From: Promethearchaeota archaeon
GTDB lineage: Archaea > Asgardarchaeota > Lokiarchaeia > Sigyniarchaeales > SOKP01
DNA: 64,000 bases
Reading direction: 5' to 3'
Assembly: GCA_016839765.1 (NCBI GenBank)
Contig: JAEOTP010000068.1
Span: 1 to 64,000, forward strand
The notes under the pieces were generated by a model. The model was not told the origin of the DNA. It saw only the letters and a list, made by a program, of their open reading frames with translations, and did not search any database. How positions within the stretch are numbered: the stretch's first letter is position 1; every line of letters begins with the position of its first letter. The translations under genes were made by a program, and so were the position numbers. Below, piece by piece: positions 1 through 64,000 of the stretch.

Positions 1-3000
1 CCATGTAAATTGAAATTTGTTTGTCCTCTATCGACCTCACGTGGCACTGGCCCACTATCAATATCTACAATAATTTGCTCATCTACAATAAAGTAAGAAA
101 AATTGTAATATGAGCCCCAATTCGCATATATTTGATGTGGTCCTGCCGTAATAGCTGTAGTATATAATAGTTGAGCAAAACCAGAACTTGTTGTGCTGGT
201 TCCAATTGGATAATTTTGTGTAACATCATAAAAAGTTATAATTTGTCCATCTGCGACTGGAATCCCGCCCCACGTGATATTTACAGAAAGGTCGAGATGA
301 TCGCCACGATTTATAAGAGGTTGATTATACATATCTGAGGTAGTTCCATTTATCCAAAAATTAAATGATAATGTTGCAGGGGTAGAAATTAATAATTGAT
401 GTGAAAAAGTATAGGATGTATCCAAATCTATTGATGATAAAGTAAAGAAATAAGGATAGATTGGATGCCACATATAATCAATTGTTCCATTAAAATCTAA
501 TCTTAAGGTATAATTCCCTGTTGGAGTATTTGAATCTACTTCAAAGTATAAATTAAAATATCCATTAAAATCAGTATAAAAGGATTCACTTGGAATTAAG
601 TTAGACGAATAATCTGATCCACTTTGACTGAACAGTCTTAATCGTAATATACATTCTCTTAAAGGATTATCGTTTGTTGCATCATGAATTCGTCCTTCAA
701 TATTGAACTGGGTGTTTGTACCTCCTGAACCAGTACGATTAATTTCCCTTGGGGTGGGTCCAGAAAAGATATTTAGTATTGGTGGTTCATTTAAAATAAA
801 GTAAGAGTAATTTTCTTCTAAATTATGTTTTGCATATAATAGATTTGGACCAGCTGTGAAACTTGCATCCGCTGGATAAGTAATTGAGGCATATCCACTC
901 GCATTTGAAATAGCATTTCCTAATTCAAAACGTACTCCTATATCATCATAATAATAGAAATAAATTCTTTTTCCTTGAACAGGACCTTCATTCTCAAGCA
1001 TAGCTCTTGCTGTAAGAATTATTGGATCGTCTCTAAAAATAACAGGGTTAGTGGCATTATTTGCAGGATAGCTATTAATATAAAATAATACAGACAATGC
1101 TTTTGTTATGGTAAGTCCTATTTTTTGACTTGATTGGTTAATTCGTGGTATATTAGAAATATTATTGATCATAGGTAAATAAAATGTTCCATTAACATCA
1201 ACCCTTATTTCATATTGACCTGATGGAACGCTGCGATTGATATTAATAAATTCATTAAACTCACCATTAAAATCAGTATATTGGGTTGATGGGATAAAAG
1301 GATTGAAGACATGATTATTTGTGCCATTTTGGAGTAATGTGAAATTTACTTCAACATTATTCACACGCTTTAAGTTTAACGTATCATATACATATCCCTG
1401 TACATGCGTATAATCTTGTTGAGAACGGTTTACGATTATTGGATCTACAAGTGTTAGGTTAACTCCAATTTCTCCATCAATAGTAAAGCTTGTATAATTG
1501 GCAATTAAAGGGTTTAATCTTGCTTCTATTACATGGGATCCAACTACTTTTGAGGTATCTATATCTAATAGAATTGAAGCTTCTCCATCATTATCAGTGA
1601 AGTTATAACCAAGAATTTCATTAGTACTTACATCCATAAAAGTAATTCTCATATTACTTATAGGTGCAGCAACGTTAGAACTCAAATATGCGGTTATATT
1701 CACAGTATCTTTTGGTCGAGAACAGATATAAGGATATGTAAGATTAGTAAAAACGGAAAGACTATAATTTAGTCCTGTTATAGGACTTCCACCGCCTCCA
1801 AAACTATCAAATAAGAGATCCATTTGTACCCATTGACCATTTCCAGAAAGATCCGATGGCACATAAATCTCTGCCCAATTATAGAGATTTTTATACTTGA
1901 TTGCAAAATTATTGCCTTCAACTGGATCAATATCTTCTTGGATGCCAAAACTATTAAATCCATCAACAAATCTGCTTGCTACTCCAAAAATCCTGCAGAA
2001 CACACAAAAGGCAGAGGCAAAATCAGACCATACACCTACTCGAGTTTCACAAAACCAATCCACAGCGTCTCTTCCTGGAGGAGCAGGATTATAACTGCTT
2101 GGATCAAGTGGAAATGTAAAATAGGTTTGGAGATGATTTCTTATCTTATTAGCAACTACAAAAGCATTATCATTTTCGCTTATTGTGTTATTTAATATAT
2201 TATAGGTCTGACTAACATAATAATTATTTATTAAATATGTATTTATAGAAGGAGGTAATTGTAAATATCGATTTTGTATGATGGCTGGTGTATAAATCGC
2301 TTGCTCAGCAGTATTATTGACATCATCATTCGAGGGAAGGTTTAAGCCAAACATATAATAACTCATGTTTACATCTGCTTCACTAGTAAAAGTAAGATCC
2401 ATTGTAGTACTATTAAAATCATCTTTATATAATTTAGGATCATCTGGTGCTGTCAGTACCATATTGGGAGCAAAAACCGAACCATCAATAACATATGGAT
2501 TTGGAAAAAGAGTAGGGGTAACCATAGAATTTATTCCTAAAGTAGGATTTAATGGCATTTTTATTTTCAGTAAATCTTTATCAGAATGATATTTAAGCCA
2601 ATCATCATAAGAATAATAATTATAACTTTGAGTGGAAGCAGTTGAGTGCCATCCATCTCCTGTATATTCATCAAAACATTCATATTTCCATAATTTATTA
2701 GTCATTGCATTGAAATCACTATAATAAAAAACTCTAAATACTTCAATTTCAGAAGCTAATAAGCCTAAAATACTTTGTGAAAAATTTCCTAAATCTAAAT
2801 CATCAATATCACCATCAAACATATCTTGTAGTGAGTCTAATAAGTCTTGCAGTTGATCTTGAGATAAATTTAAATTATCAAAAATATCAGACCAATTAAA
2901 GGGTATGGGAATGAATACCGGATTTCCCTCCTCATATTCTGCTTCCGATAATTGGTCGCTAGGAAAGGGTCTTTGACTACCAAAAAGTAAACTATAAAGA

Positions 3001-3110
3001 AGTACAGAAAAAGCAAATAGGGAAATTAGCAAGATAGTAACAAGAAATATCCCAATTACTCGCTTTTTATTAATAGGTGAAATTAATAAATCTTCACGAA
3101 ATTCTGACAT
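1..3110 (-). CDS. Large membrane-anchored/secreted surface protein: N-terminal TM anchor, transglutaminase-like (TgpA-type) domain with substituted catalytic residues, then Ig-like beta-rich repeats; 3' end runs off the window
   Basis: Not in the ORF track because its stop lies outside the window. ATG at 3110 gives MSEFREDLLISPINKKRVIGIFLVTILLISLFAFSVLLYSLLFG. TG-core motifs DWFCETRVGVWSDFASAFCVFCRIFGVASRFVDGF, YNWAEIYVP, GQWVQMD. Repeated TDxxG beta motifs and many N-x-S/T sequons. I translated the frame by hand down to about 1190; the rest is assumed open. Confidence 0.85.
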   Translation of the reverse strand, partial: MSEFREDLLISPINKKRVIGIFLVTILLISLFAFSVLLYSLLFGSQRPFPSDQLSEAEYEEGNPVFIPIPFNWSDIFDNLNLSQDQLQDLLDSLQDMFDGDIDDLDLGNFSQSILGLLASEIEVFRVFYYSDFNAMTNKLWKYECFDEYTGDGWHSTASTQSYNYYSYDDWLKYHSDKDLLKIKMPLNPTLGINSMVTPTLFPNPYVIDGSVFAPNMVLTAPDDPKLYKDDFNSTTMDLTFTSEADVNMSYYMFGLNLPSNDDVNNTAEQAIYTPAIIQNRYLQLPPSINTYLINNYYVSQTYNILNNTISENDNAFVVANKIRNHLQTYFTFPLDPSSYNPAPPGRDAVDWFCETRVGVWSDFASAFCVFCRIFGVASRFVDGFNSFGIQEDIDPVEGNNFAIKYKNLYNWAEIYVPSDLSGNGQWVQMDLLFDSFGGGGSPITGLNYSLSVFTNLTYPYICSRPKDTVNITAYLSSNVAAPISNMRITFMDVSTNEILGYNFTDNDGEASILLDIDTSKVVGSHVIEARLNPLIANYTSFTIDGEIGVNLTLVDPIIVNRSQQDYTHVQGYVYDTLNLKRVNNVEVNFTLLQNGTNNHVFNPFIPSTQYTDFNGEFNEFININRSVPSGQYEIRVDVNGTFYLPMINNISNIPRINQSSQKIGLTITKALSVLFYINSYPANNATNPVIFRDDPIILTARAMLENEGPVQGKRIYFYYYDDIGVRFELGNAISNASGYASITYPADASFTAGPNLLYAKHNLEENYSYFILNEPPILNIFSGPTPREINRTGSGGTNTQFNIEGRIHDATNDNPLRECILRLRLFSQSGSDYSSNLIPSESFYTDFNGYFNLYFEVDSNTPTGNYTLRLDFNGTIDYMWHPIYPYFFTLSSIDLDTSYTFSHQLLISTPATLSFNFWINGTTSDMYNQPLINRGDHLDLSVNITWGGIPVADGQIITFYDVTQNYPIGTSTTSSGFAQLLYTTAITAGPHQIYANWGSYYNFSYFIVDEQIIVDIDSGPVPREVDRGQTNFNLH

Positions 3111-3395
3111 ATATAATCAAATATTCCCTTAACATTTACAAAATTAAATTTGCAATACTAATTAAAATTATTATATAAATAATTTTCCTTATGAATTATT
3201 ATGATATGAAATATCTATAAATGAGTTTTTAAACTTATTTTAAAACTGTCTCTAATGATATTAATAATAAACTGAGAAATAAGAATTATTGAAGATTTAA
3301 GACAATAATTATTAAAAATATTTTTAATAATTAAAAACACTAACCCTTGATGCAATTCCGTAGTTGTTTTCGTTGAAAATTAACAAATTACTGCT

Positions 3396-4274
3396 TTAAA
3401 ATTCAAATCCACATTTAGTACAGACATTTTTCTTTGCATATTGTGGTTTTGGTATGTAACTGATTATCTTGGTTTTATCTTCAACTTCCTTAATTGCAAA
3501 ACCAGAAGCACCACAATTTGGGCAGATTCTCCTTGATCCACCAAGTTCAACTCCTACATCTTGGGAAGGAGTAGATGTTGGGGCGGTAGATGCTCCAAAA
3601 GAAGGACTACTTCCAAATGTTGATGTTTGAGATGTAATTCCTTGTGCTAAACTAGATGGCATAACTGGTTTGGGTTCTTTTAATTCCTGAATCCTCCTTT
3701 CTTTATAGGTTAACTCTTCCTGCAATTTATTGATTTGTGATTGAAGGGGACCAATTTGTTGCTGTAAATTCATATTTTCTTGTTGAACTCGCTGGAGCTG
3801 ACCTTGTAGCTGTGGTAATTGTGCTTGCAATTGTGCTTTTTCATTGTTTATTTGATTAATTTGATTTTGATAGGTTTCTATAGTGGCTTGAAGATTTTGG
3901 ACTTTAGAAGTTAATTGGTTTATTTGATGATCCTTTTCATGAACTTGTGCATTTAAATTAGCAAATTGAGTATTAACACTTTGGAGTTGATTTTCTAAAT
4001 CCCTGAGACGTGCTTCTCTTTCTTGAACTTGACTCATTGCTGCATTATATTCTGCTTGTGATGGCCCACTTGGAATTGATGGTTCAGGTTCATATGTCGG
4101 GTATGAGGGCGCAGGTGTAGGTGGTGGAGGGGTTATTGGTGGTATGGATGGTGGAGGCATCGTTGGAGGAGGGACGGTAGGTGGGGGCATAGAAGGAGGT
4201 CTTAAAGGAGGGGGTGAGGGTTTTTTTGGTTCTTCTTCGTCTTCTCTTTCATATTCGTATGAAATTATAATCAC
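3396..4274 (-). CDS. Proline-rich / coiled-coil / C-terminal zinc-ribbon protein
   Basis: PPP[ST][MVI] repeats, a long Gln/Asn-rich heptad region, and C-terminal CPNCG...CTKCG. The true start may be ATT at 4265. Confidence 0.85.
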   Translation of the reverse strand: MIIISYEYEREDEEEPKKPSPPPLRPPSMPPPTVPPPTMPPPSIPPITPPPPTPAPSYPTYEPEPSIPSGPSQAEYNAAMSQVQEREARLRDLENQLQSVNTQFANLNAQVHEKDHQINQLTSKVQNLQATIETYQNQINQINNEKAQLQAQLPQLQGQLQRVQQENMNLQQQIGPLQSQINKLQEELTYKERRIQELKEPKPVMPSSLAQGITSQTSTFGSSPSFGASTAPTSTPSQDVGVELGGSRRICPNCGASGFAIKEVEDKTKIISYIPKPQYAKKNVCTKCGFEF

Positions 4275-4381
4275 CTTTTTTATTATTTATAAAAAATGAT
4301 CTAATTTGTAACTTTAATAGTGAACTAACTTTATAAATTATCGCACAAAAGTTAAAGAAAAAGAGTAATAATTTAAAGAAA

Positions 4382-5473
4382 TTAGAAGCACTTCCAATAA
4401 GGACTTAGTATCTCCTTTAATTTCGGTATTAATTTATTATTCATATAATCTAATAGTTCTTTATCTGATTTTTTAGGTTTCTCCTCAATTAATTGATCAT
4501 ACTTATCATTAAGAACTTGTAAACAATTATAAACGGCTTTTGCTTGTTTATCAACCTCGTAGCCTCCTTCCAATGTAATTAGAATACGATCATTTGCAAA
4601 TTCCTTAGCAATTGTTTTAATTTTTTTTAAGTAATTTGCTGGTGCTTGGTAAGTCCATCCCATCATTGTTAATTCATCTGTCCAATGTGTATCGAAGCCT
4701 GCTGATATGAGAATAAATTCAGGCTTAAATTCATTACAAATGGGCGCGATTATTTCGTCGAAATAAAGAGAAATTACATCATCAGCAGCCCTAGGAGGCA
4801 TGGGATAATTAATTATTTTACCTTTTCCTTTTCCTGTACCTATTTCACCAATAAATCCACTTCCAGGATAAAGAGTCCTCCCATCCTGATGAGAGTTAAA
4901 CATTACTAATTCTCCATCAGATTTTGATCCATTGAAAAATATATCTTGAGTACCATTACCGTGATGACAGTCCCAATCAATAATAGCAATTCTTTTAATG
5001 TTTTTCTCTCTAAAAAGATATTCTGCTGTAATAGCAATATTATTGAATATGCAAAATCCTGAAAACTTATGCGAATTAGAATGATGGCCGGGAGGCCTTA
5101 CTAATGCAAATGCATTTTTACAATTTCCATTCAGAATTTCATCCGCAGCTTGTAAATTTCCTCCAACGGAATATAATGAGGCTTCATATGTCATTGGTGA
5201 TGCATCTGTATCCATATCAATATGTTGGATACGACCGGTTTTTTCAGCTAATTCACAAACAGATTGAATTTCTTTAATTAAGCCTTCTCTATGGACATAT
5301 TTTATCTGTTCTAAAGTTGCTTTTCTTGGTTTTATTAATTTAAAATCTGAATCTTCTAATACTTTTTTTTCATTTAAAAAATCCATTATTACAATAAGTC
5401 TTTCATGACTCTCTACGTGCGTGCCTATCCTATGTTGTAGATAAATATCATCATATACTATTCCAGTTGTCAT
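4382..5473 (-). CDS. Histone deacetylase / AcuC-family Zn-dependent deacetylase
   Basis: RPPGHH, GFCIFNN, DWDCHHGNGTQD, SAGFD and LEGGY motifs are intact. ATG at 5473 follows AGAGG. Confidence 0.95.
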   Translation of the reverse strand: MTTGIVYDDIYLQHRIGTHVESHERLIVIMDFLNEKKVLEDSDFKLIKPRKATLEQIKYVHREGLIKEIQSVCELAEKTGRIQHIDMDTDASPMTYEASLYSVGGNLQAADEILNGNCKNAFALVRPPGHHSNSHKFSGFCIFNNIAITAEYLFREKNIKRIAIIDWDCHHGNGTQDIFFNGSKSDGELVMFNSHQDGRTLYPGSGFIGEIGTGKGKGKIINYPMPPRAADDVISLYFDEIIAPICNEFKPEFILISAGFDTHWTDELTMMGWTYQAPANYLKKIKTIAKEFANDRILITLEGGYEVDKQAKAVYNCLQVLNDKYDQLIEEKPKKSDKELLDYMNNKLIPKLKEILSPYWKCF

Positions 5474-5602
5474 CAATATTTCCTCTTATAAGTTTAATAA
5501 TCTTATTTTAGTTTAATTTTGGGTTTTAATTTATTTAATACTTACATATTTTTATTTTAAATCTATTATGTATTATTACATAATAATAACTATTAAGAAA
5601 AT

Positions 5603-6136
5603 TTGAAAATAACAATGGTTTATCGAACATACAATTTAAAGATCATAATTATTGGAGATCCTGGAGTTGGAAAAACGAGTTTAGTAAAGAAGTTTGTATC
5701 AAGGCAATTCTCCAGAGATTACAAAGCATCTATAGGCACAAATTTATTTATCAAGAAAATAGTTTCGGATTCTGATGAGGAGATATCGCTTAATATTTGG
5801 GATATAGCAGGACAGGAACGTTGGGTAAAAATGAGACATTTATATTATAGTGGTTCGGATGGAGCTTTAATTGTGGGAGATCTTACACGAAAGAATACTT
5901 TTTATCAAATTACTAAATTTTGGATACCAGATTTGAAAAAAAATTGCAGTGGTATTCCAATTATATTACTAGCAAATAAAAATGATCTTAAATCAGATAT
6001 TTCAAAAACAGAGATTGAGGAAATTAGCAATAAAATAAATGCTAATTCAATATTATATACTTCAGCAAAAAATGGAGAACATGTTGAAGAATCATTCAAA
6101 TTGATATCAGAATTATCTTTAAAATTCTCACATTAA
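5603..6136 (+). CDS. Small Ras-superfamily (Rab-like) GTPase
   Basis: G1 GDPGVGKTS, G2 SIG, G3 WDIAGQE, G4 NKND, G5 SAK. No C-terminal Cys prenylation motif. The start may be ATG at 5615. Confidence 0.95.
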   Translation: MKITMVYRTYNLKIIIIGDPGVGKTSLVKKFVSRQFSRDYKASIGTNLFIKKIVSDSDEEISLNIWDIAGQERWVKMRHLYYSGSDGALIVGDLTRKNTFYQITKFWIPDLKKNCSGIPIILLANKNDLKSDISKTEIEEISNKINANSILYTSAKNGEHVEESFKLISELSLKFSH

Positions 6137-6172
6137 TTTTTAATGTAATTTAGAATAGAAAATTTTATTCTA

Positions 6173-7159
6173 TTAATCGATTTTGACTATAGTTTTTATA
6201 AATTTTCTTTCTCCAGGATTTAAAATCATTTTAAATGTGTCTTGCATATCTTTTAATGATATAATTTTGGAGATATAATCATCAGCGTTAACTTTATTCT
6301 TAGCAAAAAAATCGATTGAATTTAAAATATCTTCTCGATCATGACTTATACATCCTTTTATACAGATTTCTTTTAAATTTATTAAAGATAAAGGAAAATT
6401 AACTTTTCCTTTATATAGTCCTTCAAGGAGAATTGTTCCTCCTTTTTTTATTAAATTTATTGCCATAAGCATTGACTTTTCATTACCAGCACAATCAAAA
6501 ATGAAAGATGGTTCCCCATAGGTTTTAACAAAGTTCTTGACTTTGGTTATACTAGGAGAAACAGCCTCTGTGGCTCCAAATTGTAGGGCTTTCTCTCTTA
6601 AATAAAAATGGGGCTCAATTACTCCAATATAATTGGGATTCTTTTCATGTAATAAATATTTTAAGAAACATAATCCAATATTTCCTCCACCTATTATGAC
6701 TATATTTTGCTTATCTTCAATATTAGATAATCTCGTACCTCTTACTGCATTAGCAAATGATTCAATCATTACTGCTTCTTTTGTTGAAATTTTTGGAGGT
6801 ATATGAAATAAATATTCCATAGGTACTTTTACATATTCTGCAAAACCACCATCTTCAAACACACCCATTTCACTAAATTTTCTTTGACTTATATCAAGAG
6901 CAACATTTATTCCACATACCTTATCACCAATTTTAGCCCCTGATACATTTTCTCTTATTTCAACTACTTCGCCTGTAAATTCATGACCCATAATCAATGG
7001 CACTTGATACAATTTTAATTTAAAATTCGTAATATCAGTTCCACATATCCCACAATAATGAACTTTTACAATTACTTCATCTTTTCCCGCAGTAGGTCTA
7101 GGATAATCCTCTTTATAAACAATTTTTTGAACATCCTCAAAAACAGCGGCTTTAATCAA
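6173..7159 (-). CDS. Zn-dependent medium-chain alcohol/threonine/sorbitol dehydrogenase (MDR)
   Basis: CGICGTD, MGHEFTG and GGGNIG. The four-Cys structural-Zn lobe is absent. Confidence 0.9.
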   Translation of the reverse strand: MIKAAVFEDVQKIVYKEDYPRPTAGKDEVIVKVHYCGICGTDITNFKLKLYQVPLIMGHEFTGEVVEIRENVSGAKIGDKVCGINVALDISQRKFSEMGVFEDGGFAEYVKVPMEYLFHIPPKISTKEAVMIESFANAVRGTRLSNIEDKQNIVIIGGGNIGLCFLKYLLHEKNPNYIGVIEPHFYLREKALQFGATEAVSPSITKVKNFVKTYGEPSFIFDCAGNEKSMLMAINLIKKGGTILLEGLYKGKVNFPLSLINLKEICIKGCISHDREDILNSIDFFAKNKVNADDYISKIISLKDMQDTFKMILNPGERKFIKTIVKID

Positions 7160-7309
7160 TAATCATCTCTTTTTTTCATAATTTCATTTAAATATAATTG
7201 AATTAGCATAATAAAAGCTTTTTCTAAATAAACAAATAGTCTTCTCATTGAAGTAAAAAACGTTTAATAATAAAATTTAATGAATATTTAAATAGAAATT
7301 AATTTCTAT

Positions 7310-9436
7310 TTATTCTTCCTTATTTATGAACTTTATAAAATTATTCCTTGGCTCATATAAAGTCCCTTCCTTTATTAATTCTTCGAGAGCATCCCTAATC
7401 CATTTTTCATCTAAATCCTCTTCTACATCAAGAATTTGAATTATAGCTTTCTTCTCCATTGATTTCCAATTATTTTCTTCAAATATTTCTTTTAATCTAT
7501 TTAACAATTTATCAAGTTTATTAATTGAACTCCTAGATTGACCAACTAAAATTCTATCCATATCTATTTTTCCAGTTGTCTCATCATAACCCGTATCTTT
7601 TAAATATCTTTTAAATAGTTTTATTACTTCATCTACATCTTCCTTAAGTACCTTACTCCTTAATGCCATTTTAGCATAAGCTTCGCTTAATCTGACAAGT
7701 GCATCTAAATTTCTTGCTAAGATTGATACAACAGCATCTTCACTTTCATATTGGCCTCTTAAATCTAAATAAAATTCTTTTATGTGTTCTTTAGCTTCTT
7801 CTGTTATTAAAGGATGACAAGTTTTCCGAGCATGTTTAATATATTTTTTTAAGAAATCTCCCGATATCGGAGAGATTTTATTATTTTCATCTGTAATTGT
7901 TTGATTTGCACTAATCATAGAATTCTGAAGTATGAATTCAGCCATTTGAGCATCCTCAGTAGGATTTGGTCTGTCAATAACTACAAAAATTAGATCAAAT
8001 CGTGATAATAGAGAGGGTGGTAAATGGATATTTTGAGTTGGAGTTTTGTATCGGTCATATCTTCCTGATCGAGGATTTGCTGCTGCAATAATTGCTGTTT
8101 GTGCTTTTAATGTTGCTACAATACCAGCCTTAGCTATACTAACAGTTTGTTGTTCCATCTGTTCATGTAGAGCAGATCTATCAGCAGGATTCATCTTATC
8201 AAATTCATCAATAGCTGCAACACCACCATTGGCTAATACAACTGCACCTGCTTCAAGGTTCATTTGTCCTGTATCAGAATCTTTAATAACCGCTGCCGTT
8301 AAGCCAACGGCCGTAGATCCTTTCCCAGATGTGTAAAGTCCTCGCGGTGATATATCAATTGCGCTTTTGAGGATTTCACTTTTGCCAGTCCCGGGATCTC
8401 CTACAAATAACACATGTATTTCTCCTCTCTTATAACTACCGTCAGGCTTCTGTTTTCTAGTACCTGCAAATAAACTTAAAGCACATGCCATTTTAAGTTC
8501 ATCCCTTCCATAAATCGTAGGAGCAATGGATCGAGCAATTTTTCTTTGGATCATTGGTTCTTTTGATAAATTTTTAATTTCTTTTAGATCTTCTTTTGAT
8601 AGTTCTATGATGTCTTCTGTTTTATCTTCTGAATCGATAAAATTTACTTCAATGAAGGTTTTAAATAAAGTGCTATTTATGTTTTTAATCGATTGGGCTA
8701 TAACCGATTTGAATATACCAATAATTTTTACCCTATCTCCTGGTTTTACAAAATCCACTAAGTCTTGTATTAAAATTGCTTGATTAGATCTAGGAATTCT
8801 ACCAGGCGGTAAATCTTCAGGGATTTCTTGTATCATAATACTTTGCCAATCTATAAATAAAGAATTTTTAGATATTAATCTAAAATCTGATTGTGCCTTA
8901 GCCTTACATCTTTTATTAATACAGAATTTTGGCCACTTTATTTTTGATGTAAGTTGAATCACTTCAAACTGAGAACCACATATTGTACATTCAAAAGTTG
9001 CTTTCACTAACTTTGGTCTTATTGTTGAACTTCTAACTACAATTCCATTGAAACATACTAATGTATCAATATTTTTCGCTCTCAGTCCTCTTAAAGGTAA
9101 AATTAATGGACTATTTTCATCTTTTGTGGTAATCCTAACGTAAAATTCCTGACTGGTTTTGCCTCCTCCTTGAAATTTCAAAATATTTTCAAAAGCTTCA
9201 GCAGCATCTTCTAGCAACAATTCAGGATCGTTTTTAAGCATTTCAGCGATTTGAGAGTCAAAAGCCAATAAATCCTCATATAATATGATTAGAGTATTAC
9301 CACCTTTGGATATAATGTCATTAATTTGGTCTTGATACTTATATACTCCTGGCCTATCTTCGAATAACCTTATAAAATCCTCAAATCGCTGAACTTGATG
9401 AATAGGAATACTGGGACTAGTTGCAGGTGTAGCCAA
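7310..9436 (-). CDS. mcm: MCM replicative helicase
   Basis: Zn finger CTICG..CINKRC, Walker A GDPGTGKS, Walker B IDEFDKM, Arg finger SRFD, C-terminal winged helix. TTG start 6 nt after the GGTGA SD. Confidence 0.98.
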   Translation of the reverse strand: MATPATSPSIPIHQVQRFEDFIRLFEDRPGVYKYQDQINDIISKGGNTLIILYEDLLAFDSQIAEMLKNDPELLLEDAAEAFENILKFQGGGKTSQEFYVRITTKDENSPLILPLRGLRAKNIDTLVCFNGIVVRSSTIRPKLVKATFECTICGSQFEVIQLTSKIKWPKFCINKRCKAKAQSDFRLISKNSLFIDWQSIMIQEIPEDLPPGRIPRSNQAILIQDLVDFVKPGDRVKIIGIFKSVIAQSIKNINSTLFKTFIEVNFIDSEDKTEDIIELSKEDLKEIKNLSKEPMIQRKIARSIAPTIYGRDELKMACALSLFAGTRKQKPDGSYKRGEIHVLFVGDPGTGKSEILKSAIDISPRGLYTSGKGSTAVGLTAAVIKDSDTGQMNLEAGAVVLANGGVAAIDEFDKMNPADRSALHEQMEQQTVSIAKAGIVATLKAQTAIIAAANPRSGRYDRYKTPTQNIHLPPSLLSRFDLIFVVIDRPNPTEDAQMAEFILQNSMISANQTITDENNKISPISGDFLKKYIKHARKTCHPLITEEAKEHIKEFYLDLRGQYESEDAVVSILARNLDALVRLSEAYAKMALRSKVLKEDVDEVIKLFKRYLKDTGYDETTGKIDMDRILVGQSRSSINKLDKLLNRLKEIFEENNWKSMEKKAIIQILDVEEDLDEKWIRDALEELIKEGTLYEPRNNFIKFINKEE

Positions 9437-9615
9437 GAAAATTCACCTTAATATTTAAATTGATATACCCAAATTATTTTTAATGATATTTTAATTCGTT
9501 ATATTAACGATTTAAGCTTATTAAACTGCAAATAAAATTTTTTAGAAAAAAGTAAAGAGAGAGATATAGTTTAGTGAAATATAGATTGATTTTTATTTTC
9601 AATTAACGAAAATTT

Positions 9616-12600
9616 TTAAGCTTCTTTAAGTTTTGCTAGTGTTTCGCAAATTATAGGATCTTGCGACATCTCACATCTTACCTTTAATAAAGCAATGATT
9701 CTCTTCTTTATTTTTTCATCTTCATATTTAGCAGTTCTTCCTAAAATTAAGGCAATAGATTGTTGTGTGGTTAAAGAACCAGAATCACTGAGATTTTTCA
9801 ATAATCTAGATATAATTTTAGATAATCCAACCTTTTGGATGATTTCAATCATAGTATTTATTATTGATCTTCTTACATCATCAGATTCATCACCTAACAG
9901 AATTAAAACTTTTTCAAAATTGTCATCGATAATATTAAAATCGTATATTTTTAGTAAATTAGCAGCTCCTTGTCTGACTTTAGAATCTTCATGATTTAGA
10001 TTTCCTAATACTTTTTCAATTGGAATTATTGAGGGATCAATATTTTTTATTGAGGCAATCAAATTCATTGATGAATTACGGACCCAATTATTTTTATCAT
10101 TCATTAATAGAACTAACTCGTCAATAATTTGCCGTTTATCATCAACTTTTTGAATAATATTTCCTAAACTTGAGACAGCTGCATCTCGTACTATCCATTC
10201 TTCATCAATTAATGCCTTGTTTAATAAAATATTCACAGCTTCTAAAGGCACTTTATACCCAATAAATCCTAATATTTTAACACTTGTTTCTCGGATAAAT
10301 GAATCTTTATCTGAATATAAATTTATAATAGTACTCACAGGTATTAAATCAGGTTCTTTTTTAGCAATTTCTAATAATGATTTTGTTAAAATAACTCTTA
10401 CTGATAAATCCTGTTTATATTGCAACTGGAATAATTCATTTATTATAGGCTTTAAGTAGATTGGATCTTTTTTCGCGATCTTTGAAATTAATTGAGATCC
10501 CTCCTTTTTAGCATTGATATTGTAAGGTTCTTGAAATATTGAAAGAATTACCTTTTTATCTATATTATAAAGATAATCATCAACTAGGCCTTCTAATGAA
10601 ACAATTGAATTTAATATTATATCATCATTATCACTGTGAATGAACTTAAGTAGCTTTGGGATTAAGATATCTGGATTCCGTCTAGCTATTTCAATTATGG
10701 TGCTTGAAATAATCCCTTTTGATATAAACTTCGATTCATCTTTTATTTTTATTAGATTTTCGAAAATTAAATTTGGAGTTTTAGGATATTTTGTTATAAG
10801 AATCTTTGAGATTTCATTTTTTAGTTCATTATCTTCAAATTTTATGAAAATTAGGAGGATGCTTAAAACTTTTTCCGGATCTTTTTCCCATAAATCGCCA
10901 AGAAGTTTTAATACACTTATTAAAATTTTTGTGTTGCTTGGATCAACTTTATTTATAATCATATCTATATTTAAGGCTTTAGGGTTTTCATCAAAATATT
11001 TTCTAAGTGCTTGAACTGCTGACATTCTTACATTTTCATCAAAATCAACCAATCCCTCAAAGAGTGGTGTGATTGGAATTGAAAATTTCTTAAAATTCCC
11101 TATTTTTGCCAAAATTTCAAAAACTGAAGCTCTAACATTTGCAGTTGGATCATTCATAAAGGGAAGAATTTGAGAAACTAATTCTAAATTAATATTGTCT
11201 AAAGAAATATTTTTAAGATTTCGAATAGCAGCGGCTCTTATTTCTCTATGAGGATGATTTAATTTATTCAATATGATATTAATTGGAATGGGAAACGCAG
11301 ATTCTTCTAAAATATTAAAAATTTCAATCTGTACTTGGTTATCTGGATCATTTATCAGCTTTTTCATATCAAGCTTTAAAATTAATTCTTCTTCTTGTTG
11401 AATTAGTTTTGAAATTAATTTTAATCCGATTAATTTTAATCTCCACTCGAAATCATTTATTAAGCTAAAAATTAATTTTTTTGGGATTTTTTGTAATAAT
11501 TCGATATTGGCATTTAATAGAGATCTCGCAAAAGGAAGGACTTTATCATAATTTGGGGAGTTTAAACCCTCTATTATCCAAGGAAGGATTGTTTCTGGAA
11601 TATCTTCTTCCAATTGATTTAATACTTCATAGCATACTCTTCTTGAATTAATATTGGGATCACACAAACCATCAATTAGTAAATTTTTGAATTTCCATTC
11701 ATTAGGAGAAATTTCATATTTTAATGGGATTCTCTCAAACATAAGAATTAATGTACTCTCAGCATATTTTCTCAATTCTGGATTTTTATTTTTTATAAAA
11801 TGAAAAAGAGGGATAGGGTCAAAAGTTTGACCGCATTTAGTAATTTTAGAATACTTGATATTAAATTTGAATTTATTTTTTCTTGATACTAAATAAAAGG
11901 TTGTAAAAATTATTAGAATGATTTCTTCGATTACTGAAGGCCATGCATATAACAAATAATTAGGTTCAATTTCTTGAGTTAAGGTCCAGAAATTTAACGT
12001 GCTAGCTAAAGTAGTAATATTTACTAATATAAAATTGACAAATACATTTAAACCAATCGCAGCCATTAAATACGCAGCAAAATAAATATCAATACCACGA
12101 TATTTAATTTTTCTTCCCCAAAATCGTGTAAAATATCCAATGATTCCAAAAAATAATGTTATATATACAAAATATGAAGACATTGTGGATATAGCGAGTG
12201 TACCAGTGAAGAAAAAACTTATTGTTTGAATTAGAGATATCCAAGCCCATACAAATACAAATATCATGAATCCTAAAATAATATAAGGTCTAGGAAAAGA
12301 TACAAATTGTTTCATACCACGTTTACTATTTTCAAAATTTAAAAATAGAGATCTTTTTATCTCTGGGATATGATAATATTCATTTGAAATTCCAGCAATA
12401 TAACCTTTTGTTCCATAGAGCACTAATATTAATAATGGGTAAACTAGCATCCAGAATATCCAGATCAATAAAAAAGGAAATCCTAAAATGCTTAATAAAA
12501 GGGGAGGTATAGCAAATAAAGAATATAACAATAGAGCCATAAAGAATGAAATTAATTTATTGTTTGATATGTTGATAAAGTATTTGCTAATGAATTTATG

Positions 12601-12933
12601 AAAAGGCGTAAGGCCCTCATCAGATTCTTTACTTAAGGCAATAAATAAAAAATCTATTAACGGATAAACAGAAATGTAGATTAGGCAAATAATAAAAGGA
12701 ATTAATAAAATAAGGGGGTTAACTGTTTCAATAGTAAATATAACTCCCATAGAAATAACAATCATAGCAGCCAGGCTGAAAATAACACCATAAATAATAC
12801 ATTGAAGACGATCTTTTGTGTTAAATTCTCCTTTTTTTACTAAAGCAACTTGTTTATATATAATAAAAAAACCAAAAATAAAGATTAGTATAAAAATTAC
12901 AACTAAAATTGATTCAACAAGCAAATTCTCCAC
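9616..12933 (-). CDS. Polytopic membrane protein (~8-9 TM) fused to a long C-terminal HEAT-repeat solenoid
   Basis: Hydrophobic first ~350 aa, then repeated D-x-x-x-x-VR-x-x-A-x-x-x-L units (DPTANVRASVFEIL, DENVRMSAVQAL, DSFIRETSVKILG, EWIVRDAAVSSLG, DSKVRQGAANLL). Confidence 0.9.
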   Translation of the reverse strand: MENLLVESILVVIFILIFIFGFFIIYKQVALVKKGEFNTKDRLQCIIYGVIFSLAAMIVISMGVIFTIETVNPLILLIPFIICLIYISVYPLIDFLFIALSKESDEGLTPFHKFISKYFINISNNKLISFFMALLLYSLFAIPPLLLSILGFPFLLIWIFWMLVYPLLILVLYGTKGYIAGISNEYYHIPEIKRSLFLNFENSKRGMKQFVSFPRPYIILGFMIFVFVWAWISLIQTISFFFTGTLAISTMSSYFVYITLFFGIIGYFTRFWGRKIKYRGIDIYFAAYLMAAIGLNVFVNFILVNITTLASTLNFWTLTQEIEPNYLLYAWPSVIEEIILIIFTTFYLVSRKNKFKFNIKYSKITKCGQTFDPIPLFHFIKNKNPELRKYAESTLILMFERIPLKYEISPNEWKFKNLLIDGLCDPNINSRRVCYEVLNQLEEDIPETILPWIIEGLNSPNYDKVLPFARSLLNANIELLQKIPKKLIFSLINDFEWRLKLIGLKLISKLIQQEEELILKLDMKKLINDPDNQVQIEIFNILEESAFPIPINIILNKLNHPHREIRAAAIRNLKNISLDNINLELVSQILPFMNDPTANVRASVFEILAKIGNFKKFSIPITPLFEGLVDFDENVRMSAVQALRKYFDENPKALNIDMIINKVDPSNTKILISVLKLLGDLWEKDPEKVLSILLIFIKFEDNELKNEISKILITKYPKTPNLIFENLIKIKDESKFISKGIISSTIIEIARRNPDILIPKLLKFIHSDNDDIILNSIVSLEGLVDDYLYNIDKKVILSIFQEPYNINAKKEGSQLISKIAKKDPIYLKPIINELFQLQYKQDLSVRVILTKSLLEIAKKEPDLIPVSTIINLYSDKDSFIRETSVKILGFIGYKVPLEAVNILLNKALIDEEWIVRDAAVSSLGNIIQKVDDKRQIIDELVLLMNDKNNWVRNSSMNLIASIKNIDPSIIPIEKVLGNLNHEDSKVRQGAANLLKIYDFNIIDDNFEKVLILLGDESDDVRRSIINTMIEIIQKVGLSKIISRLLKNLSDSGSLTTQQSIALILGRTAKYEDEKIKKRIIALLKVRCEMSQDPIICETLAKLKEA

Positions 12934-13039
12934 AGATTCTAATTTTTATTTATTAATAAATAACATTTAATTTCAATAGTGGTTCATTTTTTTTAATATA
13001 TTAAAGTATTTTAATTTTTAAATTATAGTGTGGTAAAAT

Positions 13040-13600
13040 TTGAAAAAAATTGAGGAAGAGTTATCTTTAAATTTAAATAGAGTTAATTTTGTATTTAAAA
13101 ATGAAGAAATTATTACTGAATGTTTAAAAAACCATGGAGGAGTTTCCTTATTAGGAGAACAATATGGTCCATTTGAAAAAGGAAATAAATACAAATTGAA
13201 ATACTTTTTAGCATTACCATTTATTCAAAATGAGGTTTTAAAACTTAATTCTAGTGAAAAGTGTGACAATATTGATGTTCAGAGGTATGCTATAAACGAA
13301 CGTGATGATCAAAAATTAATCCATCAATTAAACATCTACTTTTTGAACAGAATTAAAGAGTTTAAACATTTTATGGAAATTGACGTTAAACGCAACCATA
13401 AACCTAAGGTTGATTTAGACAGATACAATTCTTACACTACAAATATCATTGATAGCAGATTATTAAAATTACTTAGATTATCTAAAGCAGAATTATCTTT
13501 AGATGATGAAAAAAGACTGAGTTATGCGGAGAAATTATTATATAGAAGACTATATGCTATTATTAAAGCCTGGAGAGCATTTTTCTTATCAATAAATTAA
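13040..13600 (+). CDS. gins23: GINS complex subunit, Gins23 (Psf2/Psf3-like, B-then-A domain order)
   Basis: N-terminal B-domain motif GPFEKGNKYKLKYFLALPF, then a helical A domain with RLLKLLRL...LSYAEKLLY. Close to mcm. Confidence 0.75.
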   Translation: MKKIEEELSLNLNRVNFVFKNEEIITECLKNHGGVSLLGEQYGPFEKGNKYKLKYFLALPFIQNEVLKLNSSEKCDNIDVQRYAINERDDQKLIHQLNIYFLNRIKEFKHFMEIDVKRNHKPKVDLDRYNSYTTNIIDSRLLKLLRLSKAELSLDDEKRLSYAEKLLYRRLYAIIKAWRAFFLSIN

Positions 13601-13619
13601 AAAAGAGTCAATCAAAAAT

Positions 13620-14297
13620 TTATAGTTCTATTTGCCTTACTCCAAATTTTTTAAAGTAATTTTCTATTAATAATGCAATTTCTTTATTTGGATTTAACTT
13701 AGGTAAGATTTCGATGATATTACTCATAGCAAAATATTTTACTCCTTTTTCACTAACTAATTGCTCAACGGTTTTTCCATCATCTCTTATTTCGTTTCTA
13801 TTCGTTAATCCAATAGCAGAAATTACATTTAAATTAAGTTTTTGTAAATCTTCGATGCATTGGATTAATGAACCTCCTGTAGTAGTGACATCTTCAAGAA
13901 TTACAACTTTACCATTAGGTATTCCTAAATAAAATCTATCTTTTATTTCTCCATGATTTTTTGGTCTTCCTCTGCCCATTGACAATTTAAAAATTCCTGG
14001 TTTATAATTTCGATTTTTTCTTGCCCACTTAAATTGCGTGATGATACCTAATTTAGTAGCTCCTTCAGGTACACCAAAAAAACAATCAGGAACCAATTGT
14101 AAATATTTTATGTACGATAATAAATAATCGGTTAATTTATCGGTTAAATAAACGTCCTCAGAAATATTTCTCCAATTAACATAAAATGGAGACTCTCTGC
14201 CAGATTTTAACAGAACTGGTTCCTTATAAAATCCGATTACTTTATTATCAATAATAAAATCATAGAATTTTTCTTTTTCAGTTTCCCAATTCATCAA
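13620..14297 (-). CDS. pyrE: Orotate phosphoribosyltransferase
   Basis: LKSGRESPFYVN and PRPP-binding VILEDVTTTGGS. Confidence 0.88.
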   Translation of the reverse strand: MMNWETEKEKFYDFIIDNKVIGFYKEPVLLKSGRESPFYVNWRNISEDVYLTDKLTDYLLSYIKYLQLVPDCFFGVPEGATKLGIITQFKWARKNRNYKPGIFKLSMGRGRPKNHGEIKDRFYLGIPNGKVVILEDVTTTGGSLIQCIEDLQKLNLNVISAIGLTNRNEIRDDGKTVEQLVSEKGVKYFAMSNIIEILPKLNPNKEIALLIENYFKKFGVRQIEL

Positions 14298-14305
14298 AAA
14301 TCATA

Positions 14306-14830
14306 CTATTCTTTTAAAAGTAGATATTCTTTTCTAATTTTTGCATAATCTTGAGCAGTAATTTTTCCATCTAAAAATTCTTTTTCCTTCTGCCGCATGA
14401 TTTTTCTTTTTCTTGCTAATTCTTTTCTCCTCTCAGCTTTCACAAACATTTCTGATATGTTTTTTGATAATTCTACTACCTTATTGTTTTTACTTTTTTG
14501 AAGATCAATAAGATACTTCTGAATAGGTTTAACCATTTCAATATTTTTTTTTGCTACAGTTAATATTCGAGTAAGAGACGGAATTATTTCTTCGTCATTT
14601 TCGCTATCTAATACACTGATTAAACGTGGAATTGCAATTTCCTTCATAATCTCATCAAGATAACTCTCTATATCTTTCTTAATTGTATTATCTTCATATA
14701 TATCTAATTTTTTTTCTCTAATGTATTCTATAAATATTAGGGGTAACTCTACTGGCCAATCTTTCATTTTTTCCTTATCTACTAGCTGAATTACTCCACC
14801 ATCTTTTTTGCGAAATAATTTTATATCCAA
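14306..14830 (-). CDS. Hypothetical alpha-helical protein (short HEAT-like segment, SHOCT-like C-terminus)
   Basis: Long ORF overlapping the top6A stop. C-terminal FLDGKITAQDYAKIRKEYL resembles SHOCT. Confidence 0.7.
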   Translation of the reverse strand: MDIKLFRKKDGGVIQLVDKEKMKDWPVELPLIFIEYIREKKLDIYEDNTIKKDIESYLDEIMKEIAIPRLISVLDSENDEEIIPSLTRILTVAKKNIEMVKPIQKYLIDLQKSKNNKVVELSKNISEMFVKAERRKELARKRKIMRQKEKEFLDGKITAQDYAKIRKEYLLLKE

Positions 14831-16008
14831 TCACCTGTGGTTAGTTTTTCTGGTAAGTATTCATCTGTTAAAAATTTGAAACCATGCGATGCAAACGCTT
14901 GGATTTCTGCTTTCTCTCTTAATTTTATAGCAAGTTGTAAATCAGTTTCCCAAGCTTTATTTTTTTTTACAAAATCTTCTTTCAATAAGTCTTTTGTACG
15001 CTTTTCATCCTGTTTATTCATCCTAATTCTTGCAGCTTTAGGAATTTGATATTTATCCAAATCTCTTGTTAAAACACCTAAAAGTTTTATATTTGGTGTA
15101 GCAAGGAAAGGTGATTCATAACTCAATCTTTTTGAGCCTCTTAGATAAACAGAGTGAATATAATGTCCATAAGGATCACTGTCAACTAAAGTGAAAGTAG
15201 GCAAATTTAATTCTTTATTTAATCTTTTTAAAAACATACGCGTAGCTACATTTCCTACACCTTGAGCAGTAAGTAAAATGCAAGGATATTTCCGCCAAAA
15301 TCTATCTTCTGCAAGTCTCATCATAGCAGCATTTTTCTCAATAACTAATATAAATTCAGCATCAGATTCTAATATTTCAATTTGATCCAGAAATGGTGAT
15401 ATAGTCCATCCACCACTTCCTTGGCCCTCAAGATCTATGATATCAGTTCTGTCTCTTATTCTTAGTCTACCCACACATGAACCTCTTGGAGCTGCGACTA
15501 TATGTGTAGAATTTCTTGAGGTATACAACATAGTAGAAACATCTTCAATGCTTTTATCGCTATTTTTTTGTTCACTAAATAAATTCACATCTGTATAAAA
15601 CACTTCTCTTTTGGTGGCATGAAGATCCTCATTAAGTAGCTCGGTTACTACTTCAAGAACTCTCATTAAGCGCGTAATATCAGCAACACTTGTAAGTGAA
15701 TGAAATTGTTTTTCCATAATTTGTTTACCAAGTAATAATAAGTCATTTTCTTCATCCCAAATTATATTTGATGATGATCTGGAAGGTAATTCAATAGATG
15801 GTCTTCCAGTATTGTAGATTTGTTGAATAATATTATCTGTAAGTTTATATATTCTGTCTAAAATATTACTTCTACTTAGATCTTCTATTTTAATAGTATC
15901 TATTGGTTGTTCAAAATCTTTTATCTCCTGTCCTCTTTCTAAATATTCATTATATAATTCTTTTGCAGCATTTAAATTATAAATTTTATTAACTTTTTTT
16001 TTTGCCAT
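14821..16008 (-). CDS. top6A: DNA topoisomerase VI subunit A (Spo11-like)
   Basis: Catalytic Tyr in TKREVFY; Toprim LVIEK and VDSDPYG; C-terminal KAEIQA. Confidence 0.97.
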   Translation of the reverse strand: MAKKKVNKIYNLNAAKELYNEYLERGQEIKDFEQPIDTIKIEDLSRSNILDRIYKLTDNIIQQIYNTGRPSIELPSRSSSNIIWDEENDLLLLGKQIMEKQFHSLTSVADITRLMRVLEVVTELLNEDLHATKREVFYTDVNLFSEQKNSDKSIEDVSTMLYTSRNSTHIVAAPRGSCVGRLRIRDRTDIIDLEGQGSGGWTISPFLDQIEILESDAEFILVIEKNAAMMRLAEDRFWRKYPCILLTAQGVGNVATRMFLKRLNKELNLPTFTLVDSDPYGHYIHSVYLRGSKRLSYESPFLATPNIKLLGVLTRDLDKYQIPKAARIRMNKQDEKRTKDLLKEDFVKKNKAWETDLQLAIKLREKAEIQAFASHGFKFLTDEYLPEKLTTGDWI

Positions 16009-16015
16009 CTTAGAA

Positions 16016-19000
16016 TCACTTTAATTTCCAATGCTTTTTAGATTTGATTATATTTTCTTCAACTAAACCTTTTCTTACTAAATCTTTCATTTTAAGCTGT
16101 AAAAAACGAGCATCCATCATATCTTGGACTTTTAGTTTTAAAATGAGATAAGTAATTGGTTGCCAATCTTTATCAGATAAAGTGGTTAATATTTTTTCAG
16201 TAGTAATTATTGGGACTTCTAATTTTTTACTTTTTGGAGTTGTTTTGACTGATTTTTGAGGTTTAATCGCAACCGGTACTTCTGTTTCAATTTTTTTAGC
16301 AGGGGTTATTTCAGTTTCCTTAGAAATGATCTTTTCTTCATCGACTTTTATTTCTTTTGTTCTCTCGATCTTAATTTCTTTTTCTTCTATTTTTTGTTCC
16401 TCAGCTTTTACTATTGTCGTGTCTTTTATATCGATTATTTGTTCTTTAGATAGAATTATTCTTGGTTTTACTCCTATAGCATTCTTCATTAAATCTATTA
16501 AATCATCTCTATTCAATTGTTTCTCATATTTAGGCTCTCCTTTAGAAGCTATATTGTATATGCTTTGTACGAATTGAGGTATATATTTCTCAATTAAGCT
16601 TGCTCTCTTTTCTTTTTTATGTATTGCATGTTTTCTGTTAAGATATATTCGTAATCTCCTACCTATTGCTTCAAGACAATATTTTATTTCTTTAATTAAC
16701 TCTTCATCGTCTGCTAAAGCGTTTTTTGACTGTGATTTAAACATTAAATGCACATAAGGGCCAGAAACATTAATTAACAATTTAATTGGTCCCTTTGGAA
16801 GATTGTTATCATAAGTATCTAGTTTATAATTCTTCCAATTTACTGATTGAACTGCTTTAGTTATTGCACAATCAGCACTATCTCTCAATTTTGGAGTTCT
16901 ATTCACAAATCTGGATAATACATCCCTTGATCGCTTTGGAGTTTCCAATTTAGCAGCATTATTGCAATAAGCTAAAGCAGCCTCAACTACATATGCTAAT
17001 CCTTTCCCACTTGTAGGGGATCTTGTTTCAGCAGATACAAAATCATCATCCTTCGTGTAATTTTCGATAAAGTAATCAAATACTTCTTGATAAGCAGTAT
17101 CTTCACTTTCTTTTATATCTGTTAAAAATATTTCATTATATTTTTTGAATTGGGTCAATTCAGTATTATCATTTTGAATTGCTATATTTGCTAATATTCT
17201 AGAATTTAATGTGACTAATTCTTGATTTCCTACTGAAATATTTCTAAGTATCTCATCACTTGCAGATGGGTTTTCTTTAATAATAGCTGCTTTTTTAGAA
17301 TCAATAATCTCATCATCAATTTTTTCAATTTTTTCAATTGGATCTTCAAAATCATCAATATTTTCTGAAACTTGTATCCCAATCTCTTTAATTAAAGTAT
17401 TCTCTAAAACTAGTTCTCCTACGGGTATTGCTGTATCAGTTGGAGGCGCCATATATTTTATAGACTTAAATGCATGAAATAAGGAATTAAATTGTTCAGT
17501 TGATAATTCTGAAGGTCTTTTTTTTGATAACTGAACTTCATTAATTAAATCTTCAAAATCTGTCCTATTTTTAATTTTTTTTAGTTCTATTAATCCATTT
17601 TTATTTGTTTGAAAAATCTGATTTAGCTTGACTTTAATCTTTTCTTTCTCTTTGTTAGCAATATCTATATCTTTTACTAAGTTTGTAATAGTTTTTTCTA
17701 TTTGCTTAATATCTTTTTTTGTCTCACTTTTTTCAATTTTATTATTGTACTTTTTTATTTCTTTATTTATTTTCTCAAGATCCTTATTTAACGTATTATA
17801 TTTTTCAATTAAATTCCAGTAGTTTTCCTTTAATTGTTCAGAGGCTGCTTGATAGATTATTAATTTATCTCTTGGTTTTGTGGATTTTCCATAAACTCTC
17901 TTCTCAAACTCCAAATAATATATCGGATCGTTTTTCTTTTCTACTTTGGTGAGAAATCCTTCCTTAAGAATAAAAAGATTCGATTTATCTTGCAAATCCC
18001 TTTCTGCGATTTTTATTATCTCTTTAGCAGTTCGAGGACTCATTCTGACGAAGTTTTCTTGTAAAAAGGCAGATATTGTAAGGTTTTCAGATTTTGTTAA
18101 TAAATCTTGCAAATCTCCAATATTAGTTGAAGAAGGATGTGCCTTAGCATATTTAGGTTGTTTTGGGAAAGAAGATACCAATCTTCGATAAATATATTCT
18201 TTACTATAAGGATCAATATAAATAAGGGTAACATGAGGATTCATTAAGGCAGTCTCTTTGACATATGTATCCACATAGCCCCTTATGTATTTAACATTTA
18301 AATAATTCAACTTTACATAAGTTCCATGAAGGAATGGACTGTCAACCTCAGAAGGATGAACTAAGTATTTTTTTTCATTTTTAGATGTAGTAAAAAATTC
18401 CGATACTGTGGCATAAATCATGTCTGATGTTTTTGATACCGCTATAATTGGTTTTCCAGTTGTATTTTGAGCATCACTAAAAGCGCTTGGGGCTCCAAAT
18501 CCCTGACTACCTCTTGTTTGTTTTAATTCAACACTTTTAGAAGATGCTAAATATTTACCAAATTTTCGTAAATCAGCTTTATTCATACCCATTCCATTAT
18601 CAAAAATTTCGAAAGTATAATTCATTACATTCTTTTGACTTAGCTCTGAAGTTAGAAAAGAAGGTGCTTCATATTCTTTTAATCTAATTATTACTATTGG
18701 TTCAATATCAACAATATTAGCAACTGGCGTAATTATTTCATTCATATCATCTATGATTCTTCTTACTTCTTCTTCGACTTCTAATTGCGTTTTATCCGCA
18801 ATTTCTCCTGATTGTTCTTCTTTTTCCTCACTAAGAACTTTACTTTCCTCTAATGCTTTTGATTCAGTTATTCCTACTTCTTGCATTAATGCTAACTTTG
18901 CTTCATTGTTTAAAGTTTGAATTTCTTCATCTTCTTTTATTTCCTGAATTATTGATAGATTTTCTAACGATAATTCTTGATCCAAGGAGAATTTAATTTT

Positions 19001-19201
19001 AGAATCTTCTTCTTCTAATTCATTCCATTGAAATGATTCAATTGCATCTAATGCATTATCTGTAAACTCAGCGACATATTGTGTATGTTTCCAATACCCA
19101 AATTCAAAACCAACTAACTGAGTTCTTTTTCTCATGAATTGAGCGATGGTACCCTGTGTAATTCTACCATCTTCTTCAGAAGTCATTTTTTCCTTCACCA
19201 A
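16016..19201 (-). CDS. top6B: DNA topoisomerase VI subunit B with large insertions
   Basis: GHKL motifs EFTDNALDA, DNGMGM and RGSQGFG; transducer RFVNRTPKL and FKSQSKNA; 7 nt from top6A. Confidence 0.95.
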   Translation of the reverse strand: MVKEKMTSEEDGRITQGTIAQFMRKRTQLVGFEFGYWKHTQYVAEFTDNALDAIESFQWNELEEEDSKIKFSLDQELSLENLSIIQEIKEDEEIQTLNNEAKLALMQEVGITESKALEESKVLSEEKEEQSGEIADKTQLEVEEEVRRIIDDMNEIITPVANIVDIEPIVIIRLKEYEAPSFLTSELSQKNVMNYTFEIFDNGMGMNKADLRKFGKYLASSKSVELKQTRGSQGFGAPSAFSDAQNTTGKPIIAVSKTSDMIYATVSEFFTTSKNEKKYLVHPSEVDSPFLHGTYVKLNYLNVKYIRGYVDTYVKETALMNPHVTLIYIDPYSKEYIYRRLVSSFPKQPKYAKAHPSSTNIGDLQDLLTKSENLTISAFLQENFVRMSPRTAKEIIKIAERDLQDKSNLFILKEGFLTKVEKKNDPIYYLEFEKRVYGKSTKPRDKLIIYQAASEQLKENYWNLIEKYNTLNKDLEKINKEIKKYNNKIEKSETKKDIKQIEKTITNLVKDIDIANKEKEKIKVKLNQIFQTNKNGLIELKKIKNRTDFEDLINEVQLSKKRPSELSTEQFNSLFHAFKSIKYMAPPTDTAIPVGELVLENTLIKEIGIQVSENIDDFEDPIEKIEKIDDEIIDSKKAAIIKENPSASDEILRNISVGNQELVTLNSRILANIAIQNDNTELTQFKKYNEIFLTDIKESEDTAYQEVFDYFIENYTKDDDFVSAETRSPTSGKGLAYVVEAALAYCNNAAKLETPKRSRDVLSRFVNRTPKLRDSADCAITKAVQSVNWKNYKLDTYDNNLPKGPIKLLINVSGPYVHLMFKSQSKNALADDEELIKEIKYCLEAIGRRLRIYLNRKHAIHKKEKRASLIEKYIPQFVQSIYNIASKGEPKYEKQLNRDDLIDLMKNAIGVKPRIILSKEQIIDIKDTTIVKAEEQKIEEKEIKIERTKEIKVDEEKIISKETEITPAKKIETEVPVAIKPQKSVKTTPKSKKLEVPIITTEKILTTLSDKDWQPITYLILKLKVQDMMDARFLQLKMKDLVRKGLVEENIIKSKKHWKLK

Positions 19202-19413
19202 TTATTTTTTCAATACATTAATATTAAATTTATATATATATACTTACATATTCGTTAATTAATCAGAAAGCAATAGTATTTAACCCTATAATTATAATAA
19301 TCCGGGTTATTTATTCAAAATGCATTCTTTCTTTCATTTTGAAAAGAAATTGAATTATTATTTAAATATTTTCATAATACTCAAAATCTTTAAAAAAGTT
19401 GAAAAATTAAATC

Positions 19414-20691
19414 TCACTTGCCTTTTTTATGATAATTTTCTAAAGCAACATCCAAAATTCTTGAGGCAACATATCTTTTTGTAGATTTTTCTACATGTGT
19501 TATATGCTTTTCTTTATCAATTATGTATACTTCATTATCTTTACTGCTAAATCCAATGTCATCTCTACCTATATCATTAGCAACTATTAATTCAATTTCA
19601 GATTTTAATAACCTTTTATAAGCACGGTCTATTAATTGAGTCCTAGATACATTAGTTTCTGCTTTAAATCCAACAATATACACTTTATAATTCTTTCTCC
19701 TAGCTTCATCAATAATTTTTGGAGTTAATCTCATATTCACTTGCAATTCCTTAACTTCATCAGATGAGATTTTCCCTTCGATACGTTCTATAGGTTTATA
19801 ATCACTAATTGCTGCTGCTGAAATGAACATATTATAGTCTTTGGAGGAAAGTTCATTTTTAACAGCGTTTATAAAGTCATCTGTTGTTACCACATTTACG
19901 GTATTTATGTAGTCAGGGATTTTCACCATACACTCACCTGCGATTAATAATACATCTGCTCCTCTCGCTGCAACTTCTTTAGCTAATTCAATACCCATAC
20001 GCCCTGAGGATCTATTTGATACAAATCTTACTTTATCAATTGGTTCTCTTGTAGGACCCGCTGTGATTAATACTTTTATTCCTTCAAAATCCTTTTTAGT
20101 TATTAATAAATCGATTACACGGTCAATTATATCATCTAGTCTCGCAATTTTGGCCTTTCCTTCAGAGATTCTTGGTCCAAGTATATCCATACCGTACTTT
20201 TTCAAGGTTGATATATTTTTTTCTAATATCGGATGAAACATACTTTCATGCATAGCTGGAACAATAACAATTGGTATTGAGGATCCAAATGCTGTTGAAA
20301 CTACGGTGGTGACAGGCGTATCATCTATTCCGTTAGCTATTTTTGATATTGTGTTTGCTGTAGCTGGACATACTAATATTAAATCTGCTTTTCCTGCAGC
20401 ATTAGGTCTATATCCTGCTAGAAGAACATGTTCCACCTCCCCAGTTAATTTAACGATAACAGGATTACCTGTTGCCCAATGCATCAATGATGGATCTATT
20501 AATGCGGTTGCTGCTTTGGATAGTACTGTAATTACTTCAGCACCCAACCGCATTAATTCTCTAGCTATTATAGGAGCATTTACTATCGCAACTGAACCAG
20601 TTAAACACATACATATTGTTTTTCCACGTAAAATTGTACCTTTTGTTTCAATTATATCTTTTGAAGGATGATGAAATTTCTCTTGTTTCAT
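19414..20691 (-). CDS. coaBC: Bifunctional phosphopantothenoylcysteine decarboxylase/synthetase
   Basis: LTGSVA, PATANTISK, PAMHESM, ITAGPTREPIDKVRFVSNRSSGRMG and GFKAE. Confidence 0.97.
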   Translation of the reverse strand: MKQEKFHHPSKDIIETKGTILRGKTICMCLTGSVAIVNAPIIARELMRLGAEVITVLSKAATALIDPSLMHWATGNPVIVKLTGEVEHVLLAGYRPNAAGKADLILVCPATANTISKIANGIDDTPVTTVVSTAFGSSIPIVIVPAMHESMFHPILEKNISTLKKYGMDILGPRISEGKAKIARLDDIIDRVIDLLITKKDFEGIKVLITAGPTREPIDKVRFVSNRSSGRMGIELAKEVAARGADVLLIAGECMVKIPDYINTVNVVTTDDFINAVKNELSSKDYNMFISAAAISDYKPIERIEGKISSDEVKELQVNMRLTPKIIDEARRKNYKVYIVGFKAETNVSRTQLIDRAYKRLLKSEIELIVANDIGRDDIGFSSKDNEVYIIDKEKHITHVEKSTKRYVASRILDVALENYHKKGK

Positions 20692-20762
20692 AATTCAACA
20701 TCTACTAAAAGAGAGTATACATAATAAAATTTTATGTTTAATTTAAAAATAATGATAGTAGT

Positions 20763-20793
20763 GTCTATAACCTTATGCTAGCATATTATAGAC
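20763..20793. other. Stem-loop/palindrome upstream of coaBC
   Basis: GTCTATAA-cct-TATGCTAGCATA-TTATAGAC: an 8-bp outer stem enclosing a 12-bp perfect palindrome. Confidence 0.5.
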
Positions 20794-20841
20794 TAGAACC
20801 TTAAAGTATGTAATAACCCCCATTTTTCGTCGGACTTCTTA

Positions 20842-21609
20842 TCAAGTCAAATTAAATTCAAATAGGTGATCTTGTATTTTATTTTTAATTTCTTTTAACA
20901 GATCATTTAGTGTATCCTCTGGAATATTTTCTAGATATTCAAACAAATCATTTTGAATTATTGGACTTAGTTTATTCATAAATTTTTCGATAATCTCATG
21001 CTTTTTCAAATATAAATTCTCATAGGTGTGTAAGTAAGTTCTATTAATTTTTTCTAGCCATTTTTTTCCATTTCTCTCTAAAGTCTCTAAAACTTTTTTA
21101 GAACTTGTTGCATTAAAATTTTTAAACTCATGGTGATATTTTTCTAGTTTTTCTTCAAAAAAACCTATGATATAGCTTTTATCTATTGAGGTTAAATTTG
21201 TATTAGAATTAAGAAATAAAATTATCATATATTCATCAAATAGAAAATATAACTGAATTTTAAGATTAGAACCATAAATTTCAAGATGTGATAAATTTTT
21301 AATATTAGTTTGTGTTGCAAAGACTTTAAATGAGCTAAAATACATTGATATGAGATCAACTTCTAAAAAATTTTTAGTATCTTCAGTTATATACGTCTTT
21401 ATTGGCCCATAATTACAACCTTCTTTTGAATCATATTCTAAAACCAAAATTGTATTCCCATACTGATCTGCAACAATAATGCCTAATATTGGGGGCATTT
21501 CATTAAAATTTTTTGAATTAGAAGCAAACTTTATTATAGATTTTTCAGTAAAAGAATTATTTTTGTTAAAATTATTGACTGACTTTAGATGAGAGTCTTT
21601 TATCTTCAA
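20842..21609 (-). CDS. Hypothetical protein, possible longin/roadblock (profilin-like fold) domain
   Basis: ILGIIVADQYGNTIL strand-turn-strand, a helix, three strands, then a helix, as in longin/roadblock proteins. The fold call is tentative. Confidence 0.55.
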   Translation of the reverse strand: MKIKDSHLKSVNNFNKNNSFTEKSIIKFASNSKNFNEMPPILGIIVADQYGNTILVLEYDSKEGCNYGPIKTYITEDTKNFLEVDLISMYFSSFKVFATQTNIKNLSHLEIYGSNLKIQLYFLFDEYMIILFLNSNTNLTSIDKSYIIGFFEEKLEKYHHEFKNFNATSSKKVLETLERNGKKWLEKINRTYLHTYENLYLKKHEIIEKFMNKLSPIIQNDLFEYLENIPEDTLNDLLKEIKNKIQDHLFEFNLT

Positions 21610-21695
21610 TTATTTACACTTTTTTTCCTACATAGAGTATAATTCAATTTTAAATTTATTTTTAAATAAAAGTGATAGACTGTGTTAATTTTTGC

Positions 21696-22238
21696 TTAAG
21701 AGGATATATTTATTTTTAAGTTTTGATAGATCTCATTTTGATTTGCTACTTTGCATATAATTTTAATTTGAGGCTTGTTATTTTGAAAAATTATGTGTTT
21801 TTCTAATAGCTGATTTACAGCTTTAATATATTCTCCATTGCGGCCCACCGCAATAGCTCTGTCCTGATAGGACAAAAATTTTATTGAGATTAATCTTTCA
21901 TTTGAGAAATTAGTTGCTTCAATTTTAATATTATAAATAAAGATATCAGGGAAAAGGCTATATAGAAGATGTATTAACGTAGATTGTTCTTTAATTATTG
22001 CTACTTTTTTGGATAAACTTCTTCTTAAATTGTACAAATGCTTTTTAACTTCGTTATAAGTAATTAGATCTTTATTTACAATAAAGAAAGCGAATTGGTT
22101 AATGACGATAACGCATTTAGGATATATATTGGTTTTTTTAAAGAAGAATTCATACAATTTTAACTCAAAATTTGAATATTTCCTTACAAAAGATAAAACT
22201 TGATAAAAAACTAAATCTTCTAAAATGGTGTATAGCAT
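21696..22238 (-). CDS. Divergent archaeal NusA-like tandem KH protein
   Basis: Second KH motif DRAIAVGRNGEYIKAVNQLLEKH and LRRSLSKKVAIIKE match archaeal NusA. The first KH GxxG is missing. Confidence 0.7.
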   Translation of the reverse strand: MLYTILEDLVFYQVLSFVRKYSNFELKLYEFFFKKTNIYPKCVIVINQFAFFIVNKDLITYNEVKKHLYNLRRSLSKKVAIIKEQSTLIHLLYSLFPDIFIYNIKIEATNFSNERLISIKFLSYQDRAIAVGRNGEYIKAVNQLLEKHIIFQNNKPQIKIICKVANQNEIYQNLKINISS

Positions 22239-22280
22239 AATAGAATTTTTTAAAGTAAAGTTTTAAACTACTAATTTTAC

Positions 22281-24653
22281 TTACACAATTTGAGAATTTT
22301 TAACATCTAATTTTAAGTTTAATTTATTCGCAAATTTATTGATTTTATTAAAAAAATCTTGATTTACCAGATTCCTATTACCTAAATTTAGGATTTGGGA
22401 AAGTTTTCGGCCATAATACGTTTTATGAAGGTTTGTTATGTCATATTGCAAATTTTCTTCATCTGAGGATTTATATACTGTAGATTTTTCAAATTCTTCT
22501 TTCCTAATTTTTAAAATCTCATCTGAATATTTCATAAACGGAGTATTTTTCATTTTTTTTATTTTGAATACTTTAGTTGTTCCAAGTTCTCTTTTCGTAA
22601 GAATTTTTTTAATTAGAGAATGAGTTTCGTCCAAAAATTTTTTTCTAAATTGTTTTAGAGTAATATCTTCTGAGAATAAATTCTTAATAATATCAGTATA
22701 ATGTAAATTTAAACCAGCTAATTCTTTTGTTAAATTTAATAAGGATAATATCTGATTCGTTTTTATTTCTTGATTTATTTTTAACTCATCAAAAATATAT
22801 TCTCTTTCTTGATTTATGAAATTAAATAAAAATTCTCTGAAATTTTTGATAAACTGATTATAATTTGGAATAAATAATTTATTAGGATTGTAATATACAA
22901 TTTCATCAGCTTCAAACGGAGATATTTTTTTATTTAAAACAAGTTTAATAACGGATAATGGGTAATACCCTTCAATAAATTCCATACCATTGGAAACACT
23001 ATTAATTGCATCTTTAAAAGAACATTTGGTTATTACATTTATAGTTTTAATTATGTTCCCTTCAATTTTAACAGGATTTTTTTGACAGTAACATAAATCA
23101 AAAGGTTTTAAGTCATGAAATAAAGGATTATTTTGATCTGGAATTACAATTTGAGATTCATATGCATTAACTATGTTTGCTTGACGAGGTTTACTAGCTA
23201 AATCCCATTCAATTATGATGATATCCTTAAAATTTGAGAATTTTTGGGAGCCTTCATAATTATCATCAATAAGTTTTGAAATTAAAGAAAATCCATCCAT
23301 AGGATTTACGTTATATTCTTCATTTTCACCCCAAAATTGATTTTTATAGTAAAATATATCCGGGAAATTATTTAAATCATCTAAAAACAATTCTTTAATT
23401 ATAAAATAATTAATACCGATTTCGGAGGATTTGATCGTTGATTCATTCAACCCATAAAATCCAATATGTTTAATTATATAACTATAAACTGGAATTTTTA
23501 GATTCTCCTTATTATGAGTGACTATATATGTATTCCTTTTCTTTCTGAAATCAACTTTTGTTTTTTTTAAATTATGGTGTTCTGCAAGAAGTTTTAAAAA
23601 AGCAAACTTTTTTAAATAAACTTTTCTCTCTAATTCTCTTATTTCAGCCTTATATCTTTTATATTCCTCATTATAATCAGTTTTAGGAATATTAAATATT
23701 TCAAATTGATTTTTCATTAATTTAATTTTTTCGATAACGGAAAAACTGTCGATCTCATTCAGGAAATAATTCAAAATTTCCTTATTAAACGCTATATAAT
23801 CTTTAGATGAAAATATTTTTTCAAAAGAAGGTTTGAATTTAATTATTCTTTTCAGATTTTTCTTAATAAAAAATATAGAAAAGTATCTCTCATTAAATTT
23901 ATTAGATTTTGTCATTCTTATTAATTTATCAATTAAAGACGATAAAAATGAAAAGTCTTCAAATTGATATATATCTAGAATTTTATCTATAAATTGAATA
24001 ATTCGAAGCACATCAAAAAAGTCATATTTCCATATAGCAGATAAAATGAGTTTAAGTCCTTTTTCAATGTAAGATCTATATTTTATCAAGTAATCTCCGA
24101 GATCATTTTCATAGGCAAACTTCACGAACTCAAAAAATTCAATAAATAGGGAATTATTCAAGGCTATTTTGAGATATTTTTCGATTATTGGTTCACATTC
24201 ATATTGATTGATTATCGCTTTATTTAAATAATTCAAACCTTCCACAAAATTATCTCCATTTAAACAAGAATTTGCCAATATTAGGAAGTTATCACTTTTT
24301 TTTTTTGAACCAAAATCTTCAGAAGTTAAATTATACTTCTTGAGTTCCTTAAATATTTTAAATGAAAGTTTTTCTTTTAAAATAAGTAATAATTTTACTA
24401 TATGAATGCAAATTTTATCACCTAATTCGGTATGGATTAAAAAAGTTGGGCAATCGTGGAAGATTTCATAATTTTTCTCATCAATTATTAAATGAAATTC
24501 ACGATCCTCATCTAGAATGATGCATCTTATATTAACTGGAGTTTCCTCTAAAGAAATTATATTTATCTTATTGGTGGGAAATTCAGATGATTTTTTATAT
24601 AAATTTAATCCAAATTGATCTTTTAATAATTCAGCTAAAGAATTATCAACCAT
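22281..24653 (-). CDS. Large hypothetical protein with an N-terminal SWIM-like Zn finger
   Basis: FHDCPTF-x9-ICIHIVKLLL (H/C-x-C...C-x-H pattern), followed by helical TPR-like segments. Confidence 0.7.
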   Translation of the reverse strand: MVDNSLAELLKDQFGLNLYKKSSEFPTNKINIISLEETPVNIRCIILDEDREFHLIIDEKNYEIFHDCPTFLIHTELGDKICIHIVKLLLILKEKLSFKIFKELKKYNLTSEDFGSKKKSDNFLILANSCLNGDNFVEGLNYLNKAIINQYECEPIIEKYLKIALNNSLFIEFFEFVKFAYENDLGDYLIKYRSYIEKGLKLILSAIWKYDFFDVLRIIQFIDKILDIYQFEDFSFLSSLIDKLIRMTKSNKFNERYFSIFFIKKNLKRIIKFKPSFEKIFSSKDYIAFNKEILNYFLNEIDSFSVIEKIKLMKNQFEIFNIPKTDYNEEYKRYKAEIRELERKVYLKKFAFLKLLAEHHNLKKTKVDFRKKRNTYIVTHNKENLKIPVYSYIIKHIGFYGLNESTIKSSEIGINYFIIKELFLDDLNNFPDIFYYKNQFWGENEEYNVNPMDGFSLISKLIDDNYEGSQKFSNFKDIIIIEWDLASKPRQANIVNAYESQIVIPDQNNPLFHDLKPFDLCYCQKNPVKIEGNIIKTINVITKCSFKDAINSVSNGMEFIEGYYPLSVIKLVLNKKISPFEADEIVYYNPNKLFIPNYNQFIKNFREFLFNFINQEREYIFDELKINQEIKTNQILSLLNLTKELAGLNLHYTDIIKNLFSEDITLKQFRKKFLDETHSLIKKILTKRELGTTKVFKIKKMKNTPFMKYSDEILKIRKEEFEKSTVYKSSDEENLQYDITNLHKTYYGRKLSQILNLGNRNLVNQDFFNKINKFANKLNLKLDVKNSQIV

Positions 24654-24657
24654 AATC

Positions 24658-27150
24658 TTAAAATCTTGATTTAATTATTTCAGATATTAATTTTGGAAAC
24701 TCATTCCAATCCTTTATTGTGAGTAATTGTCCTCCTGCAGTCTTAACCATTTTTTCTGCTTCTTTTAAGTTATAAGATGTTTCAGGACAAATAAGAATGA
24801 AATCTACGCCAAGCGAACGCATCACTCTCAATTCTTGCATTGATTCTCTTAGATCAAAAATTTCAGCATCAGTAAACAACACATTTAACTTTTCACGCGA
24901 ACTTGAGTGTTCTTTAAATTGTTTATTTGCCCACTCAAGAGCACTCTGGATTCTTGTACCCCCACGAGCGGCCACAGAAAGCAGATCATCAGCTAATTTT
25001 TCTAAATCTATTTTTTCATCCAATTCTTTTAGAACGTGAGTATCTGATTCAAAAAATGTTATTCCGAACTCATCTTTACGCATCCCATAACACAGCATAG
25101 TAATACAAATACTCATATATGCCAATTTATCACCAGACATTGAACCACTTATATCTAATTCAAAACAAGAAGAACGTAATCCCTTTGCGGTTTCATAAAC
25201 GTAAAAATCATCATAATCTATGTGATCAAGTTCTTTTCCTTTTTCTAGTAAGTTAAAAATAGTTTCTTCTAAATCTATATTTTCGAAATCATCACCGATT
25301 GTATATGGTCTTACTATGTTTATTGGTATAGGACCCGTAGTAGCAGAACCTAAACGAGCTCTAGAATAATAAATACCTAATTCTATTAACATCTTCTTGG
25401 CTAATTCCTTAACTTTTTGCTTTGTGCGTTCTGGCAGATTTTTACGATGTGTAAACCATTGTTTTAGTAAATTTTCACCACTACCTGCTGATAAACAAGC
25501 AATAGTTTTATCTTGTCCTTCATTTCCTCCAATTTGTTGAGCTGCTTTTAACGCTTGATTTAAATTAAAATGTCCTAAGGCACCTAAAGCATCTCTATTA
25601 TCATTTGATAATGCACTACTTATTAACTCTTTAATTCTGTCATAACTCAATTGATCTTGAATTTGATGCATTAAATTTGAAATTCTCTGGAAATCACCAG
25701 TATTTTTCTCAATCATCTTTTTTAATAGCTGGTAATTTGGTTCTATTAATTCAAAAATCTCTTCTTCAGCCATGTTTAGTTTTTTTCCAACATCTTTAAT
25801 TGTTTCTGATTCTGGATTTAAGCCAATTTTCCTAAAAAATTCTGTTGCATCTCTCAACTGATCTGGTGTTTCACATACTTCCAGAGCTTGTTTCATTAGG
25901 TTAGACATTTGCTGTGCCATTTTTTGACTACAATGGATATTTGCACAGCTATTTGTTAATTGTTGTAATCGATGAGAGAGTGATTTGAATGCCTCATATT
26001 TTACTTTTTGATTCATAGCATCTTTTATAGCATTTTGAAGTGCTTGATTAAACAACGAATTCCATGATTTATCTGCGAAAGCACTTTTAGTTAAATTTTC
26101 AAGAGATAAATTCATTTCAGAATTTTGATGTTGTTCATGAAATTGATTTAATAATTCCGCTCTAAGATTGGTTCCAAAGTATTGATCTAAGGAATTAGCT
26201 AAATTAAAATTATGCTCAAAAGAAGAATTATTTAAAGAATTATTTAATACTTTTTGCTGATTAAATTGAGGGGTTTCCCCCAAAGTTCTTGCGGCATTAA
26301 ACAGTTGATCTAAATTATTGATTTGATTTTTAAGTTGGTCTTTTAGATGTTGTAATTGTTTCTTAATATCTTGTTTCTCGACAGTATTATTTAGATACTT
26401 CATTGTTTGTAGAAGATCATCAAGTTTTTTGGTTTTGATTAAATTTTCTAATTCATCAGTTATATCTTGATTATTAAGAGCTTTGCTAGTGATCTTCTCC
26501 CATTCTCGAAAGGAATTCGATTGGATTAGATCATTTAAGCCCAATTCAACTCCTGCTTTTATATCGTCTGGTTCCAGTGAATTAATATTCTGTTCTAAAC
26601 GTTTTTTGGCTTCTTCAATTAGTTTTTCAAGGGAGGAAATTTCCTCTTTATACAGTTCTGAATCATCATTAAAAAAATGCATTGCTGATTTATACGGTTC
26701 TTGTTCTCTCTTCAGGTTTAAATCTTCAATAAATTCTTCTAATTCCATAATTGAATCCTTATCAATAGCTTTTGAAAGTTCTATTTCATCAATAAGTTCT
26801 TGAATTTGATCTAATTCAGATTTTAACTCATCACTTAGGATTTCATCTTCTTCTGATTCACTATTACTTGGAAAAAATGATTCCATCATATCTTTTTTAT
26901 AATTTGGAAAAAGTATTTCAAAAGCAATATCTTGCGCTAATTGTTGATTATCCGGAAAAGATGTAACTGTGCTAATTTCAATATAATCGTTAGGCGTTAT
27001 TTTCCCTTTTCGATAATATCGCGATAAAATTAATTTTGGAATAGAGAGAACTTGTCGTGAAGATGGTATTTGTACAATATCAGGATTTTTTCTCATCTTC
27101 CTGATAAAATCAACAGCGAATTCACATGGATGTTCTGGGAATACGCTCAT
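24658..27150 (-). CDS. VWA-domain protein (CoxE/MoxR-partner type)
   Basis: C-terminal MIDAS DISGS...GGT...FTDAE; directly downstream of the MoxR ATPase. Confidence 0.9.
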   Translation of the reverse strand: MSVFPEHPCEFAVDFIRKMRKNPDIVQIPSSRQVLSIPKLILSRYYRKGKITPNDYIEISTVTSFPDNQQLAQDIAFEILFPNYKKDMMESFFPSNSESEEDEILSDELKSELDQIQELIDEIELSKAIDKDSIMELEEFIEDLNLKREQEPYKSAMHFFNDDSELYKEEISSLEKLIEEAKKRLEQNINSLEPDDIKAGVELGLNDLIQSNSFREWEKITSKALNNQDITDELENLIKTKKLDDLLQTMKYLNNTVEKQDIKKQLQHLKDQLKNQINNLDQLFNAARTLGETPQFNQQKVLNNSLNNSSFEHNFNLANSLDQYFGTNLRAELLNQFHEQHQNSEMNLSLENLTKSAFADKSWNSLFNQALQNAIKDAMNQKVKYEAFKSLSHRLQQLTNSCANIHCSQKMAQQMSNLMKQALEVCETPDQLRDATEFFRKIGLNPESETIKDVGKKLNMAEEEIFELIEPNYQLLKKMIEKNTGDFQRISNLMHQIQDQLSYDRIKELISSALSNDNRDALGALGHFNLNQALKAAQQIGGNEGQDKTIACLSAGSGENLLKQWFTHRKNLPERTKQKVKELAKKMLIELGIYYSRARLGSATTGPIPINIVRPYTIGDDFENIDLEETIFNLLEKGKELDHIDYDDFYVYETAKGLRSSCFELDISGSMSGDKLAYMSICITMLCYGMRKDEFGITFFESDTHVLKELDEKIDLEKLADDLLSVAARGGTRIQSALEWANKQFKEHSSSREKLNVLFTDAEIFDLRESMQELRVMRSLGVDFILICPETSYNLKEAEKMVKTAGGQLLTIKDWNEFPKLISEIIKSRF

Positions 27151-27165
27151 TTAACGGTAACCCTC

Positions 27166-28107
27166 CTATGCTCCTAATGTTTTATGGATTACATTTTCAA
27201 TAATACTTTCAACCCTTATTCCAGGTTTTGGTTTAATACTTCCTAATAATACATATTTTGAAATCTCAGAGAGATATTCATAAACTGATTGTCCTTCCTT
27301 TAATTTTCCCTCTTTTTCTAAAAACCGTCTTCTACCCAACATCTTAGCAATAGCAATTCCTGCTCTAATAGATGCTGGTATTTCAATATCTATTTTATTT
27401 CTTCTAGTTTCATCGATTATCGAATAAATCAACTCTAGCTCAGACTCTTCGACAATAAAATACTCAGGTAAATTAATTCTTATAATATCTAATTCAGTAG
27501 TTTTATCTGGATAAGTTAATTTAATCCACACTTTAATTCTATCTTTTAAAGCTTCTGAAAGCCGATGTGTTCCAGATAATTCCTCTGGGTTCATCGCAGA
27601 AATGAAGAAGAAATCATCATCTGCTTTGATTCTACCTAAATGGGGAATTCCAATTGAAGCTTCTTCTAAAGGTTCCAAAAGTGTATTTTGTGAATATTCT
27701 GTGGCTCGATTGATTTCATTTGCTAAAAATGTCCCTCCTTCTAGCATAGCACTTAATAAAGGGCCTGGATTAAATGCTTCAAGCACGAAACCTTTTTTTA
27801 AAGTTATTGCTGGATCAAAAGAGCCAATAAAATGTGATGGTTTAATTGATTCATCAAGAGTCATCCAGTAAAAGCTTTTATTTTTTTTCTCTTTTACTCT
27901 TAAACTCGCGAAGTATCTACATAGAATGGTTTTTCCAACACCTGGAGGACCAACGAGGGCTGGAAATAAACCAGTGGCCTCAGCATCCCTTAATAATTCT
28001 AAAGCTTTTCCATATTGACCAGATAATACAATTTTAATATCTTCTTCAGAAATATCCTTGATAAGATGTTGACTAAATAATTGTTCAAATCTTTCTTTAT
28101 TTATCAT
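27166..28107 (-). CDS. MoxR-family AAA+ ATPase
   Basis: GPPGVGKT, ANEINRA (Walker B variant NE), LLEPLEE, AMNP and LSEALKDR. Confidence 0.93.
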   Translation of the reverse strand: MINKERFEQLFSQHLIKDISEEDIKIVLSGQYGKALELLRDAEATGLFPALVGPPGVGKTILCRYFASLRVKEKKNKSFYWMTLDESIKPSHFIGSFDPAITLKKGFVLEAFNPGPLLSAMLEGGTFLANEINRATEYSQNTLLEPLEEASIGIPHLGRIKADDDFFFISAMNPEELSGTHRLSEALKDRIKVWIKLTYPDKTTELDIIRINLPEYFIVEESELELIYSIIDETRRNKIDIEIPASIRAGIAIAKMLGRRRFLEKEGKLKEGQSVYEYLSEISKYVLLGSIKPKPGIRVESIIENVIHKTLGA

Positions 28108-28384
28108 ACCAATTTCTCAAATGAATTATAGAGATAAATATCTAATCCTTTATGGGAATATTAAGTTAATGATGATTTAAAACTTTAAAGTTAATAAGTT
28201 AAAATGGATTCTAATCCAGAAACAGAATAAGGTAAAGCTTTTTAAAAATTTTAAATTTCTTTTTTAAATCTTATTTTAAATAATATTTTGTGCCTAATAA
28301 TATCTGATAATAATCAAGATTAACAAATATATTGTTTTAAATGATTTAATATTATAGGTAACTAAAAAAGGTTTATAATAAAAT

Positions 28385-29314
28385 TTGCCCGAGAAAAATC
28401 ATTACCAGAAATCAATAATTCGATATTTTGAATCAGAAAATCAATTGGATTTATTCATTTCATCCAAAAGAAATGAAAATAAGAAAAATAAAACTATAGT
28501 TGGAACACCTCATCCTTTCTTAAAATGGGCAGGTGGAAAAAGACAATTAATTTCCCAATTAGATAAATTTATTCCCCTTAACTTTAATAAATATATTGAA
28601 CCATTTGTGGGGGGAGGAGCACTATTTTTTTATTTATTGCCAACAAATGCTATTTTAATAGATAATAATCTAGAACTAATCAATTGTTATAGAGTTATAA
28701 AAGAAGAGGTCGAGAGTTTAATATTATCTTTAGAAAAGCATAAATATGAACAAGAATACTATTATAGAATTCGCGCTATGGACCGTAATCCTCAAATATT
28801 TATGAATCTAACTGATATTGAGAAAGCTTCAAGAACTATATTTCTGAATAAGTCGGGATACAATGGTTTATATAGAGTTAATAGTAAAGGCTTTTTTAAT
28901 GTACCATTTGGAAGGCATAAAAACCCAAATATATGTGATAAAGAAAACTTAAAAGCTGTGCATAAAATTTTAAAAAATATAAAAATTATTCATGGTTCCT
29001 TTGAATTATGTCTAAATTATGCTGAGAAGGATGATTTTATTTATTTAGATCCACCTTATTATCCTCTTTCAGATACAGCCTTGTTTACTAGTTATACTAA
29101 ACAGGATTTTGGACAAGAATCCCAAATAAAACTATATGAAGTCTTTAAAGAGTTGGATAAAAAAGGATGCCAATTGCTATTAAGTAATTCTTACTGTGAT
29201 TTTATTTTGGATTTATATAGAGATTATAGGATTATTACTTTAAAAGCCAAAAGAGCTATTAATTCTATTTCTTCTAAAAGAGGAGAGATAAATGAAGTGT
29301 TAATTATGAATTAA
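28385..29314 (+). CDS. dam: Dam/DpnM-type N6-adenine DNA methyltransferase (D12 class), no cognate endonuclease in the window
   Basis: FLKWAGGK, EPFVGGG, YNGLYRVN..FNVPFG, YLDPPY and LSNS. Confidence 0.93.
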   Translation: MPEKNHYQKSIIRYFESENQLDLFISSKRNENKKNKTIVGTPHPFLKWAGGKRQLISQLDKFIPLNFNKYIEPFVGGGALFFYLLPTNAILIDNNLELINCYRVIKEEVESLILSLEKHKYEQEYYYRIRAMDRNPQIFMNLTDIEKASRTIFLNKSGYNGLYRVNSKGFFNVPFGRHKNPNICDKENLKAVHKILKNIKIIHGSFELCLNYAEKDDFIYLDPPYYPLSDTALFTSYTKQDFGQESQIKLYEVFKELDKKGCQLLLSNSYCDFILDLYRDYRIITLKAKRAINSISSKRGEINEVLIMN

Positions 29315-29431
29315 AAAAATATTGTTATGCTCCTTTAATTATTTCCTCGAAATCTTTTTTAATCTATAAATCTATAATTTAAATCGTTGTACTTATTATT
29401 ATTAAATAATTCTTGATTTTGGTGATTAAAA

Positions 29432-31810
29432 ATGCAGTTAAAGCAGACATCTCATCTAAATTATGAGGATAGAATCCTTAAAATGAAAAATAAAGTGGTC
29501 ACAGCTCCACATGAAGTATGTATTGAGAGAGCAAAATTATTCACAGAATCGTATAAAAAAACTAAAGGAGAAAGTCCTGTTATTCGCTTTGCAAAAGCAA
29601 TGGAAAATTTATTATTGAATATGACCATAGAAATTTGGGAAGACGAATTAATTGTAGGAAATCAATGTAAAAAGTTTTTTGGAACTCCATTATATCCTGA
29701 AATAAATGTGGAGTTTCTAGAACAGGATGTGGATACTTTTGAAAATCGCCTTGCGCAAAAAATGCATATTTCGGACGAGGAAAAACAAATTTTTAAGGAA
29801 GAAATTTTACCTTTTTGGAAAAGTGAGGAAAGTACTTTAAAAGAGCACTTTTTAGAAAGTTTAGATCCACAAGTGAAAAATATTATGGATTCATTAGTCT
29901 TTCTAGTTGAAACAGAATTAACTAATGGTATTGGTCATTTTTTCCCAGGTCATGAAAATATTTTAAAACATGGATTAAACGGTTTGATTAAAAAGGCAAA
30001 AATCAAGTTGAAAGGATTTTCCGTTGATACTCAAAAAGTGTCTTTTTTACAGTCTGTTATTATTGTATGTACTGCAGCCAAATCATTTATTAAAAGATTT
30101 TCATCTCTAGCAAAGAAAATGGCGGAAAAAGAAACAAATTCCGAACGACATAAGAAACTTATAGAAACTTCAGAAATTTGCTTAAATATATCTGAAAATC
30201 CTCCAAAAACTTTTAAAGAAGCACTTCAATTGGTATATTTTAATCATCTTATATGTAGACTGGAAGATGGGGGATATGCTATCAGTATTGGGCGCCTTGA
30301 CCAATTACTTTATCCATTTTTTATGAATGACATAAATATCGGAATTATTACTAAGGAAGAAGTTAAATTTTTAATTGAATGCTTTTTTCTGAAATTAACA
30401 ACTTTATGGAATTATGTCTTTTATTTAGCTATTAGTGCAGCAGAAGGACCTCCAATTACCGAGAATGTTACGATTGGGGGTTTAGATCGAAAAGGAAGTG
30501 ATGCTACTAATGAATTGTCATATATTATACTAGATGCATATACTCAAATCCAGACAGTTCAACCCACATTTTCGATAAGAATTCATCAAAACACTCCAGG
30601 AGATTTCTTAATTAAAATTGCAAAATCCGTTAAATCAGGCACAAGTATAGCTTTATTTAATGATGATTTAATGATAAGAGGTCTTATAAATCGTGGTTTT
30701 ACCCTCGAAGATGCACGAGAGTATGCACCAATTGGATGTGTAGAACCTCAACATCCAAGTAAATCATTTGGTTCAACAAATGCATGCCAACTTAATATTG
30801 TTAAATGTTTAGAATTAGCCTTAACAAATGGAAGCGATATTTTCATCAGAAGAGAAATTGGAATAAAGAGTGATAAAAAAATTAAATCTTACCAAGATCT
30901 CTGGGATTCTTTTTTAGAACAGATGAGATTTTTTATAAAAAATATGGTCTTAACAATGGATACACTCGATAGGACTATTGCTAAATTCAATCCGCAACCC
31001 TATTTATCTTCTACTATTGATAATTGTATCGAAAAGGGCTTAGATGTAACTCAGGGTGGTGCGATATATAATTTTACAGGACCCCAGTTAATTGGTTTGG
31101 CAACAGTTGCAGATAGCTTAGCAGTAATTAAAAAATTTGTTTTTGAGGATAAAATAATTTCATTCGAGGAAATGGTACAAATACTTATGAAGAATTTTAG
31201 AGGAATTTACCAAGGAAAAAAGGGTTCTGAGTGGAGGGAACTCTTTATAAACAAAGTTCCGAAATTTGGGAATGATAATGATTATGTAGATCAAATTGCT
31301 GTAGATATTGTCAAAGAATACTGTAATGAAATTTCAAAATATAATAATTATCGTGGTGGTAGCTTTAATCCAGGGGTATATTCCACTTCTTTTCATTTAA
31401 CATTTGGATCTTTTACAGGTGCATCAGCTGATGGACGAAAGTCTAGAGATCCACTCTCAAACGGTGTGGGACCTACTCATGGAAGAGATAAAAATGGTCC
31501 AACCGCAATTCTCAATTCAGTAAAAAAATTAGATACTGAATTAATAACTAATGGTACTTCTTTAATATTAGATTTTCATCCAAATACTATTAAAGAAGAT
31601 ATCTTTGTACCATTGATCAAATCATATTTTGAACCTAATGGGGGATATCACATACAATTTAATGTTATTCGCAAAGATACATTATGTAAGGCGCAGCAAA
31701 ACCCTGATGATTATCGTGGTTTAGTTGTAAGAATTGCTGGATATTCAGTCTTATTTACAGAGCTCTCAAAACCCGCACAGGATGATATAATCGCAAGAAC
31801 CCAATATTAA
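29432..31810 (+). CDS. Glycyl radical enzyme (PFL2/dehydratase-like), substrate unknown
   Basis: Single-Cys loop IGCVEP, glycyl-radical loop VRIAGYS and ASADGR. Confidence 0.95.
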   Translation: MQLKQTSHLNYEDRILKMKNKVVTAPHEVCIERAKLFTESYKKTKGESPVIRFAKAMENLLLNMTIEIWEDELIVGNQCKKFFGTPLYPEINVEFLEQDVDTFENRLAQKMHISDEEKQIFKEEILPFWKSEESTLKEHFLESLDPQVKNIMDSLVFLVETELTNGIGHFFPGHENILKHGLNGLIKKAKIKLKGFSVDTQKVSFLQSVIIVCTAAKSFIKRFSSLAKKMAEKETNSERHKKLIETSEICLNISENPPKTFKEALQLVYFNHLICRLEDGGYAISIGRLDQLLYPFFMNDINIGIITKEEVKFLIECFFLKLTTLWNYVFYLAISAAEGPPITENVTIGGLDRKGSDATNELSYIILDAYTQIQTVQPTFSIRIHQNTPGDFLIKIAKSVKSGTSIALFNDDLMIRGLINRGFTLEDAREYAPIGCVEPQHPSKSFGSTNACQLNIVKCLELALTNGSDIFIRREIGIKSDKKIKSYQDLWDSFLEQMRFFIKNMVLTMDTLDRTIAKFNPQPYLSSTIDNCIEKGLDVTQGGAIYNFTGPQLIGLATVADSLAVIKKFVFEDKIISFEEMVQILMKNFRGIYQGKKGSEWRELFINKVPKFGNDNDYVDQIAVDIVKEYCNEISKYNNYRGGSFNPGVYSTSFHLTFGSFTGASADGRKSRDPLSNGVGPTHGRDKNGPTAILNSVKKLDTELITNGTSLILDFHPNTIKEDIFVPLIKSYFEPNGGYHIQFNVIRKDTLCKAQQNPDDYRGLVVRIAGYSVLFTELSKPAQDDIIARTQY

Positions 31811-31919
31811 TCTTTTTTAATTTCGATTATCTCGTTAATTACTATATTAGCATATGTTTAAAAATGAAAAAAAATATTAGAGATACTTGTTTTAATTAAA
31901 TAACAAAATTATTAAAAAA

Positions 31920-32019
31920 GGGCCTGTAGATTAGTCGCAGATCACTTGTAGTTTGGTTCAAATTACGGATAAATTGATTCGCATTCAAGAGGCCGCGGGT
32001 TCAATTCCCGCCAGGTCCA
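31920..32019 (+). tRNA. tRNA-Ala(CGC) with a 28-nt intron at a non-canonical position (intron ~31946-31973)
   Basis: Acceptor stem GGGCCTG/CAGGTCC with G3:U70 and discriminator A. T arm GCGGG-TTCAATT-CCCGC. After intron removal the anticodon arm is CTTGA-TTCGCAT-TCAAG. CCA is not encoded. Confidence 0.9.
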
Positions 32020-32105
32020 CTTATCATTAAAAAAATAAGTATATAATTCTATATTCGTCCAGAACAACAATCTTAAATTAAAAATTACATTAAAATTGAC
32101 TTAAG

Positions 32106-34853
32106 ATGATTGATTTTAACAATTTACCACGAGTACATGATCCACAGAAAATTGAAAAGGGTATTTATGAATGGTGGGAATCACAAGGATATTTTCGCCC
32201 TGAAAAACAACGGGAATTAAATTTAGTAGAAAAAGACGGACCCCGTTTTTGTATTACACTTCCTCCTCCTAATGTAACTGGTGTACTTCATCTAGGTCAT
32301 GCGATAGTCCTTACTCTTGAAGATCTGATGACGCGTTATGAACGTATGAAACAAAAAGAAACCTTATTTCTTCCAGGAACTGACCATGCAGGTATAGCAA
32401 CTCAAAATGTTGTAGAACGGGAATTAGCTAAACAAGGGGTTTACAGAAAAGAAATTGGCCGAAAAAAATTTTTAGAAGAAGTGTGGAATTGGATAAATAG
32501 AAACCAGAGTATAATTTTAGGTCAATCCAAAAGTATGGGGGTCTCATGTGATTGGAATCGTAATAGATTTACTTTGGATGAGAAGTATTATAAATCTGTA
32601 ATAACTGCCTTTAAAATTCTTTATGATAGAGGATTAATTTATAGAGGAAAATATTTGGTTAATTGGTGTCCTGGAAAGTGTGAGTCTGCAATTTCTAATC
32701 TAGAAGCAGAAGCCGAGGAACATGAAAGTCATTTATGGTATTTAAAATATCCAATTATAACGGATGAATGGAAGGGACCAAAAGCAGAGTGGGCATCTGG
32801 TAAATGGGCAGAAGGTGTAACAGAATTTATAATATTGGCAACAACTAGACCAGAAACATTATTAGGCGATACTGGAGTTGCAATCGCACCAAGGCATCCA
32901 TATTACTCTAAATATGGAGGTAAAAAGGCCGTTTTACCAGTACTTGGTCGTGAAATCCCAATATTTGAGGATTCATATGTAGATCCAGAATTTGGAACTG
33001 GTGCTTTAAAAATCACTCCAGCTCATGATCCAAATGATTATGAAATTGGAATTAAGCTTGGTTTAGAAGCTATCACGGTAATAGATAAAACTGGTAAGAT
33101 GGTTCCAAAATACTCAGGTAAATATGCTAATATGGATCGGTTTGAGTGTAGAGATGAAATTGTTAAAGATTTAGAAAAAGAAGGTCTAATAGAAAAAATT
33201 GAACCTTATACACATATAATCGCCCATTGTCAAAGATGTAATGCAATAATTGAACCGAGAATTTCTACTCAATGGTTTATTAGAACTCGAACTATAGCAA
33301 GAGAAGCAATGGATATTGTAAGAAGTGGGTTAACAAGGATGATACCAGAAAGAGAAGAATTGCGGTTCTATCAGTGGATGGAAAAAATAGAAGATTGGTG
33401 TATCAGTCGTCAATTATGGTGGGGTCATCAAATTCCAGTATGGTATTGTTCAAATGGCCATCAAATTTGTGAACCTGAAAAACCTAAACAATGTCCTACA
33501 TGTAATGATAAAAAATTAAAGCAAGATGAGGACGTTTTAGATACTTGGTTCTCTTCTGGATTATGGCCATTTGCTACTTTAGGTTGGCCAGATCTAGAAA
33601 GTGAGGATTTCAAAAGATATTATCCCAATGATATGCGAGAAACTGGATATGATATTCTTTTCTTTTGGGTAGCTCGGGAAATGATGTTAGGATTAGAATT
33701 GACAAAACAATCACCATACCAAATGGTTTATTTTCATGGAATTATTCGCAATGAACAGGGTAAAAAAATTAGTAAATCAATGGAAAATATCAAGGAATAT
33801 GATCCTTTAAAAATTATTGAAAAATATGGTGCAGATCCACTAAGATTCACATTTATAGCCAACATGATACCCGGTAGAGACTTAAATTTGGGGGAGGGCC
33901 TTCTTAAAGCTTCAAAAAATTTTTGTAATAAGATTTGGCAATCAACTAATTATATTTTAGGTAATTTGGATAAAGCATCTGAAATAGAAAGATTTACAGC
34001 CTCATACCCTATAGAAAAGCTTAAGACTGGAGACCATTGGATTCTTTCACGATTAAATCAAATGGTAAAAAAGATAAATAATTACTATGAGGAATATGAT
34101 TATTTAAACGCATCTAGAGAAATACGATCATTTTTTTGGGATGAGTTTTGTGATTGGTATATTGAAATTTCTAAAATTCGAATTTATGATGAAAACGAGC
34201 GGAATAAAAATACACCTATATCAATTTTAATTCATGTTTTAGAAATATCACTTCGACTCCTCCATCCCATCATCCCTTTTTTAACAGAAGCTTTATGGCA
34301 AAAACTACCTAATATAGTAAAAGATGGTCCTGCTTTAATAGTAGCAAAATGGCCTGAGCCTAATGAATCATTAATCAATGACATGTTTGATGAAAATTTT
34401 AATTTAATCATAACATTAATTCATGAGATTCGACGTGTAAGAAAGGAGTTTAATGTAAAACCTGGTTTGAAAATACCCTTAATTATACAAACTGGAGACA
34501 AACGAGAATTGGTTGAAAATAATGCTTTAGAAATTATCACTCTATCTCATATAGATAAAAATCAATTTAAACTTGATGAAGCTGAGGTACCTAAACATTC
34601 TGCTCAAATTATCCTTCAAGGTATCATAAGTTACCTTCCCTTAGAGGAAGTAATTGATTTAAAAATAGAAACAGAGCGAATTTCAAAACAACTCAAATCA
34701 ATCGAGGAAAAAATACAAAAAAGTGAAAAAAAATTGAGTGGTCCTTTTACTAAGCGTGCAAATCCAGAAATAGTTCAAATCGAACGAGAAAATCTAGATG
34801 AATTAAAAGAAAGGAAGAAGATACTTGAAGATCAGCTTGAAATATTACGTTAA
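32106..34853 (+). CDS. valS: Valyl-tRNA synthetase (bacterial/eukaryotic type with C-terminal coiled-coil arm)
   Basis: PPPNVTGVLHLGH, ATTRPET, DWCISRQLWWGHQIP, DVLDTWFSSGLWPF and KISKS. Confidence 0.97.
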   Translation: MIDFNNLPRVHDPQKIEKGIYEWWESQGYFRPEKQRELNLVEKDGPRFCITLPPPNVTGVLHLGHAIVLTLEDLMTRYERMKQKETLFLPGTDHAGIATQNVVERELAKQGVYRKEIGRKKFLEEVWNWINRNQSIILGQSKSMGVSCDWNRNRFTLDEKYYKSVITAFKILYDRGLIYRGKYLVNWCPGKCESAISNLEAEAEEHESHLWYLKYPIITDEWKGPKAEWASGKWAEGVTEFIILATTRPETLLGDTGVAIAPRHPYYSKYGGKKAVLPVLGREIPIFEDSYVDPEFGTGALKITPAHDPNDYEIGIKLGLEAITVIDKTGKMVPKYSGKYANMDRFECRDEIVKDLEKEGLIEKIEPYTHIIAHCQRCNAIIEPRISTQWFIRTRTIAREAMDIVRSGLTRMIPEREELRFYQWMEKIEDWCISRQLWWGHQIPVWYCSNGHQICEPEKPKQCPTCNDKKLKQDEDVLDTWFSSGLWPFATLGWPDLESEDFKRYYPNDMRETGYDILFFWVAREMMLGLELTKQSPYQMVYFHGIIRNEQGKKISKSMENIKEYDPLKIIEKYGADPLRFTFIANMIPGRDLNLGEGLLKASKNFCNKIWQSTNYILGNLDKASEIERFTASYPIEKLKTGDHWILSRLNQMVKKINNYYEEYDYLNASREIRSFFWDEFCDWYIEISKIRIYDENERNKNTPISILIHVLEISLRLLHPIIPFLTEALWQKLPNIVKDGPALIVAKWPEPNESLINDMFDENFNLIITLIHEIRRVRKEFNVKPGLKIPLIIQTGDKRELVENNALEIITLSHIDKNQFKLDEAEVPKHSAQIILQGIISYLPLEEVIDLKIETERISKQLKSIEEKIQKSEKKLSGPFTKRANPEIVQIERENLDELKERKKILEDQLEILR

Positions 34854-34930
34854 AAAAAGATATTCTAACAAAAAATTGTTAACTTCTCTATTTTAATATT
34901 TATACTTATAAGAGATTACAAATTTACCTT

Positions 34931-35674
34931 TTGATAAAACGAGATTTAATGAAGAATGGAAAATTAGTAGTTGTAATTCCAGCGTATAATGAAGAAAATA
35001 CTATCCTTAAAGTAATTAATAATATTCCATCAATTGTAAATCTAAAGCAAGAAGTAATCGTAATTGATGATGGAAGCACTGATAAAACATTTAAACTGGT
35101 AAAAAGTACAGGTGTAACAATAATTTCTAACATGAAAAATTTAGGATTAGGATATACTTTCAAATGCGGTTTAATAAATTCATTAAAAAATGGAGCAGAC
35201 ATCATTGTAATTTTAGATGGTGATGGACAATACAATCCAAAAAACTTAGAATCCCTGATATTTCCAATATTAAATAACCAGGTGGATATAGTAATTGGAA
35301 ATCGTTTTTTATATGAAACTTCATATGAACTCAATTTTATAAAGAAATTAGGAAATAGATTATTATCTATATTTTTATCTAAAATATTATTAAAACTTGA
35401 TCAAGTTTATGATATACAATCATCATATAGGGCATTTAATGGAAAAATTGCAAAATTTCTTGTAAGAAATCTAAAAGGACATTATAATTATGCGCAAGAA
35501 ATGTTTATTCTATGCTGTCTATATGGTTTCAAAATAAAGCAGATCCCTGTTGAATGTTATAAAAGAACTTCTGGTAAATCAAGACTAATTAAAAATCCTA
35601 TTATTTACTTATTTAAGATCCTTTGGGTGATTTTTAAGACATATTTAAAAATTAAAATTAAATTATTAAAATAA
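34931..35674 (+). CDS. GT2 glycosyltransferase (dolichol-phosphate mannose synthase-like)
   Basis: VIPAYNEE, VIDDGSTD, LDGDGQY and GNR. The start is probably ATG at 34949. Confidence 0.92.
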   Translation: MIKRDLMKNGKLVVVIPAYNEENTILKVINNIPSIVNLKQEVIVIDDGSTDKTFKLVKSTGVTIISNMKNLGLGYTFKCGLINSLKNGADIIVILDGDGQYNPKNLESLIFPILNNQVDIVIGNRFLYETSYELNFIKKLGNRLLSIFLSKILLKLDQVYDIQSSYRAFNGKIAKFLVRNLKGHYNYAQEMFILCCLYGFKIKQIPVECYKRTSGKSRLIKNPIIYLFKILWVIFKTYLKIKIKLLK

Positions 35675-35681
35675 GACTATC

Positions 35682-36416
35682 CTAGGGTTGTTCTTTATCG
35701 ATTCCTAGTTGTGTAATCATCATTCTTTTAAGTTCTTCCTTATTTTTAGGCAGGCCAAACATATCAGCATATTTATCAGTCGTTGTTAATTCATGAGTTC
35801 TTCCTTTTTTCACAGCAGATATGAGGTCGTTATCTAAAAGATATTTAATATGCTCATAAGCACCACTTCCCCTTATTTTTACGACAGTTGATTTTAAAAT
35901 TGGTTGTTTTAATGCAATTACGGTTAAGGTTCTTAAATTAGCTTCTGAAATACCACCTCCTTTTGCAAATTTTGAAACGCGCTCTGTGTATTCTGGTCTT
36001 AATTGCATTTGAAACCTTTCGCCAACCTGGGCAATTATAAGTGCACTTGAGCGTTCTAAATAGTCAAAGGCTAGTTGGTTGACCAATTTCTCGACTTCTT
36101 TTTTTGGAAGCTCTAATTTAGTGGATAATTCTTCAATGTCTAATGGTCTTCCTGAAGCATAAAGTGCTCCTTCAATTAAATTTCTATTTAGTTCCGTTAA
36201 TTCAATTTGTATAGCAAATTCTGATTCTTGAGAGCTATTTTCTTGTTCTAATCCAGATCCAACTCCTATTCCGTTTAATTTTTCATTTGTTAAAGATATT
36301 GTTTGATCTTCTTCATCATTTTCATCATTTGTCTGCGATCCATCGTTAGATTTCTCTTCCTCATTATTTATTTGATTATTACCCACAAATTTATAATTAT
36401 CATCATTATCTTTCAT
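35682..36416 (-). CDS. scpB: Segregation and condensation protein B (kite)
   Basis: IEGALYASGRPL, LRTLTVIALKQPI...IRGSGAYEHIKYL and TTDKYADMFGL; acidic N-terminal extension. Confidence 0.93.
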   Translation of the reverse strand: MKDNDDNYKFVGNNQINNEEEKSNDGSQTNDENDEEDQTISLTNEKLNGIGVGSGLEQENSSQESEFAIQIELTELNRNLIEGALYASGRPLDIEELSTKLELPKKEVEKLVNQLAFDYLERSSALIIAQVGERFQMQLRPEYTERVSKFAKGGGISEANLRTLTVIALKQPILKSTVVKIRGSGAYEHIKYLLDNDLISAVKKGRTHELTTTDKYADMFGLPKNKEELKRMMITQLGIDKEQP

Positions 36417-36442
36417 AAAATTTCTCCTAATAGTGTAAATTA

Positions 36443-37459
36443 TTATTTCTTTAGGGTAATCACAAAATCCTTAAAATCTTCATCTTGAGATAAAGTTAGC
36501 CTACTATTATTAGATAAAAACATTAATGCTAAGAACATTCTTACAAACGCAAACTTTTTATCTATATCATTTTCTTCTTCATTTTTAATTATTTCAGTTA
36601 TATCGAAAAAACTCGTTTCCTTATTATCAAATTCTGTTTTTGCCTTTATTCTATTATACCAAGAATCGTGTAATTCTTCTATACTTTGTTCTCTACCACT
36701 AATATGTTTTAATAACTCTTTTGGTAATCTGGCGTTTGATTTCATATGTATTCTTTGTTCCTTTAATTCATCTCTACGTAATCGTCGCCTTCTTAGCTTT
36801 TCTTTATTTTGCATTGTTTCTATAATTGCTGATCGCATTGCTTCAAACAATTCTTCCTTAGTAGATACTAGTAATTTTGGTTGAATGGGTTGAGGTAAGG
36901 TTTTAGGAATTGATCTCCCATGTCTTTGTCTGAATTTTTCAAGTTCTTCTTTTTTTTGAATTATTTCTTCTTCCTTTATAATACTCGATATTTTATAATG
37001 ATGTAAATAAGCAGAATTTTTTAGGGCAATTCCAGAAATTTTATAATTGATCAATTCTTCGTGAAGCATATTGCTAAAGAATTTATCAACTAGGGAAGCT
37101 AAATCATAAAAAGCTATATCTGAATCTTTTGCTAATTCAAAATCTAGTAAGCTAGAAAAAGGAGGTTTTTGCCAAAATTTTAACTCCAGTCTTTCTTTTT
37201 GTAATAGAGCAGGATCTTCTTCTTCGCCCGCTATTAATTCTTCTTCTAAAACCTCATCTAACTCATCTTCCTTGGTTCTATCTATAAATTCAGGATGGGA
37301 TACTACATCATTCAGTAATTTTATTATATCATTCTTTTTAGATTTAGAGGGGATAGTTATATTATTCTGTGTAGCAAAATCTCTTAACTCTTTTACAGTC
37401 CAATCTTTAAAATTATATCCCTCCTTTATGCCATTTTCTTTCGAAATTTCTAGCACCAC
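36443..37459 (-). CDS. scpA: Kleisin ScpA with an N-terminal SAP/HeH-like domain
   Basis: Lies between smc and scpB. Kleisin N-domain YDLASLVDKF..ISGIALKNSAYLHHYK; C-terminal wH FVRMFLALMFLSNNSRLTLSQDEDFKDF. Confidence 0.85.
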   Translation of the reverse strand: MVLEISKENGIKEGYNFKDWTVKELRDFATQNNITIPSKSKKNDIIKLLNDVVSHPEFIDRTKEDELDEVLEEELIAGEEEDPALLQKERLELKFWQKPPFSSLLDFELAKDSDIAFYDLASLVDKFFSNMLHEELINYKISGIALKNSAYLHHYKISSIIKEEEIIQKKEELEKFRQRHGRSIPKTLPQPIQPKLLVSTKEELFEAMRSAIIETMQNKEKLRRRRLRRDELKEQRIHMKSNARLPKELLKHISGREQSIEELHDSWYNRIKAKTEFDNKETSFFDITEIIKNEEENDIDKKFAFVRMFLALMFLSNNSRLTLSQDEDFKDFVITLKK

Positions 37460-37474
37460 ATTTTTTTGATAAAT

Positions 37475-40400
37475 TTAATTTTCTTCTACATTTGTAGGAA
37501 CCTCTGATAAATCTAAAAGTCGCTTTGCTTCTTCTTCTAAATCAACACTAAATACATCCGTGATACCCGATTGTTGCATTGATACCCCATATATCCTGTC
37601 CGCATTTACAATATTCTCTTCTCTATGGCTTATAACCAAAAATTGGGCTTGCGTGGAAATCTCTTTTAGCAACATTGAAACTCTATGTGTGTTAGGACCA
37701 TCCAACTGAGCATCAATCTCGTCGAGAATATAAAACGGACTTGGCATAAATTCCTGAATCGCGAAGATAAACGAGAGGGCCACGAGTGTTTTTTCTCCAC
37801 CGCTTAGAATTTCTAAGCTTGATATTTTCTTACCTCTAGGTCTTGCTTCAATGCTAATACCTCCTTCAAATGGTTTATCGGGTCTATCTAATATCATTTT
37901 AGCTGAACCTCCGGGACTTAATTTCTGAAAAATTCTACTAAATTCTCTGTTAATTTCATGATACGCTTTCATAAAAGTCCTAGTTTTTTCTAATTCAATT
38001 TTTTCAATGGCATCTAAGATTGCTTTTCTTTCTCTTTGAATTGTCTGTCTACGCATATCTATCTCATCGAATCTTTCTTTAACTGTATCATATTGTTCAA
38101 TTGCTTTTAAGTTAACTGGTTCAAGAGCCTTCTTCTTACTATTAGCTTCATTAATATCTGTTTGTAGACCGGTTTCCGATAAATCAGCGGTTACTTGTGG
38201 CAAGGAACCATAATCCTTTGATCTATGGTACAGTGTTTCAATTTGATCTGTTGTCATGATTTTTTGGGATTCATAATTATTTAATTTGGAATTTTCCATT
38301 GAAAGATCAGATTTTAAGTTATTTACAATTTTTTGATACGATTTTTGCTTTTTCCAAGATTCGTCCTTTTGATTAATGTAATCATCAATTTCTTCTTGCT
38401 TTAAACGTTTCTTTTCATTTTCACTAGTTAAATTATCTTTTACTTTTTCAATATCTTCTACTAAAGATTTGATTTCTTTTTCAGTGTTTTTTATCTCTTC
38501 GTTAAGTGAAAATATTTTTTGTTCGCGCTCTTTATTTTTATTTAATTCATTTAGTTTTTTCTGAGATTTTTGTAGATCCTTATTAAATTTATTCAATTTA
38601 CTCTGAGTCTTTTTTTGGGCTTCAAGCTCCTTGTTTTTCTCTTCGCGAATATGATCAATTTCTTTTTGAACTTCATCTACTTTTTTTTGAATATTATCTA
38701 CTTGGGAATTGAATTCTTCAATATCTTTTTTACATACATCAATATTTTTATTGGCTTCGATATTTTCTTTTGTTAATTCTTCGATGGAATTTATCATCAT
38801 CATAATATTTTCTAGAGCTCTCAGTTGATCCATTTTTTCCTCTAATTTCTTGTTATAATCTTCAGTTTCCTTTCTTATTTTCTCAATATTTACCCAATAA
38901 TTCTCTTTTTCAGTTATTAATTTTTCAATATTTTTATCCAAATTAGATTGCTCCAAGTTTAAATTTTTAATATTTTCTTGATTTGTATTTATTATTTCTT
39001 TCTTTTCCTCTATGGATTTGTTCAATTCTTTAACACTATTTTCAATTTCTAAAACATTCTCAAATAAATTTTGAATACCTCGAAGATCTTGTAATTTTGA
39101 TTGTAATTCTTCTAATTCTTTCTGTTTTTCATCAATTTGTAATTTAATTGCTGAAGAATTATCCCAATATTCATTTTTAAGGTTTTTTAATTTTTCTATC
39201 TCAGCTTTGTAATCTTCTTTTTGCTTTTCATCAATCGAAGTAGTCCTTTTTCGAATTTCGTCATCAGATTGTAAATTTAGTTGATTTATTTCTGCTATTC
39301 TTTTATTAATTTCTTCAAGTCTTTGATTAAAAAGCACTAAATTATCTGAATCATTTTTCTTTTGTGTATAAAATTCAGTTAATTTCATATCAACTTTATT
39401 TAAATCTTCATTTTGTGAGCTGATATTTTCGGAAATTTCCTCCAATTGTCTATATAATTCTTGACTCTTAGACATTGTTAATTTTCTTAAGGAGAGATAT
39501 ACGTTTTCTAAGATTTCCATTAGATCTTGCACAAAACTATCAAAAGTAGATGTAGATTGTTGAATTTCAACATCTGCAGATTCTTTTACTCTACTAATTA
39601 ACTGATCTAATGTTAAATCAACATTTTCGGTGAATAAAGTTAAAGTTTGTAAAATTGAGCTGAGCATTTGGGACATCTCTGATTTTTCTTCTTCATCATC
39701 GGTGACCCCTTCAACAGTTTTCATTATATCTACAACATCCAATACAAATTTCTTGAAATCTTCCGCAGAAGTTTCAATAGCTTCTGCATTTGACTGTTGG
39801 ATGTTGCTTTTTATAGATTCGACGGATATATTAATATTTTGAGTCAACATATTTAAAATCTGGAGAATTCCTGTAATATCTTCAGTATTTCTTTCATATT
39901 CTTTTTCTGAGTTTTCAATTTTTGATAATAAATTTTCTTTTTCAGCTGCTAAGTCATCTAAACGTTTAGTGATATTTTGCTTTCGAGTTTCAAGATTTTT
40001 TCTCTCGCTTTCAATTTGAGAAAGATTTTTATTTAAACTACTAACTTTTAAATCTAAATCTCGTTTTTCACGCTCTAGGTTTGTTAATTCTCTTTTAGAT
40101 AGTTTTAATTTAGTGTTTATATTATCTATTTTTGCTCTATTATCAAATATTTCAGATTGGATTGAATCTTGCTTCAATATTAATAGTTCTAATTCTTGTT
40201 CATTTTTTCTGTACGTAGAATCTTCAATATTTGCTTTTTCCTTAAGATTGTCCAAATTTTTGATAAGAATTTCTCTATTATCCATTAATTCTTTTAAAAT
40301 TGATTCGGTTTCTTTTCCCTTGCTTAATTCTTTAATTTTATTTTCAATGGATAATTTTCTGCTGTTTAATTTTTGGATTCTATCATTATTCATTTTAATT

Positions 40401-41923
40401 TCAGTATTTATCGAGGATAAGCTAGACTGTAATTCTGCGGATTTTGAATTCAGCTGGTATTTTTGTTCTTGTAATTCCTTAATTTTCGTTTCTAATTCTT
40501 TTTGTTTTTGATTTTCTTTTGTGATATTTCCTTTTAATTCATTAATCTTTTTCCTTAAATCTGCTTCTTCTTTTCTTACTGCATTTATTGCCTCATCGAT
40601 ACTTTCTGCTTCTCCCTTTAATTTATTTAGATCAACTTCCAATTTCTGTTTCTTTTCTTCATTTTTTATGATATTTTCTTTAAAAATTTTAATTTGGGCT
40701 TTATTGGAAGAAATATTTTGCTTTAAGTTTGAAATATCAGTTTTATGAGATGATTTCACATCTTCACTTTCGCTTATTTTTAATTCGAGTTCTGTTTGAC
40801 TTTGTTGTTTTAGTTCAATATCTTTTTTTGCATCTTCAATTTGATTTTCTAATTCAAGGATTTGATTATTTTCATTTTCAATTAACGCGTCAAACGTCAG
40901 ACCCTCTTCAAGCTTCATTAGTAAATTTTCTAAACTTTTTATTTCTTGAGATAACTTCTCAATTGATTTATGAGCTAATTCCAATGTAGTTTGATTAGAG
41001 GATAACTGAGTTTTCAATTGGGTTATATTTTCATTTATTATCTCTCGATCTTTTTCTTTTTCTGTAATTGTCTTCTGTATATTATCCATTACTAAAGATT
41101 CTTGCTTTAAAACCTCTTCTTGTCTTGTTACTTTTTCTTGTAATTCCTCAATTAGTTTATTTGATTCTTCAACTTTTTTTTCCAAAACCTCTTCTTGATC
41201 TCTTAATTTTGAAATTCTTAACGCAATTAATTGTGCGTTATAAAATTTGATTTTTTCATCCAATTCTTTCCAAGCTAAAGCATCGCTTTTCTCTTTTTCT
41301 ACTTTTTTAAGTTGTGAAGATACTTCTTTAAAAATTGCTTCAAATTGCCCTAAATCTCTCTCTGCTTTTTCTAATTCTTTTAAAGTAGAATCCTTCATCT
41401 CATCGTATTTCTGTAATCCAATTAGTTCCTCAATAAAAATTCTACGTCCTTCGGTATTCATGTGAGTCAATTCTACTATTTTACCTTGTAATACAAACTG
41501 ATTAGATCCGTCTGGATCTACATTTGCAGTCGCCAGAGCATTAAGAATTTGTTGTCGTGTAACTTTTTTCCCGTTCATTTTGTATCCTCCTCCACCACCC
41601 CGTTTTATAGTTCGAGTTATTTGAAATTCATCCCCTCCTCCAGGAAATATCTTCTCTGAATTATCAAAAAACATAGTTACTGCTGCTCTTTGTGATGGGT
41701 TTTTGCCTCTAGAACCTGCAAAAATAAGGTCCTCAAGACTTTTTGCTCTCATTGTTTTTTTACTTAATCTTCCTAAAGCAAAACATAAAGCATCAATAAT
41801 ATTTGATTTTCCTGCACCGTTAGGTCCTACTATACAAGTAAATCCACTTGAAAGTCGAATAGTCACTGTTCTATCTCCAAATGACTTAAATCCAGTCATG
41901 GAAATTTTTTTGATATAAGTCAA
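37475..41923 (-). CDS. smc: Chromosome segregation protein Smc, elongated, non-canonical apex
   Basis: GFKSFG, Walker A GPNGAGKSNI, Q-loop VLQG, PVNLKAIEQY, signature LSGGEK, Walker B LDEIDAQLD and ISH. TTG start after GGAG. Confidence 0.95.
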   Translation of the reverse strand: MTYIKKISMTGFKSFGDRTVTIRLSSGFTCIVGPNGAGKSNIIDALCFALGRLSKKTMRAKSLEDLIFAGSRGKNPSQRAAVTMFFDNSEKIFPGGGDEFQITRTIKRGGGGGYKMNGKKVTRQQILNALATANVDPDGSNQFVLQGKIVELTHMNTEGRRIFIEELIGLQKYDEMKDSTLKELEKAERDLGQFEAIFKEVSSQLKKVEKEKSDALAWKELDEKIKFYNAQLIALRISKLRDQEEVLEKKVEESNKLIEELQEKVTRQEEVLKQESLVMDNIQKTITEKEKDREIINENITQLKTQLSSNQTTLELAHKSIEKLSQEIKSLENLLMKLEEGLTFDALIENENNQILELENQIEDAKKDIELKQQSQTELELKISESEDVKSSHKTDISNLKQNISSNKAQIKIFKENIIKNEEKKQKLEVDLNKLKGEAESIDEAINAVRKEEADLRKKINELKGNITKENQKQKELETKIKELQEQKYQLNSKSAELQSSLSSINTEIKMNNDRIQKLNSRKLSIENKIKELSKGKETESILKELMDNREILIKNLDNLKEKANIEDSTYRKNEQELELLILKQDSIQSEIFDNRAKIDNINTKLKLSKRELTNLEREKRDLDLKVSSLNKNLSQIESERKNLETRKQNITKRLDDLAAEKENLLSKIENSEKEYERNTEDITGILQILNMLTQNINISVESIKSNIQQSNAEAIETSAEDFKKFVLDVVDIMKTVEGVTDDEEEKSEMSQMLSSILQTLTLFTENVDLTLDQLISRVKESADVEIQQSTSTFDSFVQDLMEILENVYLSLRKLTMSKSQELYRQLEEISENISSQNEDLNKVDMKLTEFYTQKKNDSDNLVLFNQRLEEINKRIAEINQLNLQSDDEIRKRTTSIDEKQKEDYKAEIEKLKNLKNEYWDNSSAIKLQIDEKQKELEELQSKLQDLRGIQNLFENVLEIENSVKELNKSIEEKKEIINTNQENIKNLNLEQSNLDKNIEKLITEKENYWVNIEKIRKETEDYNKKLEEKMDQLRALENIMMMINSIEELTKENIEANKNIDVCKKDIEEFNSQVDNIQKKVDEVQKEIDHIREEKNKELEAQKKTQSKLNKFNKDLQKSQKKLNELNKNKEREQKIFSLNEEIKNTEKEIKSLVEDIEKVKDNLTSENEKKRLKQEEIDDYINQKDESWKKQKSYQKIVNNLKSDLSMENSKLNNYESQKIMTTDQIETLYHRSKDYGSLPQVTADLSETGLQTDINEANSKKKALEPVNLKAIEQYDTVKERFDEIDMRRQTIQRERKAILDAIEKIELEKTRTFMKAYHEINREFSRIFQKLSPGGSAKMILDRPDKPFEGGISIEARPRGKKISSLEILSGGEKTLVALSFIFAIQEFMPSPFYILDEIDAQLDGPNTHRVSMLLKEISTQAQFLVISHREENIVNADRIYGVSMQQSGITDVFSVDLEEEAKRLLDLSEVPTNVEEN

Positions 41924-42093
41924 AATATTAACTCCATTTCATTAGTTATTTAGAATAAAGAATAAACATATCTATATATATACTCTTCATTCAAATAGAA
42001 AAGATTTTGCATTTTACTTAAAATTAGTTATAATTAGAATTATCCAAATTAAACATTTGGATATATCCACAAAGATAAAAATTTTTTTAGTCC

Positions 42094-43287
42094 TTAAAAT
42101 TTATTAAATATTGCATCTGCAATAGCTTTAAGTTGTTTTGGATTTATTGCCATAAAATAGAATTTATAATTTAATAAATTTTTTTGATCAGATTTTAATA
42201 AGGTTTGATCACTTCTTTTTGAGAAACTCAAAACTCCGATACTATGTAATGCTTTAATTAATTCATAAAATTCATCCATTCTTTTATTATATTCTAATGA
42301 TTCACAAGATATATAATATAATTCCTTTAGTTCATCTATTGTTATATAATAATTAGGTCTTTTTAAAAAGAAATTCGCTAAGTTATCAAGAAAGATTAGA
42401 GTTAATATATCTTCTTCAGAAATATAAGTTAACATGGCAAACTCATCTGATAGGTGAATTGAATCAAATTGATTTTGAAGTATTTCAATAATCTCCAGAT
42501 TATTTATAACATTTTGATGAGCTAATATTGGATATAGTTCTCTTAATATCTCAACCCCTTTTCCCGGTACAGGAACATAATGTTCAAAAATCAAATCGCT
42601 TATAAATTCAATTAATTCTTTATCAATTCCATTGATGAAGGTTAAAGCAACTCGTTGTTCAATAATATCAAGAAGTTCATGGTAATTGTAATAGCTTAAT
42701 TTTTTTTTAAGATCAAATTTATTGATTAAATCTAGAGTTTCAGGTTTCAATACTTTATTTACAGTTGAAATTGAACTAATTTTTGATTCTTTTCCATATT
42801 GTAAGAATTTCTTATAATATTCTGGTTTTAAATGCTCAATATTGTTGAAAACAAGGATCAAATTATTTCTAGTTTTGTTACAGATTAGTTTGAAAATATT
42901 CCATAATTCAGATAAATTACAATTGAGGAATTGAAGATAATCAACTTTGATATTAGTAAAACTACTAATATCAGTTATAATGGAGAAAACAATTTCATTA
43001 ATGCTTTTTTCTTTACAATCTATTGGAATTTTTATGAAACCTATAAAATCTTCTTCCGTTTTAATTAGATCTTGTATAACTTTATTAATAATTACTTTTT
43101 TACCAATTCCTTGGATACCTTGATATAATACGTTTAAATTAAACTCATCTGAAACTGAATCTTTCAGAATTGAATACAAGTTGACTTCTTCTTTCTTCCT
43201 ATGTAAAATCTCAGGGGGAACATAATTAGGATCAAAAATAGCTTTTGGTCCAATACAAAAATTCATAGATTTTGATTTTCCAATCAT
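42094..43287 (-). CDS. Orc1/Cdc6-family AAA+ paralog with degenerate ATPase motifs
   Basis: FDPNYVPPEILHR is a Cdc6 N-terminal signature; GIQGIGKK, LILVFNNIE, YNYHELLDIIEQRV and a C-terminal wH. Confidence 0.85.
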   Translation of the reverse strand: MIGKSKSMNFCIGPKAIFDPNYVPPEILHRKKEEVNLYSILKDSVSDEFNLNVLYQGIQGIGKKVIINKVIQDLIKTEEDFIGFIKIPIDCKEKSINEIVFSIITDISSFTNIKVDYLQFLNCNLSELWNIFKLICNKTRNNLILVFNNIEHLKPEYYKKFLQYGKESKISSISTVNKVLKPETLDLINKFDLKKKLSYYNYHELLDIIEQRVALTFINGIDKELIEFISDLIFEHYVPVPGKGVEILRELYPILAHQNVINNLEIIEILQNQFDSIHLSDEFAMLTYISEEDILTLIFLDNLANFFLKRPNYYITIDELKELYYISCESLEYNKRMDEFYELIKALHSIGVLSFSKRSDQTLLKSDQKNLLNYKFYFMAINPKQLKAIADAIFNKF

Positions 43288-43334
43288 TTTTTTTATTTTA
43301 GTTTTTGTTTTATATTCTAATAATTTATATTTAA

Positions 43335-43354
43335 ACCCCCCCAGAGAGAGGGGT
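43335..43354 (-). promoter_or_regulatory. G-string/short palindrome abutting the TATA-like box upstream of the cdc6 paralog
   Basis: Minus strand reads ACCCCTCTCTCTGGGGGGGT-TTAAATATAAA, a GC island in very AT-rich intergenic DNA. Confidence 0.4.
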
Positions 43355-43397
43355 CATAAGAAGTAAAAATAAAGATCTAAATTATTAAAACTGAAGA

Positions 43398-43423
43398 ATT
43401 CAGAGTCAGATTCAGAGTCAGAT
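43398..43423. repeat. 12-bp tandem duplication (ATTCAGAGTCAG x2)
   Basis: ATTCAGAGTCAG ATTCAGAGTCAG AT, just downstream of the nitrilase stop. Confidence 0.8.
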
Positions 43424-43425
43424 AA

Positions 43426-44238
43426 CTAAATTTTTTTTACATTGATCTTATTTTTTTCTTTAATTTCTTTAAATCTTAATTTTCTAATTTTACTTGGAAA
43501 GCTTAAATCAATATTATCATAAAGAAATCCATTTGAATTAAAAGGACCTTCTGTAATTTTTAATTTTGATGGTGAAATATGACCCTTAATGAATGAAATA
43601 ATCTTACTATTTCCAGGAAACTTTCTTTTAAAAAAATATCCAAAAGTATTACACCCCACTACAGGTATTCTGTTTTCAAGTGCACGCGCTTTTAAATAAG
43701 TCTCCCAATTCTCCATCCCTTCTTCTCTTATTTGCGTTGGAGAGAATAGAATATCTGCGCCATATTCAGCAGCTAATCTTGGAGTCTCAAAAAAAGCCAT
43801 ATCAAAACATATTAAAATTGAAAAATTATTGGAGTTAAGTTTAAAAATTTTCAATTCTTGGCTCGATTCAAATTGCTCTTTTTCATATGAATAAAGATGA
43901 ATCTTATCTTGGCGACCGATTTCTTCTCCACGATTATTAAAATAATAACTTGTGATTGCAGGTTTAAAATTTTTCTTTCTTTTTTCCCAAATTGCTCCAG
44001 AAATAATATTAATACTATATTCATACGCAAGTTTCTTAATAAATAAAAAGTCTGAACCTCTTTCCTCTTGAAAATTATTAGAAAAATTTAATTCAAAAGG
44101 AACCCAACGCTCTGGTAAACAAACAATATCAAGTTTTTGACGGTTTTCTATCAATTTTTTCAATAAAGTTTCCACTTCAAAATAGCATTTTTCTCTATTT
44201 TGAAGAACCTTTGGCTGAATACAAGCAACATTAATCAT
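43426..44238 (-). CDS. Carbon-nitrogen hydrolase (nitrilase/amidase family)
   Basis: Catalytic triad E (CLPE), K (DKIHLY), C (ICFD); ARALEN. Confidence 0.92.
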   Translation of the reverse strand: MINVACIQPKVLQNREKCYFEVETLLKKLIENRQKLDIVCLPERWVPFELNFSNNFQEERGSDFLFIKKLAYEYSINIISGAIWEKRKKNFKPAITSYYFNNRGEEIGRQDKIHLYSYEKEQFESSQELKIFKLNSNNFSILICFDMAFFETPRLAAEYGADILFSPTQIREEGMENWETYLKARALENRIPVVGCNTFGYFFKRKFPGNSKIISFIKGHISPSKLKITEGPFNSNGFLYDNIDLSFPSKIRKLRFKEIKEKNKINVKKI

Positions 44239-44246
44239 ATCGATTA

Positions 44247-44993
44247 TTATAAAGGATTATGTTTATTAATTTCTTCAATAATTGGAAGTATTTGATTTAA
44301 GTTTGTTATTTCATAATCAGGTTTAAATTCAACTGATATTTTTTGACCGGTTTTATATGTATCATATTTCCCACCTCGATGTATATAAATGCTATGAATG
44401 TTATTTAACTTAGCTGGAACGATATCCTTGTAAATATTATCGCCAACATAAATCGTGTCCTTTCCATTAACTCCAAATTTTTTTAAAAAAAAAGAAAACA
44501 GCTTCGGATTTGGTTTTCGTATTCCAATTTCATCTGAAATTACGACTAAATCAATCTTATCTTCAATATTTAATCTCAAAATCTTTTCATATTGTTTTAT
44601 TGGAATACCATCAGTAATAATAGCAGTTTTTATAGATAAATTTTTTAATTTCTTTAAACAGGGCATTACATCATCATATAATTTAATATATTTTATTTTT
44701 TGAGCATGATAGGCCATGACAGCCGCTGCGATATATTTATATTGTTCAATAAAAGAAATTGAAAGCTTTTCTATTTCATTCAATCTTCTAATGAAATAAT
44801 CATAGTGTCTAGATGAATTCGAACCATATTCTTCTACAATTTCTTTTATTAAAAGGATTGCTTTCTCGCGATCTATATCTAACCCCAAATTTATCATCGC
44901 ATCTATTCCTTTTATTCTAGCTTTTTCAGAAAGTCCCGTTGAATCAAAGAGACAATCATCCAAGTCAAAACCTACTAATTTAATAGCACACAT
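44247..44993 (-). CDS. HAD-superfamily hydrolase (subfamily IA)
   Basis: FDLDDCL, ITDG, KPNP and YVGDNIYKD. Confidence 0.93.
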   Translation of the reverse strand: MCAIKLVGFDLDDCLFDSTGLSEKARIKGIDAMINLGLDIDREKAILLIKEIVEEYGSNSSRHYDYFIRRLNEIEKLSISFIEQYKYIAAAVMAYHAQKIKYIKLYDDVMPCLKKLKNLSIKTAIITDGIPIKQYEKILRLNIEDKIDLVVISDEIGIRKPNPKLFSFFLKKFGVNGKDTIYVGDNIYKDIVPAKLNNIHSIYIHRGGKYDTYKTGQKISVEFKPDYEITNLNQILPIIEEINKHNPL

Positions 44994-45122
44994 GATTGTT
45001 AGTTTAATAATAACTCTATTGATATTTATTAATATAATTATAATTAATAGATGTTAAACCAAAGATAAATTTATTATTCCTTTAAATATTAAAAAAAAAA
45101 ATAACAAAAACAAAATTAATTT

Positions 45123-45959
45123 TTACATTTTAGCATATTTAGGTTTTGTAATGAAACCAAGGAATATCACAAAATTTACGATAATTGTAACAACTTCAGC
45201 TATAACAATCATAGATGGGTTCTCTAAGGCAATTGAAGTTATAATTGATCTTATTAAACTACTAGCAATTAGGCAAAGAAAAGCAATACCAATTAATAAT
45301 GCATTTGCTTGAGATAATCTTTTATTCTTATACATAAAGAAAAACATAATTGCTAACAATAAATAAATCCCTATAGTAAAATAAGGAAGGGCAAAAATAA
45401 GAGCACTCAATGTTGGGGCAATTATTATAATAAACAACATTATTGATAAATAGATACCAATAATCCCCAATCTTATCTTATTAAACTGTGATTTATTTAC
45501 ATTTTTTACATAAGCACTTACAAGAGCCAATGTTGTTTCTAATCCAATATAAAGAACAGGTATGATATTTATGGTCACGATAAGATATCTAATTTTAGTT
45601 ATGAGCAACACGAATTCAGCAGTAGCATTTTCACTAACAACAATTAAATTGTTATATATATCATAAATCTTCCCAACTATTAAAACTGAGAAAAATAAAG
45701 CAAATAAAAAATAGGCATCTGAAGTATATATTGTCTCTTGTTTAAACCACTTAGCAAAGAGAATAGAACTCATTATTACTAAAATAATTATCCTAATAAT
45801 CCCAGATATAACCGCAAGCCATGCACCCTCAACTAGATTTAATACAATTACCAATTCATTCCAAGAAAAAGCAAATAATAGGCCAAATCCAGATCCTATA
45901 AAAAAACCTGCTATAGCTAAATAAGATTTAAATCTTTTTTTCTTTTCCATTTTATTCAC
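45123..45959 (-). CDS. Polytopic membrane protein (~7-8 TM), unknown function
   Basis: Regular hydrophobic segments across the whole length. Confidence 0.8.
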   Translation of the reverse strand: MNKMEKKKRFKSYLAIAGFFIGSGFGLLFAFSWNELVIVLNLVEGAWLAVISGIIRIIILVIMSSILFAKWFKQETIYTSDAYFLFALFFSVLIVGKIYDIYNNLIVVSENATAEFVLLITKIRYLIVTINIIPVLYIGLETTLALVSAYVKNVNKSQFNKIRLGIIGIYLSIMLFIIIIAPTLSALIFALPYFTIGIYLLLAIMFFFMYKNKRLSQANALLIGIAFLCLIASSLIRSIITSIALENPSMIVIAEVVTIIVNFVIFLGFITKPKYAKM

Positions 45960-46318
45960 TATTATAGAATGGTTATTATGAATTCACTAAGAATTCATAA
46001 AGATATTTATTATAAAACTATAAAAAGCCAGATATTTTTAATAACGATTTTAAAAGTTAGGAGATAAATGTTTTTTATACAAACATTTTTATCTAAATTG
46101 CCTTATTGCGTTAAAGAGGATAAATACTGATGAATGATCACCAAGTAAGATTAATATATTAAATCTATTATATACCTACATGAGAAATAATTTTAAATAA
46201 AAGTAAGGAAAAATTTTTAAATTAAATAAATCTTAATTATTAATTTATTCTTTATTATACTATTAAAAAATTAATATTATACATTATTGAGATAAAAACT
46301 TTTATGGAGTAATAATAA

Positions 46319-47479
46319 TTGTCCACTATTGTTGCTTTATCATATTTTCACCGAAAAATTGGTCCATTAGTATTCTATTCTTATCCAAGTGTTATGCTAG
46401 ATGACCAGTTGTCAATTAGAATTGCTAATATTATGGATCAGACTGTTAGTGAAGGTTTTTTTACACACTCATTCGAAAATAAAAATTCTATGAATTTTTA
46501 TTTTGAAATACATTCAGATTGGAATCGCGGAAATAAAGAAATGTTAATGATTTCAATTATTCTTGATCGTCATACATCACCAGAGATAGAGCAAAATATT
46601 TCAACACTTTGTACTGAATTCTCTGAAAAACTTCAATCAAATGAGGAAATTTTTACTGCTTTTTACGTAAATGATGTAAATAATTTTGATGAGACTGATA
46701 AAGAGTTAATCTTAAAAAATAATTCTTCAATAAAAACCTGGGTTAAAGAGCTATACTGGGCTACACTCGAAGAAACAAGAGAAAAAAGTGAAGAAGAAAA
46801 AATTGCCATATTATTGAATAAAGAACATATATTTTCAACGTTAAAAAAGCTATCAAAAGGACCTATAACTTTAGAGGGATTGAATGAGTGGTTTAATGAG
46901 ATTTTCCCTGATTTAAATTTCAATGATTTAATTGACCTTTTAGCAGAAAAACAATTTATTTTTATAAACCAAATCGGGATTGTAGAAAAATACATTTTAT
47001 TAGTAAAAGAAGTTAATGCTGAAAGAATACCTCCCGATAGTGTTATCGAGTATATTGATGAGACTCCAGAACAAATCGAAAGAGAACTAATTGACTTACT
47101 AATCCCAAAAGTGCAAGAATATTTTAGTATTTATGAAAATAAAAGCAAAAAAGAACTAGAAGAAGATACTCTAACATTATTCCAGATAATATCTGATGCA
47201 CGAAAATATAACGTTCTTTCAGAATTAAGGAATGGTTTAATATCAAAAGACAAACTTCCGAAGCTTGTTTCAAAGAGAACTCTTGACAACTTAAATACTT
47301 CATTAGATTTTTTGAAAAAATATGATGTCATCGAAGAATTAAAGTATAAAAATGAAACTTATATAGTACTAAAAACAAATATTCAAATTACAACAACATT
47401 TCCCGAATATTTGAGGAAACTTTTACCAAAAGAAAGCAAACCTGTTGTAGCGAAAAAATATATTCCAAAAAATCGCTAA
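46319..47479 (+). CDS. uDENN/longin-domain protein (NPRL2/FLCN-like N-terminus) with probable C-terminal winged helices
   Basis: N-terminal IVALSYFHRKIGPLVFYSYP fits the F-x-x-x-x-GP-x4-5-P longin/uDENN signature; RGNKEMLMISIIL. TTG start after GGAG. Confidence 0.7.
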   Translation: MSTIVALSYFHRKIGPLVFYSYPSVMLDDQLSIRIANIMDQTVSEGFFTHSFENKNSMNFYFEIHSDWNRGNKEMLMISIILDRHTSPEIEQNISTLCTEFSEKLQSNEEIFTAFYVNDVNNFDETDKELILKNNSSIKTWVKELYWATLEETREKSEEEKIAILLNKEHIFSTLKKLSKGPITLEGLNEWFNEIFPDLNFNDLIDLLAEKQFIFINQIGIVEKYILLVKEVNAERIPPDSVIEYIDETPEQIERELIDLLIPKVQEYFSIYENKSKKELEEDTLTLFQIISDARKYNVLSELRNGLISKDKLPKLVSKRTLDNLNTSLDFLKKYDVIEELKYKNETYIVLKTNIQITTTFPEYLRKLLPKESKPVVAKKYIPKNR

Positions 47480-47548
47480 ATCAATCTCTATTTAAGTAGG
47501 TTTTGAATTTTAGAAAATTAATTCAATAAAGAATAATATAGAAGATTT

Positions 47549-47806
47549 GTGATGAAGAAGGGGGATGAATCTCCTGAGGATATAAAATATCTTTTAGGAA
47601 ATATGGGAATTGAAATTCTATATGCGATAGAAAGAGGAGCAAAAGATCTTGAAACAATCAAATTATTTTCGGGAGTTTCAATGGAATGTATTAAAGGAAG
47701 ACTTCCTGTGTTAATGGATCTGAACCTTATTGAAAAAAAAGAAAGAGGCTTTTCTTTAACATTGAAAGGATTTGATTTTAAAAAAAGGATTGAAAAATCT
47801 GATTAA
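47549..47806 (+). CDS. Small winged-helix protein
   Basis: ILYAIERG..DLETIKLFSGVSMECIKGRLPVLMDLNLIE..FSLTLKG is a wHTH pattern. Confidence 0.75.
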   Translation: MMKKGDESPEDIKYLLGNMGIEILYAIERGAKDLETIKLFSGVSMECIKGRLPVLMDLNLIEKKERGFSLTLKGFDFKKRIEKSD

Positions 47807-47892
47807 TTTAAATTTCAGATTGGGGCGACAACGTCATTGCTACGAGCAATAGCTCAAACCACTTGTCATAAGTTCATCATTAATCTAAATTA
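47804..47892 (-). ncRNA. C/D-box sRNA; D guide predicts 2'-O-methylation of 23S rRNA G2251 (E. coli numbering)
   Basis: Minus strand: 11-bp terminal stem TAATTTAGATT/AATTTAAATTA, C box ATGATGA (47880-47874), D' TTGA, C'-like ATGACG, guide TTGTCGCCCCAAT, D box CTGA (47818-47815). Confidence 0.85.
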
Positions 47893-47918
47893 CTGAATAG
47901 ATCTAATTCATTACTTTA

Positions 47919-48377
47919 TTAAACTTTTTTGGAGTAATATTTCCTTTCATAATACCCTGGTTTTTTTGGTCCACCACATTCTTTAATTAACTTCTTTAAT
48001 CCGTCTTTTTTTAGTATTTGGTTTTTAAGTTTTTTATAAAATTCAAGATTAATTTCTTTTCTCTTAAATAAATAATCGAGTATCTCAAGAGCTTCATCAT
48101 CATTAGTACATCTTCTAATGAAATCAATTACCTCTGGATTGTTTAAATCCTCCTTATAATCTTCAGTTTTAGTGAGGTTTGTTGGTTTATTTTTGGATTC
48201 AATATTAAATTTTACTGAATCGATTTTAATCGATTTCTTTTTATTTGAAATTTCTGACATTAGATTAGGAAATTGTTTTTCTAATTCACTTTTTTCATAT
48301 GCGATTTTTAATCCATCAAAATCGATTACTTTTGGCTTTTTTAAAGCATTTTCCTTATCCTTTTGCTTTTTTTCCAT
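47919..48377 (-). CDS. DUF2095-like archaeal protein
   Basis: FPNLMSE, PEVIDFIRRC..DEALEILDYL and GPKKPGYY. Confidence 0.8.
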   Translation of the reverse strand: MEKKQKDKENALKKPKVIDFDGLKIAYEKSELEKQFPNLMSEISNKKKSIKIDSVKFNIESKNKPTNLTKTEDYKEDLNNPEVIDFIRRCTNDDEALEILDYLFKRKEINLEFYKKLKNQILKKDGLKKLIKECGGPKKPGYYERKYYSKKV

Positions 48378-48676
48378 TTATGAGATTAACATCCTCTGGT
48401 ATTATCTTCAAGGAATTATTAATTAAAATAATATAATCAAAAATATATAATTTATTGTCAAGAAAAAAGTATGAATATATAAATTACTGATAAATTCTAA
48501 TAAGAAGCTGGTAAAATTATTAAAGAAATTGAATTTATCTTTATAAAGGATGATAGTTAAGAATGTTTCAAATTAAATAAAGCATTTAAATTCATATCAA
48601 AAAATCTATTAAAATAATAAAATTAATTAGTTTTTCACTATTTCAATAAATATTCTCAATTAATAAAAGAGTAGTT

Positions 48677-49261
48677 ATGAAGTCTGGATATAGCTTTGTA
48701 AAGGAAACTTTCGAGAAGCATGAAACGGGTTATAAAACCCCCCATTGGTATAGAGGAATCGAATATAGGAAAGGAAAATCGATACAGAGTATAGAAAAGC
48801 CAACGAAGCTCCATAGAGCAAGATCATTAGGATATAGAGCGAAACAAGGTTATATCATCGTAAGAGCGAGAATAAGAAAAGGAGGAATGCATAAAGTTAG
48901 ACCTAAACGCGGCAGAAAACCAAGAGCTATGGGAGTTTCAAAATATACAACAGGTAAGAATCTTCAATGGATTGCTGAGGAACGCGTTCAGAGGAAATAT
49001 CCAAACATGCAAGTATTAAATAGTTATAAAATCTATTCTGATGGAAGACATTGGTATTATGAAGTTATTTTAGTTGATCCCAGTCATCCTGTAATAAAAT
49101 CAGATCCAAAAATAAATTGGATATGTGACCCCGCTCATAAAAAAAGAGTTACTCGTGGTTTAACTTCAGCTGGAAAAAGAGCTAGAGGGTTACACAAAAA
49201 AGGGTGGGGATCTGAGAAAACTCGACCAAGTATTTCAGCGAATAAAGGTCGTGGTAAATAA
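48677..49261 (+). CDS. rpl15e: 50S ribosomal protein eL15
   Basis: [42 protein letters not shown] and RGLTSAGK. Confidence 0.98.
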
Positions 49262-49287
49262 AATTTACTGATTTCTGATTTTTTTAA

Positions 49288-49351
49288 TTCATGCTAACCT
49301 TCAATAGTTTTAAGACATGAGCTTTAAAACTGTATTTTGATTTGCAATGAA
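49288..49351. terminator. Long imperfect hairpin between convergent genes, after a T-tract
   Basis: TTCATGC..TCAA TAGTTTTAAG-ACATGAG-CTTTAAAACTG..TTGA..GCAATGAA, preceded by T7 downstream of rpl15e. Confidence 0.4.
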
Positions 49352-49354
49352 ATG

Positions 49355-52300
49355 TTAATTTTCTCTTTTTTCTCCATACAACAAATCTGGATAAATTGGT
49401 TCAAATTTTTCATTAAAAAGTTTATGATTCATCCAAATTTTATCTTTATCATTCCAAATAAGGTTCTTTAAAGGATTATAAGAGTCTAGGAACTCTAAAT
49501 TATCATAAACGGACTTTAACAATTGTTTTCCATCAACTAAATCAGTTAATATTAGATAATGCTTAATATTAAAATACTGAAATATGAGATCGAACACCTC
49601 AAAAAATTCATCCAGTTCACATCTTGGGAACCATATTTCGAGTAAGAGTCCATTTTCGAATGATTTTACATCCTCAAATCCATAAATAAAAAATTCTCCT
49701 TCAATCTCATAGATATGACACATATTAAAAAAGCTAAATATTTTGATAATTTTCTCATTAAACTCCTTCTTAACGTTAGGTAAAATAATTGAAACTTTAT
49801 CTTCAAAATCCAAATTTTTTAATGACAGATAAGGAAAAATCAATTTTTTTTTCAAAAGGTCTCTTATAAAATTAATGGTCTCATGTTTTTTCGTGCCTAA
49901 GTATGATTTAATATCAATAGAATGAGTATTATATATCTGAGTTAAAGCTTCATATTCTTGAGTATCTTGTCCATAAATATTATATTCGGATTTTTCACTT
50001 ATGTCAAATTCTCTTACTCCTGATATCTTTGGATCATAAGTCAGGTTGAATAAAACATCTTGTATATAAGATTTAAATCTAATTGATGAGTAATTCCAGC
50101 CTTCTTTTGATAGGTTGCGATTAAAGTGAAGTATTTCAAAAAATTGCTTCTTATAGAACAGACAATATTCAGAAACAATCTTTTTTGATTTTGCAAGCCA
50201 ATTCAAATAAGTCTTATTAGGATTTCTGAGTGGAAAAATGAATTCAGAATAAACGGCTTGGTTAGATTCGATACACGCAGGATACTTAATCTTTTGGTAT
50301 GAATTTATAAATAAAAGTCTGAAATCAATTTCAAAAGTCTGAGATCTATAAAAAAATGGACGAAAATATAAATGATATTGAGAAAAACCGAATTTCTGAA
50401 ATGCAGGGAGAAATTTTATTGATTTTATATATCTCTCGAAGAAAGCTTTAGCTCTAAAATCTACAAAATTATCACGATCAATCAAATTGGTATCTAAATT
50501 TTTTCTAAAATCTGAAAAATCATCTATCTCTCTCAAATTGAAATCTATTTTTTGGTGTGAAATTCTATTATTTACTGTCTTTACCAAATTATCCATATTT
50601 TGTTTGTTGGACCAGAAAACTTCCTGTACATCATTATTCAATAGATATTTAGGCCACTCCATTTTTTTACCAAAAATTCTTTGAGCATATGATCTTGTTT
50701 CCTTAAATATATCTTCTGAATATAAAAACGCTCCCTTTTCAAAATCATAAAAATCTCTTGCCTCAAATTTCACTCGTCTCATAACACCTCTCCAAAAGCA
50801 CCGGTTGAGCTTAATAATATCATCCTTAAAATAAGAATAGAACAATGATAAGAAAAGCTTTTTTTCTTTAATGTTTATAAAATAAATTAACAACCGAATG
50901 AAATTCTTGTTGGTAAATAGTTCTTTAGATTTATATATAAATATCCTTGGAAAATAAAGTTTTAAATCTTCAAGTTTCTTATGAACCGCGGACGAATCTT
51001 CTATTAATATTTCAGAATAATATTTCAAAAATGTAATATTATAAATTGTATTTGTTACAAAGGGCTTTATTACAGGAGGATCATAGCTCACAAAAGTCTC
51101 AATCCAAGCCTCAATCTTCTCATTGGTGATTTTATATGAGGTTGCATTTTTGAATATTTTCCGATATTTTTTTTCTCTTGTACGGTAAATCTCTTCAGCT
51201 ATATTAGGTTCTTTAATAATCAGTTTTACCTTATTTAAATTTAGAATTTTTAGATTATAACAAGAATTTAGCATATTGTAATAACTTTGAATCTTCTCCA
51301 CTTCTTTTTCGAAAAGGCCTCTGGATTGAAAAAATAATGGGAAAACATCCCGTAAAACGATCTTTTCAACTTTTTTATTATATATAAGTATTTGATCTTC
51401 AATATCTTGAGAGATTAATGTGGTAAGTAGGAATGTTTTTAGTTGATTTATTTTTCTAATTTCAGGATATCTTTTTAAAACCTCTTCAAGTAAGTGTATA
51501 TAGTTTAAAATTTGATTTAGATGAGAATATGCTTGAAAAAATCCATAATCTTTATGTTTTTCTAAATAATGTAGAAATTGCGGTTTATATTTAATAACAT
51601 TATTTAAATTGTTTTTAAACTCTTTAGTAATACTATTTTGCTTTAGTAATTCATTTTTGATATCTTCTTTTATTGTATTTAGGGTTTCGATTCTTTTATC
51701 AAAGGTTAAACCAGTAATTGAGGGATATTTTACACGCTCTAACATGGTGTAATCAAAAATGGAAAGGGGAAGAAGTTGAGATACAGGTGAATAGTCCATT
51801 ATAAATTCAATTTCAAATTTTTTCTCATACTTACTGTTATTAAGATCAATAATTTTTCTTATATTTGCAATGTCCATATAATAGTTTAGATTTATAAAAT
51901 CTATCTTGTGTAAGACACACAGAAATTTTTTATCTATAATATATCCAAACTCTTCTAACCAATTAAAATAGCTTAGAAAATCTTCTAAGTATACGTAAGG
52001 GACATGAAATGTCACGGATAGTTCTAATGCAAAACTATTTACTTTTACTTTTGATAAATAAAAAAAGGGGATTTCTTCTATCAGAGTTTTGATTTTGGGT
52101 TTCTCTAAAAGAGGATTAAACTTTAAAAAGGTATTAATTGTATAGAACCCAATTATACTATAGTTATAATCATAAGAAGGTGCGATAGAAGAGCATTTAT
52201 TAATCCATTGCATGCTTTCGGTAAATTTTCTTATACTTAACTCCGAAATTATCTGATTTTTTTCCTTATATTTCTTGAAAAGAGTCTGATAATCTATTAA

Positions 52301-52984
52301 ATTTAAATATAATTTGGTTTCATAGAAAATCTGGATTATTATCCTCAATGTTTCTATAATATCTGGGTTAAATAAAGATTGTGAAGTCTTATAGGCATAC
52401 CCTTCAAAAATGATATCATAAAACCTGTCAATATTGTCATTTTGGCACATTAATTTATTTTCTCTTATCTCCCTGAAGAAATATTGAGTTGCACTCTCAA
52501 ATGGAGCTTGTGCCTTAATTTTAAAAAATTTTTGAAGTCTATCTAATTCAGAATCAATAAATTTTTTATCCACTAAAGAATCTCTGATTAATTTCTTCCA
52601 ATTTTTAAACCCTGAGAGTCTATTGAGGTCATTTTCTACAATTTGATTGATACATATTTTCACAAGTTCACTTGCTCGTTTATCGATAAAACAATAATAA
52701 CCTTCTCTCAAAAGGATAAATGGCAGAAAATCTTTAGTATAATTAATAAGATTTATTACTATCTTATCATTATGATAATTTCTCTTTACACCAAAATCAA
52801 AAACCGAAGCTGTCTCTTTTTTTTTATGAGTCTCCTCTATAACTAACTTTACATTATGGTATATGGGCTGTAACTTAAGAGTGGCTTCTAAATCAGATAA
52901 TAATATATTAAAGAACCGCTGGATTTGATTATTATCTTTCTCATAAGATAAAGCTTCAAGAAAATTAAAGTCTGAAAATTGCAC
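49355..52984 (-). CDS. Large (1209 aa) hypothetical protein with internally repeated Lrp/AsnC-like modules
   Basis: Long uninterrupted ORF. Repeated linker-like motifs IAPSYDYNYSIIGF, IKFLPAFQKFGF and IFPYLSLKNLDF, each followed by ferredoxin-like beta-alpha patterns. The domain call is tentative. Confidence 0.75.
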   Translation of the reverse strand: MQFSDFNFLEALSYEKDNNQIQRFFNILLSDLEATLKLQPIYHNVKLVIEETHKKKETASVFDFGVKRNYHNDKIVINLINYTKDFLPFILLREGYYCFIDKRASELVKICINQIVENDLNRLSGFKNWKKLIRDSLVDKKFIDSELDRLQKFFKIKAQAPFESATQYFFREIRENKLMCQNDNIDRFYDIIFEGYAYKTSQSLFNPDIIETLRIIIQIFYETKLYLNLIDYQTLFKKYKEKNQIISELSIRKFTESMQWINKCSSIAPSYDYNYSIIGFYTINTFLKFNPLLEKPKIKTLIEEIPFFYLSKVKVNSFALELSVTFHVPYVYLEDFLSYFNWLEEFGYIIDKKFLCVLHKIDFINLNYYMDIANIRKIIDLNNSKYEKKFEIEFIMDYSPVSQLLPLSIFDYTMLERVKYPSITGLTFDKRIETLNTIKEDIKNELLKQNSITKEFKNNLNNVIKYKPQFLHYLEKHKDYGFFQAYSHLNQILNYIHLLEEVLKRYPEIRKINQLKTFLLTTLISQDIEDQILIYNKKVEKIVLRDVFPLFFQSRGLFEKEVEKIQSYYNMLNSCYNLKILNLNKVKLIIKEPNIAEEIYRTREKKYRKIFKNATSYKITNEKIEAWIETFVSYDPPVIKPFVTNTIYNITFLKYYSEILIEDSSAVHKKLEDLKLYFPRIFIYKSKELFTNKNFIRLLIYFINIKEKKLFLSLFYSYFKDDIIKLNRCFWRGVMRRVKFEARDFYDFEKGAFLYSEDIFKETRSYAQRIFGKKMEWPKYLLNNDVQEVFWSNKQNMDNLVKTVNNRISHQKIDFNLREIDDFSDFRKNLDTNLIDRDNFVDFRAKAFFERYIKSIKFLPAFQKFGFSQYHLYFRPFFYRSQTFEIDFRLLFINSYQKIKYPACIESNQAVYSEFIFPLRNPNKTYLNWLAKSKKIVSEYCLFYKKQFFEILHFNRNLSKEGWNYSSIRFKSYIQDVLFNLTYDPKISGVREFDISEKSEYNIYGQDTQEYEALTQIYNTHSIDIKSYLGTKKHETINFIRDLLKKKLIFPYLSLKNLDFEDKVSIILPNVKKEFNEKIIKIFSFFNMCHIYEIEGEFFIYGFEDVKSFENGLLLEIWFPRCELDEFFEVFDLIFQYFNIKHYLILTDLVDGKQLLKSVYDNLEFLDSYNPLKNLIWNDKDKIWMNHKLFNEKFEPIYPDLLYGEKREN

Positions 52985-53347
52985 TTATTCAAGTACCTTT
53001 ATAATATATATAATATATACTTCTTGCACTTCAATCATATTTAAAATTTTGGTTAATGGGACTTGTAAAAAACTTCTTGTTGGCATAAAAAAATTTTGCT
53101 TCTTTCTAGAGACTTTTGCAAGGTCAAAATTGATATTTTGCTACATTGAATGATCCTTGACAGATTTTAGAGTCAAGCCCAATTGTTATATATACTATAG
53201 AAGTTGTTAAATTTATCATCAACTAAATTCAGTAAAAAATTAATTTTTTTCAGTTCACTTTAAAAACGTGAATGAAAATATATTGTTACCAGTTGTTAAT
53301 GGTGTAGAGGTATATTAAAATGCCTGCTGGAGTGGGAGATGGTTAAG

Positions 53348-53420
53348 TACTTTTAGAATCCTCAACACTAAATCGATGTTCAAACATAAATTAACGTCAA
53401 TATAAAGGATTCTAAAAATA
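53348..53420. repeat. 15-bp inverted repeat (1 mismatch) around a 43-bp spacer
   Basis: TACTTTTAGAATCCT (53348-53362) ... AGGATTCTAAAAATA (53406-53420). Confidence 0.6.
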
Positions 53421-53527
53421 TTTCTTATTTTTTTTAATTATCCCTTAGCATATAAAATTCATTATTACTCAATGAGTTTTTAAATATTTACTTAAACAAC
53501 TTAGTAAAATAATTATTACGTTAAAAA

Positions 53528-54697
53528 ATGATTAATAAATCAAATTTGTTTATCTATTTTTACACATATTTTAGCGCGGATATGATATTTGTCTATACAA
53601 GAAGTTATTTACCTATTTACTTTTCAAATATAATTAAAATTGACACTACTCAGCTTTCTTTTGTCCTATTTTTATCTTATTTAGCATTGTTATTGCGCCC
53701 TCCTATATCAATTTACTTTGATCGAAAAAATTCAAAACGAAAATTCTTAGTGATTCTTAGTGGATTTGCGATTTTAGTGAGTTTTTCGCTATTACTTTTT
53801 AACTTACAATCAACATTATTATTTGGTGTTTTCTATGCTATTTTATTGGCATTTATATCGATTTCTTCTGTAGGTGTTAATAAAATTATGATTTCCAGAT
53901 CACCAGACATCAATAGCAAGAATAAAAATGCTTTACTTATTCAAATTGGGGCAATATCAGGAAGCTTGTTTCCTATTTTTATCTTTTTAATAAGTGTGGA
54001 TTCATTGTCTAATTGGAGTATTTTTTTTATCATGGGAATTATTTTTACAGCTCCGCTTTTATTGTTCTATTTTTTTTTAAAAGAGAAGCCTTATGACAAT
54101 TATCATGAAATAGAAGAAAAACCAACTAAAAGTTCAATTAATAAAAAACCTATTATTTTGGTATCCTTATTTCTATTTTTAGCTTATTCAGATAGATTAT
54201 TTTCATACTCAATAAAGCCCTGGATTTCAACTCAAACTAGTATTACATTTTTTTCAATCTTATGGTTTATTTTAATCTTGATTTACACTTTTGGGAATAT
54301 TATTGGTGGTATTTTTCTTAAAAAGTTGAACTGTAAAAAGATTCTCATTATCACAACCTTGATTATTGGGACTATTCTCTTTTTGGTACCTTTTACTAAT
54401 TTTTCATTATTCCTGGTGATTTATGGAGCTTACTTTTTTGTATCCGGTTTGTTCTTAATAAAACTGATTCCTTATAAAATGGAGCTTGCTCAAAATAGAG
54501 TCTTTTATTATCAGTTAATGACAATGTTTAGTATCTTAGCAAGTATCATTTTTATTCCGGTGGGGACGTACCTTTATAAATATATAGAAACAGAAATTAT
54601 CATCATGATTTCAGGAATCTTGATAATATTATCCATTATTCCTTTTTATTTTGTTAAAATAAATGAAGAAGAAGGTTCAATTTTCATAAAAAAATAA
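53528..54697 (+). CDS. MFS transporter (AmpG/BT1-like, divergent)
   Basis: About 12 TM in a 6+6 arrangement; LRPPISIYFDRK..RK motif-A variant. Confidence 0.85.
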   Translation: MINKSNLFIYFYTYFSADMIFVYTRSYLPIYFSNIIKIDTTQLSFVLFLSYLALLLRPPISIYFDRKNSKRKFLVILSGFAILVSFSLLLFNLQSTLLFGVFYAILLAFISISSVGVNKIMISRSPDINSKNKNALLIQIGAISGSLFPIFIFLISVDSLSNWSIFFIMGIIFTAPLLLFYFFLKEKPYDNYHEIEEKPTKSSINKKPIILVSLFLFLAYSDRLFSYSIKPWISTQTSITFFSILWFILILIYTFGNIIGGIFLKKLNCKKILIITTLIIGTILFLVPFTNFSLFLVIYGAYFFVSGLFLIKLIPYKMELAQNRVFYYQLMTMFSILASIIFIPVGTYLYKYIETEIIIMISGILIILSIIPFYFVKINEEEGSIFIKK

Positions 54698-54719
54698 ATG
54701 AAGAAACTTAACTAATTCT

Positions 54720-55529
54720 TCACAATTTGTTAATACTTACAGTCATACCGCCATCTAAAATAATATTTTGTCCAGTTATATAATCAGCTGCTGGAGATGC
54801 TAAAAATAAGGCAACATCAGCAACATCAGTCGTTTCACCAATTCTGTTTATAGGAAGAGAGACTTTTCTTAATTTCATCCATTCCTTAATAAATTCTCGG
54901 CTTTCGTAAATCGGAGTAAAAAAGATACCCGGACAAATAGCATTCACGGTAATGTTATTAGCTCCTAGTTCAAGAGCCCACAGTTTAGTGAACATGATAA
55001 GTGCTGCCTTACTTGCGCTGTATATTCCAATAAAAGGATTGGCTCCACAATCTGTACCAGCACACGATGTAATGTTAATAAGTTTTCCTGTGATTGGTTT
55101 AAAAGTCTGGTTTCTCATCTTTTTAGAAAACACTTTTGTCATATTCCATGCTCCTTTTACGTTTACATTCATTATTCTATCATATTCTGCTTCCTTTGCA
55201 ACCAGTGAGAAACTACTTGCTTTTTTTCCAATTCCTCGTACTCCCGCATTATTTACTAATATATATACATTATCAAATTGACTAAAGACTTGCTTACTCA
55301 TTTGCTTGACTTCTTCAAAATTAGAAATATCTGCTTTAGCTAATAAAATATCAGTTTTTATTGATTTTAAAATGAGATCACGCGTTTCTTTAAGATTATC
55401 CAAATTAATATCGTTTATAACTAAATTAGCTCCTTTATTTGCAAAAGCAATTGCCATTTCGCGACCAAATCCACTTCCTGCCCCCGTTACAAGAGCTACT
55501 CTTCCCTTTAAAAATTTTTCATTAAAAAT
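54720..55529 (-). CDS. Short-chain dehydrogenase/reductase (FabG-like); extended 5' of the ORF-track start to include the Rossmann motif
   Basis: In frame upstream of ATG 55457: IFNEKFLKGRVALVTGAGSGFGRE. Also NNAG, YSASK, NAICPG and ITGQNIILDGG. Confidence 0.9.
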   Translation of the reverse strand: MFNEKFLKGRVALVTGAGSGFGREMAIAFANKGANLVINDINLDNLKETRDLILKSIKTDILLAKADISNFEEVKQMSKQVFSQFDNVYILVNNAGVRGIGKKASSFSLVAKEAEYDRIMNVNVKGAWNMTKVFSKKMRNQTFKPITGKLINITSCAGTDCGANPFIGIYSASKAALIMFTKLWALELGANNITVNAICPGIFFTPIYESREFIKEWMKLRKVSLPINRIGETTDVADVALFLASPAADYITGQNIILDGGMTVSINKL

Positions 55530-55542
55530 TTATCCTCCCCTC

Positions 55543-57282
55543 CTAAAATTCTCCAAATAATCCCTTATTCTTTTTATATAATCCTAAGAATTTTCCAACT
55601 GGAGGTGATTCAAATGCAATACTAACATCAATTACCGCTGGTTTTTTCGACTCCATTGCTCTTTTTATTGCAGGTTTAATATCCTCTGGCTTTTCTACTT
55701 TTTCACCATAACAACCAAAAGATTTTGCTATTTCAGCATAATTAATTGGAGGAAAATCAACATCACAATATCGCTTCTGGAGATTATTTTTTTGATAAGT
55801 TTTGAGCATACCCCAAGCACAATTATTTCCAATTATTATGATTATAGGTAAATTCAATCTAACTGCAGTTTCTAATTCTTGAATATTAAATAAGAAGCTA
55901 CCATCTCCATTAATACACACAACAGGTTTATCTGGTTTAGCTAATTTTACAGCAATCGAATAGCACACACCTACACCCAGATGCCCCATACCTATTGAAG
56001 TAAATGTACTCCGCGGATATCTTTGAAAATTAGATAAAAGGCCATAACTGAAAATAGCGATATCTCCACCATCAATGACTAGCTGTGTTTCTGGTGGAAT
56101 GTATTCAAGTATTTCAACAACAAATCTCTCAGGTTTCATTGGTATTTTATTAGACTTTAGAAGGCTCTGAATAATGTTTTTATCATTCTCTCGAGCAGCT
56201 TGCAAATATTCATTCCATTCATTCCATTCAGATATTTTTTCTTTTGGAAGTTTTTCTTCCATATGGTTAAGAAATTGAATTAAAACTGCCTTTGCATCAC
56301 CTATAATTCCTACATCAACTGATCTATTTTTTCCAATTTCCTTAGGATCAATATCAACCTGTATAATCTTCTGATCTTGATTCCATAATGGAGGGGTGCC
56401 ATATAGAGTGGTATAATCCCATTTGCATCCGATAGATATTACCACGTCTGCTTCCGAGGCTGCTCTACGAAATGCATTCGATAAGGGATAAGATCCTGCA
56501 TAAGTTTTTTGATCACAACTTATTGCTCCAATACTCAAAACCGTAGTTAGCGCTGGAATATTATAAGCTATTGATAATTTTATTAAATCTTCTGAAGCTT
56601 CAGAGGCTATAGTTCCGCCTCCAGAAATAATTATTGGTTTTTTAGCGCTTTTCAGAATTTCTAGGGCATTATTTATTAAATAAGGATCTCCATAAGGTCT
56701 GTTTACTGGTCGATATTTTTCCGGGTTCAAAATCTTTGTGAAAAGTTCTTCTTTTGCTGTTCTAACTAGAGCAGTCTCTCTTAATTCAAGATATACAGGG
56801 CCTCTTCTTCCCGACATAGCTGCTTTCATACATCTTTGTACTGCAAATGGAATTTCATATGGATGCTCAACAGATATTTGTAATTTAGTAATTGGTTTCA
56901 TCAAACCCATTTGATCTAATCCCCCTTGCATTATTCCTGTATCATCAAACATTCGTGCAATTTGAGCGCCAATAATTAACATTGGTATTGAATCGGCATT
57001 TGCAGCTGCAACCGCAGGTATAAGATGTGAGACTCCGGGTCCTGCGGTACCAAAACATACTCCTATTTCCCCTGTTGTTCTTGCCCAAGCATCTGCCATA
57101 TGTCCTCCTGCCTGTTCATGGCGGACCATGACAGTATTAATTCCCTCTTCGCGTCCCCATCTTTCGATGGCATCATAAATTCGTGTTAACTCTCCACCAA
57201 CAATTCCAAACATTTTAGTAATGCCTTCATTTAAGAGGCACTTGACAAGTAAATCTCCACCATTTTTAAGTTGTTTAGACAT
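55543..57282 (-). CDS. Thiamine-diphosphate enzyme (acetolactate synthase large subunit / 2-hydroxyacyl-CoA lyase-like)
   Basis: VRHEQAGGHMADAWAR, TAGPG, GDGS...NN ThDP motif and IDGGD. No ilvN/ilvH in the window. Confidence 0.93.
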   Translation of the reverse strand: MSKQLKNGGDLLVKCLLNEGITKMFGIVGGELTRIYDAIERWGREEGINTVMVRHEQAGGHMADAWARTTGEIGVCFGTAGPGVSHLIPAVAAANADSIPMLIIGAQIARMFDDTGIMQGGLDQMGLMKPITKLQISVEHPYEIPFAVQRCMKAAMSGRRGPVYLELRETALVRTAKEELFTKILNPEKYRPVNRPYGDPYLINNALEILKSAKKPIIISGGGTIASEASEDLIKLSIAYNIPALTTVLSIGAISCDQKTYAGSYPLSNAFRRAASEADVVISIGCKWDYTTLYGTPPLWNQDQKIIQVDIDPKEIGKNRSVDVGIIGDAKAVLIQFLNHMEEKLPKEKISEWNEWNEYLQAARENDKNIIQSLLKSNKIPMKPERFVVEILEYIPPETQLVIDGGDIAIFSYGLLSNFQRYPRSTFTSIGMGHLGVGVCYSIAVKLAKPDKPVVCINGDGSFLFNIQELETAVRLNLPIIIIIGNNCAWGMLKTYQKNNLQKRYCDVDFPPINYAEIAKSFGCYGEKVEKPEDIKPAIKRAMESKKPAVIDVSIAFESPPVGKFLGLYKKNKGLFGEF

Positions 57283-57402
57283 ATGAAATGGTATTAAAAA
57301 TGAAAATTAAATTTTGTTAAAAAGGGGACTTTTTTACATTTTGATATAATTATTTCCCAATTTTCAAATCAGAAATTATTTTCAATTCTCAGTTTATATA
57401 GT

Positions 57403-58701
57403 CTATTTCACACTATCAGCAAAATCTAATTTGTCAATTGGATTTTCAAGGGGAAATTCTCCCTTAAGAATCTTCAATTTTAATTCTTCTGCTAATTTAA
57501 TGGCTCCATTTCTATCTGATTGCCTTAATACAATAGGAATATCCCTCTCTTCAAACTTGATTGTTTTCATGTCTAATTGAAATGCGTCTGGACAAACAGT
57601 AGTGCAGGCACCACAATTAAAACATCTAGCCCTATCAATTCCTTGAACAGTACCACCGTTCACAATGAAAGCATTTGTGGGACAGATATCTATAACTCTA
57701 CATTTTTCACATGTAATACAAGCTTCTGGATTGAACTTCATTAAGAAATTGTCTTGCCAAACATCCCCATAAGTAATTTCACCAATTTTTTCTCTACCTA
57801 CAAGACTTAAAATTTGTAAAGCAACATTATTATCTGACTTTACAATGTCATTGAATATAGCTTCATTTAAAATTGGGATTGGTAATGCAATACTACATAT
57901 CGGTTCCAAACCATAAGATGTCTTAAATGCGCCCATGTATTCAGGCTTCATCCCATTAAATGGGGCAATAGTCATCATATTTGGCTTTTTAATATAATTT
58001 CGTGTACCTGGCCCCATCAAATAACCAGTACTTCCATTTACTAATAGTGGTGTTCCAACCCCAAAAGTCTGAAAGTTTGGATCATTTTGAAAGGGATTTA
58101 ATGCTCCGCATCCAGAGAAAGTCATTTGGGTTCTATTTGGTTTAAATGGAAGCGCAGAAAATATTGTATTGACTTCATATGATTCACAATTTATCATTGC
58201 GTTATAATTTTTTATTGCTTGCCTAGTTCCCATTAATTTTGCAAACTGCATATCCTCTAATGTCATTGTTTTTTGAACTTTTTCACCCTCGCTACTCTTC
58301 GCAATAATTTCTACATCTTTACCTTCAACTAGTTCTCTGAAAAGTAATCCCCCACAATAATTATTTCTTGTCTGGCTCTGAGTAGTTCCATAAATGATTA
58401 GATCAACAATTCCTAAATACTCATTCGGGCATGGTCCTGGAAATGCTGGGATTCCATTCATATCTACTTCTGTGAATTTTCTTAGTGCTTTTGGTGGGGA
58501 AAGACGGAAAGAAAATACACCCATTATTCCGCTCATTAATCCCTTAGTTGCTGTTGTAATGACATCTACGTCTTCAAAATTTATATTTTCGCCATCACTC
58601 AAACGATCAATTAAGTTCTGGACGGTAATTATTATAACAGTTCTTTTCTCAATCTTTTTCTTTATTTCAGAAAGTGTCCTCTTTTTAGGCAATAGAAACA
58701 C
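57403..58701 (-). CDS. DUF39 (homocysteine-biosynthesis sulfur-incorporation family) plus 2x[4Fe-4S] ferredoxin; 'methanogenesis marker 16'-type metalloprotein
   Basis: VDVITTATKGLMSG, GPCPNEYLG, FSGCGALNPFQND, CITCEKC...CP and CFNCGACTTVCP, LRQSDR. Confidence 0.85.
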   Translation of the reverse strand: MFLLPKKRTLSEIKKKIEKRTVIIITVQNLIDRLSDGENINFEDVDVITTATKGLMSGIMGVFSFRLSPPKALRKFTEVDMNGIPAFPGPCPNEYLGIVDLIIYGTTQSQTRNNYCGGLLFRELVEGKDVEIIAKSSEGEKVQKTMTLEDMQFAKLMGTRQAIKNYNAMINCESYEVNTIFSALPFKPNRTQMTFSGCGALNPFQNDPNFQTFGVGTPLLVNGSTGYLMGPGTRNYIKKPNMMTIAPFNGMKPEYMGAFKTSYGLEPICSIALPIPILNEAIFNDIVKSDNNVALQILSLVGREKIGEITYGDVWQDNFLMKFNPEACITCEKCRVIDICPTNAFIVNGGTVQGIDRARCFNCGACTTVCPDAFQLDMKTIKFEERDIPIVLRQSDRNGAIKLAEELKLKILKGEFPLENPIDKLDFADSVK

Positions 58702-58828
58702 TCAAAAATATCAAATTTATAACTTGGTAAATATTCATTTATAATAAAATTTTTTTATTATACTAATGCTTACATTTCATAAAGAAATATTCTAAGATCT
58801 ATTAGTTTGAATTGAGGTTTTTCATTTA

Positions 58829-59563
58829 TTGTCATATTTTGAATCAAGATTAAAGATAAGTTTCGATAATTTAGAAGAAGTTAGACATATACTAACCTTT
58901 TGTGAAAAATTGGGTATAAAAAATTTAATTCTTGAACCAATAAATAATTCAAATAACCTTAAGGTTGAATTACTTAATAAAATTAAAAAAATTACAAAAA
59001 TAAATATATATTATCGCTTTAATTTAACCCCAAGCAGCTTAAATGATTTTAAGAAGACATTAAAAAAATATGATTCTTTTCCTCATATTTTAGGGGTAGA
59101 AACTCCTTATAAGGAGATTCAAATTCAAGCAGCAAAAGATTCTAGAATTGATATCTTATCATTTTCAAATGAAGAGATTATGAAGACAATCTCGATTGGA
59201 GTCATTTCATTAATTAAACAAAACAATTCGTTTATTGAATTTTCACTAGCTCCAATAATGATGAAATCTAAAGGAATTCAGTCAAAGAATTTCAGAAATT
59301 TGTATCGTTTTACTAAATTAGTATTAGATTTAAAACCAAACTATATCATTAGTGGAAATTTTAGTGAGTTATATCATTTTAGAAATCCAAGAAGTCTCTT
59401 AAGTATTTGCCACACATTATTAGGAATGTCTTTATATGAAGCAAAAAAAGGATTCAGGGATAATGTCCAATTATTATTAAAGCGTGTTAACCATCGTGTT
59501 AATAAAAATATATTCCAAGAAGGTGTTAAATTCATTAAAGGAGGAGGTAATGATTGTGAATAA
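58829..59563 (+). CDS. rnp3: Ribonuclease P protein component 3 (Rpp30)
   Basis: AAKDSRIDILS, FIEFSLAPI and IISGN..FRNPRSL; precedes Pop5. Confidence 0.85.
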   Translation: MSYFESRLKISFDNLEEVRHILTFCEKLGIKNLILEPINNSNNLKVELLNKIKKITKINIYYRFNLTPSSLNDFKKTLKKYDSFPHILGVETPYKEIQIQAAKDSRIDILSFSNEEIMKTISIGVISLIKQNNSFIEFSLAPIMMKSKGIQSKNFRNLYRFTKLVLDLKPNYIISGNFSELYHFRNPRSLLSICHTLLGMSLYEAKKGFRDNVQLLLKRVNHRVNKNIFQEGVKFIKGGGNDCE

Positions 59564-59903
59564 GGAGAGACAAAGATATATTCTATTCCGTATTTTTAGC
59601 GAAAACAAGAGCAAATTTGATCAAAATGAAATATTGAAAGCAATTTGGCAATCAATTTGGAGATACTTTGGTCTGAAGGAAGCTAACAAGACGGGATTAT
59701 GGTTAGTAGAACTTGATCTCGAGAAAGATTATGGAATAATAAGATGCTCTCATCAAACTAAAGAATTGGTAATTTCTGCTTTAACTCTCATAACAGAGAT
59801 ATCTAGTGAAAAAATGATATTTTCTCCTATCAAAACTTCTGGGACTATTAGATCGTTAGTTAAAGTAAAAGAAAAAATATTTAATAGAAAGAAGAATAGT
59901 TAA
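59556..59903 (+). CDS. rnp2: Ribonuclease P protein component 2 (Pop5)
   Basis: ERQRYILF, GIIRCSH and TSGTIR. GTG at 59556 lies 8 nt after GGAGGAGG. Confidence 0.9.
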   Translation: MNKERQRYILFRIFSENKSKFDQNEILKAIWQSIWRYFGLKEANKTGLWLVELDLEKDYGIIRCSHQTKELVISALTLITEISSEKMIFSPIKTSGTIRSLVKVKEKIFNRKKNS

Positions 59904-59925
59904 TTTTAGAAAATATTGGAAAAAG

Positions 59926-60357
59926 ATGAAAAAAGATAAATTAACTAACGCAGTTATCAAGGAAAATTTAGATCCATTTAAATTAAATCTAACTCAGTTA
60001 TTATCAGAAGTAAGAGATTCTCGAAATAGTCCTTATTTATTAATTATTCAATCAAATACAGAAAATTATGTAAAATTAACAATTTATCCAATAAAGCATC
60101 AGAAGATCATTAAATTAACTTTAAAAGGCGTTAACATTTTATATAAAGATATTGAAATCTTATCCAAAAGACTCCAAAAATATAATATAATTCACACTAC
60201 TGGATTAGTATCAAAAAGTAAAAATGTTATTTATGAATGTTACCTTGATTTACGAAAAATTGATACTAAATATAGTGAACTTGAAAAATCTTTAGAAAAA
60301 ATTAAAAGCATATTCAAAGATATAAAAATTGAGGAATTAAGTTTAAATCAAAGTTAA
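59926..60357 (+). CDS. Hypothetical protein (C-terminal ACT-like pattern)
   Basis: ORF in the same run as rnp3/rnp2; IIHTTGL..IYECYL. Confidence 0.65.
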   Translation: MKKDKLTNAVIKENLDPFKLNLTQLLSEVRDSRNSPYLLIIQSNTENYVKLTIYPIKHQKIIKLTLKGVNILYKDIEILSKRLQKYNIIHTTGLVSKSKNVIYECYLDLRKIDTKYSELEKSLEKIKSIFKDIKIEELSLNQS

Positions 60358-60369
60358 AATGTCATAAAA

Positions 60370-60819
60370 ATGAAAAGCTGGGAAATTACCTTAAAATACT
60401 CTGACGGTTCAGCTAAAAAACTAGATTTATTTGATGTTAAGAATTTATTCAATGGATATTTGAAAATTAAAAGAAGTTATTTTGACCGACTTTTAAAAGC
60501 AGTAAAGATAACTAAGAATTATTTTACGGGCAACGCTATTGAAATGATAATTTCCCCAGATAAAGATGATTGGACTTTTAATCCTTGGATGTTAGTCTTA
60601 ATACAGGATAATGAGAAGAAGAAACCATTTTGGCTGCTTATCAAAAGAGAGAGAGATCTTTCCGGGGAACTGGTTGCTATAGGGCCAAAAGGTTTTGCAG
60701 ATTATAATGATAGCAACAGTGACGAGGCTAGACGTGATCTTAAACGCTTAATGACTTATCTTGTTGTATATATTAATAAATTTGAATGTGGTGTGCTTTT
60801 ACCTAATTATTTATCATGA
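60370..60819 (+). CDS. Hypothetical protein
   Basis: 149-aa ORF 12 nt after the previous gene, normal composition. Confidence 0.7.
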   Translation: MKSWEITLKYSDGSAKKLDLFDVKNLFNGYLKIKRSYFDRLLKAVKITKNYFTGNAIEMIISPDKDDWTFNPWMLVLIQDNEKKKPFWLLIKRERDLSGELVAIGPKGFADYNDSNSDEARRDLKRLMTYLVVYINKFECGVLLPNYLS

Positions 60820-60964
60820 TTTAAGATACTGTTGAGTTTATAGAAATAGATGATTTTTAGAATTATCAAATTAATACTCAATTTTTTGAATATATTGAAA
60901 TAAGTATAAGAAACTTAAAATATCAAATTTAATTATCACCTTCATTAGTTGATAAATAGCTAAT

Positions 60965-61831
60965 TTGCATAAAATATCTGTAAGTGGCTTTAGAACTGTG
61001 AAAAGAATTGCGATTAAATTAATTATCCTAATGTTTATTACAAGTCTAACGGTTAGTTCCTATTTATTAGTTATAAATGGCTCTGGGGCAGATTTAGAAA
61101 TCAAACCCCTTTATGGGCAAGCTCCTGTAATAGATGGAGAAATTGATACATCTGAAAATGAATGGAACAAGGCAATAAAGGAACATCTAAATTTATATCC
61201 AAATGAATCCGCCCCAGAAAATCCATTACTAGTTGATTTATGGGTTATGCAGAATGGCTCAAATTTATATATCTCAATCCAATTTAGTTTTCTTCATAAT
61301 AGTTTTGAATTTGTGGGATTATTAATCTCTAGCAATCAATCTGAAAACCCAGAAGATTTTACAGATGCTAAAATCGTTCGATTTTCAAATATTAGTACCA
61401 ATGAATATACATATAAAGATTATTATTTAAATAATTCAATTTATGAGGAGGATACAAATTCAAATGGTAGTGGAGCTGGAAAAATAGAGGGAGAGGATGT
61501 TATTTATGAATTTGTCTTGCCTGTTGAATATAATGAAAGTGATCCTGAAGATGTCTTTTTAGAATACGGAACTGATGAAGAAAGTGGTCATATATTTAAA
61601 ATTATTATGGGAGATTCTACAGACCCTCCTTCTTATCCAGAGGATATAAGGATAAGTAATAATGTTTTAATTAAAATTACATACAATCCACTACCTACCG
61701 AGTTAACTCAAGAAGAACTTTTAATCTTAATTTTTTCCATTATTATTTTTGGTACTAGTGGAATGCTTTACGTATTTTATATCTATAGAATTGTAAAATT
61801 GAAGGAAAGAATTGAAAGAATAAGGACATAA
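60965..61831 (+). CDS. Secreted, C-terminally anchored protein with a DOMON/CBM9-like domain
   Basis: Signal/TM helix, APVIDGEID..EW, NLYISI, YEFVLP and a C-terminal TM. The start may be GTG at 60998. Confidence 0.7.
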   Translation: MHKISVSGFRTVKRIAIKLIILMFITSLTVSSYLLVINGSGADLEIKPLYGQAPVIDGEIDTSENEWNKAIKEHLNLYPNESAPENPLLVDLWVMQNGSNLYISIQFSFLHNSFEFVGLLISSNQSENPEDFTDAKIVRFSNISTNEYTYKDYYLNNSIYEEDTNSNGSGAGKIEGEDVIYEFVLPVEYNESDPEDVFLEYGTDEESGHIFKIIMGDSTDPPSYPEDIRISNNVLIKITYNPLPTELTQEELLILIFSIIIFGTSGMLYVFYIYRIVKLKERIERIRT

Positions 61832-61832
61832 T

Positions 61833-62246
61833 ATGCCAAAATTTAAAAAAGAGAAGAAAAGGGATAACCGTTCAAACAAAAAAGCATTTAACGAAGAATT
61901 CGCGTATAAGACAGTAATTAAGTCAGTTATTTTCGCAGGCTTTTTTTTTACTTTATCAATTCTCTTTAATATGGAGATAATAACATTTTTTGTAAATTTG
62001 GGTGAACTTTGGTTTATTATTGATATAATTATTAAACTGGTTGCAATTTTACTCTTTTTCTTTTTCATGGTAATAAGTATTGGCAATTATAAAGAATTAA
62101 CAGGAAGACCGTTAGATTTTAAGCTAATTCTTTTAATGTTTGTATTATCTCTCCTTCAAGCATTTCGAGACCCTATAGTTTTTACGTTTACCTTTTTTGG
62201 ACTTGCTATTATAATTATTTATATGTTCTTTGTCCAAGAAAGTTAA
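61833..62246 (+). CDS. Small 4-TM membrane protein
   Basis: Four hydrophobic segments; 1-nt gap from the previous gene. Confidence 0.75.
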   Translation: MPKFKKEKKRDNRSNKKAFNEEFAYKTVIKSVIFAGFFFTLSILFNMEIITFFVNLGELWFIIDIIIKLVAILLFFFFMVISIGNYKELTGRPLDFKLILLMFVLSLLQAFRDPIVFTFTFFGLAIIIIYMFFVQES

Positions 62247-62280
62247 ATTTGAAATCGAAATCTCATTATTGATTATAATA

Positions 62281-63024
62281 ATGAAGTCAAATTTTTTATT
62301 TGTGGGACACAGAGGAACGAGATTTCAGTTTGATGAAAACACTATAGAAGCATTTGAGATCGCATTAATCCATGGAGCAAATTATATTGAGTTTGATATT
62401 CGTGAATTAAAAGATGGAAATTTAATCATTATTCATGATTCTTCGTTAGAGAGAACAACAAACGGTTTTGGTTTAATTAAAGATTATAATTATTCAGAGA
62501 TAAGTAATCTAAATACAAGAAATAGAAATTGTAAAATACCTCTTTTACATGAGGTTTTGGAAAATTTTAGGAGTAAAACTAATTTTATAATCGAATTAAA
62601 AGAAGTAGATTCATGGCAGGAAGTTATAGATATTGTAATTAAAAAACAATTACTACTTAACACAATTTTTAGTGGAAGAAATTTAGTTATGTTAAAACGT
62701 TTGAAGACAAAGGCACCAGAAGCTCAAGTTTGTTATAATATTACTAAGGGACAAGGATTTACTTTGAAAAATTTTCTTGAAAATCGGGGCATGGATAAAT
62801 TAACTTTTATTCCAGACATAATTAGTCTTAGATCTAACTTAATTGAAAAAAAATTTATTAAAAAATGTCATAAGCATAATTTATTAGCATTAGCTTGGGA
62901 TTTCATTAATTACAAAAATCCCATCGAAAAAATCAAATATTTAATCGATTTAGGAATTGATGGTATATTATTTGATGATTATCGCAATATTGGATTTATA
63001 AAAGATTATTTATTGACCAGTTAA
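62281..63024 (+). CDS. Glycerophosphodiester phosphodiesterase (GDPD)
   Basis: GHRG, ENTIEAF, IEFDI, IIHD..LERTT, IELK and GIDGILFD. ATG 62281 is preferred over 62230. Confidence 0.93.
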   Translation: MKSNFLFVGHRGTRFQFDENTIEAFEIALIHGANYIEFDIRELKDGNLIIIHDSSLERTTNGFGLIKDYNYSEISNLNTRNRNCKIPLLHEVLENFRSKTNFIIELKEVDSWQEVIDIVIKKQLLLNTIFSGRNLVMLKRLKTKAPEAQVCYNITKGQGFTLKNFLENRGMDKLTFIPDIISLRSNLIEKKFIKKCHKHNLLALAWDFINYKNPIEKIKYLIDLGIDGILFDDYRNIGFIKDYLLTS

Positions 63025-64000
63025 TTGTTTTTTATGATAGATTTCCCTGATGGAAGAATCAATACTATCTCGTCTAAAGTTAATAATTTTATCCATTTCC
63101 TTAATTTCTTTTCAGATGTTTTTAAAAAATAAGATATTATTTCTTTTGCTAATGCTCCTTTTTGGAGTCCTGTATTAGAAGGTTTTATAATTAAAAAATT
63201 ACTATCTTCAGATTCGATTGCCCTTATTGGTCCAACCTTTATTTTCGGATAAAATTGATGATTTTCATCATTTGAAGTATCATGTAATTCAATTAATTCT
63301 AAACTAATAGCTAACTCTGTCTCAGCGTCTTTTATAAGGTTTTTTTTTCCTGAAATCATAAAAGAGCCTTTAGGTAGAAATTCACCTGAAGGAGGGGTTT
63401 TTGAAACTTGATTTGGCAACACAAAGAACACATCAACAACACCCCAATTTTCTTTCCATGCTCGAGAATAACTAGCAACGAATATTGCAGCCTCTTTTAT
63501 TGTATTTTGGGGAATATCTTTACCTTCCGGATTTTTTATGACTGTTAATGGGGAACCTGGAAAGTTTGTATGAAAAACTAAATCATTATCATCAACATAT
63601 TTCTTATATATTAATTCATTTGAATTAGCATCTCTCCCTCCAATAACAAGAAATTCTTCCGATGAAAAGAACCATCTAAATTTTTCAAACCACTTCTTCT
63701 TTGGTTTCTTAATTAAAACATCTACTTTTTCTTCGATTGCATCTCTTTTATCAAGTAATTGTTGTATAGTTTTTTTAGTTTTTTCAATTGCAGGGATGGT
63801 GCCTTTTATTTTTTTTTCAAACTTTTTTCCTTTAGTATAGAGCCTATTGGCATTCTCTCCTAGACTATAATTTAAATTTAAATATACTTCATTATCTTTT
63901 ATGTTAATTATTACTTGTTTTGTTGATGGTATAATTTTAATGAAGAATTGTAAACCTTCAATATTATCATTCTTGGCATTTAATAATTTTTCATTAATTT
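63021..64000 (-). CDS. rqcH: Ribosome quality-control factor Rqc2/RqcH (NFACT family), C-terminal part; 5' end outside the window
   Basis: Frame is open to the window edge: GENANRLYTKGKK, KWFEKFRWFFSSEEFLVIGGRDANSNE, YSRAW and VSKTPPSGEFLPKGSFMISGKKN. Confidence 0.93.
   Translation of the reverse strand, partial: INEKLLNAKNDNIEGLQFFIKIIPSTKQVIINIKDNEVYLNLNYSLGENANRLYTKGKKFEKKIKGTIPAIEKTKKTIQQLLDKRDAIEEKVDVLIKKPKKKWFEKFRWFFSSEEFLVIGGRDANSNELIYKKYVDDNDLVFHTNFPGSPLTVIKNPEGKDIPQNTIKEAAIFVASYSRAWKENWGVVDVFFVLPNQVSKTPPSGEFLPKGSFMISGKKNLIKDAETELAISLELIELHDTSNDENHQFYPKIKVGPIRAIESEDSNFLIIKPSNTGLQKGALAKEIISYFLKTSEKKLRKWIKLLTLDEIVLILPSGKSIIKNN

What the first reader, a model, noticed from the sequence alone, without database searches (positions are those of the whole stretch)
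39440..39890. Smc with intact heads but no recognisable hinge: apex replaced by a helical segment
Seen: the 1482-aa Smc has all canonical head motifs, and ScpA and ScpB follow in the same orientation. At its midpoint (aa ~680-830) I find none of the alpha/beta hinge hallmarks (no G-x6-G-x3-GG, no RxTFLPL) and no Rad50-type CxxC hook. Instead there is a quasi-symmetric amphipathic helical stretch around an acidic turn: EDITGILQILNMLTQNINISVESIK..SAEDFKKFVLDVVDIMKTV-EGVTDDEEEK-SEMSQMLSSILQTLTLFTENVDLTLDQL..STSTFDSFVQDLMEILENV. Known: Smc-ScpAB condensins dimerise through the hinge. Inference: this is a condensin-type complex with a different (helical-bundle) dimerisation apex or a monomeric arm. 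I cannot exclude that this has already been noted for Lokiarchaeia.
Basis: partly seen in the sequence, partly recalled or inferred. Interest (0 to 1): 0.85.

Follow-up and report, generated by a model that had tools for sequence, protein, structure and literature searches.

The report
Hinge-less long-armed Smc of Lokiarchaeia
This Asgard (Loki-type) archaeon's only condensin-type chromosome-folding protein has normal ATP-burning heads and partner genes, but the usual 'hinge' that joins two copies is replaced by a conserved all-helical hairpin on extra-long arms, which makes it a natural test of whether such DNA motors need a hinge.

Summary
Confirmed. The 1482-aa Smc (37475-41923, minus strand; scpA and scpB follow) has intact head motifs but no hinge and no CxxC hook. 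AlphaFold models aa 620-868 as one strand-free helical hairpin (turn aa 742-748). The tip is a duplicated ~56-residue helix pair whose hydrophobic period shifts from 3.5 (arms) to 3.65. It was found in 131 of 154 genomes of the order, including both cultured Lokiarchaeia, and essentially nowhere else. The arms are lengthened by matched ~97/90-residue repeats; Sigynarchaeum lacks exactly one repeat per strand. This is a paralogue: deeper lineages keep a hinged Smc too, which this genome and most of its family lack. Not seen in the earlier notes returned: the same tip module occurs twice in a non-ATPase protein of Promethearchaeum relatives, where the model packs both copies into one four-helix bundle. 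That supports tip-to-tip dimerisation, which is inferred, not shown. No paper found describes the hinge loss. Precedents are hinge-less SMCs in marine Actinobacteria and a working hinge-to-zinc-hook swap in Bacillus. This scan found the same family before on other DNA (at least 8 notes).

The parts
37475..41923 (-). Smc, 1482 aa, condensin-type heads, no hinge
   Evidence: TIGR02168 587 bits, over cut-off 567; TIGR02169 601 bits, under cut-off 729 and in pieces
41414..41923 (-). N-terminal head half (aa 1-170): Walker A at 41804-41827, Q-loop at 41480-41494
   Evidence: 73% mean identity across 24 orthologues
40028..41218 (-). N-strand of the arm with ~97/98-residue repeats (about aa 236-632, boundaries approximate)
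   Evidence: profile autocorrelation peaks at lag 195, z 4.5; Sigynarchaeum orthologues lack one 97-aa block
39701..39898 (-). Apex helix A (aa 676-741), first copy of the duplicated unit; hydrophobic period 3.65
39680..39700 (-). Acidic, variable turn of the hairpin (aa 742-748)
   Evidence: AF2 turn; 21% mean identity
39434..39679 (-). Apex helix B (aa 749-830), second copy of the duplicated unit; hydrophobic period 3.66
38219..39301 (-). C-strand of the arm with 90-residue repeats (about aa 875-1235, boundaries approximate; Trp at 920, 1010, 1190)
   Evidence: lag 90 z 5.3, lag 180 z 3.4; Sigynarchaeum orthologues lack one 88-aa block
37528..37963 (-). C-terminal head half (about aa 1321-1465): signature at 37787-37807, Walker B/D-loop at 37703-37732, H-loop at 37622-37630
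   Evidence: 84% mean identity
36443..37459 (-). ScpA kleisin, 338 aa, with a weak N-terminal HeH/SAP-like segment (aa ~17-51)
   Evidence: aligns with Asgard ScpAs over the N-helical and C-terminal winged-helix parts; only ScpA in the genome; HeH E 4e-4, below cut-off
35682..36416 (-). ScpB kite protein, 244 aa
   Evidence: PF04079 E 3e-37, TIGR00281 over cut-off; only ScpB in the genome

Best explanation
A condensin-type Smc-ScpA(-ScpB) chromosome-organising complex whose Smc dimerises through a helical tip instead of a hinge. Shown: the heads are intact and strongly conserved; each chain is predicted to fold back on itself at aa 742-748; the last ~65 residues before and after the turn form a conserved, acidic hairpin with a broader hydrophobic face; the arms grew by whole ~97/90-residue units. 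Inferred: two such hairpins pack side by side, tips together, into a four-helix bundle that closes the Smc-kleisin ring as a hinge would. ATP-driven head engagement then works as in other Smc-ScpAB, through arms of up to ~85 nm contour whose length changes in steps of about one superhelical period to keep tip and heads in phase. The acidic tip probably does not bind DNA as the basic hinge does. In this family it is the only condensin-type complex and probably does chromosome compaction and segregation.
For: No hinge by HMM or model. Hydrophobic period 3.65/3.66 and 39% hydrophobic residues in the apex vs 3.5 and 25% in the flanking arms: more hydrophobic face than a two-helix coil buries. Apex 47% conserved vs 29-33% in the flanks. 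The homologous module (hhalign probability 99.5, E 1e-22) occurs twice in a non-ATPase protein family. Its AF2 model (pLDDT 88.5, pTM 0.59) superposes on whole single-chain four-helix bundles using residues of both copies: 4uos, 187 of 188 residues, rmsd 3.2, Z 13.7, model range 75-431; ABLE, 126 of 126, rmsd 2.7. Sigynarchaeum orthologues lack one 97-aa and one 88-aa block, close to the 91-aa functional period of Smc arms (PMC5344682). In B. subtilis the hinge can be replaced by a zinc hook with normal growth (same paper). The smc-scpA-scpB order is kept in most loci across the order. This genome has one ScpA, one ScpB and no hinged condensin-type Smc.
Against: The bundle was modelled only for the homologous tandem protein, from 17 sequences; AF2 tends to pack helices that lie in one chain, and Z near 13 is common for helical bundles (note). 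I could not read the coordinates, so the tips-together geometry is deduced from aligned ranges. A 3.65 period also fits lipid-binding amphipathic helices (weak, sub-threshold apolipoprotein hits in 11 of 24 members). Six tested archaeal ScpA-ScpB pairs do not bind each other (PMC7055376). No expression or function data. Deeper lineages keep a hinged Smc, so there the hinge-less one may have another job.
Confidence: 0.62

Rival explanations
1. The apex is a tether, not a homodimer interface: the amphipathic hairpin anchors the Smc tip to a membrane or to another protein, and dimers form only through heads and kleisin.
For: Period 3.65 with a wide hydrophobic face. Weak apolipoprotein, ApoLp-III and phasin-type hits. 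The module is reused in a tandem-module protein and in an 878-aa protein with a small-GTPase-like N-terminus, so it could be a general docking module.
Against: All lipid-protein hits are far below cut-off and compositional. The apex is strongly acidic (25 D/E vs 9 K/R). This genome encodes no second protein with the module. Matched arm repeats argue for a phase constraint between tip and heads.
Confidence: 0.15
2. Monomeric arms: the hairpin is only a stable cap, the ring is open at the tip, and the complex is held by ATP-engaged heads and ScpA, as in some short hinge-less SMC-like proteins.
For: The single-chain AF2 model is a plain two-helix hairpin. Hinge-less SMC variants without a zinc hook are reported in marine Actinobacteria (PMC12153180).
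Against: A cap needs no 130-residue conserved module with a shifted helical period, and free arms would not need length changes in whole, matched units.
Confidence: 0.1
3. The apices pair antiparallel (tip to tip, RecN-like) or as higher oligomers, giving a long bridge or filament that links distant DNA rather than a closed ring.
For: RecN dimerises through helical arm tips (own knowledge, not tested here). Very long arms would suit bridging. Two hairpins can form a four-helix bundle in either direction.
Against: In the tandem-module model the two turns appear to lie at the same end: cytochrome b562-type bundles align to residues 104-400, around both turns. The conserved kleisin favours a tripartite ring.
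Confidence: 0.12
4. Assembly error, or a decaying gene that lost its hinge.
For: Single metagenome-assembled genome; a hinged paralogue exists in relatives.
Against: 170 homologues of the region, and none of the 120 listed carries a hinge. Intact ~1480-1510 aa frames in over 100 genomes, including complete ones. Heads 73-84% identical with short branches.
Confidence: 0.01

Closest known systems
Prokaryotic Smc-ScpAB (B. subtilis, Pyrococcus; TIGR02168/TIGR02169)
   Same: Head motifs, neck and joint region, kleisin and kite neighbours; a profile of the hinged paralogue aligns collinearly to aa 2-501 and 1047-1469.
   Different: The ~250 residues holding the hinge are replaced by ~545 residues of repeats and a helical hairpin; arms about 1.6-1.7 times longer; acidic tip.
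Archaeal condensin/cohesin-related SMC of van Hooff et al. (bioRxiv 10.1101/2024.01.07.573240)
   Same: Their example operon in P. syntrophicum (SMC, kleisin, kite adjacent; genes 810-808) is by inference this family: the hinge-less Smc there is DSAG12_00820, and the hinged one has no adjacent kleisin.
   Different: They do not remark on hinge loss: the word is absent from the supplements and appears only in general descriptions in the text.
Hinge-less SMC variants of marine Actinobacteria (PMC12153180)
   Same: SMC-type heads, neither hinge nor CxxC hook.
   Different: Bacterial and unrelated: the apex profile finds no such protein among 1.8 billion representatives. They were reported not to coexist with regular SMC; no defined apex module or arm repeats were described in the passages read.
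Rad50/SbcC and ASRP/ClsN (zinc-hook SMC-like proteins; PMC9389158)
   Same: No hinge; arm-tip dimerisation by another fold.
   Different: No CxxC here; heads score far better as Smc (E 1e-176 vs 1e-23 for Rad50 and 1e-39 for ASRP); the genome has a separate Rad50-like gene beside mre11 and herA.
RecN (own knowledge) and the chemoreceptor cytoplasmic hairpin dimer (2ch7, 3g67)
   Same: All-helical tip; chemoreceptors pack two long hairpins into a four-helix bundle and are the top fold matches.
   Different: Shape only (Foldseek E above 1e-3, 14% identity or less); no homology shown; RecN has short arms and no kleisin.

Membership tests
Canonical Smc (Smc-ScpAB) | ABC-type head with Walker A, Q-loop, signature, Walker B, D-loop, H-loop | tested here: met
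   TIGR02168 over cut-off
Canonical Smc (Smc-ScpAB) | Central alpha/beta hinge domain (PF06470) | tested here: not met
   no hit at E<=1; all-helical model; the same HMM works on controls and paralogues
Canonical Smc (Smc-ScpAB) | Antiparallel coiled-coil arm of about 330 residues per strand | tested here: not met
   coiled coil present (period 3.5) but about 575 residues from head edge to turn, built of repeats
Canonical Smc (Smc-ScpAB) | Kleisin ScpA and kite ScpB genes | tested here: met
   adjacent genes, order conserved across the taxon
Canonical Smc (Smc-ScpAB) | Homodimer joined at the arm tip; ring closed by kleisin; ATP-dependent DNA loading | not testable with these tools
   needs biochemistry; only indirect support
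Archaeal canonical (condensin/cohesin-related) SMC clade | Head phylogeny with canonical Asgard Smc rather than SMC5/6-like | tested here: met
   groups with hinged Asgard Smc, apart from the divergent second SMC (100/100); own clade SH-aLRT 100; only Asgard sequences were in the trees
Rad50/SbcC and ASRP/ClsN | CxxC zinc hook at the apex | tested here: not met
   no CxxC in the protein; no hook HMM hit
Rad50/SbcC | Mre11/SbcD nuclease partner | tested here: not met
   neighbours are scpA/scpB; the mre11-rad50 locus is on another contig
Chemoreceptor-like or RecN-like helical dimer tip | Homology to a known helical dimerisation domain | tested here: inconclusive
   only generic hairpin matches; RecN was not compared directly
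MukB / MksB / JetC | MukB-type heads with MukE/MukF-type partners | not tested
   no dedicated search; best family hits are Smc and ScpB

The most novel reading that the evidence does not exclude
A natural, full-length condensin-type SMC motor in the closest cultured relatives of eukaryotes that folds chromosomes with no hinge at all. It dimerises through a previously undescribed four-helix-bundle module that is also reused in non-SMC proteins, on the longest known type of prokaryotic Smc arm, and it has fully displaced the hinged complex in a large family.
Probability: 0.55. Interest if true: 0.85.

Novelty: new variant of a known kind. Interest (0 to 1): 0.74.

Why it matters
Models of SMC loop extrusion disagree on what the hinge does: DNA entry gate, DNA-binding foot that swings to the heads, or mere dimer joint. 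A conserved natural Smc-kleisin complex with an acidic helical tip, present as the only condensin-type complex in most of a family, would make this testable. Orthologues exist in two cultured archaea (P. syntrophicum QEE14997; Ca. L. ossiferum UYP46603). The Sigynarchaeum form, one repeat shorter per strand, offers a natural series for arm length versus step size. It also means the operon apparently cited as the Asgard condensin/cohesin-related complex is a derived form.

Tried and rejected
Complex prediction on two copies of aa 620-868 gave no verdict (score 0.00, controls not folded); it is not used as evidence either way. Sequence searches of the apex against PDB and Pfam gave only compositional helical hits. 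Foldseek, VIA-align and Atlas searches gave generic hairpins; a missing family there is not exclusion. Three weak profile hits (HEAT-repeat, tape-measure and one archaeal protein) were rejected as compositional. Two apex hits outside the order (G039, G063) are short contigs that match or nest among in-order sequences and are probably mis-binned. Whether the two paralogues are sisters is unresolved (p-AU 0.0496). Literature searches for a description of this hinge loss found none; the library lacks most subscription papers.

Full report
Observation. The window encodes a 1482-aa Smc at 37475-41923 (minus), followed by scpA (36443-37459) and scpB (35682-36416). All head motifs are intact and TIGR02168 passes its cut-off. 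Pfam finds no hinge and no zinc hook at E<=1, and the chain has no hinge glycine motif, no CxxC and no proline from aa 138 to 1241. The hinge HMM is sensitive enough: it finds hinges in most control genomes and a divergent hinge in another SMC of this genome. AlphaFold2 on aa 620-868 gives two long helices joined by a turn at aa 742-748, with no strand (pLDDT 84.7, pTM 0.46).

Anatomy of the apex. The two halves are a direct tandem duplication (aa 682-736 and 753-807; score 92, none of 2000 shuffles above 56). Across 24 orthologues the apex is 47% identical, against 29-33% in the flanking arm and 21% in the turn. The hydrophobic period changes from 3.5 in the arm to 3.65 in both apex helices, and hydrophobic content rises from 25% to 39%. 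By established coiled-coil rules this is an 11-residue pattern with a wider buried face, as in four-helix bundles; lipid-binding helices share it. The apex is acidic (25 D/E, 9 K/R), so hinge-like DNA binding is unlikely (inference).

Arms. The long orthologues examined show internal repeats, lag 195 (97+98) on the N strand and 90 on the C strand; the hinged proteins examined do not. Sigynarchaeum orthologues (1299 aa) keep the apex but lack one 97-residue and one 88-residue block. Functional B. subtilis Smc arm lengths recur with a 91-residue period, near the ~99-residue superhelical period (PMC5344682). I infer that tip and heads are still phase-coupled, which is expected if the tips are joined. 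Head edge to turn is about 575 residues, or up to ~85 nm if straight (inference at 0.148 nm per residue).

Distribution. Homologues are named Promethearchaeota/Lokiarchaeota and none of the 120 listed carries a hinge. The apex profile hits this genome, 113 of 134 others in its family, 14 of 14, 1 of 1 and 2 of 4 in the other families of the order, none of the other families of the class, and two probably mis-binned contigs elsewhere among 400 Asgard genomes. P. syntrophicum (QEE14997) and Ca. L. ossiferum (UYP46603) have it. These genomes also hold a hinged ~1200-aa Smc and a divergent ~1185-aa SMC, probably the SMC5/6-related one. A strong hinge in a long Smc-sized or contig-cut frame occurs in 13 of 19 genomes of the other three families but in only 11 of 135 in this family, and in none of this genus (42 genomes) or the largest sister genus (54). 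Kin are not independent and many genomes are incomplete, but this pattern points to loss. This genome (96% complete) has one ScpA, one ScpB, the hinge-less Smc, the divergent SMC (30% identical to the P. syntrophicum one) and a separate Rad50-like gene beside mre11. In head trees that exclude the apex, hinge-less and hinged paralogues each form a clade with Sigynarchaeum-type sequences branching first, so both were present in the ancestor of the order; whether they are sisters is unresolved. The full smc-scpA-scpB operon goes with the hinge-less copy. The hinged copy sits with a divergent scpB only, and a second divergent kleisin lies elsewhere.

The module outside Smc. A search of 1.8 billion representatives returned 41 proteins. 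They are Smc or Smc-like fragments, three compositional hits, and a family of ~920-1290-aa proteins without Pfam domains. That family, found in Promethearchaeum relatives, carries two copies of the apex module followed by a beta-rich region and often a lysine-rich tail; homology is firm (hhalign 99.5%) and all four apex-type helices show the 3.61-3.66 period. Its AF2 model (pLDDT 88.5, pTM 0.59) superposes on complete single-chain four-helix bundles with residues from both copies (4uos 187 of 188, rmsd 3.2, Z 13.7; b562-type matches span both turns). This is a natural covalent analogue of an apex dimer and the best support for side-by-side, tips-together packing. It remains a model of a homologue built from 17 sequences, read through aligned ranges only.

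Mechanism. Most likely (0.62) two Smc chains join by a four-helix bundle at the tips, ScpA bridges the heads, and the ATPase cycle drives DNA loading and translocation as in Smc-ScpAB. That a different dimer joint suffices is shown in B. subtilis, where a zinc hook replaces the hinge with normal growth. Rivals are a membrane or protein tether (0.15), antiparallel or oligomeric bridging (0.12) and monomeric arms (0.10). ScpB may not be a subunit, since six archaeal ScpA-ScpB pairs failed to bind (PMC7055376).

Comparison and novelty. It works like Smc-ScpAB and descends from it, but fails the hinge and arm-length criteria, so it is a variant and not a canonical member. It is not Rad50 or ASRP/ClsN (no hook). 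Hinge-less SMCs are published for marine Actinobacteria (PMC12153180). The P. syntrophicum operon appears to be the one cited as condensin/cohesin-related without comment on the hinge. I found no paper describing this family's hinge loss. Earlier notes of this scan report the same family in at least eight other cases; they are unchecked AI notes and were not used as support.

Verdict. Real, conserved across an order, a new variant of Smc-ScpAB, testable in cultured organisms and in B. subtilis. Interest 0.74; the dimer geometry is the open step.

Noticed in passing
L080:5997-9122 (-), L081:4688-8044 (+), L082:5981-8746 (-); P0131, P0134, P0142: Family of ~920-1290-aa non-ATPase proteins in Promethearchaeum relatives (e.g. 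DSAG12_01461) with two copies of the Smc apex module, a beta-rich region and often a lysine-rich tail; no Pfam hit; function unknown. Absent from this genome.
   Followed up: partly
L084:1033-3669 (-): 878-aa protein with a small-GTPase-like N-terminus by eye, followed by one and a half apex modules closely similar to the Smc apex; single 5-kb contig.
   Followed up: partly
L072:6021-6758 (-), L073:5716-6417 (-): Stand-alone SMC hinge-domain proteins of 233-245 aa in two genomes of one genus that have the hinge-less Smc and no full hinged Smc; remnant or repurposed domain.
   Followed up: partly
window 42094-43287 (-): Orc1/Cdc6 paralogue with degenerate Walker motifs directly upstream of smc; the adjacency is kept in many genomes of the family.
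   Followed up: partly
window 36443-37459 (-): ScpA has an N-terminal HeH/SAP-like segment (weak Pfam hits); orthologues in deeper lineages have lysine-rich tails there instead. Possible extra DNA anchor.
   Followed up: partly
L062-L066, L074-L079: The hinged Smc paralogue of this order lies next to a divergent scpB but no scpA; a divergent second kleisin is encoded elsewhere.
   Followed up: partly
L010:128-3580 (-): Second SMC of this genome (1151-aa frame) with a weak hinge hit, probably SMC5/6-related; it ends at the contig edge, so its partners were not seen.
   Followed up: partly
L011:4512-6623 (-): Short Rad50-like protein (703 aa) in a cluster with mre11 and herA; its hook was not examined.
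   Followed up: no

Follow-up and report, generated by a model that had tools for sequence, protein, structure and literature searches.

A predicted ATPase-dead Orc1/Cdc6 clade in Asgard archaea with a damage-response-type promoter box

The closest described counterparts of the gene analysed here are the archaeal Orc1/Cdc6 initiators, the Orc1-2 regulon of Sulfolobus, the non-catalytic subunits of eukaryotic ORC and, for its position beside smc, the ParB-type Smc loaders. In Sulfolobus, Orc1-2 binds a damage-response element (DDRE) with the consensus AATAGTTTCRGWDTACTCWS and controls the induction of dpo2 (PolB2) (PMC6061795). The eukaryotic ORC1-5 split has been dated after the Asgard divergence (PMC7058166, PMC12680538), and neither of these two accounts of Asgard and ORC evolution describes a dead Asgard Orc1/Cdc6 clade. 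Our literature search, which covered sources other than subscription journals, found no report of a dead Asgard Orc paralogue or of an Orc-Smc link. Here we analyse such a paralogue, OrcX, from a window of 64,000 nucleotides (the whole stretch of DNA that was studied), whose gene and protein features are as follows.

42094..43287, minus strand: OrcX gene, predicted dead Orc1/Cdc6 paralogue, 397 aa (open reading frame, profile search, predicted structure and tree)
43198..43236, minus strand: N-terminal Orc1/Cdc6 signature FDPNYVPPEILHR, aa 18-30, retained
43096..43119, minus strand: degenerate Walker A GIQGIGKK, aa 57-64; glycines and Lys63 retained, Mg-binding Thr/Ser replaced by Lys
42835..42861, minus strand: degenerate Walker B LILVFNNIE, aa 143-151; DE replaced by NN
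42556..42573, minus strand: sensor-2 region PVPGKG, aa 239-244; GDARKA in canonical paralogues; family signature PG..I..L[KR]
42097..42408, minus strand: winged-helix domain, aa ~294-397 (alignment and AF2 model)

Judged from its sequence, the assignment of OrcX to the Orc1/Cdc6 family is real but weak. The TIGR02928 profile matches it with an E-value of 4.9e-14 and 52 bits (46.7 bits in a genome-wide search), below the curated cut-off of 181.3, and Pfam returns Cdc6_C alone (E = 0.004). A profile built from the OrcX clade and searched against the PDB has its strongest sequence match in S. solfataricus Orc1-1 (E = 4.6e-25), with eukaryotic Orc1/Cdc6 at about 1e-9. The AF2 model (pLDDT 84.5; pTM 0.82) consists of an AAA+ base, a lid and a winged-helix domain, and the top Foldseek match of this model is P. 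aerophilum Cdc6 (1fnn_A; TM 0.70), followed by 2qby, 1w5t and eukaryotic Orc1. The N-terminal F.P.Y.P..L.HR.E motif of Orc1/Cdc6 is present in OrcX as FDPNYVPPEILHRKKEE; within it P24 is invariant throughout the clade and R30 nearly so.

The sequence-only reading of this DNA had described an ATPase-dead Orc1/Cdc6 paralogue that keeps the N-terminal signature and the C-terminal winged helix. Translation confirms both degenerate Walker motifs, the signature and the winged helix are retained as claimed, and the reach of the finding proves much wider: the clade is old and spans several Asgard classes. In an alignment of OrcX with 120 close homologues (54-94% identity; 121 rows), there is no variation at G57, G60, G62, K63 and E151; position 64 carries K, Q or R in 121/121 rows and T or S in none, and N149 is present in 120 of the 121 rows. 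By sequence alignment, the arginine-finger stretch of canonical paralogues, LDSRV, corresponds to LDLIN in OrcX, and the sensor-2 stretch GDARKA to VPGKGV; across the clade the PG..I..L[KR] signature stands in place of the sensor-2 Arg. The dN/dS among five close orthologues is 0.16-0.30, showing that OrcX is maintained under purifying selection, and together with the fixation of the motifs in 120 homologues this rules out local decay or a pseudogene. That reading had also taken orthologues with intact GKT/DE motifs as a sign of such decay, and a survey of 46 full-length representative clusters gives a divided answer: Walker A is KT or KS in 22 clusters, about half of the clade, and KN, KK, RT, KR, KG, KA or KH in 23, whereas Walker B is DE in only 1/46. 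The Walker A/Walker B pair reads GKK/NN in Loki OrcX, GKT/HN in genus g4 and GMT/DN in Thor. The OrcX clade retains the initiator fold with a predicted loss of ATP hydrolysis.

OrcX forms a clade of its own in the Asgard Orc1/Cdc6 tree. All 29 OrcX rows group together (SH-aLRT 100%), distinct from the three canonical Orc1/Cdc6 clades of Asgard archaea and outside the Cdc6-2/Orc1-2-type clade; the divergent Cdc6-like L089 of genome G006, considered as a further OrcX, is placed by the tree in the Cdc6-2-type clade. The gene occurs in 159/301 Asgard genomes, in groups labelled Lokiarchaeota, Thorarchaeota, Freyarchaeum and Asgardarchaeia (f1, 59/68; f2, 7/7; f9 (Thor), 64/76; f14, 18/19; f21 (Frey), 5/6), and was not found in the genomes searched of the Heimdall-labelled family (0/28) or Odin (0/4). 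It is single-copy and stands alongside canonical Orc1/Cdc6 paralogues, of which the host genome carries two; a Cdc6-2-type paralogue was not detected in the host genome or in genome G201. We conclude that the OrcX clade is old and vertically inherited in several Asgard classes. If this reading holds, Asgard archaea maintain, next to the canonical clades, a fourth Orc1/Cdc6 clade that is catalytically dead, and have independently taken the step known from eukaryotic ORC, in which initiator paralogues were retained after ATP hydrolysis was lost.

The winged helix of OrcX departs from that of the canonical proteins. The canonical Arg-Arg of the recognition helix aligns with Asp-Glu in OrcX, and the clade is acidic (mean pI 5.7), with a winged helix of pI 5.3 and net charge -4.9, against pI 8.0-8.9 for canonical Orc1/Cdc6 winged helices. 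These values suggest that the basic DNA-contact surface of the domain has been lost in most OrcX lineages. The winged helix of the OrcX encoded in the window, with a pI of 8.0, is not acidic, so Loki OrcX may still bind DNA; the domain also carries a Loki-specific Lys-rich wing loop, modelled with low pLDDT.

Upstream of OrcX lies a conserved promoter box of roughly 45 nt.

43328..43371, minus strand: OrcX promoter, with box TTTTTACTTCTTATGACCCCTCTCTCT, then a G7 run, then TATA box TTTAAATA, ~45-80 nt 5' of the ATG

The box is found in 16/16 f1 OrcX loci outside genus g4. Using a position weight matrix built from these 16 loci and a threshold of 22 bits, we scanned 6.6 Mb of own-genome sequence (a 3.3-Mb genome) and found only two sites above the threshold: the OrcX promoter itself and C64:83781-83804, which precedes an operon encoding a RadA-like protein, a Zn-ribbon protein and a family-B polymerase. 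In 30/30 relatives the top match of the matrix lies 100-170 nt upstream of the RadA-like gene. Within Loki family f1 the box is common only to OrcX and the RadA-like/Zn-ribbon/PolB operon; none was seen before the two canonical Orc genes of the host genome. Generic patterns for further damage-type boxes gave 22 scattered matches in the own genome, the most consensus-like of them, on contig C2, having no clear downstream gene. In other Asgard lineages the core of the box is ACTTTCGG. An ACTTTC/AGTTTC core lies upstream of OrcX in 10/10 Thor loci and also in f2, f14, f17, f21 and f28, and in Thor, f17 and f28 such a core also lies upstream of the Cdc6-2-type gene. In f4 and f8 no box is evident upstream of OrcX. 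The f28 OrcX box agrees with the Sulfolobus consensus at 19/20 positions. The Loki f1 box (ACTTCC or ACTTTT) departs from ANTTTC and agrees at about 12/20 positions, and its homology to the Sulfolobus element is drawn from the intermediate forms seen in f2 and f17. If the reading of this box as a damage-response element holds, the Orc1-2/DDRE element, so far studied in Sulfolobales, extends to Asgard archaea, the damage-response regulon is much older than thought, and cultured Lokiarchaeia offer a small target set consisting of OrcX and the RadA-like/polymerase operon.

Based on these data, we propose that OrcX is a non-enzymatic, Orc-like protein of a damage-response regulon that acts as a decoy or adaptor, a reading to which we give about an even chance. 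OrcX would be transcribed from its own promoter carrying the upstream box and would be switched on, together with genes for repair and lesion tolerance, when DNA is damaged or replication is under stress; the protein would then bind active Orc1/Cdc6 or MCM, for example to restrain or re-target initiation. We infer its membership in the regulon from the cis-element alone, and OrcX is probably a target of the regulon rather than its DNA-binding regulator. A more specific and speculative version, which we hold to be unlikely as it stands, is a damage-induced "anti-initiator", that is, a dead Orc1/Cdc6 mimic that is expressed along with a RadA paralogue and a polymerase for lesion tolerance, and that blocks or re-targets helicase loading during repair. 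If this were true, OrcX would act as the effector of a replication checkpoint in archaea, one conserved across the lineages between Thor and Loki and controlled by the promoter element that also drives the damage response of Sulfolobus.

Other explanations of the dead motifs and the box have to be weighed against this proposal. OrcX could itself be the transcription factor that binds the box, regulating both its own gene and the RadA-like/PolB operon in the manner of Sulfolobus Orc1-2 but without further need of ATP hydrolysis. The box precedes OrcX itself in nearly all lineages, a single operon is its only other strong site in the host genome, and the presumed box binder, a Cdc6-2-type paralogue, is missing from the genes detected in the host genome and G201. 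The near-neutral Loki winged helix with its Lys-rich wing is also compatible with such a regulator, for which Orc1-2 is a precedent within the Orc1/Cdc6 family (PMC6061795). However, conservation of the box is no lower in Thor, f14, f21 and f28, lineages whose OrcX has a strongly acidic winged helix (net -4 to -14); the recognition-helix Arg-Arg is replaced, and OrcX falls outside the clade that holds Orc1-2-type proteins, so that we regard this explanation as doubtful. Somewhat less probable still is an idea also raised by the sequence-only reading, a structural role in a heteromeric ORC-like complex: OrcX would be a constitutive, catalytically inactive component of an origin-bound initiator that also contains Cdc6-1 and/or Cdc6-2, parallel to the inactive subunits of eukaryotic ORC. 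In its favour, OrcX combines a full Orc1/Cdc6 architecture with dead motifs, the invariant P-loop glycines suggest a retained pocket, and the single-copy gene has been inherited vertically with the canonical paralogues. Against this, OrcX appears to have no arginine finger to donate to a neighbour, no origin-type Orc gene lies next to it, the Heimdall-labelled and Odin genomes searched yielded no OrcX, and its promoter looks regulated rather than housekeeping. A specific affinity to Orc2-5 was also sought in the matches of the clade profile to the PDB and none was seen, with Orc5 at 7e-5 and Orc4 at 1e-3 against the far stronger Orc1-1 match, and with Orc2 and Orc3 absent.

The remaining alternatives rest on the neighbours of OrcX, of which smc is the most conspicuous.

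37475..41923, minus strand: smc, 1482 aa; a neighbour only, outside the OrcX unit on present evidence
41924..42093, minus strand: OrcX-smc spacer, 170 nt, poorly conserved except for a TATA-like element and GGAG before smc; no damage-type box
42077..42081, minus strand: T5 run, 13 nt 3' of the OrcX stop, candidate archaeal terminator

The sequence-only reading had noted that OrcX lies 170 nt upstream of smc in the same orientation, and had raised the idea that it loads, or is a partner of, the unusual complex of long Smc and ScpAB whose genes come next downstream. The arrangement is as described: OrcX is on the minus strand, smc starts at 41923, and a weak ScpA and then ScpB are encoded further along this strand. 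In f1 genera g1, g2, g3, g5, g6, g7 and g9, OrcX and smc share one orientation at a distance of 108-200 nt, and the genera that retain the adjacency are also those with the GKK/NN variant of OrcX. The idea of a partnership did not survive a comparison of synteny across 40 loci in nine families, with smc also located in g4, f2, f4 and f21 genomes. Only eight f1 genera retain the block of HAD, CN-hydrolase, OrcX, smc, scpA and scpB. Genus g4 and family f2 encode the same long Smc (1487-1492 aa), but 30-39 kb from OrcX on the opposite strand in g4 and megabases away in f2, and in seven other OrcX-bearing families the DNA from about 6 kb upstream to ~12 kb downstream of OrcX contains no smc. HAD and CN-hydrolase, whose genes lie upstream, are linked to OrcX as well as smc is or better, as expected of plain block synteny, and in g8 a 1.2-kb insert with an opposite-strand open reading frame separates OrcX from smc. 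OrcX and smc also appear to have separate promoters, given a T-run in the spacer of most relatives, a TATA-like element upstream of smc in relatives, and no box in common. A Smc partnership is thereby ruled out as a conserved link, a role of OrcX as loader or partner of the Smc complex is very unlikely, and the adjacency is a local accident of gene order; a tempting but unsupported connection between OrcX and the unusual Smc is removed. Least probable of all, in our estimate, is that OrcX works with the Roadblock/LC7 protein transcribed divergently beside it outside the Loki family, as a GTPase-type regulatory module unrelated to DNA damage. A specific Roadblock subfamily does lie divergent and 150-400 bp upstream of OrcX in f2, f4, f14, f17 and f21, and in 3/5 genomes tested the copy beside OrcX stands out by a wide margin as the top reciprocal match. 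However, the pair is absent in Loki f1 and Thor, Roadblock genes are very numerous in Asgard genomes, and we know of no functional link between Roadblock proteins and AAA+ initiators. The uDENN/longin gene at 46319-47479, considered as a displaced equivalent of the Roadblock neighbour, has no similarity to it.

The decoy or adaptor that we propose can be placed among the known systems as follows. OrcX is like the archaeal Orc1/Cdc6 initiators (TIGR02928; 1fnn, 2qby_A, 2v1u) in its three-domain fold, the initiator-specific helical insert in the AAA+ base, its length, the N-terminal motif and the P-loop glycines; it differs in the replaced Walker A Thr, Walker B DE, arginine finger and sensor-2 Arg, in the change of the recognition-helix RR to DE and in being an acidic protein in most lineages, and it is set apart as a long-stemmed separate clade that scores 52 bits against a cut-off of 181. 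It resembles the non-catalytic subunits of eukaryotic ORC (Orc2 and Orc3, and the ATP-binding, non-hydrolysing Orc4 and Orc5) as an Orc1/Cdc6-derived protein with AAA+ and winged-helix domains that was retained after catalysis was lost, but, apart from the common superfamily, neither its sequence nor its fold points specifically to Orc2-5. Eukaryotic Orc4 supplies an arginine finger, and OrcX has none of that kind. ParB-type Smc loaders have in common with it only the notion of a DNA-bound protein whose gene lies near smc; OrcX differs in fold, is no CTPase and has no conserved smc linkage. As in the Sulfolobus Orc1-2/DDRE regulon (ANTTTC; PMC6061795), an Orc1/Cdc6-family protein is tied to a AATAGTTTCRGWDTACTCWS-type promoter element, and a divergent family-B polymerase operon follows an element of this type here, the induction of dpo2 in Sulfolobus being dependent on Orc1-2. 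OrcX differs from Orc1-2 in its place outside the Cdc6-2/Orc1-2-type clade and in having no working ATPase motifs, and in Loki the box has diverged from ANTTTC.

The window's degenerate Orc1/Cdc6 paralogue, which together with its clade in several Asgard classes we call OrcX, is followed on the minus strand by genes for a 1482-aa Smc (170 nt on), a 338-aa ScpA-like protein and ScpB, and is preceded on that strand by a CN-hydrolase and a HAD hydrolase. This bears out the co-orientation and 170-nt spacing from smc that a sequence-only reading had reported, and the motif strings quoted there (the N-terminal signature, GIQGIGKK and LILVFNNIE) are exact in the translation.

OrcX and its motifs
42094-43287, minus strand: OrcX ORF, 397 aa
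OrcX aa 18-30: N-terminal Orc1/Cdc6 signature, FDPNYVPPEILHR
OrcX aa 57-64: degenerate Walker A, GIQGIGKK
OrcX aa 143-151: degenerate Walker B, LILVFNNIE

Sequence models recognize OrcX weakly: TIGR02928 gives 52 bits, below its membership cut-off of 181, and Pfam returns Cdc6_C alone (E 0.004). An AlphaFold2 model with 64 homologues as input (pLDDT 84.5, pTM 0.82) has an AAA+ base, in which strands 2 and 3 flank a helical insert, together with a lid and, as had been claimed for the C-terminus, a winged helix. Foldseek ranks archaeal Cdc6/Orc1 at the top for this model (1fnn, TM 0.70), then eukaryotic Orc1 and Orc4; the modelled fold is clearly that of Orc1/Cdc6.

The degenerate state of the ATPase motifs is fixed. 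Across 120 homologues of 54-94% identity, G57, G60, G62, K63 and E151 do not vary, position 64 holds K, Q or R in every case and T/S in none, and N149 is present in 120/121 rows. The arginine finger and the sensor-2 arginine are both replaced as judged by alignment, in which canonical LDSRV is matched by LDLIN and canonical GDARKA by VPGKGV. Motif fixation, together with pairwise dN/dS of 0.16-0.30 among five orthologues with 91-94% identity, rules out local decay. The earlier description of an ATPase-dead paralogue thus holds as a prediction, for motifs that are degenerate yet fixed and under selection. The same genome also encodes two canonical paralogues (365 and 210 bits), in both of which GKT and DE are intact.

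OrcX was found in 159 of the 301 Asgard genomes searched, and repeating the search with a distant member as query left the core distribution unchanged. It was likewise not found in several families of this search beyond those tabulated.

OrcX by Asgard family (genomes with OrcX/genomes searched; labels are those of submitters on encoded proteins, of uneven reliability)
f1, the window's own family (Lokiarchaeota / Promethearchaeota): 59/68
f2: 7/7
f9 (Thorarchaeota): 64/76
f14 (Promethearchaeota, phylum-level only): 18/19
f21 (Ca. Freyarchaeum): 5/6
f17: 2/4; 4/4 with the second query
f4 (Ca. Deferrimicrobium, off-lineage and uninformative): 1/1
f8 (Ca. Asgardarchaeum): 1/1
f28: 1/1
f7 (Heimdallarchaeota): 0/28
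f5 (Ca. Odinarchaeum): 0/4

The family is wide and old. All 29 OrcX rows of a 70-row IQ-TREE phylogeny fall on one long-stemmed branch (100% SH-aLRT), separate from three canonical Asgard clades (Cdc6-1-type, Cdc6-2-type and a third), and branching within OrcX broadly tracks taxonomy. Run exhaustively against 1.84 billion representative proteins, the clade profile returned 54 at E <= 1e-30, and canonical-range Orc1/Cdc6 scores begin at ~1e-25 and run downward. Among 46 full-length representatives, Walker B is DE in one and DS, NN, DN, DD, QK, TN or similar in the others, Walker A ends in KT/KS in 22 and in KN, KK, RT, KR, KG, KA or KH in 23, and the sensor-2 position carries the signature PG..I..L[KR]. 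The sequence-only reading had taken orthologues with intact GKT/DE as a sign of local decay; GKT/GKS does survive in part of the clade, DE in that single member. From these motif states, loss of ATP hydrolysis is predicted to be ancestral to the clade; GKK/NN is a derived state, that of the Loki crown group. No P-loop glycine varies across the clade, and therefore some pocket is probably retained. The sole DE representative, P0288 (IILQFDEINLS, plus GKT), may have degenerated less than the rest or have reverted. One Loki genome carries a second, very divergent copy in another context (L023, G207:C10:52813-53862; 33% identity, GKT/TN).

OrcX proteins are acidic (mean pI 5.7, net charge -9), including their C-terminal 105 residues (mean pI 5.3, net charge -4.9), a region with pI 8.0-8.9 in the three canonical clades. 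In the window's OrcX the recognition-helix Arg-Arg of canonical paralogues aligns to Asp-Glu, and the GRxGR-type wing has been lost. Given the acidic winged helix and this substitution, DNA binding by the clade overall is doubtful. The window's protein is less clear-cut and limits the claim, since a Loki-specific Lys-rich wing loop, modelled at low confidence, raises its winged helix to pI 8.0.

We examined synteny in 40 OrcX loci using the proteins that neighbour OrcX in the window. HAD, CN-hydrolase, OrcX, smc, scpA and scpB are collinear in eight f1 genera. Genus g4 keeps the first three, smc not being adjacent: the same long Smc (1487 aa) is encoded on the opposite strand at a distance of 30-39 kb. 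The long Smc of f2 (1492 aa) is megabases away, and in seven more families the regions flanking OrcX (~12 kb on the downstream side, 6 kb on the upstream side) contain no smc, scpA or scpB. The adjacency is local synteny with no conserved linkage, and by the synteny test that the sequence-only reading had set, the Smc loader or partner proposed there is not supported; it is the least likely account of OrcX. The OrcX-smc spacer (117-200 nt outside genus g8) is poorly conserved, with a T-run 3' of the OrcX stop; smc is preceded by a TATA-like element and GGAG. In g8 a 1.2-kb insert (L025:10805-12000), with an opposite-strand ORF judged from a reverse-strand reading, splits the two genes.

Several further features of these loci were observed. 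A second, canonical-length Smc (1196-1206 aa) occurs beside the long 1487-1492-aa Smc in g4 and f2 (G144:C10, G040:C25, G210:C1:1712176). The window's Smc has no hinge-domain match in Pfam. The ScpA model matches the ScpA-like protein (36443-37459, minus strand) at its C-terminus only (E 0.002), and weak HeH/LEM, Ish1 and Rho_N matches fall in its N-terminal part. In five families (f2, f4, f14, f17, f21) a specific Roadblock/LC7 subfamily divergently adjoins OrcX, a pair absent in Loki f1 and Thor; these proteins have 194-500 aa and lie 150-400 bp upstream (L027, L029, L030, L038-L041, L044, L045), and the best candidates in the window's own genome are on other contigs.

Alignment of upstream regions identified a ~45-nt block, TTTTACTTYYAATSACCYCTCTCT, then a G-run, then TTTAAATA, common to 16/16 f1 loci outside g4 and starting 72-105 nt before the OrcX ATG; in g4 the box is present but inverted. 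Upstream of the box, just past the CN-hydrolase stop, the window carries an exact tandem repeat, CTGACTCTGAAT twice (43398-43421, minus strand), which L008, the closest of the relatives examined, does not show. We scanned both strands of the whole 3.32-Mb genome with a 24-column matrix built from f1 OrcX promoters alone. Only two sites exceed 22 bits, the OrcX promoter (32.7) and C64:83781-83804 (33.8), and the next best scores 21.8. The second site lies ~120 nt upstream of an operon.

Contig C64:78879-83804, box included (L110:879-5805), minus strand: RadA-like/polymerase operon

It encodes a Rad51/RadA-like protein (PF08423, 2e-15; P-loop GDKKVTT) and a divergent family-B DNA polymerase (PF00136; HGIVDS at motif C), together with a Zn-ribbon protein and a 92-aa ORF. 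One control element is shared here by several enzymes that are apparently crippled. As an independent check, the same matrix was applied to 30 loci around RadA-like orthologues from other f1 genomes; in 30/30 the best-scoring site in the ~3.7 kb scanned (16-35 bits) is on the strand of the RadA-like gene, 100-170 nt upstream of its start.

The box core upstream of OrcX is AATACTTTCGG in Thor (10/10 loci, TATA box 10-18 nt further), AATACTTTCGGATTACTCTC in f28, ATACTTTCAG in f14, AGTTTCGG or ACTTTCGG in Frey (f21), ATAGTTTCAATGACCTCTC in f17, and TTACTTTCATTGAAC and TTACTTTCGGTGACC in f2; the f2 and f17 forms bridge to that of Loki. A box of this type also lies ahead of the Cdc6-2-type gene in Thor, f17 and f28, and none precedes the Cdc6-1-type or third-clade genes examined. 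The Cdc6-2-type ('mid' clade) gene was not found in the window's own genome (96%-complete assembly) or its relative G201, and is present in four other genomes of the genus.

The data establish a conserved Orc1/Cdc6 clade that is under selection and ATPase-dead by its motifs. OrcX has a strongly conserved promoter of its own, with a rare box that it shares with the RadA-like/polymerase operon and that resembles the Sulfolobus damage element. Based on these data, we propose that OrcX may belong to a damage or replication-stress regulon and would act on active initiators or MCM by binding protein, with no enzymatic role. One main rival is that OrcX is a constitutive inactive initiator subunit. 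Against the PDB, the clade profile is best matched by S. solfataricus Orc1-1 (4.6e-25), followed by eukaryotic Orc1 and Cdc6 (~1e-9), Orc5 (7e-5) and Orc4 (1e-3), with no special tie to the inactive ORC subunits. The ORC1-5 split has been dated after the Asgard divergence, and Asgard archaea are credited with Cdc6-1 and Cdc6-2 only (PMC7058166, PMC12680538); we found no description of the OrcX clade in the literature searched outside subscription journals. The other main rival is that OrcX is itself a regulator binding the box. The published Sulfolobus DNA-damage-responsive element (AATAGTTTCRGWDTACTCWS, hexamer ANTTTC) is bound by Orc1-2, which controls the induction by damage of dpo2 (PolB2), tfb3 and the ups and ced genes (PMC6061795). 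The f28 OrcX box agrees with this element at 19/20 positions, the Loki f1 consensus at only ~12/20.
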